The notes under the pieces were generated by a model that saw only the letters and a program-made list of their open reading frames with translations, had not been told where the DNA came from and did not search any database. 64,000 bases of DNA, taken from an uncultured delta proteobacterium. Lineage in GTDB: Bacteria > Desulfobacterota > Binatia > Binatales > Binataceae. The DNA lies in assembly GCA_963842085.1 (NCBI GenBank), contig CAWJET010000002.1:160001-224000 (forward strand), given 5' to 3'. The translations under genes and the position numbers were made by a program. The stretch's first letter is position 1, and each line of letters starts with the position of its first letter. Positions 1-64,000 of this stretch are shown here, piece by piece.

Positions 1-757
1 GCACATCGAATTCATCGCGGCTGGTGCGCTCGCGCGTGAACAGCTGGATTACCGTCATCCCAGCCAGCGACTCCGAAAGGTACGCGTTCACCGCCGCCAG
101 CCGCTCGCGAATCTGCCGGTACACGAGGCGCGCCCGTACCCGGAAAATGTTGATGAACAGCAACAGCGGCGGAATCGCGATCAACGCCCACAGCGCTAGA
201 TGCGGGCTCTTGGCCCACATGATGATCACGATTCCCGTCATCGTCATCACGTCCACGAACACCGTCAGCGAGCCCGACGCGAACATGTCGTTGATCGCGT
301 CGATATCCGTGGTCATGCGGCTGACCAGCCGGCCCACCGGCGTGCGATCGAAGAACGACATCGGCAGCCGCTCGACGTGGTTGAACACCGCCAGCCGCAA
401 ATCCGAGAGCGAATACTGCGCGACCATCACCGTCAGGTAGAACTGTCCATAGAACGTCGCGAACTCTCCCGCGACCAGCAGCAGGTAAATCGGACCCATC
501 GTCATCAGGCTTGCATGGCCGGTCGCCCGAAAAATCGCCGCCAGCCACGCCGGCGGAGCCACCTTATGATGAGCCAGGAACAGATCGATGATGAGCTGGA
601 TGATGTACGGCTGGGCAAGTGCGAAGGCCGAGTTGAGCGGCATCAGGATGACGGACAGGAAGAACAGCCGCCGGTACGGACGCACGTACGTCCACACGAA
701 CTTGAGCAGCGCGTAATCGCGCGCACGGCCGAGCTGTTTTTCCTCACCCTGCTGCAT
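1..757 (-). CDS. ABC exporter permease/ATP-binding subunit (partner of 760..2586), runs off window start
   Basis: Not in the ORF track because it is open at the edge. ATG at 757 reads MQQGEEKQLGRARDYALLKFVWTYVRPYRR...LPMSFFDRTPVGRLVSRMTTDIDAINDMF...LSESLAGMTVIQLF, a typical type IV ABC exporter TMD. It starts 2 nt after the stop of the upstream ABC gene. Confidence 0.9.
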   Translation of the reverse strand, partial: MQQGEEKQLGRARDYALLKFVWTYVRPYRRLFFLSVILMPLNSAFALAQPYIIQLIIDLFLAHHKVAPPAWLAAIFRATGHASLMTMGPIYLLLVAGEFATFYGQFYLTVMVAQYSLSDLRLAVFNHVERLPMSFFDRTPVGRLVSRMTTDIDAINDMFASGSLTVFVDVMTMTGIVIIMWAKSPHLALWALIAIPPLLLFINIFRVRARLVYRQIRERLAAVNAYLSESLAGMTVIQLFTRERTSRDEFDV

Positions 758-759
758 CG

Positions 760-2586
760 CTAGTACCGCGCCAGTTCCTCTTCCATCAGTTGGCGATGGA
801 ACAGTTCGGCGTAGATTCCATGACGCGCCATCAATTGCTCGTGCGTTCCGTGCTCGGCGATCTGGCCGTCTTCGAGCACGACGATCTCGTCCGAGTCGCG
901 CACCGTGGACGCGCGATGCGCCACCACTATGGTCGTCCGTCCGCTGACCGATTTTTCCAGCCCGTCAAGCACCGACTTCTCAGTTTCGGTGTCGACGCTC
1001 GAAAGCGCGTCGTCGAGCACCACCACCACCGGCCGGTAGGTCAGCAAACGCGCGATCGTCGCACGCTGCTTCTGCCCGCCCGACAGCGACATACCGCGCT
1101 CGCCGACCACGGTGTCGAGCCCATGCGGCAGCACCGCGATGTCCGCTTCGAGGCCCGCCACGCGCGCGGCGTTTTGGATTTCATCGATGGACGCATCGGG
1201 CCGGCCGAACGCGATGTTGCGCGCGAGCGTATCGGAGAACAGGATCGGCTCCTGCGGCACCACGCCCAGCGTCTTGCGCAGCGAGCGCAGCGGCAGGTCG
1301 CGAATATCCTTGCCGTCGAGCAGCACTCGTCCGTCGGTCGGCTCGATAAGCCGCGTGAGCAGCTTTACCATCGTCGATTTTCCCGAACCGGTGCGTCCCA
1401 CGATCGCCAGTTTGCCGCCCGCCGGCACGCGCACCGTCACGTCCTTGAGCGCGTAGCGGTAATGCCCATTGATCGGGCCGCCGTTAGATTCCGCGACCGC
1501 GCCCGCCACGCCGTCGCGGATAAAATAGCTGAACGACACGTGGTCCCATTCGACCGCGCCCTGCACGTCCAGGCGCACTCCGCCCTCTTCGAGTTCGCCG
1601 GCCTGCGGCGGCGCTGAAAAAATTTCGTTCAGACGTTTCATCGCCGCCTTCGCGCGCTGATAGATCGAGATCATCCAGCCCATCGACGTCACCGGCCACG
1701 CCAGTCGCGCCAGGTAACCCATGAACGCGACCAGGTCGCCGATCTGCAAAATTCCGCGCGTCACCAGCGACCCGCCGTAAACCAGCACCACCATCACCGC
1801 GACCGTCGACGTGCCCCGAATCATCGGAAACATCGCTCCGCGCAACCGCGCCAGCGCCAGGCCGAGGTCGTTGTAGTCGTCGTTGGTTTTGCGAAACAGC
1901 GCCGACTCGTGCTCCTCCAGCGCGTACGCCTTCACCACGTGAATCCCGGCCAGGCTCTCCTGCACCTTGCCTTCAATTCCGCCGAGACCCTCCTGCACGC
2001 GCAGGTTGCGCACCATCAGCGAACGTGAGAGCCGCTTGATTCCGATGAGCAGCAGCACGTACGGCGCCAGCACCGCCAGCGTCAGTCTCAGGCTCACGTG
2101 CAGCATGAAGATGAGCGCGAAGGTGAGAGTCGCCGGCGCGTCGGCAAACGTCACCACGCCCATGCCGACCATCATCCGCACTGCGGTCAAGTCGTTGACC
2201 AGCCGCGACATCAGGTCGCCGACCTTGTGCTTGTCGTAAAAGTCGCCGCCGAGATGGGTCAGGTGGACGAACAGATCGTTACGCAAGTCGTACTCGATAT
2301 CGCGCCCAGTGTTGAAAATCGTGAACCGCGAAAGCCATCTCGCGAAGCCGCCCAAAAGCGCCACGCCGCAGAGCATCAACACTATCCGGTTGAGCGACTC
2401 CTGCGCGGGCAGCCCGAGCTTTGCCAGCGGGCCGAAGGTCTGCGCGTGATGGGCCTGGACGGCGCTTATCGCGGCGCCGCTCAGATATGCGACCGTCATC
2501 CCGCACGCCGACGCGACCAGCGTGCACAGCATTCCGAGTCCGTACCAGGTCCAATACCGGCGTACGTAGAAGAACAGTCGTTTCAT
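760..2586 (-). CDS. ABC exporter, fused TMD-NBD (MsbA/YheI-like)
   Basis: Walker A GRTGSGKS, signature LSGGQKQR, degenerate Walker B VVLDDALSSVD typical of heterodimer subunits, N-terminal TM helices. Confidence 0.95.
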   Translation of the reverse strand: MKRLFFYVRRYWTWYGLGMLCTLVASACGMTVAYLSGAAISAVQAHHAQTFGPLAKLGLPAQESLNRIVLMLCGVALLGGFARWLSRFTIFNTGRDIEYDLRNDLFVHLTHLGGDFYDKHKVGDLMSRLVNDLTAVRMMVGMGVVTFADAPATLTFALIFMLHVSLRLTLAVLAPYVLLLIGIKRLSRSLMVRNLRVQEGLGGIEGKVQESLAGIHVVKAYALEEHESALFRKTNDDYNDLGLALARLRGAMFPMIRGTSTVAVMVVLVYGGSLVTRGILQIGDLVAFMGYLARLAWPVTSMGWMISIYQRAKAAMKRLNEIFSAPPQAGELEEGGVRLDVQGAVEWDHVSFSYFIRDGVAGAVAESNGGPINGHYRYALKDVTVRVPAGGKLAIVGRTGSGKSTMVKLLTRLIEPTDGRVLLDGKDIRDLPLRSLRKTLGVVPQEPILFSDTLARNIAFGRPDASIDEIQNAARVAGLEADIAVLPHGLDTVVGERGMSLSGGQKQRATIARLLTYRPVVVVLDDALSSVDTETEKSVLDGLEKSVSGRTTIVVAHRASTVRDSDEIVVLEDGQIAEHGTHEQLMARHGIYAELFHRQLMEEELARY

Positions 2587-2670
2587 GGGCTGTCGGTTAA
2601 ATTATCAGGTCTGCGGCGCGATAGAAGTGGCTGTCCGCCGAAGTTTCAACCGCTTCGGCCCGCTGGCGGC

Positions 2671-3432
2671 TTACAAGCCGGTGCGCGATTTCAGCCGGCG
2701 CTCGTAGAGCTTCGCGTATTTGAGAAATACGTAGAACGCCGCCGTCATCGCCGCGTACAATCCGCGTCCGCCGTCGCGAAACCCGCCGCGGAGAATATAG
2801 AAGTTGAAAAAACGCCACGCCGGATTCGCTATCATCTTAAATGGCGTGAGTGCGTTCGGCTCCTGCTCCATCGCCGCCCGCGAGCTGAACCGGTTAATGG
2901 TCGCCACGTGATCGGCGATGTCGCGGTAGCTGAAATGCAGAATCGGCTGGTCGAGCCGCTCGATTCGTCCCTCGACTACGACCTTGTCATGCGGATCGCG
3001 GCCGCCGATGTGCCCGCGCTCGCGCCGGAAGAACCGCACCGGCGTGTCGGGGTAAATTGCGTGCGAGTAGTAATGCCCCAGGTGGTACAGGATGCGCCGA
3101 ATCCGGTAGCCGTCCGCTGCGGCCGGCGACGACACCACGCGCAGAATTTCCTCGCCAAGGTCGTGCGTCGCCTGCTCGTCCGCGTCCATCAGCAGCACCC
3201 AGTCGCCGGTCGCGCGATCGAGCGCCGTCTGCTTCTGCTTCACGTAGTTGGTGAACTCATGCTGCACGACGTCGGCGCCAAGGCCGCGCGCGATCTCGAC
3301 TGTCTTGTCGGTCGAAAACGAATCGATGATGATTTTCTCGTCGCAGAACCACGCGCTCTTCAGGCACTGGCCGATCAGCGCCTCTTCGTCGCGCGTAATC
3401 GTGATCAGCGAAATCTTTGGCCGCTCTGACAT
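2671..3432 (-). CDS. Glycosyltransferase family 2 (LPS beta-1,4-glucosyltransferase WaaE/KdtX-like)
   Basis: Motifs IIIDSFSTDKT, WVLLMDADE, ILHFSY and the C-terminal GFRDGGRG. Confidence 0.9.
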   Translation of the reverse strand: MSERPKISLITITRDEEALIGQCLKSAWFCDEKIIIDSFSTDKTVEIARGLGADVVQHEFTNYVKQKQTALDRATGDWVLLMDADEQATHDLGEEILRVVSSPAAADGYRIRRILYHLGHYYSHAIYPDTPVRFFRRERGHIGGRDPHDKVVVEGRIERLDQPILHFSYRDIADHVATINRFSSRAAMEQEPNALTPFKMIANPAWRFFNFYILRGGFRDGGRGLYAAMTAAFYVFLKYAKLYERRLKSRTGL

Positions 3433-3435
3433 CGG

Positions 3436-3908
3436 CTAAGTGGGGAATTTAATGCCTGCTGCCGCCCATTTTTTTGCTGGTGTAGGGAACACCGTGGATC
3501 GACCGAGTTCGTTTAACTTCTGATCCTCCTCAAGCGTGATTACAGCAAGTTCGTAAATCGCTCAACTAACTTGTTCATCGTCTCGGTGTTCAATTGATGT
3601 CTTTTCTCGAGTTCGCGAATCTTGCGCGCGAACCCGCGTCGCGGCATACCGTGCTCTACTCGAAAATAATCTCTTGGTTTAGCATCCGGCTTCGCGTCTA
3701 GTAAATTTCTTGCTTTAATTGACCATAATTTAACCTGATTTACGTTGTTAGGCCCCGTCTTCTTTAATTTTTTCAATTTTGCGTACTTATCGGCGAATAA
3801 TTCTAACGTTCTGATTGCTAGGTTTTCTCTTACACCAGCATGAATCATCTCATTAACATGACGGCATGCGAGTTTTAGTTGATCAATCGTAATGGAATTT
3901 TTAGACAT
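3436..3908 (-). pseudogene. AT-rich orphan gene interrupted by an apparent 1-nt deletion (EHxxP / ITxEED motif protein)
   Basis: ATG at 3908 with RBS AGGGGG. The frame stops at 3540, but adding one T in the TTT run at 3555-3557 gives ERFYELAVITLEEDQKLN...KWAAAGIKFPT*, ending at 3436, 3 nt before the GT2 ATG. Confidence 0.65.
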
Positions 3909-3940
3909 GGTATCCCCCCTTGGCGCGAAGGCAAAGTTAC

Positions 3941-5008
3941 CTAAGAAGCGTGCTGCGCTTGGGAACGATCGAGTCCTTCGATCACTTTCGATGCAATCGA
4001 CTTGAACGCCGCGCTTACCGGATGCGCCGGGTTGGCGGCGACGATCGGGCTCGCATGGTCTCCGCCTTCGCGCAGCTCGCGAACCAGCGGCAGCTCGCCC
4101 AGGAACGGCACGTTGAGCGAATGCGCTAGCGCGGCACCGCCGCCGTGCGCGAAAATTTCGTGGCGACGGTTGCACTTGCGGCACACGTAGTAGCTCATGT
4201 TCTCGACTACGCCGAGAACAGGCACGTGAACCTCCTCGAACATCGAGACCCCGCGCTTGACGTCGAGCAGCGCGATCTCCTGCGGCGTCGTCACGATCAC
4301 GCCGCCGTCAAGCGCCACGCGCTGCGTAATCGTCAGTTGCGCGTCGCCCGTGCCGGGCGGCAGATCGAGCACCAGGCAATCCAGCTCGCCCCACTCGACG
4401 TTGAACAGAAATTCCGTCTCGAGCTTGGTGACCATCGGCCCGCGCCAGATGACTGCCGTCTCGTCGTTGATGAACAGCGCCATCGAGATGTAGCGGATGC
4501 CGTATCGTTCGAGCGGGATGATGCGCCGCTCCGGCGTGAGCGTGACCGCCTTCTCGACTCCGACCATCGTCGCCACGCTCGGCCCATACACGTCGGCGTC
4601 CATCAAGCCGACCCGCCATCCGAGCGCGTGCATTGCGAGCGCCAGGTTCACCGCGACCGTCGATTTGCCGACCCCGCCCTTGCCGCTGGCGACCGCGACA
4701 ATATGCTTGACGCCCGCGATCGTCCGGGGCTGAGGCATCCCGGCCGCGGCCCTCGGCGCAGTCTGCGCGGGCTGCTCGACCTGGACGTTGACGGCGGGCA
4801 CGCCCGGCATCGCCGCAACCGTCGTCTTCACGTCGGCCACAATTTTTTCGACGACTTCGGGTTTGGCCGACGCCATCGTCAGCGACACGGTCACGCCCGC
4901 GTACGCAACTTCGATATCCTTGATGATCCCGAACGACACGATGTCGCGGGTGAAGCCGGGGTATTTTACTTTCTTGAGTTCGGCAAGAATTTCATTTGGA
5001 CTCGGCAT
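3941..5008 (-). CDS. apbC: Mrp/ApbC/NBP35 Fe-S cluster carrier ATPase
   Basis: ASGKGGVGKS, DADVYGPS, WRGPM, DLPPGTGD, ENMSYYVCxxC. Confidence 0.95.
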   Translation of the reverse strand: MPSPNEILAELKKVKYPGFTRDIVSFGIIKDIEVAYAGVTVSLTMASAKPEVVEKIVADVKTTVAAMPGVPAVNVQVEQPAQTAPRAAAGMPQPRTIAGVKHIVAVASGKGGVGKSTVAVNLALAMHALGWRVGLMDADVYGPSVATMVGVEKAVTLTPERRIIPLERYGIRYISMALFINDETAVIWRGPMVTKLETEFLFNVEWGELDCLVLDLPPGTGDAQLTITQRVALDGGVIVTTPQEIALLDVKRGVSMFEEVHVPVLGVVENMSYYVCRKCNRRHEIFAHGGGAALAHSLNVPFLGELPLVRELREGGDHASPIVAANPAHPVSAAFKSIASKVIEGLDRSQAQHAS

Positions 5009-5137
5009 TGGGCGGATCAGGACCTGTCGGTGGTTTCGATTAAGATGCGGGCCGCGCTATCAAAGCGTGGCGCTCATGTTATCATTCCGGAACCGCCGGA
5101 AAAAACGACGGTCGAACGCGTCGGGAGATCGATACTA

Positions 5138-7009
5138 ATGAGCAGAGTAGGCGTCGCCTCACCGCGAGTCCGCTTCGGCGCCGCCGCCGGCGAAGTTGGA
5201 TCGCTGGCCGCGCGCGATCTGTCGAGCGGACTCGCAGCGATGCTCAGAACCGAAGTGGTGTCGTCCGCCGACGCGTCGCTAGCCCCGGCCGAAATCATAA
5301 TCGACCTCGGCGATGCCGCATCTGCCGCGCAGCGGTCTTCAATCGCGCTCGAAGGCGACAGCTTCGACGTCTCGCGCGCCGCTGAATCGATAGTAATTCG
5401 CGCCGGAACCGAGCGCGGACTGATCCACGCGGCGTCGAACCTGTTCGAAAAGCTCGGCGCGCAGTTCCCTCCGGGCGTCGCGCCATTGTATCCGCGAATC
5501 GAGAGTGCCCGCCTCGCCGCGCTCGAACCCTGGAGCGTCACGCCCGCCTTCAACCGCCGCGCATTCGTCTCCGACATCATGACCTGGAACTACAACTTCC
5601 CCGACCGCCTCGATTTGCACCTCCGCCACGACCACGAATTCATCCCGTGGATGGCGCGCCGGGGCATCAACGCGTTCTCGTACATCCGCCACGCGCATGA
5701 CACGCGCCTCAAGATCGACGAAATCTCGCCGCTTCTGCGTGCGCACGGAATCGGCGTCGAATACGGCGGTCACGTCCTGCAACTTCTGCTGCCGCGCGAT
5801 CTTTTCGCCGAGCATCCCGAGTATTTTCCGGCTGGTGAAGACGGCGTTCGCGCCGCGCACGGCAATCTCTGCGTCTCCAATCCCGACGCTGTCGCTCTGG
5901 TCCGCGCGGGCGCGGTCGCCTACGTTCACGACCATCCCGAAAACGAGCTGCTGCACATCTGGGGCGCCGACGTACGGCGTGGCGCGTGGTGCCGATGCGG
6001 TCGGTGCCGCGAACTCCCGCCGCAGCTCCAGTACATGGATGTCGTCAATGCCATCGCCGGCGAACTCGGCGCCGATTACAAAGCTCCGTCAGTCGCCTAT
6101 CTCGCCTATCACGACACCATCGAGCCTCATCCCGGCCTGAAGCCGCTCGACAACGTGTGGTTCGAATGGGCGCCGCGCGAGCGATGCTACAGTCACGCGA
6201 TCGACGACGCGGATTGCGAGATCAACCCGCGCTACCTCGAGTCGCTCAAACGCTACATCGAGATTTTCGACGGTCGCGGCCACGTCTTCGAATATTACGC
6301 TGACGCGATCCTGTTCGGCGGTTTGGGCCTCGCGACGCCCGCGATAGTCGCGCGCGACTTGCGCGCATATAAGCAGTTGGGATTGAGGAGCATTTCGTGC
6401 CTGACTTTTGGCGCCTACAGCGTGATGGCGTATCCAGTGAATCTGGAGGCGTTCGTTCGCGGATCGCGAGATCCCAATTTCGAGCCCGATAGCAGTTTGC
6501 TTGACACGTCGGCCGGCCGGCATCCGCGATGCGCCCCGGAGATGGATGCTGCCTACCGCGCCGTCGAGCGCGCGTCGAAGCTGTACCTCGATTATGCCGA
6601 CGTGATGAGCCCGGTGATGCCGCCGGAAAAGGCCGCGCGCAAGCGCGGTGAGTTGCGAGAAGGCGCGCTGACGTTCAACGAGGCGATCGCCGCGGCCGAC
6701 GAGATTGCGCGAAGTGTCGATACTCCCCTGGCGGATGCCGAGAAGGATCTTTGGCGCTACAGCAGCGACGTGCTCGCAGGATTGTCCGAATATCTCGGCG
6801 CGCTGGTCGAGTCCGGCGCCGAGCGCCACAAACTCGGCGAAGCCGCCATCGCGAAAGTCGCGGGTGCGATCGAGCGCATCCGTGAGATCGATCCCAAAAT
6901 CAAGGGGACCTGGGGCGCGTATGATCTCGAATGGATTCGTGAGATTTGGCTCAGCGCACTTCGGCGCGGCCTCGATGGAGACGGGAAACCGGCGGAGGAA
7001 CTGTTCTGA
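5138..7009 (+). CDS. DUF4838-like / glycoside hydrolase-like TIM-barrel protein
   Basis: Probable start MSRVG at 5138. Motifs HPEYF, LCVSNPD, WCRCGRC, YLAYHDT and VFEYY are typical of DUF4838 proteins. The stop overlaps the next ATG (TGATG). Confidence 0.7.
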   Translation: MSRVGVASPRVRFGAAAGEVGSLAARDLSSGLAAMLRTEVVSSADASLAPAEIIIDLGDAASAAQRSSIALEGDSFDVSRAAESIVIRAGTERGLIHAASNLFEKLGAQFPPGVAPLYPRIESARLAALEPWSVTPAFNRRAFVSDIMTWNYNFPDRLDLHLRHDHEFIPWMARRGINAFSYIRHAHDTRLKIDEISPLLRAHGIGVEYGGHVLQLLLPRDLFAEHPEYFPAGEDGVRAAHGNLCVSNPDAVALVRAGAVAYVHDHPENELLHIWGADVRRGAWCRCGRCRELPPQLQYMDVVNAIAGELGADYKAPSVAYLAYHDTIEPHPGLKPLDNVWFEWAPRERCYSHAIDDADCEINPRYLESLKRYIEIFDGRGHVFEYYADAILFGGLGLATPAIVARDLRAYKQLGLRSISCLTFGAYSVMAYPVNLEAFVRGSRDPNFEPDSSLLDTSAGRHPRCAPEMDAAYRAVERASKLYLDYADVMSPVMPPEKAARKRGELREGALTFNEAIAAADEIARSVDTPLADAEKDLWRYSSDVLAGLSEYLGALVESGAERHKLGEAAIAKVAGAIERIREIDPKIKGTWGAYDLEWIREIWLSALRRGLDGDGKPAEELF

Positions 7010-8172
7010 TGGAAACTGACAACGGATTCGTGCTGTCGCCGGAACTGCGGGCGCTTCGCGACCAGGTGGGGAAAATAATTCGCGAGGAAATTATCCCGAT
7101 CGAGGCGCGGTGCGATCCCGACGCGCCTGAGATTCCCGAGGACGAGTACTGGCGGATCGCGCGCAAGGCGCAAGCCGCCGGCATGTGGTGCATGGGTGCG
7201 CCGCGCGAGTACGGCGGCGGCGGCCTCGGCACGTTCGAGATGTGCGTGCTTATGGAGGAAATGGCACAGCATCGCATGGGACTCTACAACCCCGGATGCG
7301 GGGTGTTCGGACGCACGCCGCCGCCGGTCATCTACGCGGGCAGCGAGGAGCAGAAGCGCATCTACGCCGGCGGCACGATCAAGAATGCGTGGCACACCTT
7401 CTTCGCGATCACCGAGCCGTCGGGCGGCTCCGATCCGGCCGGCGCGATCCAGTGCAAGGCGGTTCGCCAGGGCGATACCTACGTTCTCAACGGCACCAAG
7501 ATTTTCATTTCGCATGCGCATGAGGCGGAGTGGGGCGTCGTGTTCACCCGCACCGACGCCAAGGCCGGGCGCAAGGGGATCACCTGCTTCATAATCAAAA
7601 AGGGCACGCCGGGATTCACGCCGCGTCCGATTCGCACGCTGCGTACGTCGGCCTTACCCAACGAGGTCCAGTTCGAAGATTGCGTCGTCCCGATCGAGCA
7701 GCGCCTCGGGCCCGAAGGCGAGGGATTGAACCTGTGCTTGGATCTGCTGACTCGGCTGCGCTTTCCGTACTCGGCGTGCAATGTCGGAGTGGGAGTGGCT
7801 GCGCTCAGGATGGCGATCGATCACGCCAAGCAGCGCAGCACGTTCGGCGAGCTGCTCTCGAAGCGGCAGGCCATCCAGTGGATGCTCGCGGATTCGGAGG
7901 TCGAGCTGCGCGCTGCGCGATGGCTGACGTGGGAAGGCGCGTGGAAGGCCGACCGCGGCGAGGACTTCCGCACCGAGGCGTCGATCGCAAAGCTCTACTC
8001 GAGCGAGGTGCTCGGCCGCGTGATCGATCGCGCCGTGCAGATCCATGGCGGCTACGGCGTCAGCAAGGAGTTTCCAATCGAGCGCTGGTACCGCGAGGCG
8101 CGAATTCGCCGGATCGGCGAAGGCCCCAGCGAAGTGCATCGGATGGTGATCGCGCGCTCGCTTCTGCGATGA
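7009..8172 (+). CDS. Acyl-CoA dehydrogenase
   Basis: FAITEPSGGSD, LNGTKIFIS, RSTFG, QIHGGYG, IGEGPSEV. Confidence 0.95.
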   Translation: METDNGFVLSPELRALRDQVGKIIREEIIPIEARCDPDAPEIPEDEYWRIARKAQAAGMWCMGAPREYGGGGLGTFEMCVLMEEMAQHRMGLYNPGCGVFGRTPPPVIYAGSEEQKRIYAGGTIKNAWHTFFAITEPSGGSDPAGAIQCKAVRQGDTYVLNGTKIFISHAHEAEWGVVFTRTDAKAGRKGITCFIIKKGTPGFTPRPIRTLRTSALPNEVQFEDCVVPIEQRLGPEGEGLNLCLDLLTRLRFPYSACNVGVGVAALRMAIDHAKQRSTFGELLSKRQAIQWMLADSEVELRAARWLTWEGAWKADRGEDFRTEASIAKLYSSEVLGRVIDRAVQIHGGYGVSKEFPIERWYREARIRRIGEGPSEVHRMVIARSLLR

Positions 8173-8182
8173 GGATCCAACG

Positions 8183-9367
8183 ATGAGTCTGCCGCTTGAT
8201 GGAATCCGCGTGATCGACCTGGGCCAGGTGTATGCGGCGCCGTACTGCACGCTGCAACTGGCCGCGATGGGCGCCGATATCATCAAGATCGAGCCGCCCG
8301 TTACCGGCGAGGTGCTGCGGCGGCCGGAACTGCCGCCGGGCGGCGCCGGCTACTCGTTCCTGATGCTGAATGCGAACAAGCGCTCCGTCACGATCAATCT
8401 GAAAGATCGGCGCGGCCAGCAAATCGTGCTCAAGCTGCTCGAGGACGCCGACGTGCTGGTCGAGAATTATCTTGACGGCGTCATGGAGTCGTTCGGCCTC
8501 GGCTACGATCAGATCGCCGCGCGGTTTCCGCGGCTAATTTACGCCTCGGGCAAGGGTTACGGCTCCGACAGCAGGTACGCGAAACTTGGCTCGATGGACA
8601 ACACGATCCAGGCGTCGTCGGGATTCATCAGTGTCACCGGATTCCCCGACCATCCCGTAAAGACCTCGGCCACTTTTATCGACATGGGCACCGGCAGTCA
8701 CATGGTGAGCGGAATCCTGGCCGCGCTGATCCACCGCGGGCGGACCGGCCGCGGACAGCATGTCGAGGTGGCGATGCTCGACGTCGCGATACCCGCGCTG
8801 ACCAGCGCGGTCGCGCCCGCGCTGCAAGGGATGAAGTTCAAGCGGCTGGGAAATCGTCATTGGGGCGCATGCCCGACCAACGTCTATCCCGCGCGCGACG
8901 GCGAGGTCCTGATCTTCTGCCTCACGGAAGCGCATTGGCGCACGCTGGCGAAATTGATGGGACGTGAAGAACTGATCGCCGATCCCCGATGCAGGAATCA
9001 TGGCGCGCGGCTGAAAATCGCCGACGAACTCGACGCGATAGTTTCCGATTGGACGAAAGAGCAGCCGCGCGATGCGATGGTCGAGGGACTGATTGAAGCG
9101 GGCATTCCATGCGCGCCCGTTCGGACGGTCGAGGAAGTGGTCGCTGATCCCGAAACCGCGAAGCGCCGGATGCTGATCGACAGTGACTATCCAACCCGCG
9201 GTAAGATTCGCGTAGCCGGCACTCCTATAAAGATGTCGGACGCGCCCGAAGGCGACCGGCCGATGAGGCGTCCACCCGAACTGGGCGAACACAACGCCGA
9301 GGTGCTTGGCTCGATCGGAATCGGCGCGGATGAGCTGGAGCGCCTCAAGCGCGAGGGAGTTGTCTGA
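8183..9367 (+). CDS. CoA transferase family III (CaiB/BaiF)
   Basis: PLDGIRVIDL, MGADIIKIE, NANKRS, ADVLVEN, PPELGEHN. Confidence 0.95.
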   Translation: MSLPLDGIRVIDLGQVYAAPYCTLQLAAMGADIIKIEPPVTGEVLRRPELPPGGAGYSFLMLNANKRSVTINLKDRRGQQIVLKLLEDADVLVENYLDGVMESFGLGYDQIAARFPRLIYASGKGYGSDSRYAKLGSMDNTIQASSGFISVTGFPDHPVKTSATFIDMGTGSHMVSGILAALIHRGRTGRGQHVEVAMLDVAIPALTSAVAPALQGMKFKRLGNRHWGACPTNVYPARDGEVLIFCLTEAHWRTLAKLMGREELIADPRCRNHGARLKIADELDAIVSDWTKEQPRDAMVEGLIEAGIPCAPVRTVEEVVADPETAKRRMLIDSDYPTRGKIRVAGTPIKMSDAPEGDRPMRRPPELGEHNAEVLGSIGIGADELERLKREGVV

Positions 9368-9368
9368 G

Positions 9369-9428
9369 GCAGGTGTGACCCCTGCACCCAATACCAGGAA
9401 ACGACACGAGACTTCTTCGCGGTTGAAA
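9369..9428 (+). repeat. Dispersed ~60-bp intergenic repeat, copy 1
   Basis: GCAGGTGTGACCCCTGCACCCAATACCAGGA...GAGACTTCTTCGCGGTTGAAA. Shares TGACCCCTGCACCCA exactly with 10146-10160 and with the reverse complement of 51656-51670. Confidence 0.75.
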
Positions 9429-9434
9429 GTGGCA

Positions 9435-10139
9435 ATGGTAGAGGCGGTGGGGGTTGCTCGCGCAAACTTTTGCGCGGCGGTGCGGCGCGCGGGCGCGGCC
9501 GCGATGGCGCTTGCGATCGCGAGCGCGTTGGTCGCTTGCGGGCCGATGCAATCGACTTACTATCCGCTGAACCAGACGGGTACTCCGGCTGAGGTTGGGA
9601 AGCGGCCGCTTGAGTTGTCCTCGTCGGAGTTTGCCGCCGACCTGGTTACGCCTGCGGGAATTCGCGTCAAGACCAACGGCCAGTACAAGACGGAGGCATC
9701 ACGGAAGGCGGCGGCGCTTGCGATCGATCGCTACTGGGGCGAAGTTCGCGCCTGTGCGGTTGGCGTCGAGCCGCCGGGAGATACGGATGTCGGTGACCTG
9801 ATCGAGGAGTTCCCGCGTCATCTGGCGGTTGAGATTGCCAATAACTGGAAGGTCGTCGAGGGTCCCGCGACGCATCGCATGATGCAGGCGTTCCCGTCGC
9901 TCGCGCATCCGGGCTCGTGGTCGACGGCGCGGCGGCAGGAGGACGCGCTCTATATCGTGGTGGTCCCGGAGCTGAACGGACTTGGTCAGCAGATGGTCAA
10001 TGAGCTGAATCTGTGGCTGGACAAGAACGCGAACGTGCCGCCGACGGCGGACCTGGTGAGTGCATGCGCGTCGGTCGCATGCGTGAGATTCAGCTACAAC
10101 AACGCGCCGTCGCAGGCGTGGAATCAGTGCTTGGAGTAG
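9435..10139 (+). CDS. Hypothetical lipoprotein
   Basis: Hydrophobic signal and lipobox ALVAC. Start uncertain (9435 or 9504). No family recognised. Confidence 0.7.
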   Translation: MVEAVGVARANFCAAVRRAGAAAMALAIASALVACGPMQSTYYPLNQTGTPAEVGKRPLELSSSEFAADLVTPAGIRVKTNGQYKTEASRKAAALAIDRYWGEVRACAVGVEPPGDTDVGDLIEEFPRHLAVEIANNWKVVEGPATHRMMQAFPSLAHPGSWSTARRQEDALYIVVVPELNGLGQQMVNELNLWLDKNANVPPTADLVSACASVACVRFSYNNAPSQAWNQCLE

Positions 10140-10194
10140 CAGGGATGACCCCTGCACCCAGTATTAGGATTCGGTACCTCGTTCCTGTTAGAAC
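10139..10194 (+). repeat. Dispersed ~60-bp intergenic repeat, copy 2
   Basis: GCAGGGATGACCCCTGCACCCAGTATT...GGTACCTCGTTCCTGTTAGAAC. Shares TGACCCCTGCACCCAG and CCTGTTAGAAC with copy 3. Confidence 0.8.
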
Positions 10195-10368
10195 ACTAGC
10201 GGGGAAGAAATCCTATCCTCTCCTCGGAGCCGGAGAAGAAGAAATTACTTCGCCGCACGCGGGCTGAACGCTGGTCTTGAACGATCGTTCTGGGGGCTTT
10301 GACTCTTGATTTGGCCGTGGTACTAGTCAGTTGACGGCGGTTTTCGAATACCGAAAGGAGGCTTGGCC

Positions 10369-10938
10369 ATGAAGCGCACGGGCGTCCATCATCTGGGGCT
10401 GGCGACTCTCGATATCGAGCGCACGATCGAGTTCTACACGACGAAGCTCGGCTGGGAAGTCGCGTGGTCGGATATTATCGAGCCGGACCAGGGCGGCAAG
10501 ATCAAGCACGTGTTCCTGAACACCGGCGACGGCAGCATGGTGGCGTTCATGTGTCCGGAAAAAGTGCCGGGCGTGCCGACGGAGTGGGCGACCGATATCA
10601 ACAGCGCGCAGGGACTGCCGGGCGCGTTCTACCATTTCGCGTTCAACTGCGACGATGTGAAAGAACTCGAAGCCAAACGCGAGCAGCTGATCGGGCGCGG
10701 CGTCGAGGTGACGCCGGTGGTCGATCACGAATGGTGCCGCTCGATCTACTTCCGCGATCCCAACGGCCTGCTGCTCGAGTACTGCGCGACCGTCCGGGCG
10801 TTCACGGAAGACGACAAGGTGATGAAGCATCACGATCAGCCGGGACCGATGGTGACGGATCCGGACGATGCGAAAAAAGTCTACAAGATGCTGATGGGTC
10901 CGCAGTCCTCGCCGAAGGCGAATCGCACGCCAGTGTGA
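10369..10938 (+). CDS. VOC/glyoxalase family protein
   Basis: GVHHLGL, YHFAF, SIYFRDPNGLLLE. RBS AAGGAGG precedes ATG 10369. Confidence 0.9.
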   Translation: MKRTGVHHLGLATLDIERTIEFYTTKLGWEVAWSDIIEPDQGGKIKHVFLNTGDGSMVAFMCPEKVPGVPTEWATDINSAQGLPGAFYHFAFNCDDVKELEAKREQLIGRGVEVTPVVDHEWCRSIYFRDPNGLLLEYCATVRAFTEDDKVMKHHDQPGPMVTDPDDAKKVYKMLMGPQSSPKANRTPV

Positions 10939-11083
10939 ACGGGCGCGAGCGCGCGGCTGATTGACGACTCAAAGTAGAGCGGCCGGCGATCGATTGCGAT
11001 CGCATGGCCGCTTTCTCTTTTATTTCTTCACCGGGGTAGGCATTCTCCCGGCTGACCACAAATCCGAATCAGGAGCTTTGACG

Positions 11084-11764
11084 ATGGCAGAAATCGGACT
11101 TTTCGAGGCAATTTACTCGGCGCGCTCGCTCAGGCGATTCAAGCCCGACCCGGTTCCCGACGATGTGATCACCAAGGTGCTCGACGCAGCGATTCGCGCG
11201 CCGTCGGGCAGCAACCAGCAGAGTTGGGAGTTCGTCGTGGTCAAGGACGCGGCGCAGCGCAAGAAGATTGGCGCGGTGTACCAAAAGGGCGGCGCAATTT
11301 TGAAGGCACTCTATGCGGATCGCGTCAAACCGGAGCACATGAGCGAGGACACCTATAGAAAACTGACGGCGTCGGCGTACCACCTGATCGATCACATGGC
11401 GGACGCACCGGTGCTGCTGCTCGCATGCCTGAAGCGGACGCCGCCCGCGACACCGCCGCCCACGCTTCCGCCCGAGGTGGCGGCGGGCCTCCGGAGCCAG
11501 GCGCGGATCTCAGGCTCGAGCATCTATCCTGCCGTGCAGAATATTATCCTGGCGTGTCGCGGGCTGGGTCTCGGCACGGTGCTGACGACAATTCACACGT
11601 TCTTCGAGGACGAGGTGAAGGCGATATTGGGCCTGCCGCCCGAAGTGCTGACGTATGCGCTGATGCCGATCGGATATCCGGATGGAAAGTTCGGACCGAT
11701 CAAGCGCCGGCCGGTGAGCGAGGTCGCCTACCTGGACCGATACGGCACGCATTGGAAAGGGTGA
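11084..11764 (+). CDS. Nitroreductase family protein
   Basis: RSLRRF, APSGSNQQSWEF, QNIILACRGLGLG, PIGYP. RBS AGGAG precedes ATG 11084. Confidence 0.93.
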   Translation: MAEIGLFEAIYSARSLRRFKPDPVPDDVITKVLDAAIRAPSGSNQQSWEFVVVKDAAQRKKIGAVYQKGGAILKALYADRVKPEHMSEDTYRKLTASAYHLIDHMADAPVLLLACLKRTPPATPPPTLPPEVAAGLRSQARISGSSIYPAVQNIILACRGLGLGTVLTTIHTFFEDEVKAILGLPPEVLTYALMPIGYPDGKFGPIKRRPVSEVAYLDRYGTHWKG

Positions 11765-11767
11765 GCA

Positions 11768-12235
11768 TCAGTCGGGTTCGCTTCGCAGATCCTCGGTGAC
11801 TTTGCCGGCGAGGTGGCGGACCTGGTCGTGCTGCGAGAGCAATGAAGCGAGCACGGCGGGGTCGCGCTTGCCGGCGAGCCGGTACTCGTCGGCGGCGTGC
11901 GCGAATTTCTCGTAAGCGTTCAGCAGTTTCACGAAATCGCGATGCGACGGGCGGGACGACTCGCGCGGCGTCGATGACGAGAAGGCGTTGGCCTTGTTGA
12001 AGGCGTAGTAAAATTCGCCCATCTCCTCGGACGACAGTTGGCGATCGTCGAGCTTGAAATCGGTGCGGCAGTAATCGGCCAGCTTGTCCGACATATCGGA
12101 GAGCAGCGACACGTTTGCCGCCATTGTGCGGCGGTAGTCGGAGGAGTAGCAGGCGCTGGCCGCGGCGATGGCGACGGTAATCGCGAGAAAAAAGACGGGA
12201 CGGCGAAGACCGGCCCGCCGAAGTGAGTACAACAA
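11768..12235 (-). CDS. Hypothetical lipoprotein
   Basis: Basic N-terminus, hydrophobic stretch, lipobox-like AASAC, helical body. Start approximate (TTG ~12235). Confidence 0.6.
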   Translation of the reverse strand: MLYSLRRAGLRRPVFFLAITVAIAAASACYSSDYRRTMAANVSLLSDMSDKLADYCRTDFKLDDRQLSSEEMGEFYYAFNKANAFSSSTPRESSRPSHRDFVKLLNAYEKFAHAADEYRLAGKRDPAVLASLLSQHDQVRHLAGKVTEDLRSEPD

Positions 12236-12252
12236 GGCGCGACCACGCCGTC

Positions 12253-12978
12253 TCAGCCGAGATATTCTTTGAAGAACGCGATGGTCCTGGTCCACGCCTC
12301 CTTGGAATGCACGGGGTGGAACGACGGACGATCGTCGCACATGAAACCGTGATCGGCGTCGGGGTAAAAGACCACCTCGGCTGGCTTGCCGGCCTTCTTC
12401 AGGGCGTCGCGAAATTCGTCCACTTCGGAAATCGGGATAAAGGCGTCCTTGCCGCCGAAGAAGGCCAGCACCGGTGCCTTCAGCCCGTCGACGTATTCAA
12501 TTGTCGGCTTCACGCCGGGCTGGCGCGACTTGACTATCCCGCCGCCGTAGTACGGTGCGGTGGCTCTGACAGCGGGATTGCGGCATGCGGTCATGAAGGC
12601 GACGCGTCCGCCCATGCAGAAGCCGACGGTGCCGAACGCGGGCTTGACTTCGGTCATGGCCTTGAGGTGATCGATCGCGGCGCCCATGTCGGCGACGATT
12701 TGATCGTCGTTGACCGAGCCCATCAGGCGAAAGGCGCCGGGCAGATCGTTGTAGCCGACGACGTTGTTGGGTTGGCGAAAATAAAGATTCGGGGCGATCG
12801 CGACGAAGCCTTCCGAGGCGAACTGATTGGTGATGCGCTTGATCTGATCGTTGAGGCCGAACGCTTCCATCACGACCACCAGCGCGGGATACGGACCTCC
12901 GGACGCGGGACGCGCGAGATGCGCCGGCATCTTCTCGGCGCCGGTGCGGACGGATACTTCATTCGAGACGACTTCCAT
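12253..12978 (-). CDS. Dienelactone hydrolase family protein
   Basis: EAFGLN, GFCMGG nucleophile motif, YPDADHGF. RBS GGAGG precedes ATG 12978. Confidence 0.93.
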   Translation of the reverse strand: MEVVSNEVSVRTGAEKMPAHLARPASGGPYPALVVVMEAFGLNDQIKRITNQFASEGFVAIAPNLYFRQPNNVVGYNDLPGAFRLMGSVNDDQIVADMGAAIDHLKAMTEVKPAFGTVGFCMGGRVAFMTACRNPAVRATAPYYGGGIVKSRQPGVKPTIEYVDGLKAPVLAFFGGKDAFIPISEVDEFRDALKKAGKPAEVVFYPDADHGFMCDDRPSFHPVHSKEAWTRTIAFFKEYLG

Positions 12979-13229
12979 GACTGAAACCTCCCTCAAGAGA
13001 TTCGCGTCCGCCGACAAGCGGGTCGCGCGATCACGGATCGCGTTTGACGGGAACGCGATCCGGCGACCTTTCTCGCATACAACGCGCTCCCGCTCAAGTG
13101 AGAAGTTTCGACCAGGCGCTCGCATAAGAAATTTTTTCTTCGACGACCACGCCGTCTCGCGCGGACCCGCCGCGCGCCGGTAGTATTGCTCGGCCGGTCG
13201 ATCAATCCGCGTGCCGGCCCGACGTTCCT

Positions 13230-13949
13230 ATGATCCCGCTTCGCGATAACGCCGCGCCGCGCCGCCTGACTCCAATCAACAGTGCCCTTCTGGCTGCGAA
13301 CGTCGCGGTGTTCGTCTACGAAGTGGCGCTCGGCGCGCGCGTGGCGGCCTTCGTCGAGAGATTCGCGATGGTGCCGGCTGCGGTGACGCGAGCGCTTTCG
13401 ACCGACGCGCTAGCGTGGCACGGGCACGGGGCGCATCGCAGCCTCGGCACGCTCGCGCCGTTGATGACGACCGTCACATCGATGTTCATCCACGGCGGTT
13501 TCTGGCACGTCGCCGGCAACATGCTGTATCTGTTCATCTTTGGCGCGGCCGTCGAGTATCGGATGGGCGCGGCGCGCTACCTGATTTTTTATTTCGCCGC
13601 GGGAATCGCGGCGGCGCTCGCGACGGTGTGGATCGCGCCCGCGTCGAGCGTGCCGGTGATCGGCGCCAGCGGTGCGATCGCGGGCGTGCTCGGCGCGTAC
13701 TTCATCCTGTACCCGCGCGGACGCATCCTGACGATTATCCCGATTTTCGTTTTCATCCAGTTCGTCGAAATACCGGCGGTCATCTACCTGCTGGTCTGGT
13801 TCGCGGTGCAGCTCTACGCGGGACTCGAAGAAGGGGGGCGGGCGGCGGCGATGGGAGGAGTGGCATGGTGGGCGCACGTGGGCGGCTTCATGTTCGGCGT
13901 AGCGCTTGGGCCGATGCTCGCGGTGAATCGTCCGCGCCGGCGTCGATAG
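13230..13949 (+). CDS. Rhomboid intramembrane serine protease
   Basis: MFIHGGFWHVAGNM, GASGA, AHVGGF. Confidence 0.95.
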   Translation: MIPLRDNAAPRRLTPINSALLAANVAVFVYEVALGARVAAFVERFAMVPAAVTRALSTDALAWHGHGAHRSLGTLAPLMTTVTSMFIHGGFWHVAGNMLYLFIFGAAVEYRMGAARYLIFYFAAGIAAALATVWIAPASSVPVIGASGAIAGVLGAYFILYPRGRILTIIPIFVFIQFVEIPAVIYLLVWFAVQLYAGLEEGGRAAAMGGVAWWAHVGGFMFGVALGPMLAVNRPRRRR

Positions 13950-14092
13950 CGCCGGCCGACTGTGCATCGGCTGTGGACGGCGTGGTGACAACCGTTGGCT
14001 TGCGGCTGGGGTAATAGTTGTAAGCGGTCATCGCATGGGAAATAATTTGCGCTCCTGGAATTCAGCGCGCGCGGTCGGGAGGTGGTGGTGAG

Positions 14093-15475
14093 GTGGCGGT
14101 ATCGTCGGACGATATTCTGAAGCGCGTTCCTCCGCAGAATCTCGAAGCAGAGCAGTCGGTGCTGGGCGCCATCCTGCTCGACAACGACGCGATCAACCAC
14201 GCGCTCGAAATCCTGTCGGATGAGGACTTCTACCGCGAGTCGCATCGCCAGATTTTCCGCGCGATGGCGGAGCTTACCGACCACAGCCAGCCGGTCGACG
14301 CGATCACGCTGACCGACGCGCTGCGCACCAGGGGCGTGCTCGAGCAGATCGGCGGCCCGGCGTACATCGCGGAGCTGGCTTCGATCGTGCCGACCGCCGC
14401 GAACGTCGCGCACTACGCGCGAATCGTGCACGACAAGGCGGTGCTGCGCAGCCTCGGCTCGATCGCGACCGACATCGCGAGCTCGTCGTACGAGGCGCCG
14501 TCGGACGTGGACGGTTTCCTGGACGAAGCCGAGCATCGCATCTTCGAGATTTCCGAGCGGCGGATTAGGCCGGCGTTCCACACGATGCCGGAGTTGACGC
14601 GCGAGTCGCTGAAGATCCTCGAGCGGCTGTACGAAAACCGCGAGATGATCACCGGCGTGCCGAGCGGATTCATCGATCTCGACCGCATCACGGCGGGCTT
14701 CCAGCCGTCGGACCTGGTCATCATTGCGGCCCGTCCGAGCATGGGCAAAACGGCGCTCGCGCTGAACATTGCGGCCTACGCGGCGATGGACGCGGACCCG
14801 CCCGTGGGAGTCGCGTTTTTTTCGCTGGAAATGTCGAAGGAACAGCTCGTGCTGCGCATGCTGTGCTCGGAAGCGCGGGTGGACAGCGCGCGTGCGCGCC
14901 AGGGATTCCTGGGCGAGCGTGATTTCCCGAAGCTGGCGCAGGCCGCGGCGCGCCTGTCGGAGTCGAACATCTATATAGATGACTCGTCGGACACGACCTC
15001 GATCACGCTCAAGGCGAAATGCCGGCGGCTCAAGCGCGAACGCGCCAAGAATCTCGGCCTGATAATCGTCGACTATATTCAGTTGATGAGATCGGCGCGG
15101 CCCGGCGAAAATCGCGAAAAAGAGATCGCGGAAATCTCGCGCTCGCTCAAAGCGCTGGCGAAAGAACTGAAGGTCCCGGTGATTGCGCTGTCGCAGCTCA
15201 ACCGGCAGGTCGAGTCGCGCGAGAATCGCCGCCCGATGCTGGCCGACTTGCGCGAGTCGGGCGCGATCGAGCAGGACGCCGACGTGATCGCGTTCATCTA
15301 CCGCGAAGAAATGTACAAGGGCAAAGAGAGCAAGGAGCCGGGCGTCGCCGAGATTATCGTCGCCAAGCAGCGCAACGGTCCCACCGACACGGCGAAGCTC
15401 ACCTACATCAACAACTACACGCGCTTTGAGAACTACACGCCGGAGACGGGCGTGTTCGAGGATACCGGCGTCTAG
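14093..15475 (+). CDS. dnaB: Replicative DNA helicase DnaB
   Basis: EAEQSVLG, AARPSMGKT, FSLEM, VDYIQL, LSQLNR, DLRESGAIEQDAD, KQRNGP. Confidence 0.98.
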   Translation: MAVSSDDILKRVPPQNLEAEQSVLGAILLDNDAINHALEILSDEDFYRESHRQIFRAMAELTDHSQPVDAITLTDALRTRGVLEQIGGPAYIAELASIVPTAANVAHYARIVHDKAVLRSLGSIATDIASSSYEAPSDVDGFLDEAEHRIFEISERRIRPAFHTMPELTRESLKILERLYENREMITGVPSGFIDLDRITAGFQPSDLVIIAARPSMGKTALALNIAAYAAMDADPPVGVAFFSLEMSKEQLVLRMLCSEARVDSARARQGFLGERDFPKLAQAAARLSESNIYIDDSSDTTSITLKAKCRRLKRERAKNLGLIIVDYIQLMRSARPGENREKEIAEISRSLKALAKELKVPVIALSQLNRQVESRENRRPMLADLRESGAIEQDADVIAFIYREEMYKGKESKEPGVAEIIVAKQRNGPTDTAKLTYINNYTRFENYTPETGVFEDTGV

Positions 15476-16650
15476 AACGAGTCCAGCTCGTCTTCCATCG
15501 GCTCTTGCTTGATCATCGGATGCGACGACTTGACGGTGAGCGCCGGCTTCGGTGATTTGTCGAGCTTGTAGTCGTCGAGCGTGTACCGATCGATCGCGAA
15601 CGGCAGTCCCTCCGAGGCCGGGAACGACGGCGCGTCGCAGACCTGGAAATGCAAGTGCGGCTCCGATGAATTGCCGGTATTGCCGAGATGCGCGAGCACG
15701 TCGCCGGCGTGAACGGTGTCGCCCACCTTCACCTTGAGTGTGCCCGGCCGCAGATGCGCGTATGCGGCGAAGTGCCCGTCGCTCAGCTCCTGGATGACGT
15801 GATTGCCGGCGAGAGTTTCGTACGTAATCGGCACGGCGATTTTGCCGCTGTTGGGGACGTTCTCGGGGATGCCGTCCTTCACCTCGACGATCTTTCCGTC
15901 GCCGACCGCGTGAATCTCCTGATCCCATGCGTGATAGCTGCTGTTCTTGTGCTCGTCTCCGGTGAACGATTTGCCGTCGTCGCCGAGCTGAATCCAGTCG
16001 ATCGCGTAGCGCTGTCCGATGTGCGGCTGACCGTTCACCGGCAGCATCGCACGGCGATGCGCCGAGGTGTTGGAGGGGCCGTTGGCAGCGAGCCAGTTAG
16101 TCCCGCGGAGCGGAGAATGAATCACGATCGGGTCGTCCGAGTTTATTTCGAGCCCGGCGGCGTGAATGGTTCCGGAGCCGCTGCGCTCGCCGTGCTGTTC
16201 GATCGTAATGGCGGTATTGAAAGTGTCCGGATCGTCCTGGTCGGGAAGCCAGTCGGCAAAAACAAAAAAGACGCCGGTCTCGCCCGGCTTGAGACTCGGA
16301 TCGTTGGGCTTGCTGAGGTCGCCGCCCGTGGCCGGCACGAACATCGCGGCCAGTTGTTTGCCGCTCGCCGACTGCGTGACGACAACCTTGTCGTCGTCTT
16401 TTCCATTCACGTCGAGCCTGGCGACTTTGAGCGGCGTCCTGCCGAAATTCGTGACGTATAACTCGTAGGCCGAATGCCGGTGACCGGCGCCGTCGAGGAT
16501 TTGCGCCTCGGGCGGCCACGGCGTTGCGACGACGCGCATGTAGAGCGGGTCGTTTTCGGGCGCTGGCGGCGACTTTTGCTCGGCGAACGACGACCGCGCG
16601 AACGCGAACGAAGTCAGCGCTACGAGCACAAGCAGTCGCGAGCGATACAT
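15472..16650 (-). CDS. Secreted M23 family metallopeptidase
   Basis: Signal peptide, YAHL and GNTGNSSEPHLHF. Confidence 0.9.
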   Translation of the reverse strand: MYRSRLLVLVALTSFAFARSSFAEQKSPPAPENDPLYMRVVATPWPPEAQILDGAGHRHSAYELYVTNFGRTPLKVARLDVNGKDDDKVVVTQSASGKQLAAMFVPATGGDLSKPNDPSLKPGETGVFFVFADWLPDQDDPDTFNTAITIEQHGERSGSGTIHAAGLEINSDDPIVIHSPLRGTNWLAANGPSNTSAHRRAMLPVNGQPHIGQRYAIDWIQLGDDGKSFTGDEHKNSSYHAWDQEIHAVGDGKIVEVKDGIPENVPNSGKIAVPITYETLAGNHVIQELSDGHFAAYAHLRPGTLKVKVGDTVHAGDVLAHLGNTGNSSEPHLHFQVCDAPSFPASEGLPFAIDRYTLDDYKLDKSPKPALTVKSSHPMIKQEPMEDELDSF

Positions 16651-16665
16651 CGTCAGTCTCTTCCG

Positions 16666-17331
16666 TCAGTGCGTGCTCTTGTCGTCGTCGGATGTCTCGG
16701 CCCCCGGCTCGGCCGGTTCTTCTGCTGACGGCTCCGCAATCGCGGCGGAGTCCTCGGGATGAGTCTCGATGCCTTCGACCGGCCCGGTGTTCACCTGCTC
16801 GACGGCGCGCTCGATCTCGCGGAACTCCGACAGGTCGGGCAGGCTTTCAAGGTCCTTGAGGCCGAACAATTCGAGGAACTCGCCGGTAGTTTCATAGACC
16901 ATCGGGCGTCCGGGTGCGTCCTTGCGCCCGGCAATCTTGACGAGCCGCTTTTCGAGCAGCGTTTCGAGCACGCCGCCCGTGTCGACGCCGCGCAACTGTT
17001 CGATCTCCGGGCGAGTGATCGGCTGCCGATAGGCGATAATCGCGACGGTCTCCATCAGCGGGCGGCTGAGGCGCGGCGGCCTGGCGGCAAGCAGCTTGCG
17101 GACGTAGCCGGCGTGGTCCTTGGGCGTGCGCATCTGGTAGCCGCCGGCGACTTCGTCGATGACGATGCCGCGGTTTTCGGCGGCGTACTCGGCCGCCATC
17201 GCGGCGAGCGCTTTTTGCACGGTCGCGCGCGGGACGTCGTCGAAGACCGCGGCCAGCCGTGCGAGCGAGACCGGCTCGCCGGCCGCGAACAGCAGGCTCG
17301 CGAGAACTGATTTCAATCGCTCTTCTTCCAC
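16666..17331 (-). CDS. scpB: SMC-Scp complex subunit ScpB
   Basis: EVAGGYQMRT, IIAYRQPITRPEIEQLRGV, GRPMVYETT..FL..FGL. Confidence 0.96.
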   Translation of the reverse strand: MEEERLKSVLASLLFAAGEPVSLARLAAVFDDVPRATVQKALAAMAAEYAAENRGIVIDEVAGGYQMRTPKDHAGYVRKLLAARPPRLSRPLMETVAIIAYRQPITRPEIEQLRGVDTGGVLETLLEKRLVKIAGRKDAPGRPMVYETTGEFLELFGLKDLESLPDLSEFREIERAVEQVNTGPVEGIETHPEDSAAIAEPSAEEPAEPGAETSDDDKSTH

Positions 17332-17342
17332 TCAGCCTCCGC

Positions 17343-18101
17343 TCATGCCGCGGCGCCGCGCTCGAGAAAAATCGGGCCGAAGCGCACTTCCTGAAACGCG
17401 CGAACTTCGCGCCGGCGTATCAGTTCGAGCAGCGCCATAAACGTTGCAATTACCAGCGATCGATCGCCCGCATCCTCGAACAGCGCGGCGAACTGGATCC
17501 GGCCCGCGCCTTCCAGCGCACGCATTATCCGCGGGATACATTCCGCCACCGGGATGTCGCGCAGCTCAATTGCGCGCGGCGTCTTGTCGGCGACGCGCTT
17601 GAGCACTGCGCCAATCGCCTCGACCAGATCGAAAATCGAAACAGTGTACTGACTGGCGCTCGCGTCTTCGGGCGCGACTTCGCCGGGCGTGGTGAACACG
17701 TCGCGGCCCAGGATCGCGCGCTCGGCGAGTTTTTCAGCCGCCTCGCGATAGCGCTGATATTCGAGCAGCCGTTCGACCAGGTCGCGCTTGAGCTCCTCGG
17801 CTTCCTCGGTGTCGGCGAGCTCCGGATGCGGCAGCATCGCGAACGACTTGATCAACAGCAGCGTCGCCGCCATCACGAGGTACTCGCCCGCCACGTCGAG
17901 ATTCAACTGATCGAGCAACTCGAGCCATGCCAGGTACTGCTCGGTGATCACGCTGGCGGTGACCTCGTGCGGGTCGAGCTCGGCGCGCTTGAGCAGATGC
18001 AGCAGCAGGTCGAGCGGGCCTTCGTAAATCGGGAGACGGAAGCGAACGCCGGCGTCGGCACCGAGCCTGGGCGGCATGCTGGATTCGTTTTCGTTGCTCA
18101 C
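17343..18101 (-). CDS. scpA: Segregation/condensation protein ScpA
   Basis: YEGPLDLLLHL, AGEYLVMAATLL, FMALLEL. GTG start overlaps the upstream TGA. Confidence 0.96.
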   Translation of the reverse strand: MSNENESSMPPRLGADAGVRFRLPIYEGPLDLLLHLLKRAELDPHEVTASVITEQYLAWLELLDQLNLDVAGEYLVMAATLLLIKSFAMLPHPELADTEEAEELKRDLVERLLEYQRYREAAEKLAERAILGRDVFTTPGEVAPEDASASQYTVSIFDLVEAIGAVLKRVADKTPRAIELRDIPVAECIPRIMRALEGAGRIQFAALFEDAGDRSLVIATFMALLELIRRREVRAFQEVRFGPIFLERGAAA

Positions 18102-18760
18102 AGCTGCACCATCCACGAGATCGCGCCCAGCGCCATATTCATGACCGGATAGATCGCGACATCCAGCCAATGCGTATACAGCAGCAGCAGCAGTATAAGG
18201 AAGCCGTAACGCTCGGTGTGCGCGTAGGCGCGTGCGGCCGTGATCGGCAGGACACTGAACAACACGCGCCCGCCGTCCAGCGGCAGCACGGGAAAGAGGT
18301 TGAAGACTCCCAGTTCGACGTTGACGATCACCGACGCCTGCAACATCCGCGCGAGCGGTAGTGCGACCGTCGGACCGAACGATCCGTGCAGAAAGAGCGG
18401 TGCTGCTCGCAGCAGCAGTCCACTGACGATTGCCAGCACGAAGTTCGTCAACGGCCCGGCGGCCGCCACTTTCAACATGCCGGTCCGTCCGCCGCGCAGC
18501 ACGCGGAAATCGACGGGGACCGGCTTGGCGTAGCCGAGCACGGGCAGATTAAAGAGATACAGCGCGAACGGCAGGATAATCGTCCCAAAAAGATCGATGT
18601 GCGAAATCGGATTGAGCGTGAGCCGTCCCGCGCGACGCGCGGTTTCGTCGCCAAGGCGCAGCGCCACCACGCCGTGCATGATCTCGTGCGCGATGATTGC
18701 GAACATGATCGGCGGCGCGACGATGCAGATGGTCGCGATCGTTTCGTTCAGATCGCCCAA
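18098..18760 (-). CDS. Site-2 protease (M50)
   Basis: HEIMHG, AAAGPLTN, NLFPVLPLDGG. Confidence 0.95.
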   Translation of the reverse strand: MGDLNETIATICIVAPPIMFAIIAHEIMHGVVALRLGDETARRAGRLTLNPISHIDLFGTIILPFALYLFNLPVLGYAKPVPVDFRVLRGGRTGMLKVAAAGPLTNFVLAIVSGLLLRAAPLFLHGSFGPTVALPLARMLQASVIVNVELGVFNLFPVLPLDGGRVLFSVLPITAARAYAHTERYGFLILLLLLYTHWLDVAIYPVMNMALGAISWMVQL

Positions 18761-18761
18761 G

Positions 18762-19724
18762 TCAGTCCGAGCCTTCCGCCGCGCTCGCGCGGGTCGCGCG
18801 CGGATGAAACGTGCGATGGACCTTGCGCAAGTGGCTCTTTGAGAGATGGGTGTAGATTTGCGTGGTCGAGATGTCGCTGTGGCCGAGCATCTCCTGCACG
18901 GCGCGCAGATCGGCGCCGCCCTCGAGCAGATGCGTGGCGAAGCAATGCCGCAAAGTATGCGGGCTGATCCATGCGAGTCGCGGCTCGGCGGCGGCCCATC
19001 CCTTGAGCGCCTTGAAAAATCCCTGGCGGGTCATCGCGCGGCCGAGCCTTGTGATGAAAACCGCGGAGACGCGCCGCGGAACTTTCTTCGAGCCGCACTT
19101 GCCGTCCTCGGGCGGATTCAGGATCTCGTCACGGCGCTCCAGGTAGGCCTTCAGCGCGCGAATCGCGGCACCGCCCATCGGCACCATCCGCTCCTTGCCG
19201 CCCTTGCCCAGCACAACTACGGCGCCGGCCGCGAGATTCACCTGATGCAGTTGCAAGCCGACCAGCTCCGAAACGCGCAGGCCGCATCCATAGGCCATTT
19301 CGAGCATCGCGCGATCGCGCAGTCCGCGGGCGTCGTGCGCATCGATCGCAGCGATAAGATTTTCGATGTCGCCGGGCGACAGCGTGCGCGGGAGTTTGCG
19401 CGGATGCGGGCGGAGTTTCACCGACGGCGCGGGATCGCGCTCAATGATCTTCTCGTCCACCAGCTCGCGCGCGAGCCCGCGCAGGCTGGCGAGATGGCGG
19501 CGCTGCGAACTGACGGCGAATCCATTGTCGGCGAGCGCTTCGAGGTACGCGGTCAGAGCGGCGGCGTCGAGCTGCGCGGGCGCCAGGCCGGCCGCGCGGC
19601 ACCACGATTGGAAAAGGCTGAGGTCGTGCGCGTATGCCTCCATCGAATGGCGGCTGAGCCCGCGCTCGACCGCCTGGCGCGACAAATGGCGATCGATCAG
19701 CTCGTCCCAGCTGGGGACGCTCAC
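18762..19724 (-). CDS. xerD: Tyrosine recombinase XerD
   Basis: RDRAMLE..Y.CGLRVSE, GKGGKER, MTRQGF, SPHTLRH.FATHLL..GADLR.VQ.MLGH..ISTTQIYTH. Confidence 0.92.
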   Translation of the reverse strand: MSVPSWDELIDRHLSRQAVERGLSRHSMEAYAHDLSLFQSWCRAAGLAPAQLDAAALTAYLEALADNGFAVSSQRRHLASLRGLARELVDEKIIERDPAPSVKLRPHPRKLPRTLSPGDIENLIAAIDAHDARGLRDRAMLEMAYGCGLRVSELVGLQLHQVNLAAGAVVVLGKGGKERMVPMGGAAIRALKAYLERRDEILNPPEDGKCGSKKVPRRVSAVFITRLGRAMTRQGFFKALKGWAAAEPRLAWISPHTLRHCFATHLLEGGADLRAVQEMLGHSDISTTQIYTHLSKSHLRKVHRTFHPRATRASAAEGSD

Positions 19725-22471
19725 GCGGATGCTCCTGCGCCGGGATTCTGTTCGACCTGTTCGAGCAAGGCAGCGCGCAACTCGCGCATCCGATCGAGAT
19801 CCGTGATTTTTCCGCCCGCTTGATCGCTCACGTAAAAGACGTCGAGCGCCTGATCGGCGTTGGTCGAAATGCGCGCGAGGTGAATCCGCAGGCCCAGGCG
19901 GTAGAGCGTGTGGGTGATCGCGAACAGCAGGCCGACGCGGTCCTGGGTGAAAACGTCGATGACGGTGAACTGCTCGGAGGTGCGATTGTCCACGGTGACT
20001 TCGGTCGGCACATGGCGCACGAACTTGCGGCCGGCGCTCTGCACGTGATGCGCGGCAGCGACCAGCGCCGCGATATCCTGCCGGCCGGTGATGACGCGCT
20101 CGAGGTCGTGCTCGACCCGCAGCCAGCGGTCGTCTTCCAGCGCCATCGAGCCGGCGCCCATCTGATGCGAGACGCGAAACACGTCCATCGCGACGCCGTT
20201 GGTGCGCGTGGTGATGCGGGCTGACAGGATGTTGAGATTGTTGGCGGTCAGCGCGCCCGCGATCATCGAGAACAGTCCCTGTCGGTCGCGCGTGACGACG
20301 ATGAATTCGCTGAACTCCAGTTCGGGGAAATGCCTGATGCGGCAGACCAGCGGGCGGTCGGCGAGCGAGCGCATCAGGTCGAAGTGCAGGGGAATGTCGG
20401 CCTCGGGCACGGTGAAGAAGTAGCGATCGGGCATCTCGTCGAGGAACGCGGCAACATCCGCTTCAGGAGCCGCCGCGGCGAGCAGGGTTTCGCGGACGGC
20501 AGCCTTGACGGTCGCGAGCCGGCGCGCGGGATCGACGGCCTCGCGATCTCCCTGCTCGAGCACCTTGAGCGCGCGCATGTAGAGATCGCTCAGCAGCATG
20601 TCGCGCCAGTTGTTGTAGACCTTCGGCGCAACCGCGCGCATGTCGGCGTAGGTGAGCAGGTAGAGCGCCTTGAGCCGATCGATCGAGCCGGCGGTGCGGG
20701 CAAATTCCTCGACCGTGGTTTGATCGTCGAGGTCGCCCTTCTGCGCGACCTGCGACATCATTAGATGGTTGCGAACGAGGAACACGACCAGGTCGATCTC
20801 CTCGCTGTTGAGTCCGAGGCGCTGGGACACTTCCGCGGTCAGGCCGGCGCCGCGCTCATGGTGGTCGTGGCCGTGGCCCTTGCCGATGTCGTGGAGCAGC
20901 AGCGCAAGGAACACGAGCGGCAGATGGTCGAGTTCGCGCGCGACCTCGGTGAGCAGCGGTGTGGGCTCTTTGAACTCGCCCGTGCGCAGGCGTTCGAGCT
21001 CACGCACGGCAACCAGCGAATGCCGGTCGACGGTATAGATGTGGTAGAGGTCGTGCAGGACGCGCGCGTAGAGGTTGCCGAACTCGGGGATGATCGCGCC
21101 GAGCACGCCCGACAGATGCATCGCCTCGAGGGTTTCGGCGACGCGCTGGCGCGCTGACAGAATCGTCATCAGCGCTTGGGCGACGCGCGGGTCTTTGCGC
21201 ATGTCATCGTCGATCAATTCAAGATTGTCGCGCACCAGCTGGTAGGTGCTGCCCGAGAGACTGACGTTCTGCGCCTGGCAGTCCGCGTAGATCTTGATCA
21301 GCTCGAGCGGATCGCGCTTGAAAAAATCGAGCTCGGCAATGCTCAGCAGATTGCCTTGAACGATTACGCCGGGGCGAATTTTGCGGGTCGGCGTGCGGCG
21401 AAAAAATCGTCCGCTGGCACTGTTCTCGGTAACGCGCGCGATCAGCCCTTCGGCGAAACGATGGATCGTCGAGGCGTGCTGGTAGTACGCGCGCATCAAG
21501 GCCGAACCTGCGGCCTGTCCTTCCTCGGGCTTGAAGCCCAACATCGGCTCGATCCGTTCCTGCATCTCGAAGGTGATCTGATCGAAGTGGCGCCCGGTCA
21601 GGAAGTGCAGAGAATTGCGCACGCGCCAGAGAAAGTCGCGCGCCTCGATCACTTCGGCCGCTTCGGGCTCGGTGATGACGGCCTTCTGCACCAGCTCCTC
21701 GAGCGAATGGACCTTGTATTTGACCTTGGCCAGCCACATCGCGGTGTGAAGATCGCGCAGCCCGCCTTCGCCTTCCTTGATCTGAGGCTCGAGCAGGTAG
21801 ATCGAATCGCCATACTGGGCGTGGCGTTTGCGGCTTTCTTCGAGCTTGGTGGCGAAGAACCTGTCCTGGTTGCGATTTAGGACCTCGGCGATGAGCAGCT
21901 TGTCGAGCTCGGCGTAAAGCTTTTCGTCGCCGCACAGGAAGCGCGCGTCGAGGATCGCGGTTTTTTCCTTCAGGTCGTCGTTCGCCAGCCGCACACTGTC
22001 CTTGGCCGTGCGAACTCCGTGTCCGACGGTCAGGCCCGCGTCCCACAGCGCATGCAACATTATCTCGGTGACGATTTCGGCGTACGGGCCGCGCTTGTAG
22101 TCGTGCAGGAACAACAGGTCAACGTCGGATTGCGGATTCAGCTCGCCGCGTCCGTAGCCACCGCGCGCGACCACTGAAAGTTTCTGGTTGAGCTTGGGCG
22201 CGCGCCGGCCGTGTTCCGCGTCCGCGTAGTCGAAGAGCGCGCGCAGCAAATCGTCCATCGCCGACGTCATCGCGGCCACGATCTCGCTGCCGCTCGCGCC
22301 GGCGAAATGGCGCTCGGCAAGCTCGGCGCGAACGGATTCCAGATAGGCGCGCGCATTGACGCCGGGAGTCTTGCTCGCGACGAATTGCGCGAGCAGGGCG
22401 TCCCGGCCGCGCGGCGATGATACGGCAGCCGGAACAGGCGCGGCGCGATTCGCGCCCGTGACGAGACTCAC
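19721..22471 (-). CDS. glnD: PII uridylyltransferase GlnD
   Basis: GGYGRGEL.P.SDVDL, KEGEGGLRD, HIYTVD.H, HD motif LLHDIGK, two C-terminal ACT domains. GTG 22471 overlaps the upstream TGA. Confidence 0.96.
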   Translation of the reverse strand: MSLVTGANRAAPVPAAVSSPRGRDALLAQFVASKTPGVNARAYLESVRAELAERHFAGASGSEIVAAMTSAMDDLLRALFDYADAEHGRRAPKLNQKLSVVARGGYGRGELNPQSDVDLLFLHDYKRGPYAEIVTEIMLHALWDAGLTVGHGVRTAKDSVRLANDDLKEKTAILDARFLCGDEKLYAELDKLLIAEVLNRNQDRFFATKLEESRKRHAQYGDSIYLLEPQIKEGEGGLRDLHTAMWLAKVKYKVHSLEELVQKAVITEPEAAEVIEARDFLWRVRNSLHFLTGRHFDQITFEMQERIEPMLGFKPEEGQAAGSALMRAYYQHASTIHRFAEGLIARVTENSASGRFFRRTPTRKIRPGVIVQGNLLSIAELDFFKRDPLELIKIYADCQAQNVSLSGSTYQLVRDNLELIDDDMRKDPRVAQALMTILSARQRVAETLEAMHLSGVLGAIIPEFGNLYARVLHDLYHIYTVDRHSLVAVRELERLRTGEFKEPTPLLTEVARELDHLPLVFLALLLHDIGKGHGHDHHERGAGLTAEVSQRLGLNSEEIDLVVFLVRNHLMMSQVAQKGDLDDQTTVEEFARTAGSIDRLKALYLLTYADMRAVAPKVYNNWRDMLLSDLYMRALKVLEQGDREAVDPARRLATVKAAVRETLLAAAAPEADVAAFLDEMPDRYFFTVPEADIPLHFDLMRSLADRPLVCRIRHFPELEFSEFIVVTRDRQGLFSMIAGALTANNLNILSARITTRTNGVAMDVFRVSHQMGAGSMALEDDRWLRVEHDLERVITGRQDIAALVAAAHHVQSAGRKFVRHVPTEVTVDNRTSEQFTVIDVFTQDRVGLLFAITHTLYRLGLRIHLARISTNADQALDVFYVSDQAGGKITDLDRMRELRAALLEQVEQNPGAGASA

Positions 22472-23733
22472 AGATTTCCTACTGCGAGATCGGCGTTGAA
22501 GTAGTGCACGACGGCCGTGGCGATCGCGCCCGCCAGCAGGTCCTGGTATTGCGCCGACTCCAGCCGCGCGGCTTCGGCGGCGTTCGACATGAAGCCGCAT
22601 TCAACCAGCACCGCCGGCATATGCGCGCCGACCAGCACGTAGAATGGTCCCATCTTCGCTCCCAGCGCGTTCACGTTCAGTCCGAGTCCGGCATCGAGGT
22701 CGGCGACCGTCTGCGCGTCGATCATCCGGGCCAGCGAGGCCGCTTCTATCGCCTTATAGTTCTGGCGCAGGTCGGTCAGAATGTAGTTTAAGTTGGCGTC
22801 GTTCGGCGTGCCATAGCCGTCGGCGCCGCCGTTCTCCATCCGCGCCAGCCGAATCGTCGCGCGGTCGGTGGTGTTGTTCAGGTAATAGACTTCGATTCCG
22901 GTGGTGTCGTTGTTCGGACTCGAATTGAGGTGGATCGAAACGAACAGATCCGCGCCGGCCCGATTCGCGATTTGGGTGCGCTCGGCGAGGCTGATGAAAA
23001 CGTCGGTCGAGCGCGTGAGTTCGGCGCGGATGCCGCGGGCTTCCAGAGCGGCTTTCAGGCGCGTCGCGATCTGCAGCGCGAAGTCCTTCTCCATCGCGCC
23101 GGCCGACGATTGCGTGCCGGGGTCGTAGCCCCCGTGGCCCGGATCGATCATCACGAGAAAACGACCTGGCTGACGATTGTCTTCATTCAAGGCGATGGGT
23201 GCGGACGCGATCGGCGGTGCAGTAGAGACGGGACGCGGATTCTCCGCCGTGGCGAACGCGACAGGACGCGCGACGGATGGGGCAGGGCGCCGCGGTGCGT
23301 TGTGAACGATGATCGGTGCGGCGATATTCGGATCAGCGCCGGTCGCTGCGACCCGCAACACTATTTCGTTGCGGTCGCGAAGCCGCGCGATCGCGTAGTC
23401 CGATTTGCCGATCACCTCGACGACGACTCGCGAGCCGCTGTCCGACTGGATCGCGCGGACGCTTAAGATAGGCGCCGTCTCATAGCCGAACAACGGCCGC
23501 GGCGGAATCCCGATATGAGTTCGCCCAAGATCGATCCACAGTTCACTGCCATGCGTGCCGAGATTCAGCCGTGGAACAGATCCGGTGAATCCGAAATGGA
23601 TTTCGAGCGTCTGCCCGCGATGCTCGATTCGCGCGGAAGTCAGAATCGACCCGGGAACGCTGGCGCGAACGGGCGCAACAACAGCGCCGATCGTCGCCGT
23701 CACCACCGCAACCGCCATCAATCTCCGCATCAC
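22468..23733 (-). CDS. N-acetylmuramoyl-L-alanine amidase (Amidase_3, AmiC-like)
   Basis: Signal peptide, IDPGHGG.DPG, EK, FVSIHLN, VLVECGF. Confidence 0.93.
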   Translation of the reverse strand: MMRRLMAVAVVTATIGAVVAPVRASVPGSILTSARIEHRGQTLEIHFGFTGSVPRLNLGTHGSELWIDLGRTHIGIPPRPLFGYETAPILSVRAIQSDSGSRVVVEVIGKSDYAIARLRDRNEIVLRVAATGADPNIAAPIIVHNAPRRPAPSVARPVAFATAENPRPVSTAPPIASAPIALNEDNRQPGRFLVMIDPGHGGYDPGTQSSAGAMEKDFALQIATRLKAALEARGIRAELTRSTDVFISLAERTQIANRAGADLFVSIHLNSSPNNDTTGIEVYYLNNTTDRATIRLARMENGGADGYGTPNDANLNYILTDLRQNYKAIEAASLARMIDAQTVADLDAGLGLNVNALGAKMGPFYVLVGAHMPAVLVECGFMSNAAEAARLESAQYQDLLAGAIATAVVHYFNADLAVGNL

Positions 23734-23836
23734 CGCAAACTACCCACAGCATCCAAGGATAGCCGCCGTTTAGACCGATCGCCACGCCCCCTGGTCAGCG
23801 CGCTTGTTTCGTGTTTTGTTCTCCTGAACTGAAAAA

Positions 23837-23852
23837 CGTTTCACGTGAAACA
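23837..23852. promoter_or_regulatory. parS (ParB-binding centromere-like site)
   Basis: CGTTTCACGTGAAACA matches the consensus TGTTTCACGTGAAACA at 15/16. It is intergenic and flanked by AAAAA/TTTTT. Confidence 0.85.
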
Positions 23853-23934
23853 TTTTTGTGAAAAGCGCAGCCAACATAAGGCGTATTCGGCCACCTGCCT
23901 AAATTTTGATTGCCACCAGAGCGATCGGAGGCGC

Positions 23935-26511
23935 CTATTTCTCCTGCTTGAGGCGGGCGGCTAGGCGCGCCAAGGCGTTCAGCGCGTCCATCGGGGTCAT
24001 TCGCTCGACGTCGAGCGAGAGCAGTTCATCGATGACGCGTTCGTCCCGCGGCGAGAACAAACCAAGCTGAGGAGGCGGGGTCGTGGCGCGGCGGTCGCGG
24101 GCGATTCGCGGCATCCCGGCTTCGTCCAGTTCGCCCTGCTCGAGGTTGGCAAGAATTTCGCGCGCGCGGCTGATGATCGAATCGGGCAGGCCTGCCAGGC
24201 GCGCCACTTCGATGCCGTAACTTCGCGACGACGGCTGCTCGATAACGCGGCGCAGGAAAATCACCTCGTCGCCCCATTCGCGCACCGCCATGCTCAAATT
24301 CCTGACCCGCGGACGCTCGCGCGCGAGATCGGTCAGTTCGTGGAAGTGGGTTGCGAACAGCACCTTGGCGCGCGTCTGATCGTGCAGGTACTCGGCCACC
24401 GCCCACGCGATCGCGAGCCCGTCAAAGGTGCTGGTGCCGCGGCCGACCTCGTCGAGCAGCAGCAGGCTGCGCTCCGAAAGCCCCTCGAGCAGGCGCGCCG
24501 TCTCGCTCATCTCGACCATGAAGGTGGACTCGCCGCGACGAAGTTCGTCGCGCGCGCCGATTCGCGTCAGCACGCGATCGATTAGCCCGATGGTCGCCTC
24601 GGCGGCGGGAACGAAGCTGCCGATTTGCGCCATGATCGCAATCAGCGCGACCTGGCGCAGGTAGGTCGATTTGCCGGCCATGTTGGGTCCGGTGATCAGC
24701 AGGATTTGGCGCGTTTCGGGCTCCGCGTCGAGGTCGTTGGGCACGAACTCGCCCGAGCGCATCCCGGCTTCGAGCACCGGATGGCGTCCGTCGCGCACGC
24801 GAAACCGCAGGCCGGTGTTGATGGTTGGGCGCACATAGCCGCGATGCCGCGCGACTTTCGCCAGCGACATGATCGCGTCGAATTCGCCCACGGCGCGAGC
24901 GGTTTCGAGGATCGTGCCGGCGTGCGTCTGCAAGTCGCGCAGCAGCTTGGTGAAGATCTGGAGTTCGAGTTCCTTGAGCGCCGATTCCGCCGTCAGGATT
25001 TTGCGCTCGAGCTCCTTGAGCGCGGGCGTGGTGAAGCGCTCGGCGCTGATCAGCGTTTGCTTGCGCTCATAGTCGGCGGGCACGCGCTCGAGGTTGGGCT
25101 TGGTGACCTCGATGTAATAGCCGAAGATATTGTTGTAGCGGACCTTGAGCGACGGAATTCCAGTGCGCTCGCGCTCGGTCGCTTCCAGCTTTGCGATCAC
25201 GCCGCGCGCGCCCGACGCCAGGCTGCGCAACTCGTCGACCTCAGCGCTGAGCCCCGCGCGAATTACGTTACCGTCGCGCGGATTGACGGGAGGCTCGTCG
25301 GACAGCGTCGCCGCGATTTGCGCCACAATCGTGGGCATCGGCGACATCCGCGCGGCGTGCTCGCGGATAAGTGGACTCTTGAGCGCGCCCATCGCTTGCT
25401 TGAGTGAGTCCGCGGCGCGGAGCGCGTCGCCCAGGCGCAGACAGTCGCGCGGCGACGCGCGCATCGCGCCGATTCGTCCCGCGAGCCGCTCGAGATCGCC
25501 GATTCGCTTCAGGGATTCGGCGAGCGCGCCGCCCAGGTCCGCATCGAAGAGTTCTTCCACCGCGTCGTGGCGCACGCGGATCGCGTCGAGTGCGAGCAGC
25601 GGGTAGGTGATCCAGTTGGCGAGCGTGCGCGCGCCGACCGCGGTCAAGGTCTCGTCGAGGATGGAGAGCAACGAGCCCTTGCGGGCGCCGTCGGTCGAGG
25701 CGATCAGCTCGAGATGACGCCGCGTGGTCTCGTCCACCAGCATGTACTCGGCGATGCGGTAAAGACGCGGCGCCGCGATATGCGCGAGGTCGTGGCCGAA
25801 AGTGTCCTCGACATAGAGCAGCGCCATTCCCGCGGCATGCACGATCGATTCGTGGAGCTCCGCGGATGCCGTCGCGAAACGATTCGAGAATGCCGCCGTG
25901 GCGCGCTCGACGCTGAACGATTCGTGATCGAGCGTCGTCACGGGACAGTTCAAATCGCTCAGGAGTTTGCCCAACTCGCCGTCATTCCCGGCTACCACGA
26001 TTTCGCGCGGCGCGATTCGCGCGATTTCCTCGCGCAGTGCGGAGGCCTCGCGCGCCTGGGTGGCGAGAAATTCGCCGGTCGAGACGTCGAGCGCCACCAG
26101 CGCGAACCCGGTGGCTTCGGCGCCCGTGACAGCGACCAGGTAACTCTTCTCCGCCGCGGTCAGCACCATCTCTTCGCCGACGGTGCCGGGCGTGATCACG
26201 CGGACGATTTGCCGCGGCATCAGCTTGGGCGTCTTGGGGTCGGGCGTGCCTTGCTCGCAGATCGCGACTTTGTGGCCGGCCTTCAGCAGCTTGGCGATGT
26301 ACGGTTCCGCGGAATGGTAGGGCACGCCGCACAGCGGCACGCCGTCCTTGTTGCGCGAGGTGAGCTGGATGTCGAGCACGCGCGCGCCGACTTCGGCATC
26401 CTCGAAGAACATCTCGTAGAAGTCGCCGAGGCGGAAGAACAGGATCGCGTCGGGAACGCGCTGCTTGACGCTGAGGTATTGCGCGATGAGGGGTGTTTGC
26501 TTGACTGCCAC
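23935..26511 (-). CDS. mutS: DNA mismatch repair protein MutS
   Basis: TPLIAQY, FRLGDFYEMF, GPNMAGKSTYLRQ, GESTFMVEM, DEVGRGTST, ATHFHEL, SYGIEVA. Start approximately GTG 26511. Confidence 0.98.
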   Translation of the reverse strand: MAVKQTPLIAQYLSVKQRVPDAILFFRLGDFYEMFFEDAEVGARVLDIQLTSRNKDGVPLCGVPYHSAEPYIAKLLKAGHKVAICEQGTPDPKTPKLMPRQIVRVITPGTVGEEMVLTAAEKSYLVAVTGAEATGFALVALDVSTGEFLATQAREASALREEIARIAPREIVVAGNDGELGKLLSDLNCPVTTLDHESFSVERATAAFSNRFATASAELHESIVHAAGMALLYVEDTFGHDLAHIAAPRLYRIAEYMLVDETTRRHLELIASTDGARKGSLLSILDETLTAVGARTLANWITYPLLALDAIRVRHDAVEELFDADLGGALAESLKRIGDLERLAGRIGAMRASPRDCLRLGDALRAADSLKQAMGALKSPLIREHAARMSPMPTIVAQIAATLSDEPPVNPRDGNVIRAGLSAEVDELRSLASGARGVIAKLEATERERTGIPSLKVRYNNIFGYYIEVTKPNLERVPADYERKQTLISAERFTTPALKELERKILTAESALKELELQIFTKLLRDLQTHAGTILETARAVGEFDAIMSLAKVARHRGYVRPTINTGLRFRVRDGRHPVLEAGMRSGEFVPNDLDAEPETRQILLITGPNMAGKSTYLRQVALIAIMAQIGSFVPAAEATIGLIDRVLTRIGARDELRRGESTFMVEMSETARLLEGLSERSLLLLDEVGRGTSTFDGLAIAWAVAEYLHDQTRAKVLFATHFHELTDLARERPRVRNLSMAVREWGDEVIFLRRVIEQPSSRSYGIEVARLAGLPDSIISRAREILANLEQGELDEAGMPRIARDRRATTPPPQLGLFSPRDERVIDELLSLDVERMTPMDALNALARLAARLKQEK

Positions 26512-26749
26512 TGACGCGATTGCGAACCACAATAGCCGTGGCTGACGAAATGGGCAAAACAGCATGCGCGGCGCGTTGGTCGCGGGCGCAATAGCAAGAG
26601 GCGGGCAGCGGTTTTCGCTTTGCCGAATGCGTCTCGATTTACTAGAGTTCGAGTGTTAGTCAGGCCTTATACCGATCGCCTTGTCCGATTCCGCGGAGCA
26701 GCTTCGCGGCGGCGCATAGCGACACATCAGCGACAGGAGATTAGGAAAA

Positions 26750-28264
26750 ATGGCATCAGCATCAGCGTCATTGGAATCGGCGACTCGCGGCGCCAAGTCG
26801 AGCGCAGCGCTTGAGTTCCTCAAGAGCTCGCCCAAGAAACTTCTTATCAACGGCAAATGGGTGCCGTCGAAGTCAGGCAAAACATTCGAGACCCTCAACC
26901 CGGCCAACGAGCAGGTGCTGGCGCTCGTCGCCGAGGGCGACAAGGCCGACGTGGACGAGGCGGTCAAGCACGCGCGCAAGGCCTTCGAGGAAGGAAAATG
27001 GCCGACGCTGAGCCCGCATGCGCGCACGCACTTCCTGCTGAAGATCGCGGAGCTGATCGACAAGCATGCCGACGAGCTAGCCGAGCTCGAGACGCTCGAC
27101 AACGGCAAGCCGCTGTTCGAGTCCAAGAACATCGACATCCCCGGCGCGGCCGAGACCTTTCGCTACTACGCGGGCTTCGCCACCAAGATTTACGGCGAGA
27201 CCAACCCGTCGGATCCTTCGACGTTCAACTACACGCTGCGCGAGCCGGTCGGCGTGTGCGGACAGATCATCCCGTGGAATTTTCCGCTGCTGATGGCGTC
27301 GTGGAAGATTGCGCCGGCGCTTGCGTGCGGCAACGTCGTCATCCTGAAGCCTGCGGAGCAGACTCCGCTAACGGCGATTCGCCTCGGCGAGCTTATCTGC
27401 GAGGCCGGCCTGCCGGAAGGCGTCGTGCAAATCATCACGGGCTTCGGCCCCGGCGCGGGCAGCTCGATCGCGGAGCATCCCGATATCGACAAGGTCGCGT
27501 TCACCGGTTCGACCGAGGTCGGCAAGTTGATCCTGCAGGCGTCGACCGGCAACCTGAAGCGGGTATCGCTCGAGCTCGGCGGCAAGTCGCCCAACATCAT
27601 TTTCCCCGACGCTGACATGCCGGCGGCGGTGTTCGGCTCTGCGCTCGGCATCTTCATGAACCAGGGACAGGTCTGCTGCGCCGGCTCGCGCGTGTTCGTG
27701 CAAGAGAGCGTGTACGACCAGTTCACCGATTCGCTGTCGCAGATGGCCAAGGGCCTGACGCTCGGCAATCCGCTGGATCCGAACACCCGCATGGGTCCGC
27801 TGGTTTCCAAGGAGCAGCACGATCGCGTCAAGGGCTATCTGAAAGCCGGCAAGGCGGAGGGCGCCAAGGCCAAGACGGGCGGGGAACCGGGTAAGCAGGA
27901 GTCCGGCTACTTCATCGAGCCGACGGTTTTCACCGGCGTGAACAACCAGATGAAGATCGCGCGCGAGGAGATCTTCGGGCCGGTCGCGTCGGCGATCCCG
28001 TTCAAGGACGAGACCGATGTCGTCATTCAGGGCAATGACACGACGTACGGCTTGGCTGCCGGCGTATGGACCAAGGACATCAACCGTGCGCTCACGGTCG
28101 CGCGCAGGCTCAAGGCCGGCACGGTCTGGATCAACACCTACGGCATGATCGATCCGATGTCTCCGTTCGGCGGCTACAAGCAGTCGGGCTTCGGCCGCGA
28201 GCTGGGCAAGTACGCGATCGAGCTGTACACGCAGATCAAGTCGGTTTACGCGAAGATCGGCTAG
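26750..28264 (+). CDS. NAD-dependent aldehyde dehydrogenase
   Basis: IPWNFP, KPAEQTP, FTGSTEVG, LELGGKSP, GQVCCAG, EEIFGPV. Confidence 0.97.
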   Translation: MASASASLESATRGAKSSAALEFLKSSPKKLLINGKWVPSKSGKTFETLNPANEQVLALVAEGDKADVDEAVKHARKAFEEGKWPTLSPHARTHFLLKIAELIDKHADELAELETLDNGKPLFESKNIDIPGAAETFRYYAGFATKIYGETNPSDPSTFNYTLREPVGVCGQIIPWNFPLLMASWKIAPALACGNVVILKPAEQTPLTAIRLGELICEAGLPEGVVQIITGFGPGAGSSIAEHPDIDKVAFTGSTEVGKLILQASTGNLKRVSLELGGKSPNIIFPDADMPAAVFGSALGIFMNQGQVCCAGSRVFVQESVYDQFTDSLSQMAKGLTLGNPLDPNTRMGPLVSKEQHDRVKGYLKAGKAEGAKAKTGGEPGKQESGYFIEPTVFTGVNNQMKIAREEIFGPVASAIPFKDETDVVIQGNDTTYGLAAGVWTKDINRALTVARRLKAGTVWINTYGMIDPMSPFGGYKQSGFGRELGKYAIELYTQIKSVYAKIG

Positions 28265-28290
28265 TTTCGACAGCACTTCGACTCGCAGGC

Positions 28291-28320
28291 AAGGGCGTCC
28301 AACCGGGCGCCCTTTCTTTT
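28291..28320 (+). terminator. Intrinsic terminator after ALDH
   Basis: AAGGGCGTCC-AACC-GGGCGCCCTT followed by TCTTTT. Confidence 0.8.
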
Positions 28321-28580
28321 GCCAGCTCGTGGACCGATGCTCCGCGCTCCGGAGATATGTGAAAAAATCACGTTTGAAGGGCCTAAACATGTTTCGCTTT
28401 ACCCGTCGATTCCCTATTATTGGCGGCACTGAAACAACGGGTGGTTGATGGCATGCCGCACTTGATCGATTGCGGCGCACGTCTTACGGCGTGAAGACGA
28501 GCCGTCCTGGGGGACGGCAGTAAGTTGGGTGGTGTGAAATCGGCGTCGCCGGGAGTCCGACGGCGCGGCGGGGTTCACTG

Positions 28581-29345
28581 ATGGCGGCCGAGAAGAACGA
28601 CGATCCGATCGAGGCGATGATCTTGTCGCGAGCGTCTCGTCGCACGCATCCGGCGACCGACCCCGCAAGTCTGGTCGAGACCCCTGACGAACACCCGGCT
28701 GCCGAAGAGCAGCCTCCGGCAGAAAGGCCCCGGCCCGAACCACGCGAGCCTCAATCTCCTCCGCTGCGTCCGCCGCCGCATTCGGCACTCGCAGCGCGGC
28801 TTGAAGTTCGTCCGATAGGTACGCCGATGGGCTTGCGCGAGCTGGCCGCGCTCCACAAGCGAACCTGGAAGATGCTGAACGTGCAGGAAAAGAGGGTGCA
28901 CGTGCTGCTATGGCCGCTCGCGATCCATTTTGGCCTGTACGAGGTGAGCCCGGGGAGCGAGCGGCGCCGGCCACCGCTGATTGGCGCATTCTGGGCGCGA
29001 TGCCTGGCGGACGCGCCGCTGACGCTGGGCCATCTGTATCCCGCGCAGTTGTTCAAGGGGATGCTCGCCTCGGAAGTGTTCGAGTTCGGCGGGATGGTGA
29101 TCGACCCGAACTACCAGGGCAAGGGCCTGGTCAAGATGATGTCGGACACGGCGCGATTGTTTGTTTTCTCGCGCCGCCCCAAGCTGCTGATCACGAATCC
29201 GGTCGAGCCGCTTTACGAGATGTACAAACAGCTCGGGCTCAAAACGGTGGGCCGCGAGCCGGTCGAGCATCCGCATGCCTTCAACGTGAAGGTGTGGCTG
29301 ATGTACGGCAGATTCGACGAGATGTCGAAGCCATACTTCATGTAG
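28581..29345 (+). CDS. Hypothetical protein with C-terminal GNAT-like fold and Pro-rich N-terminus
   Basis: EFGGMVIDPNYQGKGL resembles GNAT motif A, with LYEMYKQLGL as motif B. The N-terminal ~70 aa is low-complexity. Confidence 0.65.
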   Translation: MAAEKNDDPIEAMILSRASRRTHPATDPASLVETPDEHPAAEEQPPAERPRPEPREPQSPPLRPPPHSALAARLEVRPIGTPMGLRELAALHKRTWKMLNVQEKRVHVLLWPLAIHFGLYEVSPGSERRRPPLIGAFWARCLADAPLTLGHLYPAQLFKGMLASEVFEFGGMVIDPNYQGKGLVKMMSDTARLFVFSRRPKLLITNPVEPLYEMYKQLGLKTVGREPVEHPHAFNVKVWLMYGRFDEMSKPYFM

Positions 29346-29391
29346 GATTTTACTACACCTACGATTTCGCCTTGTGCTCCGGTTTGCTGCC
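29343..29391 (+). repeat. Left direct repeat (att-like) of island
   Basis: TAGGATTTTACTACACCTACGATTTCGCCTTGTGCTCCGGTTTGCTGCC is 47/49 identical to 33615-33663. It is a detached copy of the SDR 3' end (KPEHKAKS*). Confidence 0.92.
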
Positions 29392-29411
29392 TGATGAGGC
29401 GGCAATCGCGC

Positions 29412-30110
29412 TCATAACTCGAAGGCGCGAATATCTATCAGTATGTGGGCAAGAACGCAGGCCGGCAGGTTTCGGCGCCAGAGATAGAGCGCGACGAACA
29501 GCAGCAGTATTGGGCCTTTTATCAGCATACCATACAGTCCCCAAACCGGCGCGTGGACCAGCACGTTGACGATAAACGGCACTGATGCGCCTAACATCTT
29601 GCTCCCTGTCAGTTCTTCGATTCGCTCGATCGCATAGCCACGAAAGCCGACCTCTTCAGCGATTCCGTTAGCTAGCAGCCCCGATAGATCAAGCCACTTC
29701 GGCAACGAAGCATACATAGCGCCGCCTACCGTCAACTCCACTGCAAGGGCCGGTATTCTATCCGCCATCGAGAGCAGGCGTGGACTGATTTGAAGATAGG
29801 CTAACAATACTAATATCGCACTTAACAAATCCCCCAAGGAGGGAGCGCGGATCCCGATCGATGCGAGTGGCCTCCGTTCCCAACAGACGACCAGTAAGGG
29901 CAGGGCGATGGTCACCGCTATCTTGAAGACCAGACCGATAGACTCCCAAGCAGAAATCCAGGATAGCCCCCAGACTTTCATAATCAGGTGAAGAAAAGGT
30001 TCCCTGTAAGGAGGTATAGGAAGAAGCAAAGCTATAGCAAGGCCTACCAGCGTGGCGGGACTCAACGCCTCGCTGGAGGATCTCGATCTTTCTTGAGCAG
30101 GCAGAATCAA
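29412..30110 (-). CDS. CPBP/Abi (CAAX-type) intramembrane glutamic protease
   Basis: EEVGFRGY, LVH and AHILID motifs in a multi-TM protein. AAGGGAG precedes the TTG. Confidence 0.88.
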   Translation of the reverse strand: MILPAQERSRSSSEALSPATLVGLAIALLLPIPPYREPFLHLIMKVWGLSWISAWESIGLVFKIAVTIALPLLVVCWERRPLASIGIRAPSLGDLLSAILVLLAYLQISPRLLSMADRIPALAVELTVGGAMYASLPKWLDLSGLLANGIAEEVGFRGYAIERIEELTGSKMLGASVPFIVNVLVHAPVWGLYGMLIKGPILLLFVALYLWRRNLPACVLAHILIDIRAFEL

Positions 30111-30461
30111 CCCTAACTATATCTCCCTTGACCGAATTGTCTGACTATACCGTCTACGGCGTCTTAATTTTTTGGATTTCCACGGTGTGTTCGCGACTCG
30201 TATTACCCCGCGGCACTTGGCACATAATCAACCCGGACCGATCGTTCCGATCAAGTTTAGGCTAGCACATGCTGTGAACAGTAGCGTTGGTCAGACCATG
30301 CCGGCTGATCAACCCTCGCGTACAAGGACCGGTACTATGATGGCGAGCGATTGCGAGGCACACTTAAGAGGCCGTAAAACTCTTCTCTGGCGGTCCAAGA
30401 ACCTTCCTTCCAAGCGCGGCGTCAAGTCTATCCTGAGGTCGCGCCTGCACAAATGACGCCA

Positions 30462-31254
30462 TCAACATGGGACGTTATTACCGTCATCCAGTTGACCTCG
30501 GACACCGGTAGTGTTTCGGGGAGTATTTACCTTGTGCCCGCCCGGATTAATGACATTATCTATAATCCATTGTTTAAACTGTTCCCAGTTAGAGGGAGAA
30601 GGAGGACTTGGTGGCGCAGGCGTCGGTGTCGGCGTACTTGTCGGTGTCGACGTAAAGTCCTGACCAAGGCCCAGCGGGCGAGCGCTGGAGGGTTGCGGGT
30701 CCCCGCATATCTTTAGACCCGCGGACCCCATGGTCGGAATCAGCCCGTCGGAGACACCCAGTATGACCGGATACAGCGGGTGGCGGCCGTGGAGCAACTG
30801 GCGCGGTGTTGGCGGGGCGCTGCTGCCGCCGCCAAAGAGGTCCTCGAAAAAGCTGACTGCGGCGCCGATAGCGCCGCCTATCACCGCACCCGCAAACCAG
30901 CCGGGTGGTCCGAATTCACTTAAGGCGAGCGACCCCGCGAGAGCACCTGCGGCGGCGCCCCCTCCTATGTCTTCGGCGCCCGTCGCATAGTTTGCAGGGC
31001 TAAAGAACCCCGGTGCCGGCGCGCCGGAGGGCGCGGCATCTGCGGACTGTAGAACTGACCGCTGCCGGTATAGTAGTACGGCGCGTCGAGAGGTTCCTGC
31101 TCCATGCCGCCATACAGGAACGGCCAAAGGGTCGTAGCGCCGCTCAGCGTCCGCGTCCCCGACGGATCGTAGGTGTATGTCGTCGCCGGCTGCGACTGAG
31201 TCGAGGCTGCATTGACCAGCGCGATGGTCGAGCCCGACGCATCGATCAGCGGCA
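30462..31254 (-). pseudogene. 5'-truncated, frameshifted RHS-repeat protein C-terminal fragment (cassette C)
   Basis: Frame 1 (31254 to ~31040) reads PLIDASGSTIALVN...TYTYDPSG...PFLYGGMEQE...YYYTGSGQFYSPQ, an RHS-associated core. It shifts near 31040 into a Gly-rich hydrophobic helix, the HGRHPLYP block and a PT-rich tail. Confidence 0.8.
30718..30850 (-). repeat. Conserved pre-tip block copy C (FFEDLFGGGSSAPPTPRQLLHGRHPLYPVILGVSDGLIP)
   Basis: 30 nt identical to copy B (ATGACCGGATACAGCGGGTGGCGGCCGTGG). CCATGGTCGGAATCAG is shared with copy A. Confidence 0.92.
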
Positions 31255-31629
31255 CTATTTCGGCTTCAATCGCGTATCGTCGCTGGAGATGCACTTTGAA
31301 CCTAAGGCGGCCAAGCCGAACGTCCGCTGCACTGTGCTGCTCTGTGAAGGCATCTCCTCGACGCCCGAAGGCGCGTCGGCCAGCAATCTCTTCCTTACGT
31401 CGGCAATAGTTTCTGAGCGGTAGTCTTCGCAATCGGCCCTCGTCGGGAATGCCCCCGATTCGCCTACCTTCTCTCCTCTCATAGCCTGCCACTGGCTAAT
31501 CGGAGCAGTCAGGTCGGGTCCAATTAGTGGTATTCCCGAACGCTCTGCCTGCGGCGGGAACATGAGGAACCACGACAGAAGGAGCGGCAAGGAGTGAACA
31601 CTTAGCGATGTGTGGCCGCATGCGTTCAT
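31255..31629 (-). CDS. Small hypothetical protein, probably exported (WFLMFPP...APISQW...F...CE...CISSDD.RL)
   Basis: Starts 6 nt after the upstream stop. Hydrophobic N-terminus and two Cys in the mature part. Confidence 0.6.
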   Translation of the reverse strand: MNACGHTSLSVHSLPLLLSWFLMFPPQAERSGIPLIGPDLTAPISQWQAMRGEKVGESGAFPTRADCEDYRSETIADVRKRLLADAPSGVEEMPSQSSTVQRTFGLAALGSKCISSDDTRLKPK

Positions 31630-31635
31630 GGTGGC

Positions 31636-32100
31636 CTAGGGTTCAGAACGTCGCGTCAGCCTTAACCGATCGAGTGGCACCATAACCGTTCTCTCCTTCT
31701 CGCTTTCATGGTCGATAATTCTCAGGACGAGTTTGATATCAAAGGGAGGCGAAATCTTCGCGTCAATTTTGCCGATCTCGACAAAGTTATTGAAATAGCG
31801 TGCACCCTCGGCTTCGAAAGCCGACGATTCGACTATCGCGTCAGCCTTCAATTGGGAGCGTCCGCCGTCCGCGTTGTCCACGCTGACGTTCCACTGAAAA
31901 GGCACCTTCATGCTCAGAATCACAGCGCCAACAGTGTCGAGCGTGAAGCCATTGATGCCCTCAGTGGAGCGCAGCTCGATCTGCGGCGCAGTGACACCGT
32001 AGTACTCAGAAAATGTGCTGTTCTCGAAATTACCCGACCCAGAAGCGGGCATCGCGAGAATCCCTAGGAGCGCTACCAGCAGTCCTTTCGTGAAATTCAT
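31636..32100 (-). CDS. Secreted hypothetical protein, candidate immunity protein for the DPBB tip
   Basis: Sec signal MNFTKGLLVALLGILAMPASG. Starts 13 nt after the tip-B stop. Confidence 0.7.
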   Translation of the reverse strand: MNFTKGLLVALLGILAMPASGSGNFENSTFSEYYGVTAPQIELRSTEGINGFTLDTVGAVILSMKVPFQWNVSVDNADGGRSQLKADAIVESSAFEAEGARYFNNFVEIGKIDAKISPPFDIKLVLRIIDHESEKERTVMVPLDRLRLTRRSEP

Positions 32101-32113
32101 ATCGCTGATTCTC

Positions 32114-32638
32114 TCATTGCAGAGGAGGCTGAGGCCCTGCGGGAAGCGTAACCGTTACGGGGATGTGCCCCTCACTCAGACTGCCGCCTGTAAGCGCCTT
32201 GAACGCACCGGGCGACAGGTCTATGATTCGATTCTTTCCCTTCGCGTACGGCCCGTGATCGATAACTTTCACCGTAATGGTTTTCGGAACGTTAGAACCA
32301 GGCTTCAGATAGGTAACATTAGCTTCTGTTCCGCACGGGAAGGTTCCGTTCGGACCGACTATCTTCGGACTCATCGCAGCGGTGAAGCCCTCAGGGTCTG
32401 AGTACACGTAATTGGAGCAACCCGTGTGCCCTGTAGGGTAGTAAAAGCTAGCCTCGCCGCTGATGGTCATCGGGTCCGCAGACCCTTGCGCGGCAGAAGC
32501 CTCGTCCGGGATCAGACCATCCTGAATTCCCAAGATGACCGGATACAGCGGGTGGCGGCCGTGGCGCAACTGGCGCGGAATCGGAGGGGCACTGCTGCCG
32601 CCAAACAACCAGTCGAAGATGTCCTGGAAACAATTCAC
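32114..32638 (-). CDS. Orphan toxin-like cassette B: conserved block plus RlpA-like DPBB (lytic transglycosylase-like) domain
   Basis: GEASFY, FTAAM, FPCGT, TVKVIDHGPY and RIIDLSPGAF match the RlpA/DPBB_1 pattern. No signal peptide or strong start (GTG 32638). Confidence 0.8.
   Translation of the reverse strand: MNCFQDIFDWLFGGSSAPPIPRQLRHGRHPLYPVILGIQDGLIPDEASAAQGSADPMTISGEASFYYPTGHTGCSNYVYSDPEGFTAAMSPKIVGPNGTFPCGTEANVTYLKPGSNVPKTITVKVIDHGPYAKGKNRIIDLSPGAFKALTGGSLSEGHIPVTVTLPAGPQPPLQ
32507..32617 (-). repeat. Conserved pre-tip block copy B (FDWLFGGSSAPPIPRQLRHGRHPLYPVILGIQDGLIP)
   Basis: 37 nt identical to copy A (TGGCGGCCGTGGCGCAACTGGCGCGGAATCGGAGGGG). Confidence 0.92.
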
Positions 32639-32640
32639 CG

Positions 32641-33000
32641 TTAGCCGCCGTCTCTGAGGAACGCCTGGATCCCAAACACAGTTGCGGCAGCCAGAGAGAT
32701 AACCGCAGCGACCAGCAGCCCGAGGCCGATCATCGCATCCGCCAGGAAGGGGATTATCGTGATGGGGTGCCACGTGACCAACACGGACGCTGCTGTCAGC
32801 AGGATCGCAAGGACCATAAGCCCGAAGGGCCTTCGGCCTGTGCGCCATCCCGCACCCAATACCACGAGCGCGCCCACGGCTGGGAGGCCGTAATCCTGGA
32901 GGATCCAGCCAGCGGTCTGGGGAAAAAGTGCCCACAATACCGCAAGTACGGTCGCAATAGGAAAAATGATCCAAAATACCCGCTGTTTATAGGATCGCAT
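32641..33000 (-). CDS. Small ~4-TM membrane protein, candidate immunity protein for tip A
   Basis: RBS GGAGGAG precedes ATG 33000. An alternative ATG at 33015 overlaps the tip-A stop (TGATG). Almost entirely hydrophobic. Confidence 0.72.
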   Translation of the reverse strand: MRSYKQRVFWIIFPIATVLAVLWALFPQTAGWILQDYGLPAVGALVVLGAGWRTGRRPFGLMVLAILLTAASVLVTWHPITIIPFLADAMIGLGLLVAAVISLAAATVFGIQAFLRDGG

Positions 33001-33014
33001 CGGATGCTCCTCCA

Positions 33015-33614
33015 TCAATTCCCGTGCCCGCAATTGAGGAACTGCGCAACGCAGTTCGCATAGCGAGCTGCGGTGATACCGCCGCAAACGGTGAGAGCTC
33101 CGCTCACTGCAAAACCGGTTGCGCCTTCACAGCCGGCCAAGGTCTCGGGGAATGCCGGTCCGGTAGCCGCAGATATAGGGAAGCATCCGGCAGCGAGCCC
33201 CGCGCCGAATTCCAGAACACGCTTTGCGCACTCAGGGTTCGCGAAGACGGGCTTCACGCAGGCTTCGTATTGCTCAAAACACATAGCCTGGTTATCGCTA
33301 TTGGGCTTGGGCTGCAGCGGGGGGTCAGGACAAAGGTCGGGGTCTCCGCAGACTGGTGGCTTGCCCGCGGACTCCATGGTCGGAATCAGGCCGTCGGAAA
33401 AACCCAAAATCAGCGGATACAGTGGATGGCGGCCGTGGCGCAACTGGCGCGGAATCGGAGGGGTGTCGCTGCCGCCCCCGCCGAAGAGGTCGTCGAACAA
33501 CTCAAACAGCCCTTCCGCTATCAACCCTATAACAACGGCCGGCGTCGCAACACCTAGAGAAACGCCTTCAGCACCGACTGGAAATGCGTTGAAAGCGCTG
33601 ATGGCCCCGGCCGT
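33015..33614 (-). pseudogene. Orphan toxin-like cassette A: conserved block plus Cys-rich hydrophobic tip, 5'-truncated at the island boundary
   Basis: The frame is open from the right repeat (TAGAISAFNAFPVGAEGVSLGVATPAVVIGLIAEGLFELFDDLFGGG...) with no ATG before the conserved block (only TTG 33524). It has 10 Cys. Confidence 0.7.
33364..33496 (-). repeat. Conserved pre-tip block copy A (FDDLFGGGGSDTPPIPRQLRHGRHPLYPLILGFSDGLIP)
   Basis: Aligned by eye with copies B and C at both DNA and protein level. Confidence 0.92.
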
Positions 33615-33663
33615 TAGGATTTTACTACACCTACGATTTCGTCTTGTGCTCCGGTTTGCCGCC
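33615..33663 (+). repeat. Right direct repeat (att-like) of island
   Basis: TAGGATTTTACTACACCTACGATTTCGTCTTGTGCTCCGGTTTGCCGCC. Contains the last ~10 codons and the stop of the SDR gene. Confidence 0.92.
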
Positions 33664-34509
33664 GCCCATGAGCGTGCCCGCGCCCTGCATCAGCCGGGTG
33701 CCGACGCTCAGCAGCGCGTCGGTGACGCCGGGGAACAGCGACGCGAGTTTTTCCGCGACCGCGGCGCCGGGAGGAACGTCCACCTCGGTCAGCCCGAACG
33801 CGGCCGCGGCCAGCACCGCCCACGTCACCCATCGCGGCGGCATCGCCGCCAACGCCGACACGGCATGGAGCGGATCGTGCTTGAGCGCGTTGCGCGCCAT
33901 CGGCGTGTCGATCACCCCGGGCATCACGAGCGATACCTTGATGCCGGTATTGAACAACTCGACGCGCAGTGCTTCGGTCAGTCCCACCAGCGCAAACTTG
34001 GTCGAGCTGTAGCCGCCGAGCGGGCTGACTCCCCGGCGTCCCGCCAGCGACGAGATGTTCACGATGTTGCCCGACCTGGCTTTGCGCATCACGGGCAGCA
34101 CGGCTTGCATCGCGTGGAGTGCGCCGAAGACATTTACCGCCATCATCTTTTCGAGGTCTTCGGGGCGCATCTGCTCGACCGTATCGGTGATCAGCAATCC
34201 CGCCGAGTTGATCAGGATGTCGAGTTTGCCGAAGGCTTCCTTGACCTGCTCTACCGCCCAGAACACGCGCGCGCGATCGGTCACGTCGCAATCGAGCGCG
34301 AGCGCCTTGCCGCCGGCCTTGTTGATTTTGTCCGCGAGTTCGTCAAGCTGCGCGCGCCGGCGCGCGAGCAGCGCAACCTGCGCGCCCTGTTGGCCAAAGG
34401 CGAGCGCGACGTCGTGGCCGATGCCACTCGAGGCGCCGGTTATGACCACCGATTTGTCGAAGAAGTAACCGCGCACCGGTCCTTTGGATTGCCGCTTGGG
34501 TTCGCTCAT
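33631..34509 (-). CDS. Short-chain dehydrogenase/reductase (SDR)
   Basis: ITGASSGIG, INSAG, NISS, YSSTK. Confidence 0.95.
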   Translation of the reverse strand: MSEPKRQSKGPVRGYFFDKSVVITGASSGIGHDVALAFGQQGAQVALLARRRAQLDELADKINKAGGKALALDCDVTDRARVFWAVEQVKEAFGKLDILINSAGLLITDTVEQMRPEDLEKMMAVNVFGALHAMQAVLPVMRKARSGNIVNISSLAGRRGVSPLGGYSSTKFALVGLTEALRVELFNTGIKVSLVMPGVIDTPMARNALKHDPLHAVSALAAMPPRWVTWAVLAAAAFGLTEVDVPPGAAVAEKLASLFPGVTDALLSVGTRLMQGAGTLMGGGKPEHKTKS

Positions 34510-34687
34510 TGCCGTCACCTCGATTGGGCGCCGTGGCACGGAACTGATGGCGGGGGCGTCGTTTCAGGCATTGTGCGCCGGTCCCCCGCGCATGCGCAAA
34601 CCGGCGCTCAGGCGGGTTGCCGAGGGGACCGGGCGTGGTTAACAATCAATCGAGGGAGCCGTGTGAGATGCGGGAGCGCGAATTATA

Positions 34688-35311
34688 GTGAACTCGAGAA
34701 CTGTCATTACTGAAATCGCCGCGGCAGGCGTATTGCTCGGCTCGTATCCGCTCGATTGGCTGGTCAAGAGAAGCGAGCCGTACTTCTGCGCGCCGTCCAG
34801 CGAGCCCGTCATTCTGCTTCACGGCTTCGGCGGCAGCCGATCCAACCTGCTGGCGCTGGGGGCGTATTTGCGGCTGGCGGGCTTCGACAACGTGTCGTTC
34901 TTCGAGTACCCGCGATGGCAAACGCTGAGCGACTCCGCCGCGCAACTCGGACGCGTCGCAGAGGAAAAATCCGGCGGCGGCGTGCATCTGATCGGCCACA
35001 GCCTGGGCGGCACCGTGGCGCGGCGTTACGCGGCTGGCGCGCCAAAACGCGCGGTGCGCTCGCTGATCACGCTTGGCTCGCCATATTCGTACGCCCAGTG
35101 GAGCCCGAGAGAGCTCGGGATTTTCGGCGACGACGACCCGATCGTGCCGGCGCCGATCGAGGCGCTTGTGAATAGCGCCGCATTCGGACGGATCGTGTCG
35201 CTGCACGACGTCGGACATCTGGCACTGATCTTTCATCCCGAGGCGCTGCGCATCGTAGGCACCGAACTGCGCGCGAATCGCGCGCCCGAGAACAAAGTCG
35301 CAGTGCAATAG
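34688..35311 (+). CDS. Alpha/beta hydrolase (lipase/esterase-like)
   Basis: LLHGFGG, GHSLGG, ITLGSP, DDPIV, VGHL. Confidence 0.88.
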   Translation: MNSRTVITEIAAAGVLLGSYPLDWLVKRSEPYFCAPSSEPVILLHGFGGSRSNLLALGAYLRLAGFDNVSFFEYPRWQTLSDSAAQLGRVAEEKSGGGVHLIGHSLGGTVARRYAAGAPKRAVRSLITLGSPYSYAQWSPRELGIFGDDDPIVPAPIEALVNSAAFGRIVSLHDVGHLALIFHPEALRIVGTELRANRAPENKVAVQ

Positions 35312-35340
35312 GGCACCGATGCCGCGATAGACTCCGCGCC

Positions 35341-35961
35341 ATGAGTACGATGATTGCCGCCAGCGCGATCGTCCTGGCAGGCGGGCGCAGCTCGCGGATG
35401 GGGCGGCCGAAGGCCTCGCTCGATTTTGGCGGCGTCCCGTTGCTGACCCGGATCGTCTCCGAGCTGAAGCGGCGCTTCGCGGAAATCGTAGTCGTCGCCG
35501 CGCCTGAGTCCGAAGACTCGCTTCCGCTGGATCTCCCCGCGACAAAAGTACTACGCGACGGCGCCCCATTTCTGGGGCCCTCAGAAGCGCTCCGGCTCGG
35601 ACTAGATGCTGTTACCAACGAGATGGCGTTCGCATGCTCGTGCGATCTGCCGCTGTTGAATTCCGACGTTGCTGCGGCGATCGTCGCGATGCTCGGTGAT
35701 TTCGACTCGGCGATTCCAATCGTTGGTGAGAAGCTGCAACCGCTGCACGCCGCGTATCGCAAGCGATGCGCCGGCGTGCTCGCAGCGCTCGCCGCGCGAC
35801 CCGAGTCGCGCCTGAGTGCGATCGCGGACGCGGTCAATACGATCAGGGTCAGCGAAGATCAGCTCAGAAGGATCGATCCGCAGCTCAGGAGTTTTTTCAA
35901 CGTGAACACGCCAGAGGACTATCGGCGCGCACTCGAGCTCGCCCGTAGGTCAGCGAAATAA
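35341..35961 (+). CDS. mobA: Molybdenum cofactor guanylyltransferase
   Basis: LAGGRSSRMG.PK, CDLP, QPLHAAY, FFNVNTPEDY. Confidence 0.93.
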   Translation: MSTMIAASAIVLAGGRSSRMGRPKASLDFGGVPLLTRIVSELKRRFAEIVVVAAPESEDSLPLDLPATKVLRDGAPFLGPSEALRLGLDAVTNEMAFACSCDLPLLNSDVAAAIVAMLGDFDSAIPIVGEKLQPLHAAYRKRCAGVLAALAARPESRLSAIADAVNTIRVSEDQLRRIDPQLRSFFNVNTPEDYRRALELARRSAK

Positions 35962-35992
35962 GGGCCGCTTCGCGATTTCAAAAACGGTACCG

Positions 35993-36061
35993 GCTTCGCT
36001 GACGCGAAGCTGTCCGAGATCCTTCCTTGCGCTCGCGTTGCTCGCTTCAATCAGGATGACA
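35993..36061. repeat. REP-like palindromic element between convergent genes
   Basis: Hairpin GCTTCGC-TGAC-GCGAAGC, then GAGATCCTTC...CAGGATGACA. Reverse complement TGTCATCCTG...GAAGGATCTC resembles a widespread intergenic repeat. Confidence 0.55.
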
Positions 36062-36111
36062 CAAAAAGTGATCACGCGGGTATCGTGCGGGAGGCCAAGC
36101 ATGATCCATCG

Positions 36112-37638
36112 CTAAGCCTTCTTCTCCCACCGCAGAATCGGGCGGCGTGCGGCGAGCGCTTCATCCACGCGCGAGACCGGCAAGGTCTGCGGCGCGTTCT
36201 TGACGCGCTGGGGATCGTTCAGCGCTTCGTCGTAAATCCGTTCCATCGCATCGACGAAGCTGTCCAGGATTTGCTTGCTCTCGGTCTCGGTCGGCTCGAT
36301 CATCAGCGCGCCCGGGACCACCAGCGGGAAATAGATCGTCGGGGGATGGATGCCGAAGTCGAGCAGGCGCTTGGCGATCTCGAGCGTGCTCACGTCGGCG
36401 CGCTTTTCGAGGTCGTGCGAGAGCACGCATTCATGCATCGACCATTCCGTCGTCGCGCTGGGGAAGTGCGCCTCAAGGCGTTTGCGAACGTAGTTCGCGC
36501 CGAGGATCGCGAGGCGGCTGGCAGTCGCGAGCCCGTCGCCGCCGAGGGCCAGGATGTAGGCGTAGGCGCGCACGATCATTCCGAAATTGTTGTGATAGGA
36601 ACGCATCCGGCCGATGGAATCGGGCCGCTCGCGATCGAATTCGTAGCCGGCGCTGGTGCGCTTCAGCCGCGGCATCGGCAGGAACGGCTCCAGATGCTTC
36701 TTCACCGCGACCGGGCCGGCGCCCGGCCCGCCGCCGCCATGAGGTGTCGAGAAAGTCTTGTGCAGATTGAGCTGCACGATATCTGCGCCCATGTGCCCGG
36801 GCTTGGCGACGCCGAGCAGGGCGTTCATGTTGGCGCCGTCCAGGTAGAGTATCGCGCCGCGGTCGTGCAGGGCGGCCGCGATCTCCTGGATTTCCGGCTC
36901 GAAGATCCCAAGCGTGTTGGGGTTGGTGATCATCATGGCGGCGACGTCGTCGCTGAGCAGGTGCTTCACCTCCGCCGCCTCGAGGTATTCGCGCCGGTTC
37001 GATTTCGCGACCACCACCTCGAAGCCGGCGAGCGTGCAGCTCGCGGGATTGGTGCCGTGGGCAGTGTCGGGGATGATCACCTTGTGGCGGGTCTCGCCGC
37101 GCTTGCGATGATACCCGCGGACCATCAGGAGCCCCGTCAGCTCGCCCTGCGCGCCGGCGGCAGGATGCAACGATACGGCGTCCATGCCAGTGATCTCGGC
37201 GAGCGCGGCTTCCATTCGCGCGATCAGTTCGAGCGCGCCCTGCGCCAGATGCGCCGGCGTCGCGGGATGGAGTCCCGCAAGGCCGGGCAGAGCCGCCAAC
37301 TCGTCGTTCACGACCGGGTTGTACTTCATCGTGCACGAGCCGAGCGGGTAGAACTCGAGCGCCTGGGCGAAGTTGAGCTGGGAGAGGCGCAAAAAATGCC
37401 GCAGCACCTGCGGCTCGCTGAGCTCGGGGAAGCCGGGGAGATCCTCGCGGCAAAGCTCGGCGCCGATCAGCTCGGCGCCGCGGCGCTCGCCGGCGGTGCG
37501 TGGCGCGAGATCAGTTCCGCGGCGGCCTTCGGATGAAAGTTCGAAAATGAGCGGCACGCCCGCCACCGGCTCGATTCGATCGACGGTCGAAGGAGTTTCA
37601 GGGGCCGGGACTGGTCCGATTCTGCCCGCACTCGCCAT
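36112..37638 (-). CDS. gcvPB: Glycine dehydrogenase (decarboxylating) subunit 2
   Basis: YPLGSCTMKYNP, AHGTNPAS, NLHKTFSTPHGGGGPG, MIEPTETE. Confidence 0.97.
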   Translation of the reverse strand: MASAGRIGPVPAPETPSTVDRIEPVAGVPLIFELSSEGRRGTDLAPRTAGERRGAELIGAELCREDLPGFPELSEPQVLRHFLRLSQLNFAQALEFYPLGSCTMKYNPVVNDELAALPGLAGLHPATPAHLAQGALELIARMEAALAEITGMDAVSLHPAAGAQGELTGLLMVRGYHRKRGETRHKVIIPDTAHGTNPASCTLAGFEVVVAKSNRREYLEAAEVKHLLSDDVAAMMITNPNTLGIFEPEIQEIAAALHDRGAILYLDGANMNALLGVAKPGHMGADIVQLNLHKTFSTPHGGGGPGAGPVAVKKHLEPFLPMPRLKRTSAGYEFDRERPDSIGRMRSYHNNFGMIVRAYAYILALGGDGLATASRLAILGANYVRKRLEAHFPSATTEWSMHECVLSHDLEKRADVSTLEIAKRLLDFGIHPPTIYFPLVVPGALMIEPTETESKQILDSFVDAMERIYDEALNDPQRVKNAPQTLPVSRVDEALAARRPILRWEKKA

Positions 37639-38987
37639 CACCGCACCTCCGCAATTGCCGCCGCAAGCCGGCTGAACTCTTCGCCGCGATTCATCTCGGT
37701 GACTGAAAGCAGGAGCGCGTCGGAAAGTTCGGGATAGTCGCCGCCGAGGGCGACTCCTGCCAGGATTTGCTTGCGCTCAGCCGCTTCCAGAGCGGCCGCG
37801 GGGTTCGCAAGCTTCAACGCGAACTCGTTGAAGAACGGTCCCGAAAAACGCCGGCCGATGCCCGCAGCCTCGAGCACCGCGGCCGCCTGATGCGCCAGCT
37901 CGACGTTTCGCTCCGCCAGCTCGCGGAGTCCAGCCCGGCCCATCAACGAGAGATAGACCGTGGCGGCGAGCGCGCACAGGGAGTGATTGGTGCAGATGTT
38001 GGAGGTCGCCCGTTCGCGGCGGATATGCTGCTCGCGGGTATTGAGCGTCAGGCAAAACGCGCGGCGACCGTCGCGATCGCGAGTCTGTCCGACTAAGCGG
38101 CCCGGCATCTGGCGGATATGGGTCATCCGCGCCGCCATGAAGCCAACGCCGGGTCCGCCGTATTGAAGCGACAGCCCGAAACTTTGACCCTCGCCGACGG
38201 CAATGTCGACGCCGAGCTCGCCCGGCGCGCGCAGCAGACCAAGCGCGATACCCTCGGCAGTGGCGGAGATGGCGAGTGCGCCCGCGCGATGCGTCAGCTC
38301 GGAAATCGCGCCGAGCGGTTCGATTACGCCGAGTGCGTTGGGATAGCCGGTGACCGTGCAGAGCAGGCGATCGTTGGCGATTCGATCGAGCGCGGCGGCG
38401 TCGGTCGCGCCGGTCGCGTCGTCAAACGGAACTTCGACGATCTCGATTCCCTTGAGCGCGCTCAGGTAGGTGCGAATGGTCGCGCGATAGTCCGGCCAGA
38501 GCGCTCGCGAAAGTGCGACGACCGGCCGCTTGGGCATCAGCCGCCGTGCCATCAGAACGGCCTCGGCGGCGGCGGACGCACCGTCGTACATGCTGGCGTT
38601 GGCGACTTCCAGCGCGGTGAGTTGCGTGATCAGCGTCTGAAACTCGAAAATCGCTTGCGTGGTTCCCTGGCTCGCCTCGGCCTGGTACGGCGTATAGCTG
38701 GTGGCGAACTCGGCGCGCGCGATGACGGCGCGCACCGCGGCCGGCACGTAATGGCGATAGTAACCGGCGCCGAGGAAACTGACGAAACCCGAGGCGCCCG
38801 TATTGCGAGCCGCGAGCGCTGAAATCTCCCGGACGACATCCGCTTCGCTGCAGCCGGGGTCGAGGTTGATCGCCGCGCTCGCGCGCAGGTTCGCCGGCAC
38901 GTGCGCGATCAGGTCGTCGAGATGCTTTGCTCCGATCGTTTCGAGCATCGCGGCGACATCGCTCTCTGTATGTGGCATGAATCTCAT
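37638..38987 (-). CDS. gcvPA: Glycine dehydrogenase (decarboxylating) subunit 1
   Basis: FLGAGYY, SYTPYQAE.SQG, NASMYDG, REQHIRRERATSNICTN. Confidence 0.97.
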   Translation of the reverse strand: MRFMPHTESDVAAMLETIGAKHLDDLIAHVPANLRASAAINLDPGCSEADVVREISALAARNTGASGFVSFLGAGYYRHYVPAAVRAVIARAEFATSYTPYQAEASQGTTQAIFEFQTLITQLTALEVANASMYDGASAAAEAVLMARRLMPKRPVVALSRALWPDYRATIRTYLSALKGIEIVEVPFDDATGATDAAALDRIANDRLLCTVTGYPNALGVIEPLGAISELTHRAGALAISATAEGIALGLLRAPGELGVDIAVGEGQSFGLSLQYGGPGVGFMAARMTHIRQMPGRLVGQTRDRDGRRAFCLTLNTREQHIRRERATSNICTNHSLCALAATVYLSLMGRAGLRELAERNVELAHQAAAVLEAAGIGRRFSGPFFNEFALKLANPAAALEAAERKQILAGVALGGDYPELSDALLLSVTEMNRGEEFSRLAAAIAEVR

Positions 38988-39039
38988 GGAATCAACTTGT
39001 CCTCCGCCCGGCTCCGCCGCCACTTAACCCGTAATTCAA

Positions 39040-40170
39040 TCATACGCGCGCAGTTGATGCCGCAAATGGCTCAGCGTGCCTGTAGAACGGGCGCGGCACG
39101 ATGGTCGCGCGGGTTTTGCGCTCGCGAATTTCAACTTCGAGCGACTCGCCCACGCTCGGATTCTTCGCACCTTCGACCGCGAGATACGCCATCGCGATCG
39201 GTCGTTGAAGCGACGGCGCGAACGTCCCGCTCGTCACGACGCCGGCCTCGTTGCCTTTCCGAAATACGCGGTAGCCCTGGCGTGCGACCATCCGGCCGTC
39301 GTCGGTCTGCAGCCCGACCAAGGTTTTCTTCAATCCTTGTTCGCGTTGCGCGGTAAGCGCCGCTGCGCCGATAAACGGACGCCCCAGCCTGACGAAAGCC
39401 CCCAGGCCCGCCTCGAGCGGCGACGAGTTGCGATCGAGTTCGTGGCCATAGAGCGCCAGGCCTGCTTCGAGCCGCAGCGTGTCGCGCGCGCCCAGCCCGA
39501 CCGGCTTGGCATCGGCGGCAGCGCCGGCGTCCAGAATAGCCTCGAACAAATCGCGCGCGCCGTCGTTTTCCACGAACAACTCGAAGCCGTCTTCGCCGGT
39601 GTAACCCGTGCGGGCAGCAACGCAGCTGATTCCCGCGACCGTTCCTTCCGCGACGCCGAAGCGCGCGACGTCGGCGATAGGAAAATCCGCCAGCGTCGCC
39701 AATATCGCGACTGCCACCGGCCCCTGGACTGCGACCAGCGCAGTGGCGTCGCTCACGTCCTCGAACTTCGCGCGCCCGCCGTTGAGTTGCGCGAGCCATT
39801 CGCGATCCGTCTCGATGTTGGATGCGTTGACGCAGAGCATGTAGCGTTCCGGGCCGAGGCGATAAACGATCAGGTCGTCGATAGTGCCGCCGTCGTCCGC
39901 GCACATGATCGTGTACTGCGCGTGGCCAAGCTTGAGCCGCGACGCGGAATTGGTGAACACGCGCTCGAGCGTCGCGAGTGCGTGCGGCCCACTGATTTCA
40001 AACTCGCCCATGTGACTCAGATCGAAAATTCCCGCCGAATTGCGGACCGCAAGATGCTCCTCGATGATCCCGCCGTAACTGACGGGCATCTCGAAATCAC
40101 CGAAGACCGTCATCCGCGCGCCGAGTTTCTGGTGAAGGTCGAACAGGACAGTGCGCTTGGGCGCATTCAT
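39040..40170 (-). CDS. gcvT: Glycine cleavage aminomethyltransferase T
   Basis: FDLSHMGE, RTGYTGEDGFE, GLGARDTLRLEAG. Confidence 0.97.
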   Translation of the reverse strand: MNAPKRTVLFDLHQKLGARMTVFGDFEMPVSYGGIIEEHLAVRNSAGIFDLSHMGEFEISGPHALATLERVFTNSASRLKLGHAQYTIMCADDGGTIDDLIVYRLGPERYMLCVNASNIETDREWLAQLNGGRAKFEDVSDATALVAVQGPVAVAILATLADFPIADVARFGVAEGTVAGISCVAARTGYTGEDGFELFVENDGARDLFEAILDAGAAADAKPVGLGARDTLRLEAGLALYGHELDRNSSPLEAGLGAFVRLGRPFIGAAALTAQREQGLKKTLVGLQTDDGRMVARQGYRVFRKGNEAGVVTSGTFAPSLQRPIAMAYLAVEGAKNPSVGESLEVEIRERKTRATIVPRPFYRHAEPFAASTARV

Positions 40171-40278
40171 CAGCGGCAAGATTGTAACAGACCGTTTTGG
40201 GCCGAACGAGACGACCGCGCGCGATCTGCCAACAACCGCCCGGCTTCTGTCCACAGCGCCTTGCTCGCCGCGACCCGG

Positions 40279-40287
40279 TGCTATAAT
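40279..40287 (+). promoter_or_regulatory. Extended -10 promoter element for folD
   Basis: TGCTATAAT lies 13 nt upstream of the folD ATG. Confidence 0.55.
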
Positions 40288-40300
40288 CGACTGATACCCG

Positions 40301-41203
40301 ATGGCTGCGATCATCATGGATGGCCGGGCGCTGAGCGCGCATCTGATGCCGGAGTTGCGCGCCAACGTTGACGAGCTCAAGAGCGAATTCGGATGCACGC
40401 CGTCGCTGGCGGCGATCCTGGTCGGTGACGATCCCGCGTCGCGTCAATACGTAAAGAATAAGCAGCGCATGGCTGGCGAACTTGGGTGCGACAGCCGCAC
40501 GCTGCGGATGCCGTCGTCGCAAGCGACCACCGATGCGTTGCTCGGCGTGATCGAGGAACTCAATGCCGACGCGCGCGTCAATGCGGTATTGCTACAGGTG
40601 CCGCTGCCCGATTCCGTCGATCGCTTTCGCCTGTTCGACGCTATCGCGCCCGAGAAGGATCTCGACGCCATCGGCTCAGCCAGCGTCGGCGGCTTTTACC
40701 GCGGTCAGTGGGGACGCTTTATTCCGTGCACTCCGCGCGGTGTGCTCACGCTGCTCGACTACTACCGGGTGCCCGTCGACGGTGCGCGCGCCGTGGTTAT
40801 CGGGCGCAGCGACGTTGCCGGCAAGCCGACCGCGCTGATTCTCGGCGGTCGGCTGCGCAATGCGACCGTTACGTGGTGCCATCGCCACACCCGCGATCTC
40901 GCCGCGATATGCCGCGAGGCCGACCTGCTCATTCCGTGCGTCGGCGCCGACACCGGCCGGCCCTATCTGATAACCGCGGATATGGTGAAGCCGGGTGCAT
41001 GCGTGATTGACGTCGGTTTCAGGCGGGTCGGTCCCGGCAGGTTCATCGGCGATGTGGATTTCGAGGCCGTCAAGGAAGTCGCCGGGTGGCTTACGCTCAA
41101 TCCCGGTGGCACCGGTCCCATGACCGTGCTTGCCCTGATGCAGAACCTGATTGACGCCACCCGCTACCAGCTGGGACTACAGCGCGCCGTTTATTCCGTC
41201 TGA
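40301..41203 (+). CDS. folD: Bifunctional methylene-THF dehydrogenase/cyclohydrolase
   Basis: VGDDPAS..YV..K, LLQVPLP, PCTPRG, GRSDVAGKP, IDVG, PGGTGPMT. Confidence 0.95.
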   Translation: MAAIIMDGRALSAHLMPELRANVDELKSEFGCTPSLAAILVGDDPASRQYVKNKQRMAGELGCDSRTLRMPSSQATTDALLGVIEELNADARVNAVLLQVPLPDSVDRFRLFDAIAPEKDLDAIGSASVGGFYRGQWGRFIPCTPRGVLTLLDYYRVPVDGARAVVIGRSDVAGKPTALILGGRLRNATVTWCHRHTRDLAAICREADLLIPCVGADTGRPYLITADMVKPGACVIDVGFRRVGPGRFIGDVDFEAVKEVAGWLTLNPGGTGPMTVLALMQNLIDATRYQLGLQRAVYSV

Positions 41204-41298
41204 AACGTCCGGCGAGAGCGCGGTCGTATTGCTTTGCGCAATCTCTGACTTTCCCGTAGATTTGCAAATTGCAGTAAATAGACCGTCCGCGCACTCGA

Positions 41299-43362
41299 AT
41301 GGCATCACCCACAAGCGGCTCGAAGACCACCAGCTCGAACGGAGAAAGATCGGGCAAGCGGACGCTCAGCGACGTGCTTATCGGGCCGCCGCGAGACGTG
41401 CGCGATCCCAAGATCTTCCACAGTCTTTCTCTGGTCGCATTCCTGGCGTGGGTAGGCTTGGGCTCTGACGGCTTGAGTTCGTCGTGCTACGGTCCCGAGG
41501 AAGCGTTCCTCGCGCTCGGTCACCATCAGTACCTGGCCGTGTTCCTGGCGATGCTGATGGCGCTGACCGTCTTCATTATCTCGGCGTCATATTCGCAGAC
41601 GATCGACCTGTTTCCGACCGGTGGCGGCGGTTACCTGGTTGCAACCAAGCTGCTCGGCAAGTACTTCGGCCTGGTTTCCGGATCGGCGCTGGTCGTCGAC
41701 TACGTGCTGACTATTTCGATTTCAATCGCGAGCGGCGCCGACGCGATTTTCAGTTTCCTGCCCATCTCGTGGCTACCCTTCAAATTCTGGCTGTGCCTTC
41801 TGGTCGTGGTGTTGATGGTGCTGATGAACCTGCGCGGGGTGAAGGAGTCGGTACTATCGCTGCTGCCGATCTTCCTGGCGTTCATCGTGATGCACGTGTG
41901 GCTGGTCGGCTATGCGATTCTCAGCCGCGCGCCGGAGCTGCCGTCAATCGTCGGCGACGCCGTCCGCGAGGTCCACACCAGCTCCCAGAGCCTCGGGATG
42001 TTAGCGCTCGCGGTGATTTTCTTCCGCGCCTACAGCCTTGGCGGCGGCACCTACACGGGAATCGAGGCGGTCAGCAACGGTCTGCCAATTCTGCGCGAGC
42101 CGCGCACGGTGACCGGCAAGCGCACCATGATCTACATGGCGATATCGCTCGCCTTCGTAGCGGGCGGAATTCTGCTCGGCTACCTGCTGCTCAACGTCGA
42201 GGCTGAGACTGGCAAGACCCTTAATGCCGTCATGTTCGGTCGGCTGGCTGACAACTGGCAGATATTCGGGTGGCAGGTCGGGCCATGGATAGTCACCTTC
42301 GCGCTGATAACCGAGGGCGCTCTGCTGTTCGTCGCCGCGCAGACTGGTTTCGTGGACGGACCGCGCGTGCTGGCCACAATGGCGTCCGATCGATGGCTGC
42401 CACGACGGTTCGCAAACCTGAGCGCGCGACTGGTGACGCAGGACGGCGTCATCACAATCGGGCTCGCCGCCATCATGATTCTGATCGGCACCGAGGCGAA
42501 GGTCGAGGTGCTGGTCGTCCTGTATGCGATCAACGTCTTCGTGACGTTCACGCTCTCGCAGCTCGGAATGACGACGCACTGGTGGCTCGAGCGCAAGAAC
42601 GAAAAGCGATGGCTCCGCAAGTTGATCATCAATGGCGTCGGCACGCTCTTCACCGCGACGATCCTGGTGATCACGCTGACCCTCAAGTTCTACGAGGGGG
42701 GATGGATAACGGTGGTTATCACCGGCGGCCTGATCGCGCTGTGTTTCATGGTGAGGCGGCACTACGAACAGGTTTCGAAGGCGATCGAACAGCTCGAGGC
42801 CGACATCCTGCCGAAACTGTACGCGGTCACAAAACTCGAACCGGCCAAGCGCGATCCGGACGCGCCGACCGCCGCCATCCTGGTCAGCGGCTACAACGGT
42901 CTCGGGCTGGCGACGCTCATCGCGGTTACCCAGTTGTTCAAGGGCGAGTTCCACAACGTGGTCTTCATCGGCGTCGGTGAAGTGGATGCGGCGCTGCTCA
43001 AGGGTCCCGAAGAAGTGCACGAGCTCGAGACGCGGATGGTGGAAGACCTGAACGAGTACTGCCAGTTTGCCGCCGACCTCGGGATTCATCCAGAACTGCG
43101 CGCCGGTCTGGCGCCAGACGTCGTCGCCGAGTTGCGCCGGCTATGCCTCGAAGTCGCGCATGAATTCCCGCACGTCGTGTTCTTCGCCGGCAAGCTCATC
43201 TTCTCCGACGAGCTCGAGGGATTTATCGGCCGCTTCCTGCACAATCACACTTCGGTCGAGCTCCAGAACTGGCTGCAGCTCTACGGATACAGTCTGGTGA
43301 TTCTGCCGATCCGCGTCGGCGCGGGCTCGATGGCGATTCCGGCCACCTCGCAGGCAGCATAA
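41299..43362 (+). CDS. APC-superfamily transporter, KimA/YdaO-like (possible K+/H+ symporter)
   Basis: SDGLSSSCYGPEE, GGGGY, VDYVLT, TGIEAVSNG, LYAINVF and a cytoplasmic C-terminal domain. Confidence 0.85.
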   Translation: MASPTSGSKTTSSNGERSGKRTLSDVLIGPPRDVRDPKIFHSLSLVAFLAWVGLGSDGLSSSCYGPEEAFLALGHHQYLAVFLAMLMALTVFIISASYSQTIDLFPTGGGGYLVATKLLGKYFGLVSGSALVVDYVLTISISIASGADAIFSFLPISWLPFKFWLCLLVVVLMVLMNLRGVKESVLSLLPIFLAFIVMHVWLVGYAILSRAPELPSIVGDAVREVHTSSQSLGMLALAVIFFRAYSLGGGTYTGIEAVSNGLPILREPRTVTGKRTMIYMAISLAFVAGGILLGYLLLNVEAETGKTLNAVMFGRLADNWQIFGWQVGPWIVTFALITEGALLFVAAQTGFVDGPRVLATMASDRWLPRRFANLSARLVTQDGVITIGLAAIMILIGTEAKVEVLVVLYAINVFVTFTLSQLGMTTHWWLERKNEKRWLRKLIINGVGTLFTATILVITLTLKFYEGGWITVVITGGLIALCFMVRRHYEQVSKAIEQLEADILPKLYAVTKLEPAKRDPDAPTAAILVSGYNGLGLATLIAVTQLFKGEFHNVVFIGVGEVDAALLKGPEEVHELETRMVEDLNEYCQFAADLGIHPELRAGLAPDVVAELRRLCLEVAHEFPHVVFFAGKLIFSDELEGFIGRFLHNHTSVELQNWLQLYGYSLVILPIRVGAGSMAIPATSQAA

Positions 43363-43371
43363 TCGCGGCGG

Positions 43372-44862
43372 TCATTTGACCGTCGGCGTGATCCGGTAGA
43401 ACGCGAGACGTTCGGAGCGGTATTTCTCGACCACTCTAAAGCGCTTTGGGTCGGGGAGTTCGGAGTTTACCGCGTAGCCTTCCTTCCAACTGACCAGCCA
43501 TCCGCCGCCGGCCGATGACACCCGTTCCTCAATAGTCTTTCGCGCGACCGCGGGATCGAATCCCGGAATAGCTATTCGCGGATTGGCTCCCTTGAAGTAG
43601 TAGTTGAAAGCAATCGAGTAGTAACCGAACGGAAAGCCCCCATTTGGGACGTTCGCCGTGCTTGCGTTGGAAACGAAGCCAGCTTCGAAGAAGACCGGAT
43701 CTGATGCCCCTCCGGCCGTTACCTGCGCGGCCAGATCTCGCCATGGCTGAGGCTGAGGCCGGTCGAACGGCAGGACAATCAGGCATGCCAGCACCAAGCC
43801 GGCGGCCAGGAGATTGCGCCACTTCGTGCTCCAGGCGCCGACCGACGCCGCAATCAACAACGACGATGCCGCGATCCCCGGCGCAAGGTAGCGCGGATTG
43901 AACATCGGGTGCAGGATCACCGACCCGAGGATGAATGCCAGCGCCGGCAATCCGATCCATGCCACCAGCAGCCGAATCGGTTCGTTGTCATCGCGTTCCA
44001 CAGCGCGGCCGAATACCAGCCACAAAGTTACCAAAGCCGCGGCTAGCGCGGCTGCCATTTTAAGCGCAAGCGGGTAGTTGTGAGCCGGACCCAGGTAGTC
44101 CAACCATTGCCCATAAATCATTTGCTGGCTTTGTCGAATGGCGTAGGGCAGGTAGGGAACGAACAAGACACCGGCGAAAATCAGCGCCATCCACGCCATG
44201 ACATCGCGTCTGCCGCGCGCCAGATCGCGCAGCAGTATTGCGGTCTCCGCACCCAGGATCATCAACCCGGCCATGTGCGTATAGGGCATCGCGGCGCCGA
44301 GAATCCCGCAGACCACCGCGCTCCCGACACCGGGCCGGGACCGCACTCGCAGCAGCATCAGCAGATGTGCGAGCGCGAGCGCGATGAACATCGGGTACAT
44401 TCGCGCCGTATGCGCGAACACCACCGCGAGCGGGTTGAATGCCCACATCGCGGCCGCCGCCAGTGCCGTGCTCTCATCGAACATTTCGCGTCCGAGCAGG
44501 AACACCAGCATCAGCGCCGCCAGCGAAAGGGCAACCGACATCGAGCGCAGTGCAATCTCACTCAGCCCGAAAATCCTGGTGTAGTAGTGCAGTGCGCCGT
44601 AGTAGAACAGAAATTTTCCGGGCTCTTGCAGCACCGGCGTTCGCAGGATTGCGCCGATTCCAGGCTTCGCCGCCGACCATGCGCTGAACGCCTCGCTCGC
44701 ACCGAGCGCGTCGGTACCAAGTCGAAACGAGTATATGAGTGCCGCGAAAACAAAGACCGCTGCGAACAGTTGTATCGGCCGCCGCGACCACAACCCCCGC
44801 CGCGACGGTTCTGCCCGCGGTGACGATTCGAAGGTAGCCGAATCTGCCTGCCTCATCTCCAC
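43372..44862 (-). CDS. GT-C fold glycosyltransferase (family 39 / ArnT-like)
   Basis: SEAFS, FGLSEIALR, ARMY, YTH and RYL motifs in a multi-TM protein. Confidence 0.85.
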   Translation of the reverse strand: MEMRQADSATFESSPRAEPSRRGLWSRRPIQLFAAVFVFAALIYSFRLGTDALGASEAFSAWSAAKPGIGAILRTPVLQEPGKFLFYYGALHYYTRIFGLSEIALRSMSVALSLAALMLVFLLGREMFDESTALAAAAMWAFNPLAVVFAHTARMYPMFIALALAHLLMLLRVRSRPGVGSAVVCGILGAAMPYTHMAGLMILGAETAILLRDLARGRRDVMAWMALIFAGVLFVPYLPYAIRQSQQMIYGQWLDYLGPAHNYPLALKMAAALAAALVTLWLVFGRAVERDDNEPIRLLVAWIGLPALAFILGSVILHPMFNPRYLAPGIAASSLLIAASVGAWSTKWRNLLAAGLVLACLIVLPFDRPQPQPWRDLAAQVTAGGASDPVFFEAGFVSNASTANVPNGGFPFGYYSIAFNYYFKGANPRIAIPGFDPAVARKTIEERVSSAGGGWLVSWKEGYAVNSELPDPKRFRVVEKYRSERLAFYRITPTVK

Positions 44863-44980
44863 CCCGCTTCGCGCAACGACATACTAGCGAATTTTGCGTG
44901 TGCGATCGTCATCTGTTTACGCGCGCTTGAGCGCGGTCCATTGACTATCACTCTTCGTGCTGGCGTAAGTGTTCAGAGTC

Positions 44981-46372
44981 ATGTCCGAGTTTCTCGAGGC
45001 GGCTCCCGACGTCGGTGCGCGGAGCGGGGTCGCGATGACCCTGCCACCGATCGAACAGATCCGCTTCGAGGTATGGGCCCTCGCGTGGCCGGTGATTCTG
45101 TCGTTCGGGCTCGATTCGATTCTCGGTCTCGCTTCGATGCTGATGGTGGGACGGCTCGGCGCTGACGCGGTTGGCGCGGTCGGACTCGCCACGCAAATCC
45201 TCGGTGCGGTGCGCGCCGGTATCGCGGCGGTTGGAACCGGCACGGTCGCGCTGGTTGCGCGTTATATTGGTGCGAACGATCGCGACAGTGCCGAGCACGT
45301 GCTGAAGCAGTCCGTCGTTTTCGGCGTGTTGGTTTCGACGGTCATCGCCATCCCGGTGATAATGTTCGCGCATCCGCTGATGGGCTTGTTCCAGGTCAGA
45401 GGCGAGATGGCCGACATGGGCGCGCGCTACCTGCAGGTCGTGATGCTTTCGGAGCCGTTCCAGGGAATCTTCCTGATGTGTGCGGCGGCGTTGCGCGGCG
45501 CTGGTGATACACGAACGCCGCTCTGGATCGGCGGTATTATCGACGTGCTCGCCATCTTCCTCAACTACGTGCTCATCTTCGGCAAACTCGGGTGTCCTGC
45601 GCTGGGGGTGGACGGCTCGGCCGTGGCGACTTTGCTCGCGATCGCCTTCGGCGGGGTGTTATTCTTCTACGCGCTGTCGATCGAAGGGATGGTGCTCAAT
45701 TTACGCTGGCAGCGGCTATGGCCTGACTTCGGCCTCGGTCGGCGAATTCTCAGCGTCGGCAACCCCGCCGCCATCGAACAACTGCTGATCCAGTTCGGCT
45801 TTGTCGCCTACGTCGGCTTCGTCGCGCGTTACGGCGCCAAGGAGATCGCCGCATATTTCATCGGTGTACGAATCCTGTCGCTGTCATTTCTACCCGGCTT
45901 CGGGTTCTCGGCCGCTTCCGCGACTCTGGTCGGCCAGGGCCTCGGCGCGCGCGACCCGAAGTTCTCGCGCAAGGCCGGATGGGAATCGACCGGGATGGCG
46001 ATAGTGCTGATGACCGCATTGGGCGTGGTGTTCATCGTCTTCGCGCATTGGATCGCAGCGCTCTTCATCGACGACAAACAGGTCATCGAATACACCGTGC
46101 AATTCATGTACGCGCTCGCGGCCGCGCAACCGCTGATGGCGATCGATTGGACGATCACCGGCGCACTGCGCGGCGCGGGCGACTCGCAGTTTCCGCTCTA
46201 CGGTTCGCTCGCGGGCTTCTACGGGATGCGGCTCTTTCTGACGATTCTAATTTGGTACCACAGCGGCAGCATCATTTATATCTGGTGGTCTCTGCTCGCC
46301 GACTACGTCGTCCGCTCGATGGTAAAAGTCTGGCGCTTCCAGACCGGCCACTGGGAAACGATCGAAGTCTGA
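44981..46372 (+). CDS. MATE family efflux transporter
   Basis: LAWPV, MVGRLG, LRGAGDTRTP, LNYVLIFG, GQGLGA, second LRGAGD. Confidence 0.93.
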   Translation: MSEFLEAAPDVGARSGVAMTLPPIEQIRFEVWALAWPVILSFGLDSILGLASMLMVGRLGADAVGAVGLATQILGAVRAGIAAVGTGTVALVARYIGANDRDSAEHVLKQSVVFGVLVSTVIAIPVIMFAHPLMGLFQVRGEMADMGARYLQVVMLSEPFQGIFLMCAAALRGAGDTRTPLWIGGIIDVLAIFLNYVLIFGKLGCPALGVDGSAVATLLAIAFGGVLFFYALSIEGMVLNLRWQRLWPDFGLGRRILSVGNPAAIEQLLIQFGFVAYVGFVARYGAKEIAAYFIGVRILSLSFLPGFGFSAASATLVGQGLGARDPKFSRKAGWESTGMAIVLMTALGVVFIVFAHWIAALFIDDKQVIEYTVQFMYALAAAQPLMAIDWTITGALRGAGDSQFPLYGSLAGFYGMRLFLTILIWYHSGSIIYIWWSLLADYVVRSMVKVWRFQTGHWETIEV

Positions 46373-46377
46373 AATTT

Positions 46378-47286
46378 ATGTGCGCGGTAAAAATGCATGC
46401 CGACGAGGTCCCTACCGACGCATCGCTCGTCCGCCGGATGCTCGCGGCGCAGTTTCCGCGTTGGGCAGACCTTCCCATCGCGCCAGTCCAGTCCGCCGGA
46501 ACCGACAACGCAATCTATCGGCTCGGCGACGACATGGCCGTGCGAATGCCGCGCATCCACGCGACCGCCGCGCAGGTGGACAAGGAGCATCAGTGGCTGC
46601 CGAGACTTGCCCCGCACCTGCCGCTGGCGATCCCGCTGCCGCTCGCGAAAGGGATGCCCGCCGAGGGTTTCCCTTGGCGCTGGTCCGTCTGCAGGTGGCT
46701 CGCCGGCGAGAACGCTAGCGTCGAGCGCATCGCCGATCTACGCGAGGCGGCGATCGACCTGGCGCGTTTCGTAACCGCCCTTCAGCGGATCGATCCCGCC
46801 GGCGGCCCGCCGCCCGGAAGGCACAACTTTGGCCGCGGCGCGCCGCTGGCGATGCGAGACGCTGCGACGCGGAACGCGATTGCAAGCTTGAGAGGCATGC
46901 TCGATATCGACGCATTGACGACGGCGTGGGACGCGGCCCTCGAAGCACCGCAGTGGGATGGCCGGCCCGTGTGGATTCACGGAGACCTCTTGCCCGGGAA
47001 CCTGCTGGTCGAAGGGGGCCTACTGAGTGGCGTCATCGACTTCGGGGGTCTGGGCGTGGGCGATCCCGCATGCGACGTGATGGCCGCGTGGACGCTTTTC
47101 GCCGGCGAAAGCCGAGACGTGTTCCGCGCAGTGTTATCGGTCGACGACGCGACGTGGGCGCGAGGTCTCGGCTGGGCGCTGTCCTGGGCGCTTATCTTCA
47201 TCCCGTCCTACTTGGACTCCAACCCCGTGGGCGTCAGCACTGCTCGGCAGACAATCGATGAAGTCCTCGCCGATCGCGAAGTCTGA
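46378..47286 (+). CDS. Aminoglycoside phosphotransferase (APH/choline kinase) family protein
   Basis: GTDNAIYRLG, KEHQWLP, WIHGDLLPGN, VIDFG, GDPACD. Confidence 0.9.
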   Translation: MCAVKMHADEVPTDASLVRRMLAAQFPRWADLPIAPVQSAGTDNAIYRLGDDMAVRMPRIHATAAQVDKEHQWLPRLAPHLPLAIPLPLAKGMPAEGFPWRWSVCRWLAGENASVERIADLREAAIDLARFVTALQRIDPAGGPPPGRHNFGRGAPLAMRDAATRNAIASLRGMLDIDALTTAWDAALEAPQWDGRPVWIHGDLLPGNLLVEGGLLSGVIDFGGLGVGDPACDVMAAWTLFAGESRDVFRAVLSVDDATWARGLGWALSWALIFIPSYLDSNPVGVSTARQTIDEVLADREV

Positions 47287-47362
47287 GAGTTGGTTCGCCG
47301 CCTGTTGACGCTCGCGTCGCTATCAACTGGACGCGGCGCCCGCCGCGCGTAATCCTCTTTCC

Positions 47363-49534
47363 GTGGCGCAACCGGTTCAAGCGAATGAGACGCTGGAGGG
47401 AATCCTCGACCAAGTCCTGTTCGTCAATGATAACAACGGCTACTCAGTCGCGGTCGTGGTTGTGCCCCGGGAGCATGGCGACTTTCGCCGCGTCACAGTC
47501 GTTGGCAATCTCGCCGGTCTGGAAGTTGGCTCGACCATTCGCGCTCAAGGCGGCTTCGAGCAGCACCCGCGCTTTGGCGAGCAGTTCCACGTCGTGGACT
47601 TTGAAACGCTGCGGCCGGCCGGGGCGGTTGCGATCGAACGCTACCTTGCTTCGGAAATAAAAGGCATCGGGCCCAGGCTCGCGCGGCGAATCTCCGAGCA
47701 CTTTGGCGAAACGCTCGGCGAAGTGCTCGACAACGCCCCGGAACGCATGCGCGAAGTTCCCGGCATAGGCGCTGCGGTCGCGCGGACCATCGCGGCCGCA
47801 TGGCGCGACGCGTCGGGCCTGCGCGAACTGACGGTATTTCTGCGCGGGCACGGGTTGGCGGCGTCGCACGCGCGGCGCATCCACAAGTTCTACGGCAAGG
47901 ACGCGCTCGAGGTCGTGCGGCGCGATCCATACGTGCTCGCGCGCACGATTCATGGCATCGGATTTCGCACCGCCGACGCGATCGCCGAGAAACTCGGCAT
48001 CCCGCGCAACTCGATCCAGCGTGCTCGCGCCGCGGTGCTGTACATCCTCGAGCGCATGTCCGATGAGGGCCATGTCTACTCGCCGTTCGAGTATCTCGAA
48101 GGCCAGTTCCGCACCGCGCTAGAGATGGAGCCCGATCTGGCCCACGACGCCGTCAACGAACTCGCCGCCAGTGGGGAGGTGATTGCCGAAGAGGCGGACG
48201 ATCACATTGCCATTTATCTCGCACGCCTGCACGAGGCCGAAGTGAACGTCGCCACTCGAATCGCGGAATTGAACGCAGGCCGCGCGATTAACAAGGAGCT
48301 GATCGATCGCGCGGTGGCGGCCGCGGTCAAGTCATCGGAGCTCGAGCTCTCAGCCGAACAAAAGAGCGCCCTTCGATGCGCCCTCGCAAGCCGCGTGACG
48401 GTCATCACCGGCGGTCCCGGCACCGGCAAGACGACCTTGCTGCGCTCGCTGCTGGTGGCGCTCGCCGACGTTGGTTTGAAGCCGACCCTTGCCGCGCCGA
48501 CCGGACGCGCGGCTCGCCGGCTCCAGGATGCTGCGGGCCGCGACGCGAAGACCATTCATCGGCTGCTCGAATACGCGCCCGAGAGTGGCGGGTTTCTCCG
48601 CAACAGGAATTTTCCGTTGCGCACCAACTATCTGATCGTCGATGAAGCCTCGATGATGGACGTCGAGCTGGCGTCCAGCCTGCTCTCCGCGCTGATGCCG
48701 AACTGCTCGCTGTTGCTGGTCGGCGACAAAGATCAACTCCCGTCGGTTGGCCCCGGCAGCGTGCTCAAGGACGTGATCGCGTCCGACTTCGTGCCGGTGG
48801 TGCAACTAAAGGAGGTTTATCGTCAGGCGCGCCGCAGCATGATCGTCGCCAACGCGCATCGTTTGAATCGGGGCGAGTTCCCGCAAATTTCCAACGATGC
48901 CGAAGGCGACTTTTTTTTCTTCGAGCGCAACGCCGCGGAAGACGTACTCGCCACGATCAAGCAGCTCGTTCAGCAGCGGCTGATCGGTCGATTCGGAATT
49001 CACGACCCGCGCGAAATCCAGGTGCTGACGCCGATGAATCGCGGTCCGCTCGGCACGCACCTTCTCAATCGCGAGCTGCAAAGCCTGCTGAATCCGTCGG
49101 GACGCGAAATTCGCGCCGGCGATCGCATCTTTCGGGAGGGCGATCGCGTGATCCAGTTGCTCAACAACTACGACAAGGGCGTGTTCAACGGCTCGATCGG
49201 CAGGATCCTTGCCATCAACACGCAAAAGGCGCGCCTGAGCGTCGCCTTTGAAGAGGCCCACGCCGAATACGACCTCTCGGAGCTCGACGAACTGGCGCTG
49301 GCCTACGCGATCTCGGTGCATAAGAGCCAGGGCAGCCAGTATCCCGCGATCGTGATGCCGATACATTCGAGTCACTACCTGATGCTCCGCCGCAATCTGC
49401 TCTATACGGCGATCACGCGCGCCGAGCGGGTATGCGTGCTGGTCGGCACCAGGAGCGCGTTGCAGCAGGCGGTGCGCAACCAGGACGAGCGTCTTCGCTT
49501 CTCGCGCCTGGCCGCGCGACTGCACGTGAACTGA
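47363..49534 (+). CDS. recD2: ATP-dependent RecD-like (RecD2) helicase
   Basis: HhH motifs GIG, TGGPGTGKTT, APTGRAA, VDEASM, GDKDQLPSVG, AYAISVHKSQGSQ, LYTAITRA. Confidence 0.95.
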   Translation: MAQPVQANETLEGILDQVLFVNDNNGYSVAVVVVPREHGDFRRVTVVGNLAGLEVGSTIRAQGGFEQHPRFGEQFHVVDFETLRPAGAVAIERYLASEIKGIGPRLARRISEHFGETLGEVLDNAPERMREVPGIGAAVARTIAAAWRDASGLRELTVFLRGHGLAASHARRIHKFYGKDALEVVRRDPYVLARTIHGIGFRTADAIAEKLGIPRNSIQRARAAVLYILERMSDEGHVYSPFEYLEGQFRTALEMEPDLAHDAVNELAASGEVIAEEADDHIAIYLARLHEAEVNVATRIAELNAGRAINKELIDRAVAAAVKSSELELSAEQKSALRCALASRVTVITGGPGTGKTTLLRSLLVALADVGLKPTLAAPTGRAARRLQDAAGRDAKTIHRLLEYAPESGGFLRNRNFPLRTNYLIVDEASMMDVELASSLLSALMPNCSLLLVGDKDQLPSVGPGSVLKDVIASDFVPVVQLKEVYRQARRSMIVANAHRLNRGEFPQISNDAEGDFFFFERNAAEDVLATIKQLVQQRLIGRFGIHDPREIQVLTPMNRGPLGTHLLNRELQSLLNPSGREIRAGDRIFREGDRVIQLLNNYDKGVFNGSIGRILAINTQKARLSVAFEEAHAEYDLSELDELALAYAISVHKSQGSQYPAIVMPIHSSHYLMLRRNLLYTAITRAERVCVLVGTRSALQQAVRNQDERLRFSRLAARLHVN

Positions 49535-49538
49535 TCGA

Positions 49539-50180
49539 TCAGTGATGTCCGATTAGATGACTGATTAAGAAAACAAAGAAACCGATGGTCGCGACGGCAA
49601 TAAGCCCCGGAATCAGAGCCGCGGCCAGCGTGCGCCACGCCGAGAATCGATGCACCTCGCCGATGCACTTCAGCCCGACGATGGCGCCCCAGATACCGAG
49701 CACACCCTCGACCACCATGATCTTGTAAAACGCAGGATCGATATGGGGCAACGTCCCCGCCGTCGTTTGCGGTGTCGGCACGCCCAGCAGGACGGCGATC
49801 AGCAAGACGATTGTAGCGGCGATCCCAGGTATCTGCGCCCACGCCATCGCGGCTCGAACTTCGACCCGGCTTGCAACGCCGCCGAGCAGGCCTCCCGACC
49901 ATCTTAAGATGACGGCACCAATGAAGAGTCCGATAACTCCCACAGCCGCTTGAACCGCAACGTCTACCGCAACCCACAGCGGCCACAACACAGAAAGGTT
50001 GGCGGTGTTGCTCATCGCCTTCGACCACTGAGTCGCCAGTGCGTTGATCGCGGGCCCGGCCGCCGCGAGCGCGACTACGTTGCGCGTCGGGTCGGTCTCG
50101 ACGATGCGCCGAATCGTCGCGCGCGGTTCAGTCCATATCGTGAAGAAAGGTGTGATCGAGTCGCCAGCCCCGTTCGCCAT
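49539..50180 (-). CDS. Yip1 family membrane protein
   Basis: PFFTIWTEPRATIRRI N-terminus, 5 TM segments, EVHRFSAW. Confidence 0.8.
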   Translation of the reverse strand: MANGAGDSITPFFTIWTEPRATIRRIVETDPTRNVVALAAAGPAINALATQWSKAMSNTANLSVLWPLWVAVDVAVQAAVGVIGLFIGAVILRWSGGLLGGVASRVEVRAAMAWAQIPGIAATIVLLIAVLLGVPTPQTTAGTLPHIDPAFYKIMVVEGVLGIWGAIVGLKCIGEVHRFSAWRTLAAALIPGLIAVATIGFFVFLISHLIGHH

Positions 50181-50282
50181 CGAAGCCCCCGTCCCGCTGC
50201 GAATTTCGCCACGCTAGCATCTTGGTGCATCACGCAACAGTGCGATTGACTCAATTTCGCGATGCGAACTACCATCGCTCCG

Positions 50283-50591
50283 ATGAAGGAGATCAACTCG
50301 ATCGTTCTGGCCGCGTTGCTCGCGGGATGCGTACAGGCTTACGGATGCGTCTTCGTTCAATCGAGTGCGGTCTCCGATCGCGCTGGCCTGGGCAATCCAA
50401 TCAGCGCGAGCGCCAGCGATCTCGGATACCTGCATCTGATCGCCCCGCAGGGACTCACGCAGACCGCGCTTGCGAACCTGCTGAGCAACTGCGCCACCGG
50501 CAAAGTATCGGGAGTGACGACCGAGCTCACGATGCGCGATTTCATTATCGTGCAGTCGTACAACGTGTCGGTCAGCGGTACCTGCAGCTAA
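50283..50591 (+). CDS. Small lipoprotein (possibly TRL-like)
   Basis: Lipobox LLAGC, C-terminal VSGTCS. Upstream TTGACT-N18-TACCAT promoter-like sequence. Confidence 0.65.
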   Translation: MKEINSIVLAALLAGCVQAYGCVFVQSSAVSDRAGLGNPISASASDLGYLHLIAPQGLTQTALANLLSNCATGKVSGVTTELTMRDFIIVQSYNVSVSGTCS

Positions 50592-50594
50592 GTC

Positions 50595-51095
50595 CTAGCG
50601 AATCTTGACGGCGGGCCGCTCCGCCGGCGGACGGCTGCGCTTGCCACGCACCGGCCGTAGCGCGCGAAGGAAGCTCAGCACGGCCTCGGCTTCAGATCGC
50701 ACTGCGTCGGGATCGTGCCCGGCCTGCTCGAGCTCCTTCTCGACCTCCGCGACTGTCTTCGCCCAGTTGTTTTTGTACTTGCGATTGAGTTCCTTCCACG
50801 CCACTCCCGCCAGCGCGTCGGTCACGTTCGCCGGCGGACGGTAGAATCCGCGCGCGAGCAGCACCGCGATCGCAGGATAGCCGACGTAGCCCTGCCAGTA
50901 AGACGCGTTGTCGTTTGACGCGATCTCGCGCCCGTCCGCCGACGTCTCCACTTCGTAAGTCTTCGACCCGTCCGACGAGGTCACCGTTGCCCGCCGCTCG
51001 TCCTCGATTCGCACACGGCCGTCGCCAATCGCACCCAGCGCTTCGTACACTTTCACGAGCGGCGGCATTTTCCATTGCGTCGCTGGCATAGCCAT
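50595..51095 (-). CDS. Hypothetical protein
   Basis: Genome-like codon usage. Motif-like string KVYEALGAI.DGRV...SSDGSKTY...SNDNASYWQGY.GYP. No function recognised. Confidence 0.75.
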   Translation of the reverse strand: MAMPATQWKMPPLVKVYEALGAIGDGRVRIEDERRATVTSSDGSKTYEVETSADGREIASNDNASYWQGYVGYPAIAVLLARGFYRPPANVTDALAGVAWKELNRKYKNNWAKTVAEVEKELEQAGHDPDAVRSEAEAVLSFLRALRPVRGKRSRPPAERPAVKIR

Positions 51096-51146
51096 CTCTA
51101 TTCGATCATATTCGACATCACGTCAATCAAGCTGGAGATTGCGGCG

Positions 51147-51596
51147 ATGGCTAATCCACCAATCGGCAAACTCGACCATATCGGGATCGCGGTTAAGAGC
51201 GTCGCCGAGGCGCGCAAGTTTTTCGAGGACGTTCTGGGCGCCAGCTTTATGTTTGAGGCCGCCAATGAGGCGGCCGGCTACAAGCTTGCCGCGTTCGATC
51301 TGAGCGGGCTGTCAATCGAGCTGCTGGAGCCGCTCGGCGCGAATTCGTTCCTGCACAAGTTCCTCGAAAAGCGCGGCGAAGGGATGCATCATCTGACGTT
51401 CAACGTCCCCGACTGCAAAGCGAAAACTGCCGAGCTGAAAGAGCAGGGCGTCCGAATCGTCGACGAAACCCAATGGTCGCCCACCAGTTTCGAGTGCTTC
51501 ATCTCGCCGCGCGCCGCGCATGGCGTGTTGATCCAGCTGGGCTCCGGCTATCCAACGCTCAACAGCGATCCTGCCTGGACCAGAAAAAAGAATTAG
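51147..51596 (+). CDS. VOC family, methylmalonyl-CoA epimerase-like
   Basis: LDHIGIAV, IELLEP, KRGEGMHH, HGVLIQL. RBS GGAG. Confidence 0.88.
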   Translation: MANPPIGKLDHIGIAVKSVAEARKFFEDVLGASFMFEAANEAAGYKLAAFDLSGLSIELLEPLGANSFLHKFLEKRGEGMHHLTFNVPDCKAKTAELKEQGVRIVDETQWSPTSFECFISPRAAHGVLIQLGSGYPTLNSDPAWTRKKN

Positions 51597-51613
51597 GCCT
51601 CTCCCACCAAAAA

Positions 51614-51676
51614 GTTCTAACAGGGACGAAGTCCCGCATCTTTTCTTTTTAATGCTGGGTGCAGGGGTCACTCGTG
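51614..51676 (-). repeat. Dispersed ~60-bp intergenic repeat, copy 3 (inverted)
   Basis: Reverse complement GCACGAGTGACCCCTGCACCCAGCATT...GGGACTTCGTCCCTGTTAGAAC. Confidence 0.8.
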
Positions 51677-51688
51677 CCCCAAGGAAGC

Positions 51689-51711
51689 GTGAAACCCACG
51701 GTGGGTTTCAC
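51689..51711. repeat. Perfect 11-bp inverted repeat
   Basis: GTGAAACCCAC-G-GTGGGTTTCAC. Confidence 0.85.
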
Positions 51712-51795
51712 ATTCAATAACGTGACTCACCCGCGCCGCCTTAACATGACCGCGTCTATCTGACACGATTGCTGCACGGACCCGCGACTTCACCG

Positions 51796-53478
51796 ATGAA
51801 AGAACTGATCGTCTCCATCCTTCGTGACGCGATCGAGCGGGCGCGCGCCGCGGGTCAGTTGTCCGCCGAAACTCCGTCGATCGGAATCGAAGCGCCGCGC
51901 GACTCCGCGCACGGCGACATCGCCTCGAACATCGCGCTGACTCTTGCGAAACCGGAGCGCAAACCGCCGCGCGCGATCGCCGAGATTATCAAGTCGCGCG
52001 TCACGTTGCCCGCGGAAGTGAGCGAAGTCTCGGTCGCCGGTCCCGGCTTCATCAATTTCAAGATGTCGCCCGCGTACTGGCAGTCCGAGATGCGCCGCGC
52101 CGCGAGCGCAGGCCGGGCCTTCTGGAAGCCGCGCGCATGGGAGCTACGTCCAGGCGCCAGTGAAGAGAAAAAAGTCCAGGTCGAGTTTCTTTCCGCCAAT
52201 CCCACCGGCCCGCTGACTGTCGGCCACGGGCGCAACGCCGTGCTCGGCGACACAATCGCGCGCCTCTACGAAGCTGCGGGCTTCGACGTCACGCGCGAAT
52301 ACTACTTCAACGACGGCGGCCGCCAGATGAAGCTGCTCGGCGAATCCGTCCGCGTGCGCTACCTGCAGGCGCACGGCATCGACGCGACGATGCCCGAAGA
52401 CGGCTACCAGGGCGAGTACATCATAGACATCGCGCGCGCTCTGAAAGCCGAGCGCGGCGACGCGCTGGTGCCCGTTACCGACCTCGAGATTTTCCGCGCG
52501 GTGGCCGTCAAAGCCATCTTCGCCGACATCAGCCAGACTTGCACGCGACTCGGAATCCGCTTCGGTGTCTTCACCAACGAGCTGGATCTCTTCAACGCGG
52601 GCCTGGTTGACGCTGTCCTCAAGGCTCTGCACGACGCCGGCCTCACCTTCGAGCAGGACGGCGCCGTCTGGCTGCGCGGCGAGCCATTGGGACTTCCCAA
52701 GGACGCCGTGCTGGTGCGCTCTGGCCCCGACCGCCAGCCCACCTATCGCACGCCCGACATCGCCTATCATATCGAGAAGCTCAAGCGCGGCTTCGACTTG
52801 ATCGTGGACGTGTTCGGCGCCGATCATATTGCCGAGCATCAGGAAGTCGTCGCCGCCGTCAAGGCGCTCGGCTACGACACGACTCGCATCCGCGCGATCA
52901 TCTATCAATTCGTGACTCTGACGCGCGGTGGTGAAAAGGTCAAAATGTCCACGCGCAAGGCGACATACGTCACGCTCGACGAGTTGGTTGACGAGGTCGG
53001 CGCCGATGTGGTGCGATTTTTTTTCCTGTTTCGCAAGTCCGACAGCCAGCTCGATTTCGATCTCGAGCTCGCCAAAAAACAGGCGCCCGAAAATCCCGTC
53101 TTCTACGTCCAGTACGCGCACGCACGCCTGGCCAGCATCTTTCGCGAAGGCGCGGCGAAAGACTTGACGCTGCCCGTGGAGACGTCGGCCATCGATCTGA
53201 ATCTGCTCGGCGCCGAGGAATTCGACCTCGCCAAGCGCGCGGTTGGACTCCCCGACGTCATGTCCGCGGCGGCTGAGGCGCTCGAGCCGCATCGGATTCC
53301 CTTCTACCTGCTCGAGCTGGCGGGCGAGTTCCATCGCTACTACAACAAGCCCGCGAATCGTATAATCGGTCCGGATCGCGAGCTCAGTTTGGCGCGGATG
53401 TTCATGGCGCGGATTCTGAAAGATGCGATTGCGGGCGGACTCGAATTGCTCGGGGTAAGCGCTCCAGAGCGGATGTGA
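51796..53478 (+). CDS. argS: Arginine--tRNA ligase
   Basis: AGPGFINF, EFLSANPTGPLTVGHGR, GADH, KMSTRK, YVQYAHAR, APERM. Confidence 0.98.
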   Translation: MKELIVSILRDAIERARAAGQLSAETPSIGIEAPRDSAHGDIASNIALTLAKPERKPPRAIAEIIKSRVTLPAEVSEVSVAGPGFINFKMSPAYWQSEMRRAASAGRAFWKPRAWELRPGASEEKKVQVEFLSANPTGPLTVGHGRNAVLGDTIARLYEAAGFDVTREYYFNDGGRQMKLLGESVRVRYLQAHGIDATMPEDGYQGEYIIDIARALKAERGDALVPVTDLEIFRAVAVKAIFADISQTCTRLGIRFGVFTNELDLFNAGLVDAVLKALHDAGLTFEQDGAVWLRGEPLGLPKDAVLVRSGPDRQPTYRTPDIAYHIEKLKRGFDLIVDVFGADHIAEHQEVVAAVKALGYDTTRIRAIIYQFVTLTRGGEKVKMSTRKATYVTLDELVDEVGADVVRFFFLFRKSDSQLDFDLELAKKQAPENPVFYVQYAHARLASIFREGAAKDLTLPVETSAIDLNLLGAEEFDLAKRAVGLPDVMSAAAEALEPHRIPFYLLELAGEFHRYYNKPANRIIGPDRELSLARMFMARILKDAIAGGLELLGVSAPERM

Positions 53479-53485
53479 GGGTGGG

Positions 53486-54166
53486 ATGCGATTCGAAATC
53501 AGGGCGGGCGGCGGATTTCTAATCTTACTCGGTTTGGTCGGGCTGTCGGGCGCGGTCTTCGCGCTCGGATTGGTCGCGGGCTACGAGATGGCCCGGCAGA
53601 ACCAACCCGACTTGAGTCAAATCTCCTCGACCTACCCGCTGCCGAATCTGCCTGAAAAGCCGGCCCCGGTATCCGAGATGTCGCCTGCGGCCGTCGCGTC
53701 GCCAGCGGTTGCGTCTGCGTCGACGGCGCCTGCCCTCCCGGTCAAATCGCCTGCGCCTGCTATCGGCGAAGCAGAAGCACCGCCGGCTGCGCGCACGTCA
53801 CCCGCCACCGTCGCGCGCCTGAGGCCACCCGCTGAAGCGCCTGCGGTCAATCGTCCCGCGCCTGACGAAGAATCTGACGAGGACACGGAGACCGCTTCGG
53901 CTCCCGCCGCGCCGGCCCACGCCCTTGCTCCCGGCTCGCGGCCCTACAACATCCAGATCGAAGCCGTGATGGACAAAAGCGGGGCGGACGAGATGGTCTC
54001 GCGGCTGAAGACGCTCGGTTACAACGCGCAGGAAGTGAAAGTCGCGCTTAACGGAGAAACCTGGTACCGTGTGCGCGTCGGACCTTACGCCAGCGCCGAA
54101 GAAGCGACCGCCGCGCAGAACAAACTCCGCGAGCAATACCGCCAAGCCTACACGACCTCGCACTGA
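53486..54166 (+). CDS. SPOR domain cell division protein (FtsN/DedD-like)
   Basis: N-terminal TM, Pro/Ala linker, WYRVRVGPY. Lies directly after argS. Confidence 0.88.
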   Translation: MRFEIRAGGGFLILLGLVGLSGAVFALGLVAGYEMARQNQPDLSQISSTYPLPNLPEKPAPVSEMSPAAVASPAVASASTAPALPVKSPAPAIGEAEAPPAARTSPATVARLRPPAEAPAVNRPAPDEESDEDTETASAPAAPAHALAPGSRPYNIQIEAVMDKSGADEMVSRLKTLGYNAQEVKVALNGETWYRVRVGPYASAEEATAAQNKLREQYRQAYTTSH

Positions 54167-54188
54167 GGCAGGGGCCAGCCCTTGCCGG

Positions 54189-54220
54189 TTGACAATTACA
54201 CGCCTCGCATGGATCATTAA
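54189..54220 (+). promoter_or_regulatory. Probable sigma70 promoter of trp operon
   Basis: Perfect TTGACA at 54189-54194. The -10 is weaker (GATCAT/CATTAA). Confidence 0.55.
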
Positions 54221-54227
54221 CCTGAAG

Positions 54228-54308
54228 ATGAATCTCATGAGCCGGAATACTTGCGCGGGATGGTGGGGTTGGCACGTCGATGCACCCGCCTGCGCGCCGG
54301 CTTTGTAA
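54228..54308 (+). CDS. trpL: trp operon leader peptide
   Basis: MNLMSRNTCAGWWGWHVDAPACAPAL* has three Trp codons and lies between the promoter and a terminator upstream of trpE. Confidence 0.85.
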   Translation: MNLMSRNTCAGWWGWHVDAPACAPAL

Positions 54309-54330
54309 TTCATCGCAAAACCGATTTCTT

Positions 54331-54372
54331 AAAAGGGCCGCGGGCGAAAACCCTGCGGCCCTTTTCTTTTTT
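54331..54372 (+). terminator. Attenuator terminator of trp operon
   Basis: AAAAGGGCCGCGGG-CGAAAAC-CCTGCGGCCCTTTT followed by CTTTTTT, 37 nt before trpE. Confidence 0.9.
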
Positions 54373-54409
54373 GGAGCGGCGGTATCGGAAGTAAGAGAGA
54401 GGAAACGAG

Positions 54410-55915
54410 ATGTTACAACCGAGTGAAAACGAATTCGAACAACTGGCGGCGAAGGGATTCAACCTCATCCCCGTCTTCGAGGAGGTCGCCGCCGACCTCG
54501 AGACTCCGGTCGCCGCCTTCCTCAAGGTTGCGCGCGACGACTACGCCTTCCTGCTCGAAAGCGTCCGCGGCGGCGAGAAATGGGGCCGCTACACTTTTCT
54601 CGGCTCCGAGCCTTCCGTCGTGATGCGCGCGCGCAAAAATCGCATGGACATCATCCGCCCCGGCCGCGGCGTCGAGGTCCGCTCGGTCGCCAACTCCTTC
54701 GAAGAGTTGCGCGCCGAGGTCAAGCGCTTCCGCGCCCCCGAGCTGCCCAGCCTGCCGCGCTTCTTCGGCGGCGCGGTCGGATTTCTCGCTTACGACATTG
54801 TGCGATGCTTCGAGAAGATCCCCGAGACCGCCAACGACGACCTCGGCACGCCCGATTTCCACCTGATGTTCACCGACACGGTGCTGTGCTTCGACAACGT
54901 CCGCCAGACGCTCAAGATTATCGCCAACGTGCCGGTCGAGGAGTTCGCCTCGACCAAAATGGCGTATCAAAGTGCGCGCGTTAAGATCGACGAGATAATC
55001 GAGCGCCTGAAACGTCCCGCGGTGCCGCCGTTCCTCGAAGGTGCGAGCAACGTCGCAATCAACGACGCGTCCATCACCTCGAACATGACGCGCGAGGGAT
55101 ACATGGCGATGGTTTCCGCGGCCAAGGAATATATCGCGGCCGGCGACGTTATCCAGGTCGTTCCGTCGCAGCGCTTCGAGGCGCCCCTGACCGCGCATCC
55201 GTTCAACATCTACCGCAGTCTGCGCACGATTAACCCGTCGCCCTATATGTTCTACCTGCGCCTGGGCGATCACACGCTGGTCGGCGCGTCGCCCGAAGTG
55301 ATGGTCCGGGTCGAGGGTCGCGAGATCACGCTGCGGCCAATCGCGGGAACTCGCCGCCGCGGCGTGACCGAAGCAGAGGACCGCGAACTCGAAGCCGAGT
55401 TGCTCGCCGATCCCAAGGAACGCGCCGAGCATGTGATGCTGGTCGATCTCGGGCGCAACGACGTCGGCCGCGTCTCCGAAATCGGCTCGGTGAAAGTGAC
55501 GGAGTTGATGGTAGTGGAGCGCTATTCGCACGTGATGCACATAGTCTCGAACGTCACTGGCGTGCTGCGCGAAGGATGCGACGCGTTCGACGCGTTCGCG
55601 GCGACTTTTCCGCAGGGCACAGTCTCGGGTGCGCCGAAAATCCGCGCGATGGAAATTATCGACGAGCTCGAGTCGGTGCGTCGCGGCGTCTACGCCGGCG
55701 CGGTCGGCTATTTCAGCTACACCGGCAACACCGACACCGCGATCGCGCTGCGCACGCTGCTGATCAAGAAGGACCGCGTGTACATCCAGGCGGGCGGCGG
55801 CGTCGTCGCCGACTCGGACCCTGGCGGCGAGTTCGAGGAATCGGTCAACAAGGCTCGCGCGATGGTGCGGGCGCTTCAGGCCGCGCGCGATTTTGAAACC
55901 GCGGCCAGGAGGTAA
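54410..55915 (+). CDS. trpE: Anthranilate synthase component I
   Basis: [46 protein letters not shown]. Confidence 0.97.
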
Positions 55916-55920
55916 GTCGC

Positions 55921-56529
55921 ATGGCGGCCAATAGGAACGTTCGAGTCCTGATGATCGACAACTACGACTCGTTTACCTACAACCTCGTGCAGTACCTTGG
56001 CGAGCTCGGTGCCGACGTCACGGTCAAGCGCAACGACGCCATCGACGTCGCCGGCATCCGCGCGTTTCATCCCGCCGCAATTGTCATCTCGCCCGGACCG
56101 TGCACTCCCACCGAGGCCGGAATCTCGCTGACTCTTCTGCGCGAGATGGCGGGCGAAGTTCCGATGCTCGGCGTGTGCCTCGGCCTGCAATGCATCGGGG
56201 AGGCGTTCGGCGGCAAGGTCGTGCGCGCGGATCGCCTGATGCACGGCAAGACCTCGCCGATAATTCACGACGGCAAGACGATTTTCGCGGGCATCCCCAG
56301 TCCGTTCGACGCGATGCGCTATCATTCGCTGGTGGTCGACGCGGCGTCGATTCCGACGGCGCTGGAGGTCAGCGCCCGTACGGCGGAAAACGAAATCATG
56401 GGGCTGCGCCACGAACAGCACGCTGTCGAAGGCGTGCAGTTTCATCCCGAATCGATTCTGACCTTCGAGGGCAAGCATCTGCTGAAAAACTTTCTCGATC
56501 GCATCGATCAGGACGCAACCACGCGATGA
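55921..56529 (+). CDS. trpG: Anthranilate synthase component II (glutamine amidotransferase)
   Basis: [26 protein letters not shown]. Confidence 0.96.
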
Positions 56530-57548
56530 GCGGGCTCCACGACGCGCTACAAGGCCTCATCGACGGGCGCTCGCTCTCCGACGCCGAGGCCGAACTCGCG
56601 ATCGGCGAGATCATGGACGGCGGTGCGCACGACGCCGTCGTCGGCGCGTTCCTGGTGGCGCTGAAAATCAAAGGTGCAGAGGCCGATGAGCTGGCAGGCG
56701 CAGTGCGCGCGATGCTGAAGCGCGCGCGGCCGCTCAATCTTCGCAATGGCGACGTGCTCGACACCTGCGGCACCGGCGGCGACGGCGCCAGCACCTTCAA
56801 CATCTCGACCGGCGCCGCGCTGATCGCCGCAGCCGCGGGCGTGCCGGTCGCCAAGCATGGAAATCGGGCGATCAGCGGCACAGTCGGCACCGCCGACGTG
56901 CTCGAAGCGATGGGCGTGAAGATCGATTGCGATCCGGACGGGCTGAAACGCTGCCTGGACGCGGCCGGATGCTGCCACATCTTTGCTCAGGCGTATCATC
57001 CCGCGTTCAAGAGGATTGCACCGCTCAGACGCGAGCTTCGAATCCGCACCATCTTCAACTTGATGGGCCCGATCGGCAGTCCCGCGCGTCCGCACTTCCA
57101 TCTATTGGGCGTCGCCGAAGAGAATTTGATGCGGCCAATGGTTAACGCGCTCAAGACGCTCGGTACGCGGCGTTCAATGGTGGTACATGGCGGCGGCGGA
57201 ATCGATGAAATCGCAATCAGCGGCCCGACCAGAGTCGCGGAACTTCGCGACGGTGAGTTGACGGAATATGAAATCACGCCGGAAAGCCTCGGCGTGTCGC
57301 GCGGCGACCATCGCGCGCTGGTGATCGGGAATCTCGACGATGCTGTGCGCGTATTGCACGGCGCGCTTGATGGCGGCGCGGGCCCGGCGCAAGATGTGCT
57401 CGCGCTGAACGGCGGCGCCGCAATCTACGTCGGCGGCAAGGCCGCGTCGCTGAAAGAAGGCGTCGAGGCAGCGTGCGAAATTATCGCCTCGAGCCGCGCC
57501 CTGGAAGTCCTCGACAAGATGCGGCGCGCCAGCAGCGGAATACAATGA
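56526..57548 (+). CDS. trpD: Anthranilate phosphoribosyltransferase
   Basis: [32 protein letters not shown] overlap with trpG. Confidence 0.96.
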
Positions 57549-58324
57549 CCTCAATCCTCGACAATATTTACGCCGCCAAACGCATCGAAGTGCGCGCTCG
57601 ACGCGCGGTCGTGTCGCCGATGGCGATTGCTGCCGAGGCGGGGCGAGCGCCCAAGCCGCGCGATTTTGCTGCAGCGTTGCGCATTAGGCGTCCCGCGATA
57701 ATCGCGGAGATCAAGCGCGCTTCGCCGAGCAAGGGCGACATCATGCCGGGACTCGATCCGGCCAACGTTGCTCGCGAGTATATCGCCGCCGGCGCCGCCG
57801 CGATCTCCGTTCTGACTGACGTCCATTTCAAGGGCACGCTCGACGACTTGTGTGCCGTCCGCGCCGCCGTCGATGTTCCGCTGCTACGCAAAGATTTCAT
57901 CTTCGAGCCGTACCAGGTTTACGAGGCGCGCGCGGCTGGCGCGGATTGCATTCTGTTGATCGCCGCGATGCTGAAGGAAGGCGAGCTGCGATCGCTGGCA
58001 GCCCTCGCGCGTGAGCTTGGGATGGCGACGCTGGTCGAATCGCACGACGCCGCGGAGTTAGCGCTCGCGGAGAAAATCGGCGCGGGTTTGATCGGCATCA
58101 ATAACCGCGACTTGCATACTTTCGTTACCAACATCGCGGTGACCGAGCGCCTGCTCGCGGGTTACAAGGGCGACGCAGTGATTGTTACGGAAAGCGGAAT
58201 CGATACGCCCGGCGATATTCGCCGGCTCGACGCGGCGGGTGCGCGCGCGTTTCTAATCGGCGAGAGCCTGCTGAAGGGCGGTACGCCGGGCGTGAAGCTA
58301 GGGGAGTTGATGCGCGCACTATGA
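57545..58324 (+). CDS. trpC: Indole-3-glycerol phosphate synthase
   Basis: IAEIKRASPSKG, LRKDFI, GINNRDL, ESGI. Confidence 0.96.
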   Translation: MTSILDNIYAAKRIEVRARRAVVSPMAIAAEAGRAPKPRDFAAALRIRRPAIIAEIKRASPSKGDIMPGLDPANVAREYIAAGAAAISVLTDVHFKGTLDDLCAVRAAVDVPLLRKDFIFEPYQVYEARAAGADCILLIAAMLKEGELRSLAALARELGMATLVESHDAAELALAEKIGAGLIGINNRDLHTFVTNIAVTERLLAGYKGDAVIVTESGIDTPGDIRRLDAAGARAFLIGESLLKGGTPGVKLGELMRAL

Positions 58325-58929
58325 CAGTCCGCGTGAAAATTTGCGGCATCACGCGCGTCGAAGACGCGCACGCGGCGATCGCAGCCGGCGCCGATATGAT
58401 TGGCCTGAATTTCTACGCGCAGAGTCCGCGTTACATCGAGGTTGATCGCGCTATCGAGATTCGCGCGGCGATTGGCTCGCGCGCCACGATTGTCGGAGTG
58501 TTCGTGAATGCGGAGCGCGCCTACATAGCTGAGCGATTGCGCTCTGTTTCGCTCGATATGATCCAGTTCTCCGGCGACGAAGATGAGCCGGCGCTCGCGG
58601 GCTGGCCGGTACCGTCAATTGTCACGCGGCGGCTGAAGCCTGATGAAGCGATGAACGTAAGTCCTTACCGCGCGGACTATGTGCTGTTCGACGCCTTCGA
58701 CACGAAGCTCCACGGCGGCACTGGGAGCCGTATTCCGCTGGCTCAACTTCGCCGGCTTGACCTGAGCCGTGCGTTCGTCGCCGGCGGATTGAGTCCTGAC
58801 AACGTTGCCGAGGTGGCCGCGCTCGAACCTTACGCGGTCGATTGCGCCAGCGGCGTGGAGTCGGCACCGGGCGTAAAGGACCACAATAAACTCAGGAGGT
58901 TCGTCAACAATGCAAAACGTTCCCGATAG
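58321..58929 (+). CDS. trpF: Phosphoribosylanthranilate isomerase
   Basis: VKICGIT, SPRY, GGTG, AGGL, DCASGVE. Confidence 0.96.
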
Positions 58930-60103
58930 CCGCGGTCATTTCGGCCAGTTCGGCGGAAAGTACGTCGCCGAAACCCTGATGCCCGCGCTGTTCGAGCTTG
59001 AGAGCGCTTACAAGCAGGCACGCCGCGATCCGACGTTTCGCGACGAGCTCGAGCGGCGCTCGCGCGAGTTCGTCGGACGTCCGACTCCGCTCTACCTGTG
59101 CGAAAATCTCACGGCTCGGCTCGGCGGCGCAAAGATTTATTTGAAGCGCGAGGACCTCTGCCACACCGGCGCGCACAAGGTGAACAACACGCTCGGGCAG
59201 GCGCTGCTGGCGGTGCGCATGAACAAGTCGCGCATCACCGCCGAGACCGGCGCGGGGCAGCACGGCGTCGCGACGGCGACGATGGCGGCGCTGTTTCGCC
59301 GCGAATGCGAAGTCTTCATGGGGTCGGTGGACGTCGAGCGTCAATCGCTTAACGTCTTTCGGATGAAGCTGCTCGGCGCGAAGGTCACGCCCGTCGAGGG
59401 CGGCAGCAAGAGCCTCAAGGACGCAATGAACGAGGCGCTGCGCGACTGGATCGCGACCGTGCGCAACACTTACTATCTGATTGGGACGACGGCGGGGCCG
59501 CATCCGTACCCGATGATCGTGCGCGACTTCCAGGCAGTCATCGGGCGCGAGGCTCGCCGCCAGATTCTCAAACACGAAGGGCGCCTGCCCGACGTGCTGG
59601 TCGCGTGCGTCAACGGCGGCTCGAACGCGATTGGGCTGTTCTACCCGTTTATCAAAGATACCAATGTGAAGATGATTGGCGTCGAGGCCGCCGGTCTCGG
59701 CATCAGCGGACCGCATCATGCGGCCACGATCACGGCGGGCAGCGTCGGCGTTCTGCACGGCAACAAAACCTACCTGCTGCAGGACGAGCTCGGGCAGATT
59801 CGCGAGACGCATTCGATCGCCGCGGGACTCGATTACCCGGGCGTCGGCCCCGAGCATTCGTGGCTGAACGACGTGGGCCGCGCCGAGTATACGTCGGTGA
59901 CCGACGCCGAGGCGCTCGACGCGTTGAAGACGCTGTCGGAGACCGAGGGAATTATCCCGGCGCTCGAGAGTTCGCATGCGGTCGCGCACGCAATCAAGCT
60001 GGCGCCGCAAATGGCGAAGGAACAAATCATGATCGTGAATCTGTCGGGGCGCGGCGACAAGGACATGCAAACGGTCGCCAAGGCGTTCGGAGTGACGGTG
60101 TAA
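58910..60103 (+). CDS. trpB: Tryptophan synthase beta chain
   Basis: [44 protein letters not shown]. Confidence 0.98.
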
Positions 60104-60106
60104 GCC

Positions 60107-60946
60107 ATGACAGCGGCGCGCAGAATCAAACGTAAATTTCGTGAGTTGCGCGCGCGCGGCGAGGCGGCGCTGATCCCGTTCATCGTTGCGGGCGATCCCG
60201 ATATGGAGACGACGCGCAGGCTGGTGCTCGAACTCGAGGCTCGCGGCGCTGACTTGATCGAGCTGGGCGTGCCGTTTTCCGATCCGATGGCCGACGGACC
60301 CGCCAACCAGCGCGCGCTGGCGCGCGGACTGGGCGCGGGCGCGTCGCTGGCGGCGATTCTCTCGATGGTGAGCGAGCTGCGCGCGCAGACGCAGATTCCG
60401 CTGATCCTGTTCGGGTACTTCAACCCGATCTTTCATTACGGATGCGAGCGGTTGTGCGCGGACGCCGCGCGCGCGGGTATCGACGCGTTGCTGGTGATCG
60501 ATCTGCCGCCCGAGGAAGCCGGCGAGCTCAAGCGCCCCGCCCGCGCCAACGGTCTCGACCTCATCTACCTGCTCGCGCCGACGACGCCGCTGGACCGGAG
60601 CCGCGCGATCGCGCGCTCGGCCAGCGGCTTCCTCTACTATGTTTCGGTGACGGGAGTGACCGGCGCGCGCGCGCATCTCGACACGGGCATCGCCGAGCAC
60701 ATGCGCGAGCTGCGCAGCGTGACCGATCTGCCAATCGGCGTTGGCTTTGGCATCTCAACGCCCGAGCAGGCGGCCAAAGTTGCGACGATGGCGGACGCGG
60801 TCGTCGTCGGCAGCGCCATATCGTTGTTGATCGAGGCGCACATCGCATCGGGCGACGTGCCGGAGGCGGTGGGCGGGATGGTCGAGGCGATGAAGGACGC
60901 GATGAAGTCGGCGCATCGCACCGAGCGCGCGCCGGCCGCGGGGTAA
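60107..60946 (+). CDS. trpA: Tryptophan synthase alpha chain
   Basis: IELGVPFSDPMADGP, YFNP, DLPPEE, VTGVTG, VGFGIS. Confidence 0.97.
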   Translation: MTAARRIKRKFRELRARGEAALIPFIVAGDPDMETTRRLVLELEARGADLIELGVPFSDPMADGPANQRALARGLGAGASLAAILSMVSELRAQTQIPLILFGYFNPIFHYGCERLCADAARAGIDALLVIDLPPEEAGELKRPARANGLDLIYLLAPTTPLDRSRAIARSASGFLYYVSVTGVTGARAHLDTGIAEHMRELRSVTDLPIGVGFGISTPEQAAKVATMADAVVVGSAISLLIEAHIASGDVPEAVGGMVEAMKDAMKSAHRTERAPAAG

Positions 60947-60951
60947 TGCGA

Positions 60952-61839
60952 ATGGCCGAGCGCGAACAGATTACCGCACCGACGCAGTCCCCGTCCGACG
61001 ACATCTGGTCGAAGTGCCCGTCGTGCAAGGAGATGGCGTTCCGCAAGGAAGTCGAACGCAATCTGAACGTGTGCCCCAAGTGCGGACATCACTTCCGTCT
61101 CACCGTTGCGCAGCGGCTGTCGATCAGCGTCGATCGCGGCACATGGCGCGAGCTGATGGCCGAGATGGCGATCGGCGATCCGCTCGGCTTCGTCGATTCC
61201 AAGCCCTATCCGAAGCGGATGAAACAGGCGCGGGCGAGCAGCGGCCGCAACGACGCGGTGGTGGTCGGGCTCGGCAAAATCGAGAATCGGCCGGTGGCTA
61301 TCGGCGTGATGGATTTCGAGTTCATGGGCGGCAGCATGGGCGTGGTGGTGGGCGAGAAGCTCGCGCGGCTGTTCGACATCGCGGGCGAGCGCAAGCTGCC
61401 GGTCGTCGTGTTCGTCGCGTCGGGGGGCGCGCGGATGCAGGAAGGCGTGCTTTCACTGATGCAGATGGCGAAAGTGTCCGGCGCGATCGCGCGATTTCGC
61501 GACGCGCGCCTGCCGTACATTTCCGTGCTGTGCGATCCGACCACGGGCGGCGTGGCCGCGTCGTTTGCGATGCTCGGCGATTTGAATATCTCGGAGCCGG
61601 GCGCACTGATAGGCTTTGCCGGCCGTCGGGTCACCGAACAGACCAGCAATCAGCAGCTCCCGGACGATTTTCAGCGCGCCGAGTTCCTGCTCGCGCACGG
61701 GATGCTTGACGCGATCGTCCCGCGCCACCAGATGCGCTTCACGCTGGCGCGAATCCTCGCGATGTTGACGAAGCCGCGCGGCAACCGCGGCGCCGGACCC
61801 GCGGCAGGTAGAGGGAAGGGCAGGCGCGCTCCCCGGTAG
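60952..61839 (+). CDS. accD: Acetyl-CoA carboxylase carboxyltransferase beta subunit
   Basis: WSKCPSC...VCPKC zinc finger, FMGGSMG, SGGARMQEG, PTTGGV, GFAG.RV. Confidence 0.97.
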   Translation: MAEREQITAPTQSPSDDIWSKCPSCKEMAFRKEVERNLNVCPKCGHHFRLTVAQRLSISVDRGTWRELMAEMAIGDPLGFVDSKPYPKRMKQARASSGRNDAVVVGLGKIENRPVAIGVMDFEFMGGSMGVVVGEKLARLFDIAGERKLPVVVFVASGGARMQEGVLSLMQMAKVSGAIARFRDARLPYISVLCDPTTGGVAASFAMLGDLNISEPGALIGFAGRRVTEQTSNQQLPDDFQRAEFLLAHGMLDAIVPRHQMRFTLARILAMLTKPRGNRGAGPAAGRGKGRRAPR

Positions 61840-62056
61840 TGGCCTGATTTCGGGAACGCGGCCTCTCGCTGACAGGCGCAATAGAAGCTGCAGCGTCGTT
61901 TCAAAGGTTACTGGAGCCGCCCGCAGAACCCCTCACTTGCCGGCCGCGTTGCGGCCGACAGCCTCTTCGGTGAAGTAACGGGCGAAGTAAGATTCGGACG
62001 CGGCGGCTCGCGAAATCTTCCGTGATCGGATGGTTGCCGGTAAACTCCGCCTAGGC

Positions 62057-63367
62057 ATGGACCAGCTGAGCATCACTATCGACTGGCTTTATTCGCTGGA
62101 ATCTCGCGGGGAGATTTACAAACTCGAGCGGATGGAGGCTGCGCTTGAGGTCATTGGCAATCCGCATCGCAGGATTCGGACAGTGCATATCGCGGGCACG
62201 AAGGGTAAGGGTTCGGTCGCCGCTATGCTCGACAGTTGCCTGCGGCAAGCGGGGTGCCGGACCGGGCTTTATACCAAGCCGCATTTGGTAAATCTGGCGG
62301 AGCGGACGCGAATCTCCGGGGCTGAAATTCCGGCGGCGCAGATGCTCGACTATATCGAGCGGCTGCGTGCGATTTACGACCGTGCGGGCCTGGCGCTCAC
62401 GTTTTTCGAGTTCACGGTCGCGATGATGTTTCTGTACTTCGCGGAGGAGAACGTCGATGTCGCGGTGGTCGAGACGGGACTCGGCGGGCGGCTGGATTCG
62501 ACCAACGTCGTGACGCCGATTTTGAGCGTGATCACACCGATCGGTTTCGATCACATGGAATATCTCGGCTACACCATTGCGGCTATTGCGGGTGAGAAGG
62601 GCGGGATAATCAAAAACGATGTTCCCGTCGTGATCGGCGCGCGCGACCCCGAAGCGCGGCTGGCGCTGACCTCTATTGCCGCGCAACGGCGAAGCGCCAT
62701 GCGGTTGATCGATCGAGACTTCTCGTACCAGTCGCACGCGCCCGCGCATCGATTGGACTACCACGGCCTTGGCCTGGAGCTGTGCGATCTCGAGCTTGGA
62801 CTGGCGGGTCCGTTTCAGCATGAGAACGCCGCGATTGCGGTGGCGACGCTCGAGGCGATGCGGGCGCAGGGCTGGCAAATAGACGAAGACGCAATCCGGC
62901 GAGGTTTGCGCGACATCTACTGGCCTGGACGTTTCGATGCCGTATCGAAGCGGCCGCTGGTTATCCTGGATTGCGCGCATAACGAGATGAGCATCGCGGC
63001 GCTGCTGGAGACGATGAGCGTCGAGCTCGGGCCCGGCGTGAAACCGCGCCTGATATTTGGCTGCCAGTCGGCCAAGGAATGGCCGAGGATGGCGGCGATG
63101 CTCGGTCCGCGCGTGCGCGACGTCATGTTGACGCAGGCCAAGCCCAAGAACCCGCTCGAGCCGGCGGAACTGGTGGCGCATTTCGCGGCGCACTGTCCCG
63201 CGCGCGTCGAGCGCGATCCGATGCGCGCGATCGAGCGGGTGCTTTCAGAATTGGGGCCGGATGACGTGGCGCTGGTCACGGGATCCGTGTATCTTATCGG
63301 CGAAGTTTACCCGTATTTTCTGACCCGCGAGGGGCGAATTGGGTTGTTTCCTGAAGCCGGCGCTTAA
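62057..63367 (+). CDS. folC: Folylpolyglutamate synthase/dihydrofolate synthase
   Basis: HIAGTKGKGS, ETGLGGRLDSTN, DH..YLG, WPGR, LDCAHN, TGSVY. Confidence 0.96.
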   Translation: MDQLSITIDWLYSLESRGEIYKLERMEAALEVIGNPHRRIRTVHIAGTKGKGSVAAMLDSCLRQAGCRTGLYTKPHLVNLAERTRISGAEIPAAQMLDYIERLRAIYDRAGLALTFFEFTVAMMFLYFAEENVDVAVVETGLGGRLDSTNVVTPILSVITPIGFDHMEYLGYTIAAIAGEKGGIIKNDVPVVIGARDPEARLALTSIAAQRRSAMRLIDRDFSYQSHAPAHRLDYHGLGLELCDLELGLAGPFQHENAAIAVATLEAMRAQGWQIDEDAIRRGLRDIYWPGRFDAVSKRPLVILDCAHNEMSIAALLETMSVELGPGVKPRLIFGCQSAKEWPRMAAMLGPRVRDVMLTQAKPKNPLEPAELVAHFAAHCPARVERDPMRAIERVLSELGPDDVALVTGSVYLIGEVYPYFLTREGRIGLFPEAGA

Positions 63368-64000
63368 AAGAATCGCGATTGCGGCGGTGTGGGCTGCGAT
63401 GCTCTCGCCGGCTATCGCCATCGCGGATACGCCGACTCCTCCGCCCGCGCCCGCGCAAAAGAAAGGGTTTCAAGTTCCCACCCCGGTCCGCGCCGGACAT
63501 GAAGAGCCGGTCACCGTCACCGGCCAGGAAACCATCTACGACTCGAAGACCGACACGTTCGTGGTAAAGGGCGACGCCGTCATGATCCAGGGCGGAAGCG
63601 TGCTCAAGGCCGACGAGATCGACATCATGCGCCGTGAGCGCAAGGCGCACGCGATCGGCCACGTGCATTTGATCGATCCGGAAGTCGAAATGTGGGCGAC
63701 CGACGCGACGATCGACGTTACCAACGAGACCATGGTGCTTTACAACGCCAAGGTGTTGGCGAAACAGAAGATTTACCATCTTGAAGGCAAGCAGATCATA
63801 AAGCTCGAGGGGCAGAACTACGAGGTCAAGAACGGATTCTTTACGACTTGCGGCTGCGAAAAAGGCACGCCCTCGTGGTCGATAAACGCGGATCATATGG
63901 TCGTGAACATGGGACACACCGGCAACGCGACCAACGCCACCTTTGACGTGGCTGGTATCCCGGTAATGAGGACGCCGTACCTGGTTTTCCCGGCTGATAC
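63339..64000 (+). CDS. lptD: LPS-assembly protein LptD (N-terminal part, runs off window end)
   Basis: TTG 63339 after GAGGGG, signal peptide, OstA-like beta-jellyroll (VTVTGQETIYD...VKGDAVMIQGGSVLKADEI), FTTCGC...PSW, PVMRTPY. Confidence 0.8.
   Translation, partial: MGCFLKPALKRIAIAAVWAAMLSPAIAIADTPTPPPAPAQKKGFQVPTPVRAGHEEPVTVTGQETIYDSKTDTFVVKGDAVMIQGGSVLKADEIDIMRRERKAHAIGHVHLIDPEVEMWATDATIDVTNETMVLYNAKVLAKQKIYHLEGKQIIKLEGQNYEVKNGFFTTCGCEKGTPSWSINADHMVVNMGHTGNATNATFDVAGIPVMRTPYLVFPAD

Follow-up and report, generated by a model that had tools for sequence, protein, structure and literature searches.

Orphan rhs-CT/rhsI arrays of enterobacteria (E. coli, Salmonella, Dickeya) are promoter-less 3' cassettes, each made of a core piece, a tip and an immunity gene, and are exchanged through recombination in the conserved part, which ends at PxxxxDPxGL. 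Freeing of the encapsulated toxin from RHS proteins is generally attributed to the DPxGL aspartyl autoprotease. Immunity genes can also be kept on acquired DNA without the matching toxin gene, as in the acquired interbacterial defence islands of Bacteroidales. Abi/CPBP proteins (Rce1-like, PF02517) are bacteriocin self-immunity proteins encoded beside a small secreted toxin. According to PMC8636562, cleavage of canonical Rhs proteins follows two DPLGL motifs, with the catalytic aspartate in the second, and this autoproteolysis is required for toxicity. The PT-VENN, PT-TG and PT-HINT modules are conserved and lie directly N-terminal to variable toxin domains, as described by Zhang et al. (2012, PMC3482391).

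The window, as we call the whole 64,000-nucleotide stretch of DNA that was analysed, holds an orphan tip/immunity island of an undescribed and non-canonical RHS subclass. Very probably, positions ~29392-33614 are a horizontally inserted island of 4.2 kb, with three orphan C-terminal cassettes and a putative immunity gene for each, that originated from a family-restricted clade of non-canonical, Sec-exported RHS polymorphic toxins. The features are as follows.

29343-29391, no strand: left 49-bp direct repeat, holding the stop of a plus-strand GNAT-like ORF and the duplicated SDR 3' end.
29412-30110, minus strand: gene of a CPBP/Rce1-like (Abi-type) membrane protein, PF02517; the final gene of the island.
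30462-31127, minus strand: cassette C, in which a glycine-zipper/hydrophobic segment precedes the block (30718-30833), CGDP, a P/T-rich linker and a short tip.
30923-31255, minus strand: RHS-core C-terminal fragment, VPLIDASGSTIALVNAA...TYTYDPSG...YYYTGSGQFYSPQ, with one internal TAG.
31255-31629, minus strand: orf124, of uncertain status, lying between ImmB and the RHS fragment.
31636-32100, minus strand: ImmB, 154 aa, with a signal-like segment at the N-terminus; putative immunity protein for tip B in the periplasm.
32114-32638, minus strand: cassette B, whose GTG start comes right after the ImmA stop and inside the block (32490-32605), with a DPBB tip behind it.
32641-33000, minus strand: ImmA, a 119-aa membrane protein with at least three hydrophobic segments; putative immunity protein for tip A.
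33015-33614, minus strand: cassette A, with the end of the pre-block hydrophobic segment, the block (33364-33479), CGDPDLC and the tip.
33615-33663, no strand: right 49-bp direct repeat, holding the final codons and the stop of the SDR gene.

The GC content is 0.56-0.59 inside the island and ~0.62-0.66 in its surroundings, and a repeat search found the 49-bp direct repeats at both ends to be 96% identical. The insertion site is empty in two genomes of the same genus (G204 and G317), where the flanks overlap by 34-35 nt, and one congener carries just a single copy of the 49-bp sequence at its empty site. In the genus comparison, none of 15 other block-bearing members has the block close to the SDR gene or on a contig with it. 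The neighbours of the island are unrelated convergent genes. Thus the terminal direct repeats, the empty site in relatives and the deviant composition by which site-specifically integrated islands are recognised are all present. An integrase or recombinase of its own, by which they are also recognised, is missing: no integrase, transposase or recombinase family was matched among the island genes (the cassettes, ImmA, ImmB, orf124 and the CPBP gene).

All three cassettes contain a common block of ~45 aa, LFGG-x-PPxPRQLxHGRHPLYPxILG-x-DGLIP, followed by unrelated C-termini. Their alignment has 31 invariant columns, including F..D.F.GGS..PP.PRQL.HGRHPLYP.ILG..DGLIP, and over 59 positions aligned in frame the identities to cassette C are 69% and 66%. 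At the DNA level the block is a direct-repeat family with three copies of 116 nt. The longest exact common runs form a mosaic: 37 nt between A and B, 30 nt between B and C, and 16 nt between A and C, the last over the LIPTM codons. The initial annotation had described the co-oriented cassettes with their block, the mosaic identity, the divergence of the tips and the small genes tightly following tips A and B, and all of these observations were reproduced.

The open frame of cassette A has no start codon and extends up to 33614. Its homology to cassette C reaches upstream of the block, into the hydrophobic segment, which corrects the first reading. Tip A is hydrophobic and Gly/Ala-rich, contains 10 cysteines, matches no Pfam family and falls in the largest tip component (37 members). 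The ATG codon of ImmA is 15 nt past the stop of tip A and is preceded, at a distance of 6 nt, by GGAGGAG. No Pfam family was matched by ImmA at E<=0.001.

Cassette B is 70% identical to the tail of P0135. Its tip matches DPBB_1 (PF03330) with E 4.3e-08 and 33.7 bits against a gathering cut-off of 28.8, and is thus assigned the DPBB (RlpA/expansin-like) fold by the Pfam criterion; matches to the NCBIfam RlpA and expansin models are weak and under the cut-offs. ImmB starts 14 nt past the stop of tip B. Relatives of tip B and ImmB (58% and 45% identity, respectively) are adjacent at locus L054 in a congener, G446, behind an intact 1,366-aa RHS open frame. Further downstream, orf124 may be a remnant or an immunity gene left stranded. 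It has no Pfam family and weakly resembles an inter-cassette stretch of locus L014 (29% over 111 aa, E 2e-4).

Cassette C, which has a weak Gly-zipper Pfam match in its pre-block segment, had been reported as joined to the RHS-core fragment. The fragment indeed belongs to an RHS core, being 53% identical to residues 1001-1111 of P0007. However, it is out of frame with cassette C, and the two can be joined only via a frame change and the internal TAG. The CPBP gene (PF02517: E 9.1e-12, 45.6 bits, gathering cut-off 22.4) is likely the partner, putatively the immunity gene, of cassette C. Its homologues at three other loci (L014, L008 and L023) start 18-25 nt past the cassette ends or overlap them, whereas the gap here is ~350 nt. 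Unlike bacteriocin Abi/CPBP genes, these genes follow RHS cassettes (4 of the 35 cassettes examined), and their protective role is putative. The four tips upstream of CPBP genes have no detectable mutual similarity.

The clade marked by the block is rare: a search of 1.84 billion cluster representatives with the block profile yielded 176 matches at E<=1e-3, 122 of them at E<=1e-10. Among the genomes searched, the block is restricted to one bacterial family, the family of the window, where it is present in 28 of 165 genomes. The 58 block matches in these 28 genomes include none in an open frame above 871 aa, to which fragmented assemblies may contribute. Where at least 140 aa precede the block, an RHS-core end is seen in 61 of 62 matches, and a signal peptide, DUF6531 and RHS repeats are present in each of four full-length carriers (P0004, P0007, P0008 and P0162). 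The block is not covered in Pfam, NCBIfam or the PDB and resembles no Pfam family or PDB chain, and four of its motif strings do not occur in the searchable literature. The modules PT-VENN, PT-TG and PT-HINT (which we take to be PF04829, PF14449 and PF07591) had no match in the cassettes (E<=1), in 5 long members (E<=0.01) or in 150 members (E<=0.001). Like these modules (PMC3482391), the block is conserved and directly N-terminal to variable toxins; unlike them, it is short, proline-rich, predicted to be unstructured when alone, and confined to one family among the genomes searched.

Full-length members of the clade are ~1,310-1,330 aa long. At their start is a Sec signal, with a Pro-rich stretch after it, and then come DUF6531 and the RHS shell; next follow an S/G-rich linker, a variable segment predicted to form a hydrophobic or glycine-zipper helical hairpin, and the block. 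The block is often followed by CGDPxxC and a P/T linker, and then by a toxin of 80-130 aa. The canonical end of the RHS core is absent. DPxG[LFWM] was not found near the C-terminus in any of the four full-length members named above. TIGR03696 gave no match at the block loci at E<=1, nor on P0004, P0007 and P0008 at E<=0.1; in four carrier genomes the same model scored other RHS genes at 47-90 bits, and control genomes were positive. In an hhalign comparison, the canonical core aligned with the clade over 68 columns with probability 98, ending where RFISQD is paired with RSLSE, before the first DPxG; the probability for the block alone was 0.04. The end of the clade shell is homologous to the canonical core only up to ...FYSPQLVRSLSE. 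Thus it resembles the Rhs/TcC aspartyl-protease plug (TIGR03696), described for Photorhabdus Rhs1 in PMC8636562, but its last ~30 residues, the region of the catalytic aspartate, are replaced by a low-complexity linker.

By these comparisons, the carriers form an RHS subclass of their own, in which the canonical Rhs_assc_core/DPxGL end is missing. Compared with the orphan rhs-CT/rhsI arrays, they have the same succession of a core piece, a variable tip and a tightly linked downstream gene, and orphan arrays downstream of truncated or full RHS genes are common in relatives. On the other hand, the clade lacks both DPxGL motifs, and its conserved junction lies ~130 aa further on, past a second variable segment. 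The carriers are Sec-exported, with no PAAR, VgrG or TpsA found in the carrier proteins, and the genome of the window has no main gene. The proposals of the initial annotation that the block immediately precedes diverse C-termini of RHS/YD proteins and marks an undescribed RHS subclass are borne out, and within Pfam and NCBIfam it also matches no described pre-toxin domain.

The tips are indeed diverse: 128 of them form 52 similarity components. Pfam families matched among 150 members are PLA2 (5, 4 and 1 members with three models), 3D, DPBB, PF13699 and DUF4329 (2 each), and Ntox44, Ntox37 and JAB (1 each). To judge from such matches, the clade toxins are mostly aimed at the cell envelope. 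Both the tip and the downstream gene are similar in five cassette pairs; three of these are identical duplicates, leaving two non-identical pairs. Ten pairs are similar in the tip only, mostly through the short CGDP extension, and thirteen in the downstream gene only; these co-variation counts rest on few independent cases. The suggestion that small genes are linked to particular tips is therefore upheld in part: the tip B/ImmB pair recurs at L054 and the two non-identical pairs agree with it, but for one pair of tips with 45% identity (c09_L008 and c12_L010) the downstream genes are not similar. The downstream genes may well encode immunity proteins, given their position, co-variation and cellular compartment.

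The block itself is conserved much better than its surroundings. In 17 copies, the block has a nucleotide identity of 0.79, compared with 0.39 for the sequence upstream and 0.30 for that downstream. Across 37-150 members, there is little or no variation at the residues P, R, L, H, R, H, P, L, Y and G. In 20 core codons of the 17 copies dN is 0.17, dS is 0.62 and dN/dS is 0.27. By this estimate, the block is under purifying selection and constrained as protein: across genomes the core codons differ mostly at synonymous sites, and thus the amino acids are kept where the DNA is not. The sequences on its two sides assort independently of each other, which fits a recombination junction, as the initial annotation had supposed. 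Indeed, 11 of the 21 multi-member tip classes lie behind at least two pre-block classes, and all five multi-member pre-block classes stand before at least two tip classes. This assortment and the mosaic identity show that exchange takes place around the block. Most likely the block is the constant joint of two variable parts that assort independently, and acts as the homology anchor for swapping tip-plus-immunity modules. In the protein it may be a structural or linker element for presenting or releasing the tip rather than a catalytic site. Five intact full-length paralogues (open frames of 1,279-1,430 aa) have degenerate junctions without the H-x-R-H-P-L-Y residues; thus the block is not indispensable to the clade, and a catalytic role is unlikely.

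Several other explanations were considered. One is that the hairpin and the block together form a membrane-insertion or translocation unit carrying the small toxin across the outer membrane of the target, which we consider a rather doubtful possibility. The Sec export without PAAR, VgrG or TpsA would agree with it, and so would the envelope-acting nature of the identifiable toxins (PLA2, DPBB/3D, Gly-zipper peptides). Gly-zipper Pfam matches occur in 5-6 of 150 members, in addition to the weak one in cassette C, and a glycine zipper is required for T6SS effector entry according to PMC10240207. The AF2 model of P0161 places two helices (residues 827-850 and 858-882) immediately ahead of the block. 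However, their pLDDT is only ~60-68, and the pre-block segment varies greatly and includes classes that are not hydrophobic.

It is unlikely that the block acts as a novel module for self-processing or release in place of the DPxGL aspartyl autoprotease, with a cut at or near the block or CGDP. Such a module would account for the near-invariant residues, the low dN/dS, and the lack of both DPxGL motifs in a clade related to toxins that, according to PMC8636562, need cleavage for toxicity. This is opposed by the degenerate junctions of the five intact paralogues and by the CGDP extension, as no more than 53 of 147 members have CGD (12 others have xGD). Moreover, AF2 suggested no fold for the block, which is coil or has pLDDT <50 in two low-confidence models (mean pLDDT 58.6 and 56.6), and the absence of similar Pfam families and PDB chains points the same way. 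An extended version, in which the hairpin and the PRQLxHxRHPLYP block are an undescribed release/translocation module succeeding the DPxGL autoprotease, and decayed arrays spread as integrase-less acquired-immunity mini-islands via a ~49-bp att-like duplication, is speculative and on the whole improbable.

Still less probable is a block without any protein function, whose likeness is kept solely as a DNA homology tract for gene conversion or cassette exchange. The mosaic exact runs, the independent assortment on both sides and the degenerate blocks of full-length paralogues fit this explanation. Block variants are also homogenised within a genome, with HQRH occurring four times in L008 and HKRH twice in L010. 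However, the excess of synonymous differences in the core codons (dS over dN) argues against it.

In the genome of the window (100% complete, 2 contigs) there are no block copies beyond the three cassettes and no matches to the RHS repeat (PF05593, E<=1). It contains no full-length RHS gene, and P0007 as a query recovers only the three cassette fragments. With cassettes A and B headless, cassette C frame-shifted and an RHS gene lacking, the tips cannot be delivered. The working toxin system that had been proposed for this locus is thus not present; instead there is a discrete 4.2-kb insertion. That the array is a silent reservoir feeding toxin switching, with the main RHS gene in the population or in unassembled DNA, is very unlikely: orphan arrays are common behind RHS genes of relatives, but this genome is complete and free of RHS repeats, cassette C is frame-shifted with an internal TAG, and the island lies between unrelated convergent genes.

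As the genome has no complete toxin gene, the island is likely to serve for protection and not as a weapon. ImmA, ImmB and the CPBP protein would likely protect against relatives with matching toxins. In this it resembles the acquired interbacterial defence islands, having putative immunity genes on acquired DNA without a complete toxin gene. Unlike the islands of Bacteroidales, it retains the immunity genes behind decayed tips, lacks a recombinase and is associated with a 49-bp target duplication. The clean insertion with empty sites in congeners makes it a well-defined case of acquisition of toxin-less tip/immunity DNA, which bears on the spread of immunity in soil and peat communities. In the carriers, polymorphic toxins with linked putative immunity genes are found without DPxGL, which raises the question of their release and delivery from a Sec-exported RHS shell. 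Finally, the block HMM provides a handle for finding cassettes: most tips in the 176 clusters have no Pfam family, and thus new small toxins directed at the envelope, and new immunity proteins, can be drawn from these clusters.

The initial annotation had described a block common to three co-oriented cassettes, and the comparison bears this out. Cassettes A, B and C, which are C-terminal pieces of RHS proteins, all lie on the minus strand. Over 59 positions A is 69% and B 66% identical to C, and the in-frame alignment of the three blocks contains 31 invariant columns (F..D.F.GGS..PP.PRQL.HGRHPLYP.ILG..DGLIP..SA). Exact DNA runs are shared in a mosaic fashion, as claimed (the longest being 37 nt in A and B, 30 nt in B and C, and 16 nt in A and C). 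After the block the sequences diverge into mutually unrelated tips: tip A is Gly/Ala-rich with 10 cysteines, tip B has a DPBB_1 match above the cut-off, and tip C consists of a P/T linker and a brief tail. Small genes had been noted close behind tips A and B; those of the putative immunity proteins ImmA and ImmB begin 14-15 nt after their tips.

Features of the array
29343-29391 and 33615-33663: 49-bp direct repeat, 96% identical, bounding the whole array (repeat search)
30718-30833, 32490-32605 and 33364-33479, minus strand: block copies, a 116-nt three-copy repeat family (repeat search of the window)
33000-32641, minus strand: ImmA, at least three hydrophobic segments, GGAGGAG 6 nt 5' of the ATG
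32100-31636, minus strand: ImmB, signal-like N-terminus
30923-31255, minus strand: RHS fragment, 53% identical to residues 1001-1111 of P0007 (a full-length RHS protein with the block), containing a TAG, in a frame different from that of cassette C

The RHS-core fragment said to be joined to cassette C is thus genuine, but it is out of frame with the cassette and has a stop codon inside. A search of the genome found no further block copies. The predicted complex of tip B with mature ImmB (score 0.00, mark 0.34; controls unfolded) is uninformative either way; the promoter and terminator scan (4 and 8 sites versus 1.9 and 3.8 expected) is also uninformative. Between ImmB and the RHS fragment lies a 124-aa ORF (31255-31629, minus strand), which is weakly similar to the inter-cassette stretch 8007-8267 of a related locus, L014 (29% over 111 aa, E 2e-4), and is possibly a remnant or a stranded immunity gene.

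The array is a discrete insertion. The 49-bp repeat at its ends is a duplication of the site where two convergent genes meet, namely the 3' end of an SDR gene and the stop of a GNAT-like ORF. In two genomes of the same genus, G204 and G317, the flanks abut with an overlap of 34-35 nt and the island is absent; the three-way alignment shows a single repeat copy at this empty site. The GC content across 29-33 kb is 0.56-0.59, versus approximately 0.62-0.66 in the surroundings. The island contains no recombinase. The SDR gene is present in 45 of the 47 genomes of the genus; in the 15 other members that carry the block, the two are never close together. The GNAT-like ORF (254 aa, 28581-29345, plus strand), which ends in the left repeat, has weak matches to GNAT acetyltransferases (E 0.07-0.09) and keeps its place beside the SDR gene in genomes of the same genus.

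Cassette A starts inside the pre-block segment, cassette B inside the block, and cassette C is frame-shifted. In the genome (4.93 Mb in two contigs, 100% complete), none of the 33 candidates that were scored matched the RHS repeat at E<=1, and a search with P0007 for a main RHS gene recovered only the three fragments. Given the headless or frame-shifted cassettes and a genome devoid of RHS repeats, the window does not hold a working toxin system: the feature is an acquired, decayed tip/immunity island. The tips of these cassettes cannot be delivered, and the parts still able to work would be ImmA, ImmB and the product of the CPBP gene, which encodes a PF02517 membrane protein. Relatives with matching weapons exist, for instance G446 of the same genus.

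The profile of the three blocks retrieved 176 cluster representatives at E<=1e-3 and 122 at E<=1e-10 from 1.84 billion proteins, mostly 100-400 aa long. A strict RHS-end pattern was observed in 42 of the 62 matches with at least 140 aa upstream; variant RHS ends were seen by eye in 19 of the remaining 20, the sole exception being P0096. Among 5.8 billion proteins, only six of at least 722 aa combine an RHS end with the block. Four of these (P0004, P0007, P0008, P0162) are full-length, 1,310-1,328 aa, with a Sec-type signal peptide, a proline-rich stretch, DUF6531 and RHS repeats. Thus, the profile search agrees with the expectation that the block precedes diverse C-termini in RHS proteins. The C-terminal parts follow each other in the order below.

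Order of C-terminal parts, as read from members of the clade
Part 1: RHS end, ...TYTYDPSG...WPFQYQGMEKEFTDP.PYYY.G.GQFYSPQLVRSLSE
Part 2: S/G-rich linker, after the RHS end
Part 3: variable hydrophobic or glycine-zipper segment; two helices predicted in the 1,043-aa member P0161 (pLDDT ~60-68)
Part 4: block
Part 5: CGDPxxC, in 53 of 147 members
Part 6: P/T linker, often present
Part 7: tip; median length of the tail past the HPLY core 125 aa; tips of 35 cassettes mostly 80-130 aa

This end differs from the canonical one. No Rhs_assc_core was found by NCBIfam in P0004, P0007 and P0008 at E<=0.1, and its model TIGR03696 had no match at E<=1 at the block loci of five carrier genomes, control genomes being positive. 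Away from the block loci, four of the five have TIGR03696 matches of 47-90 bits, which are canonical RHS genes. Fifteen canonical core ends from carrier genomes share the pattern ...RARYYSPTL.RFISQDP.GF.GG..NLY.YA.N.P....DPTGL, behind which the sequence is variable. In the profile-profile comparison they match the clade with probability 98 over 68 columns, and the alignment ends where RFISQD is paired with RSLSE. In Photorhabdus Rhs1, C-terminal cleavage occurs after a pair of DPLGL motifs spaced by 17 residues; the second contains the catalytic Asp, and the protein needs this cleavage to be fully toxic (PMC8636562). Since the alignment with the canonical core stops early, without the DPxGL end, the clade is without the known release machinery. 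A reading of the block as a divergent DPxGL region was rejected, hhalign giving probability 0.04 for the canonical core versus the block. One of the genomes, G402, also contains, apart from its block locus, a large array in which canonical RHS core ends carry differing tips (G402:C1:814000-834000, L033-L044); ten of its 13 TIGR03696 matches lie within 20 kb, on both strands.

No entry covers the block in Pfam, NCBIfam or PDB, and a PDB sequence search with a 37-sequence block alignment produced no matches at E<=1. The best scores in the ESM Atlas (<=0.81) were inside the range of shuffled sequences. The strings RHPLYP, HGRHPLY, PRQLLHG and PRQLRHG are absent from the searchable literature, a scope that does not include the supplementary files of Zhang et al. 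2012, and the literature matches listed include no report of Rhs or polymorphic toxins in Binatota/Binatia. The suggestion of an unrecognised pre-toxin junction marking an undescribed RHS subclass holds: the block matches nothing in these databases and its carriers are without the canonical Rhs end.

Single-linkage grouping of the 128 tips that reach 60 aa gives 52 components, the largest of which has 37 members including tip A. Most tips of the 150 members scanned have no Pfam family. The matches obtained are phospholipase A2 (three models, in 5, 4 and 1 members), 3D, DPBB, PF13699 and DUF4329 (two each), Ntox44, Ntox37 and JAB (one each), and glycine zippers. Pairing of tips with downstream genes was considered for 35 cassettes, drawn from the window and from 25 related loci. 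Both the tip and the downstream DNA are similar in five cassette pairs, three of them identical duplicates and two independent (62%/56% and 79%/85% identity). Similarity is limited to the tip in ten pairs, of which one is a real case (45%) and most reflect the CGDP extension of 17-23 aa. It is limited to the downstream region in 13, where what matches is for the most part either a CPBP gene or the beginning of the following cassette. The strongest tip/immunity case bearing on the window comes from sequence similarity in G446, where the DPBB tip at the end of an intact open frame of the clade (1,366 aa) shares 58% identity with tip B, and the gene directly behind it encodes a protein 45% identical to ImmB. 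CPBP homologues stand directly behind cassettes in three related loci (L014, L008, L023), and therefore the CPBP gene, approximately 350 nt from cassette C, is the likely partner of this cassette. The four tips preceding CPBP genes are not alike.

The flanks of the block assort independently. Behind at least two pre-block classes are found 11 of the 21 multi-member tip classes, and all five multi-member pre-block classes precede at least two tip classes. In 17 copies, ungapped nucleotide identity falls from 0.79 within the block to 0.39 on its upstream side and 0.30 on its downstream side. Within genomes the variants are uniform: HQRH occurs in all four copies of L008 (PRKLLHQRHPLYP in each) and HKRH (HKRHPLYP) in both copies of L010, which suggests that copies within arrays have undergone gene conversion or were duplicated recently. 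Tip B and its relative in G446 become similar from within the block, at DGL.PD..SAAQGS.DP. Taken together with the mosaic runs, these observations show that exchange takes place in and around the block, in agreement with its proposed role as a recombination junction.

The peptide itself is also constrained, as amino acids are retained where the DNA varies (dN 0.17, dS 0.62, ratio 0.27 over 134 copy pairs). A catalytic role is disfavoured, because five full-length paralogues within the clade, all with intact open frames (L054-L058, in G446:C3, G456:C8, G442:C4, G443:C4 and G426:C1; 1,279-1,430 aa), have degenerate junctions without H-x-R-H-P-L-Y, retaining LFGG and parts of ILG/GL.P, and because AF2 predicts neither a usable fold (mean pLDDT 58.6 for the block with tip A, and 56.6 for P0161 with the block below 50) nor confident docking of the block. 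A rival explanation is that the block serves toxin release or translocation. It would concern a clade that is without the known release machinery and a peptide under constraint; against a release role can be set the points disfavouring catalysis. The genes next to arrays in relatives (TPR membrane protein, vWA/zf-HC2 proteins) gave no lead on secretion or processing. From the evidence of exchange, the constraint and the points against catalysis, the block is read as a constrained structural or linker junction, which is also a recombination anchor.

The block occurs in 28 of the 165 genomes of the family (G000 included): in 15 of the 46 other genomes of the same genus, in nine of 11 in a second genus, and in one genome in each of three more. 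It was not found in the rest of the 401-genome phylum sample. MutS of G401, G402 and G404, three of the genomes compared, is 92-93% identical to that of the window's genome, a same-class genome showing 46%. Given this identity and the occurrence in several genera of the family, the clade is at home in the lineage and patchy within it. A foreign origin of the whole block family, based on one of 401 phylum genomes, was corrected by the same data. No open frame that contains any of the 58 block matches in the 28 genomes exceeds 871 aa; orphan or truncated copies clearly outnumber complete genes, to which fragmented assemblies may contribute. The arrays of four related genomes (L006-L009) are situated in the same neighbourhood, with a TPR membrane protein of approximately 700 aa, a protein of approximately 310-336 aa without a Pfam family, and vWA/zf-HC2 proteins encoded nearby.
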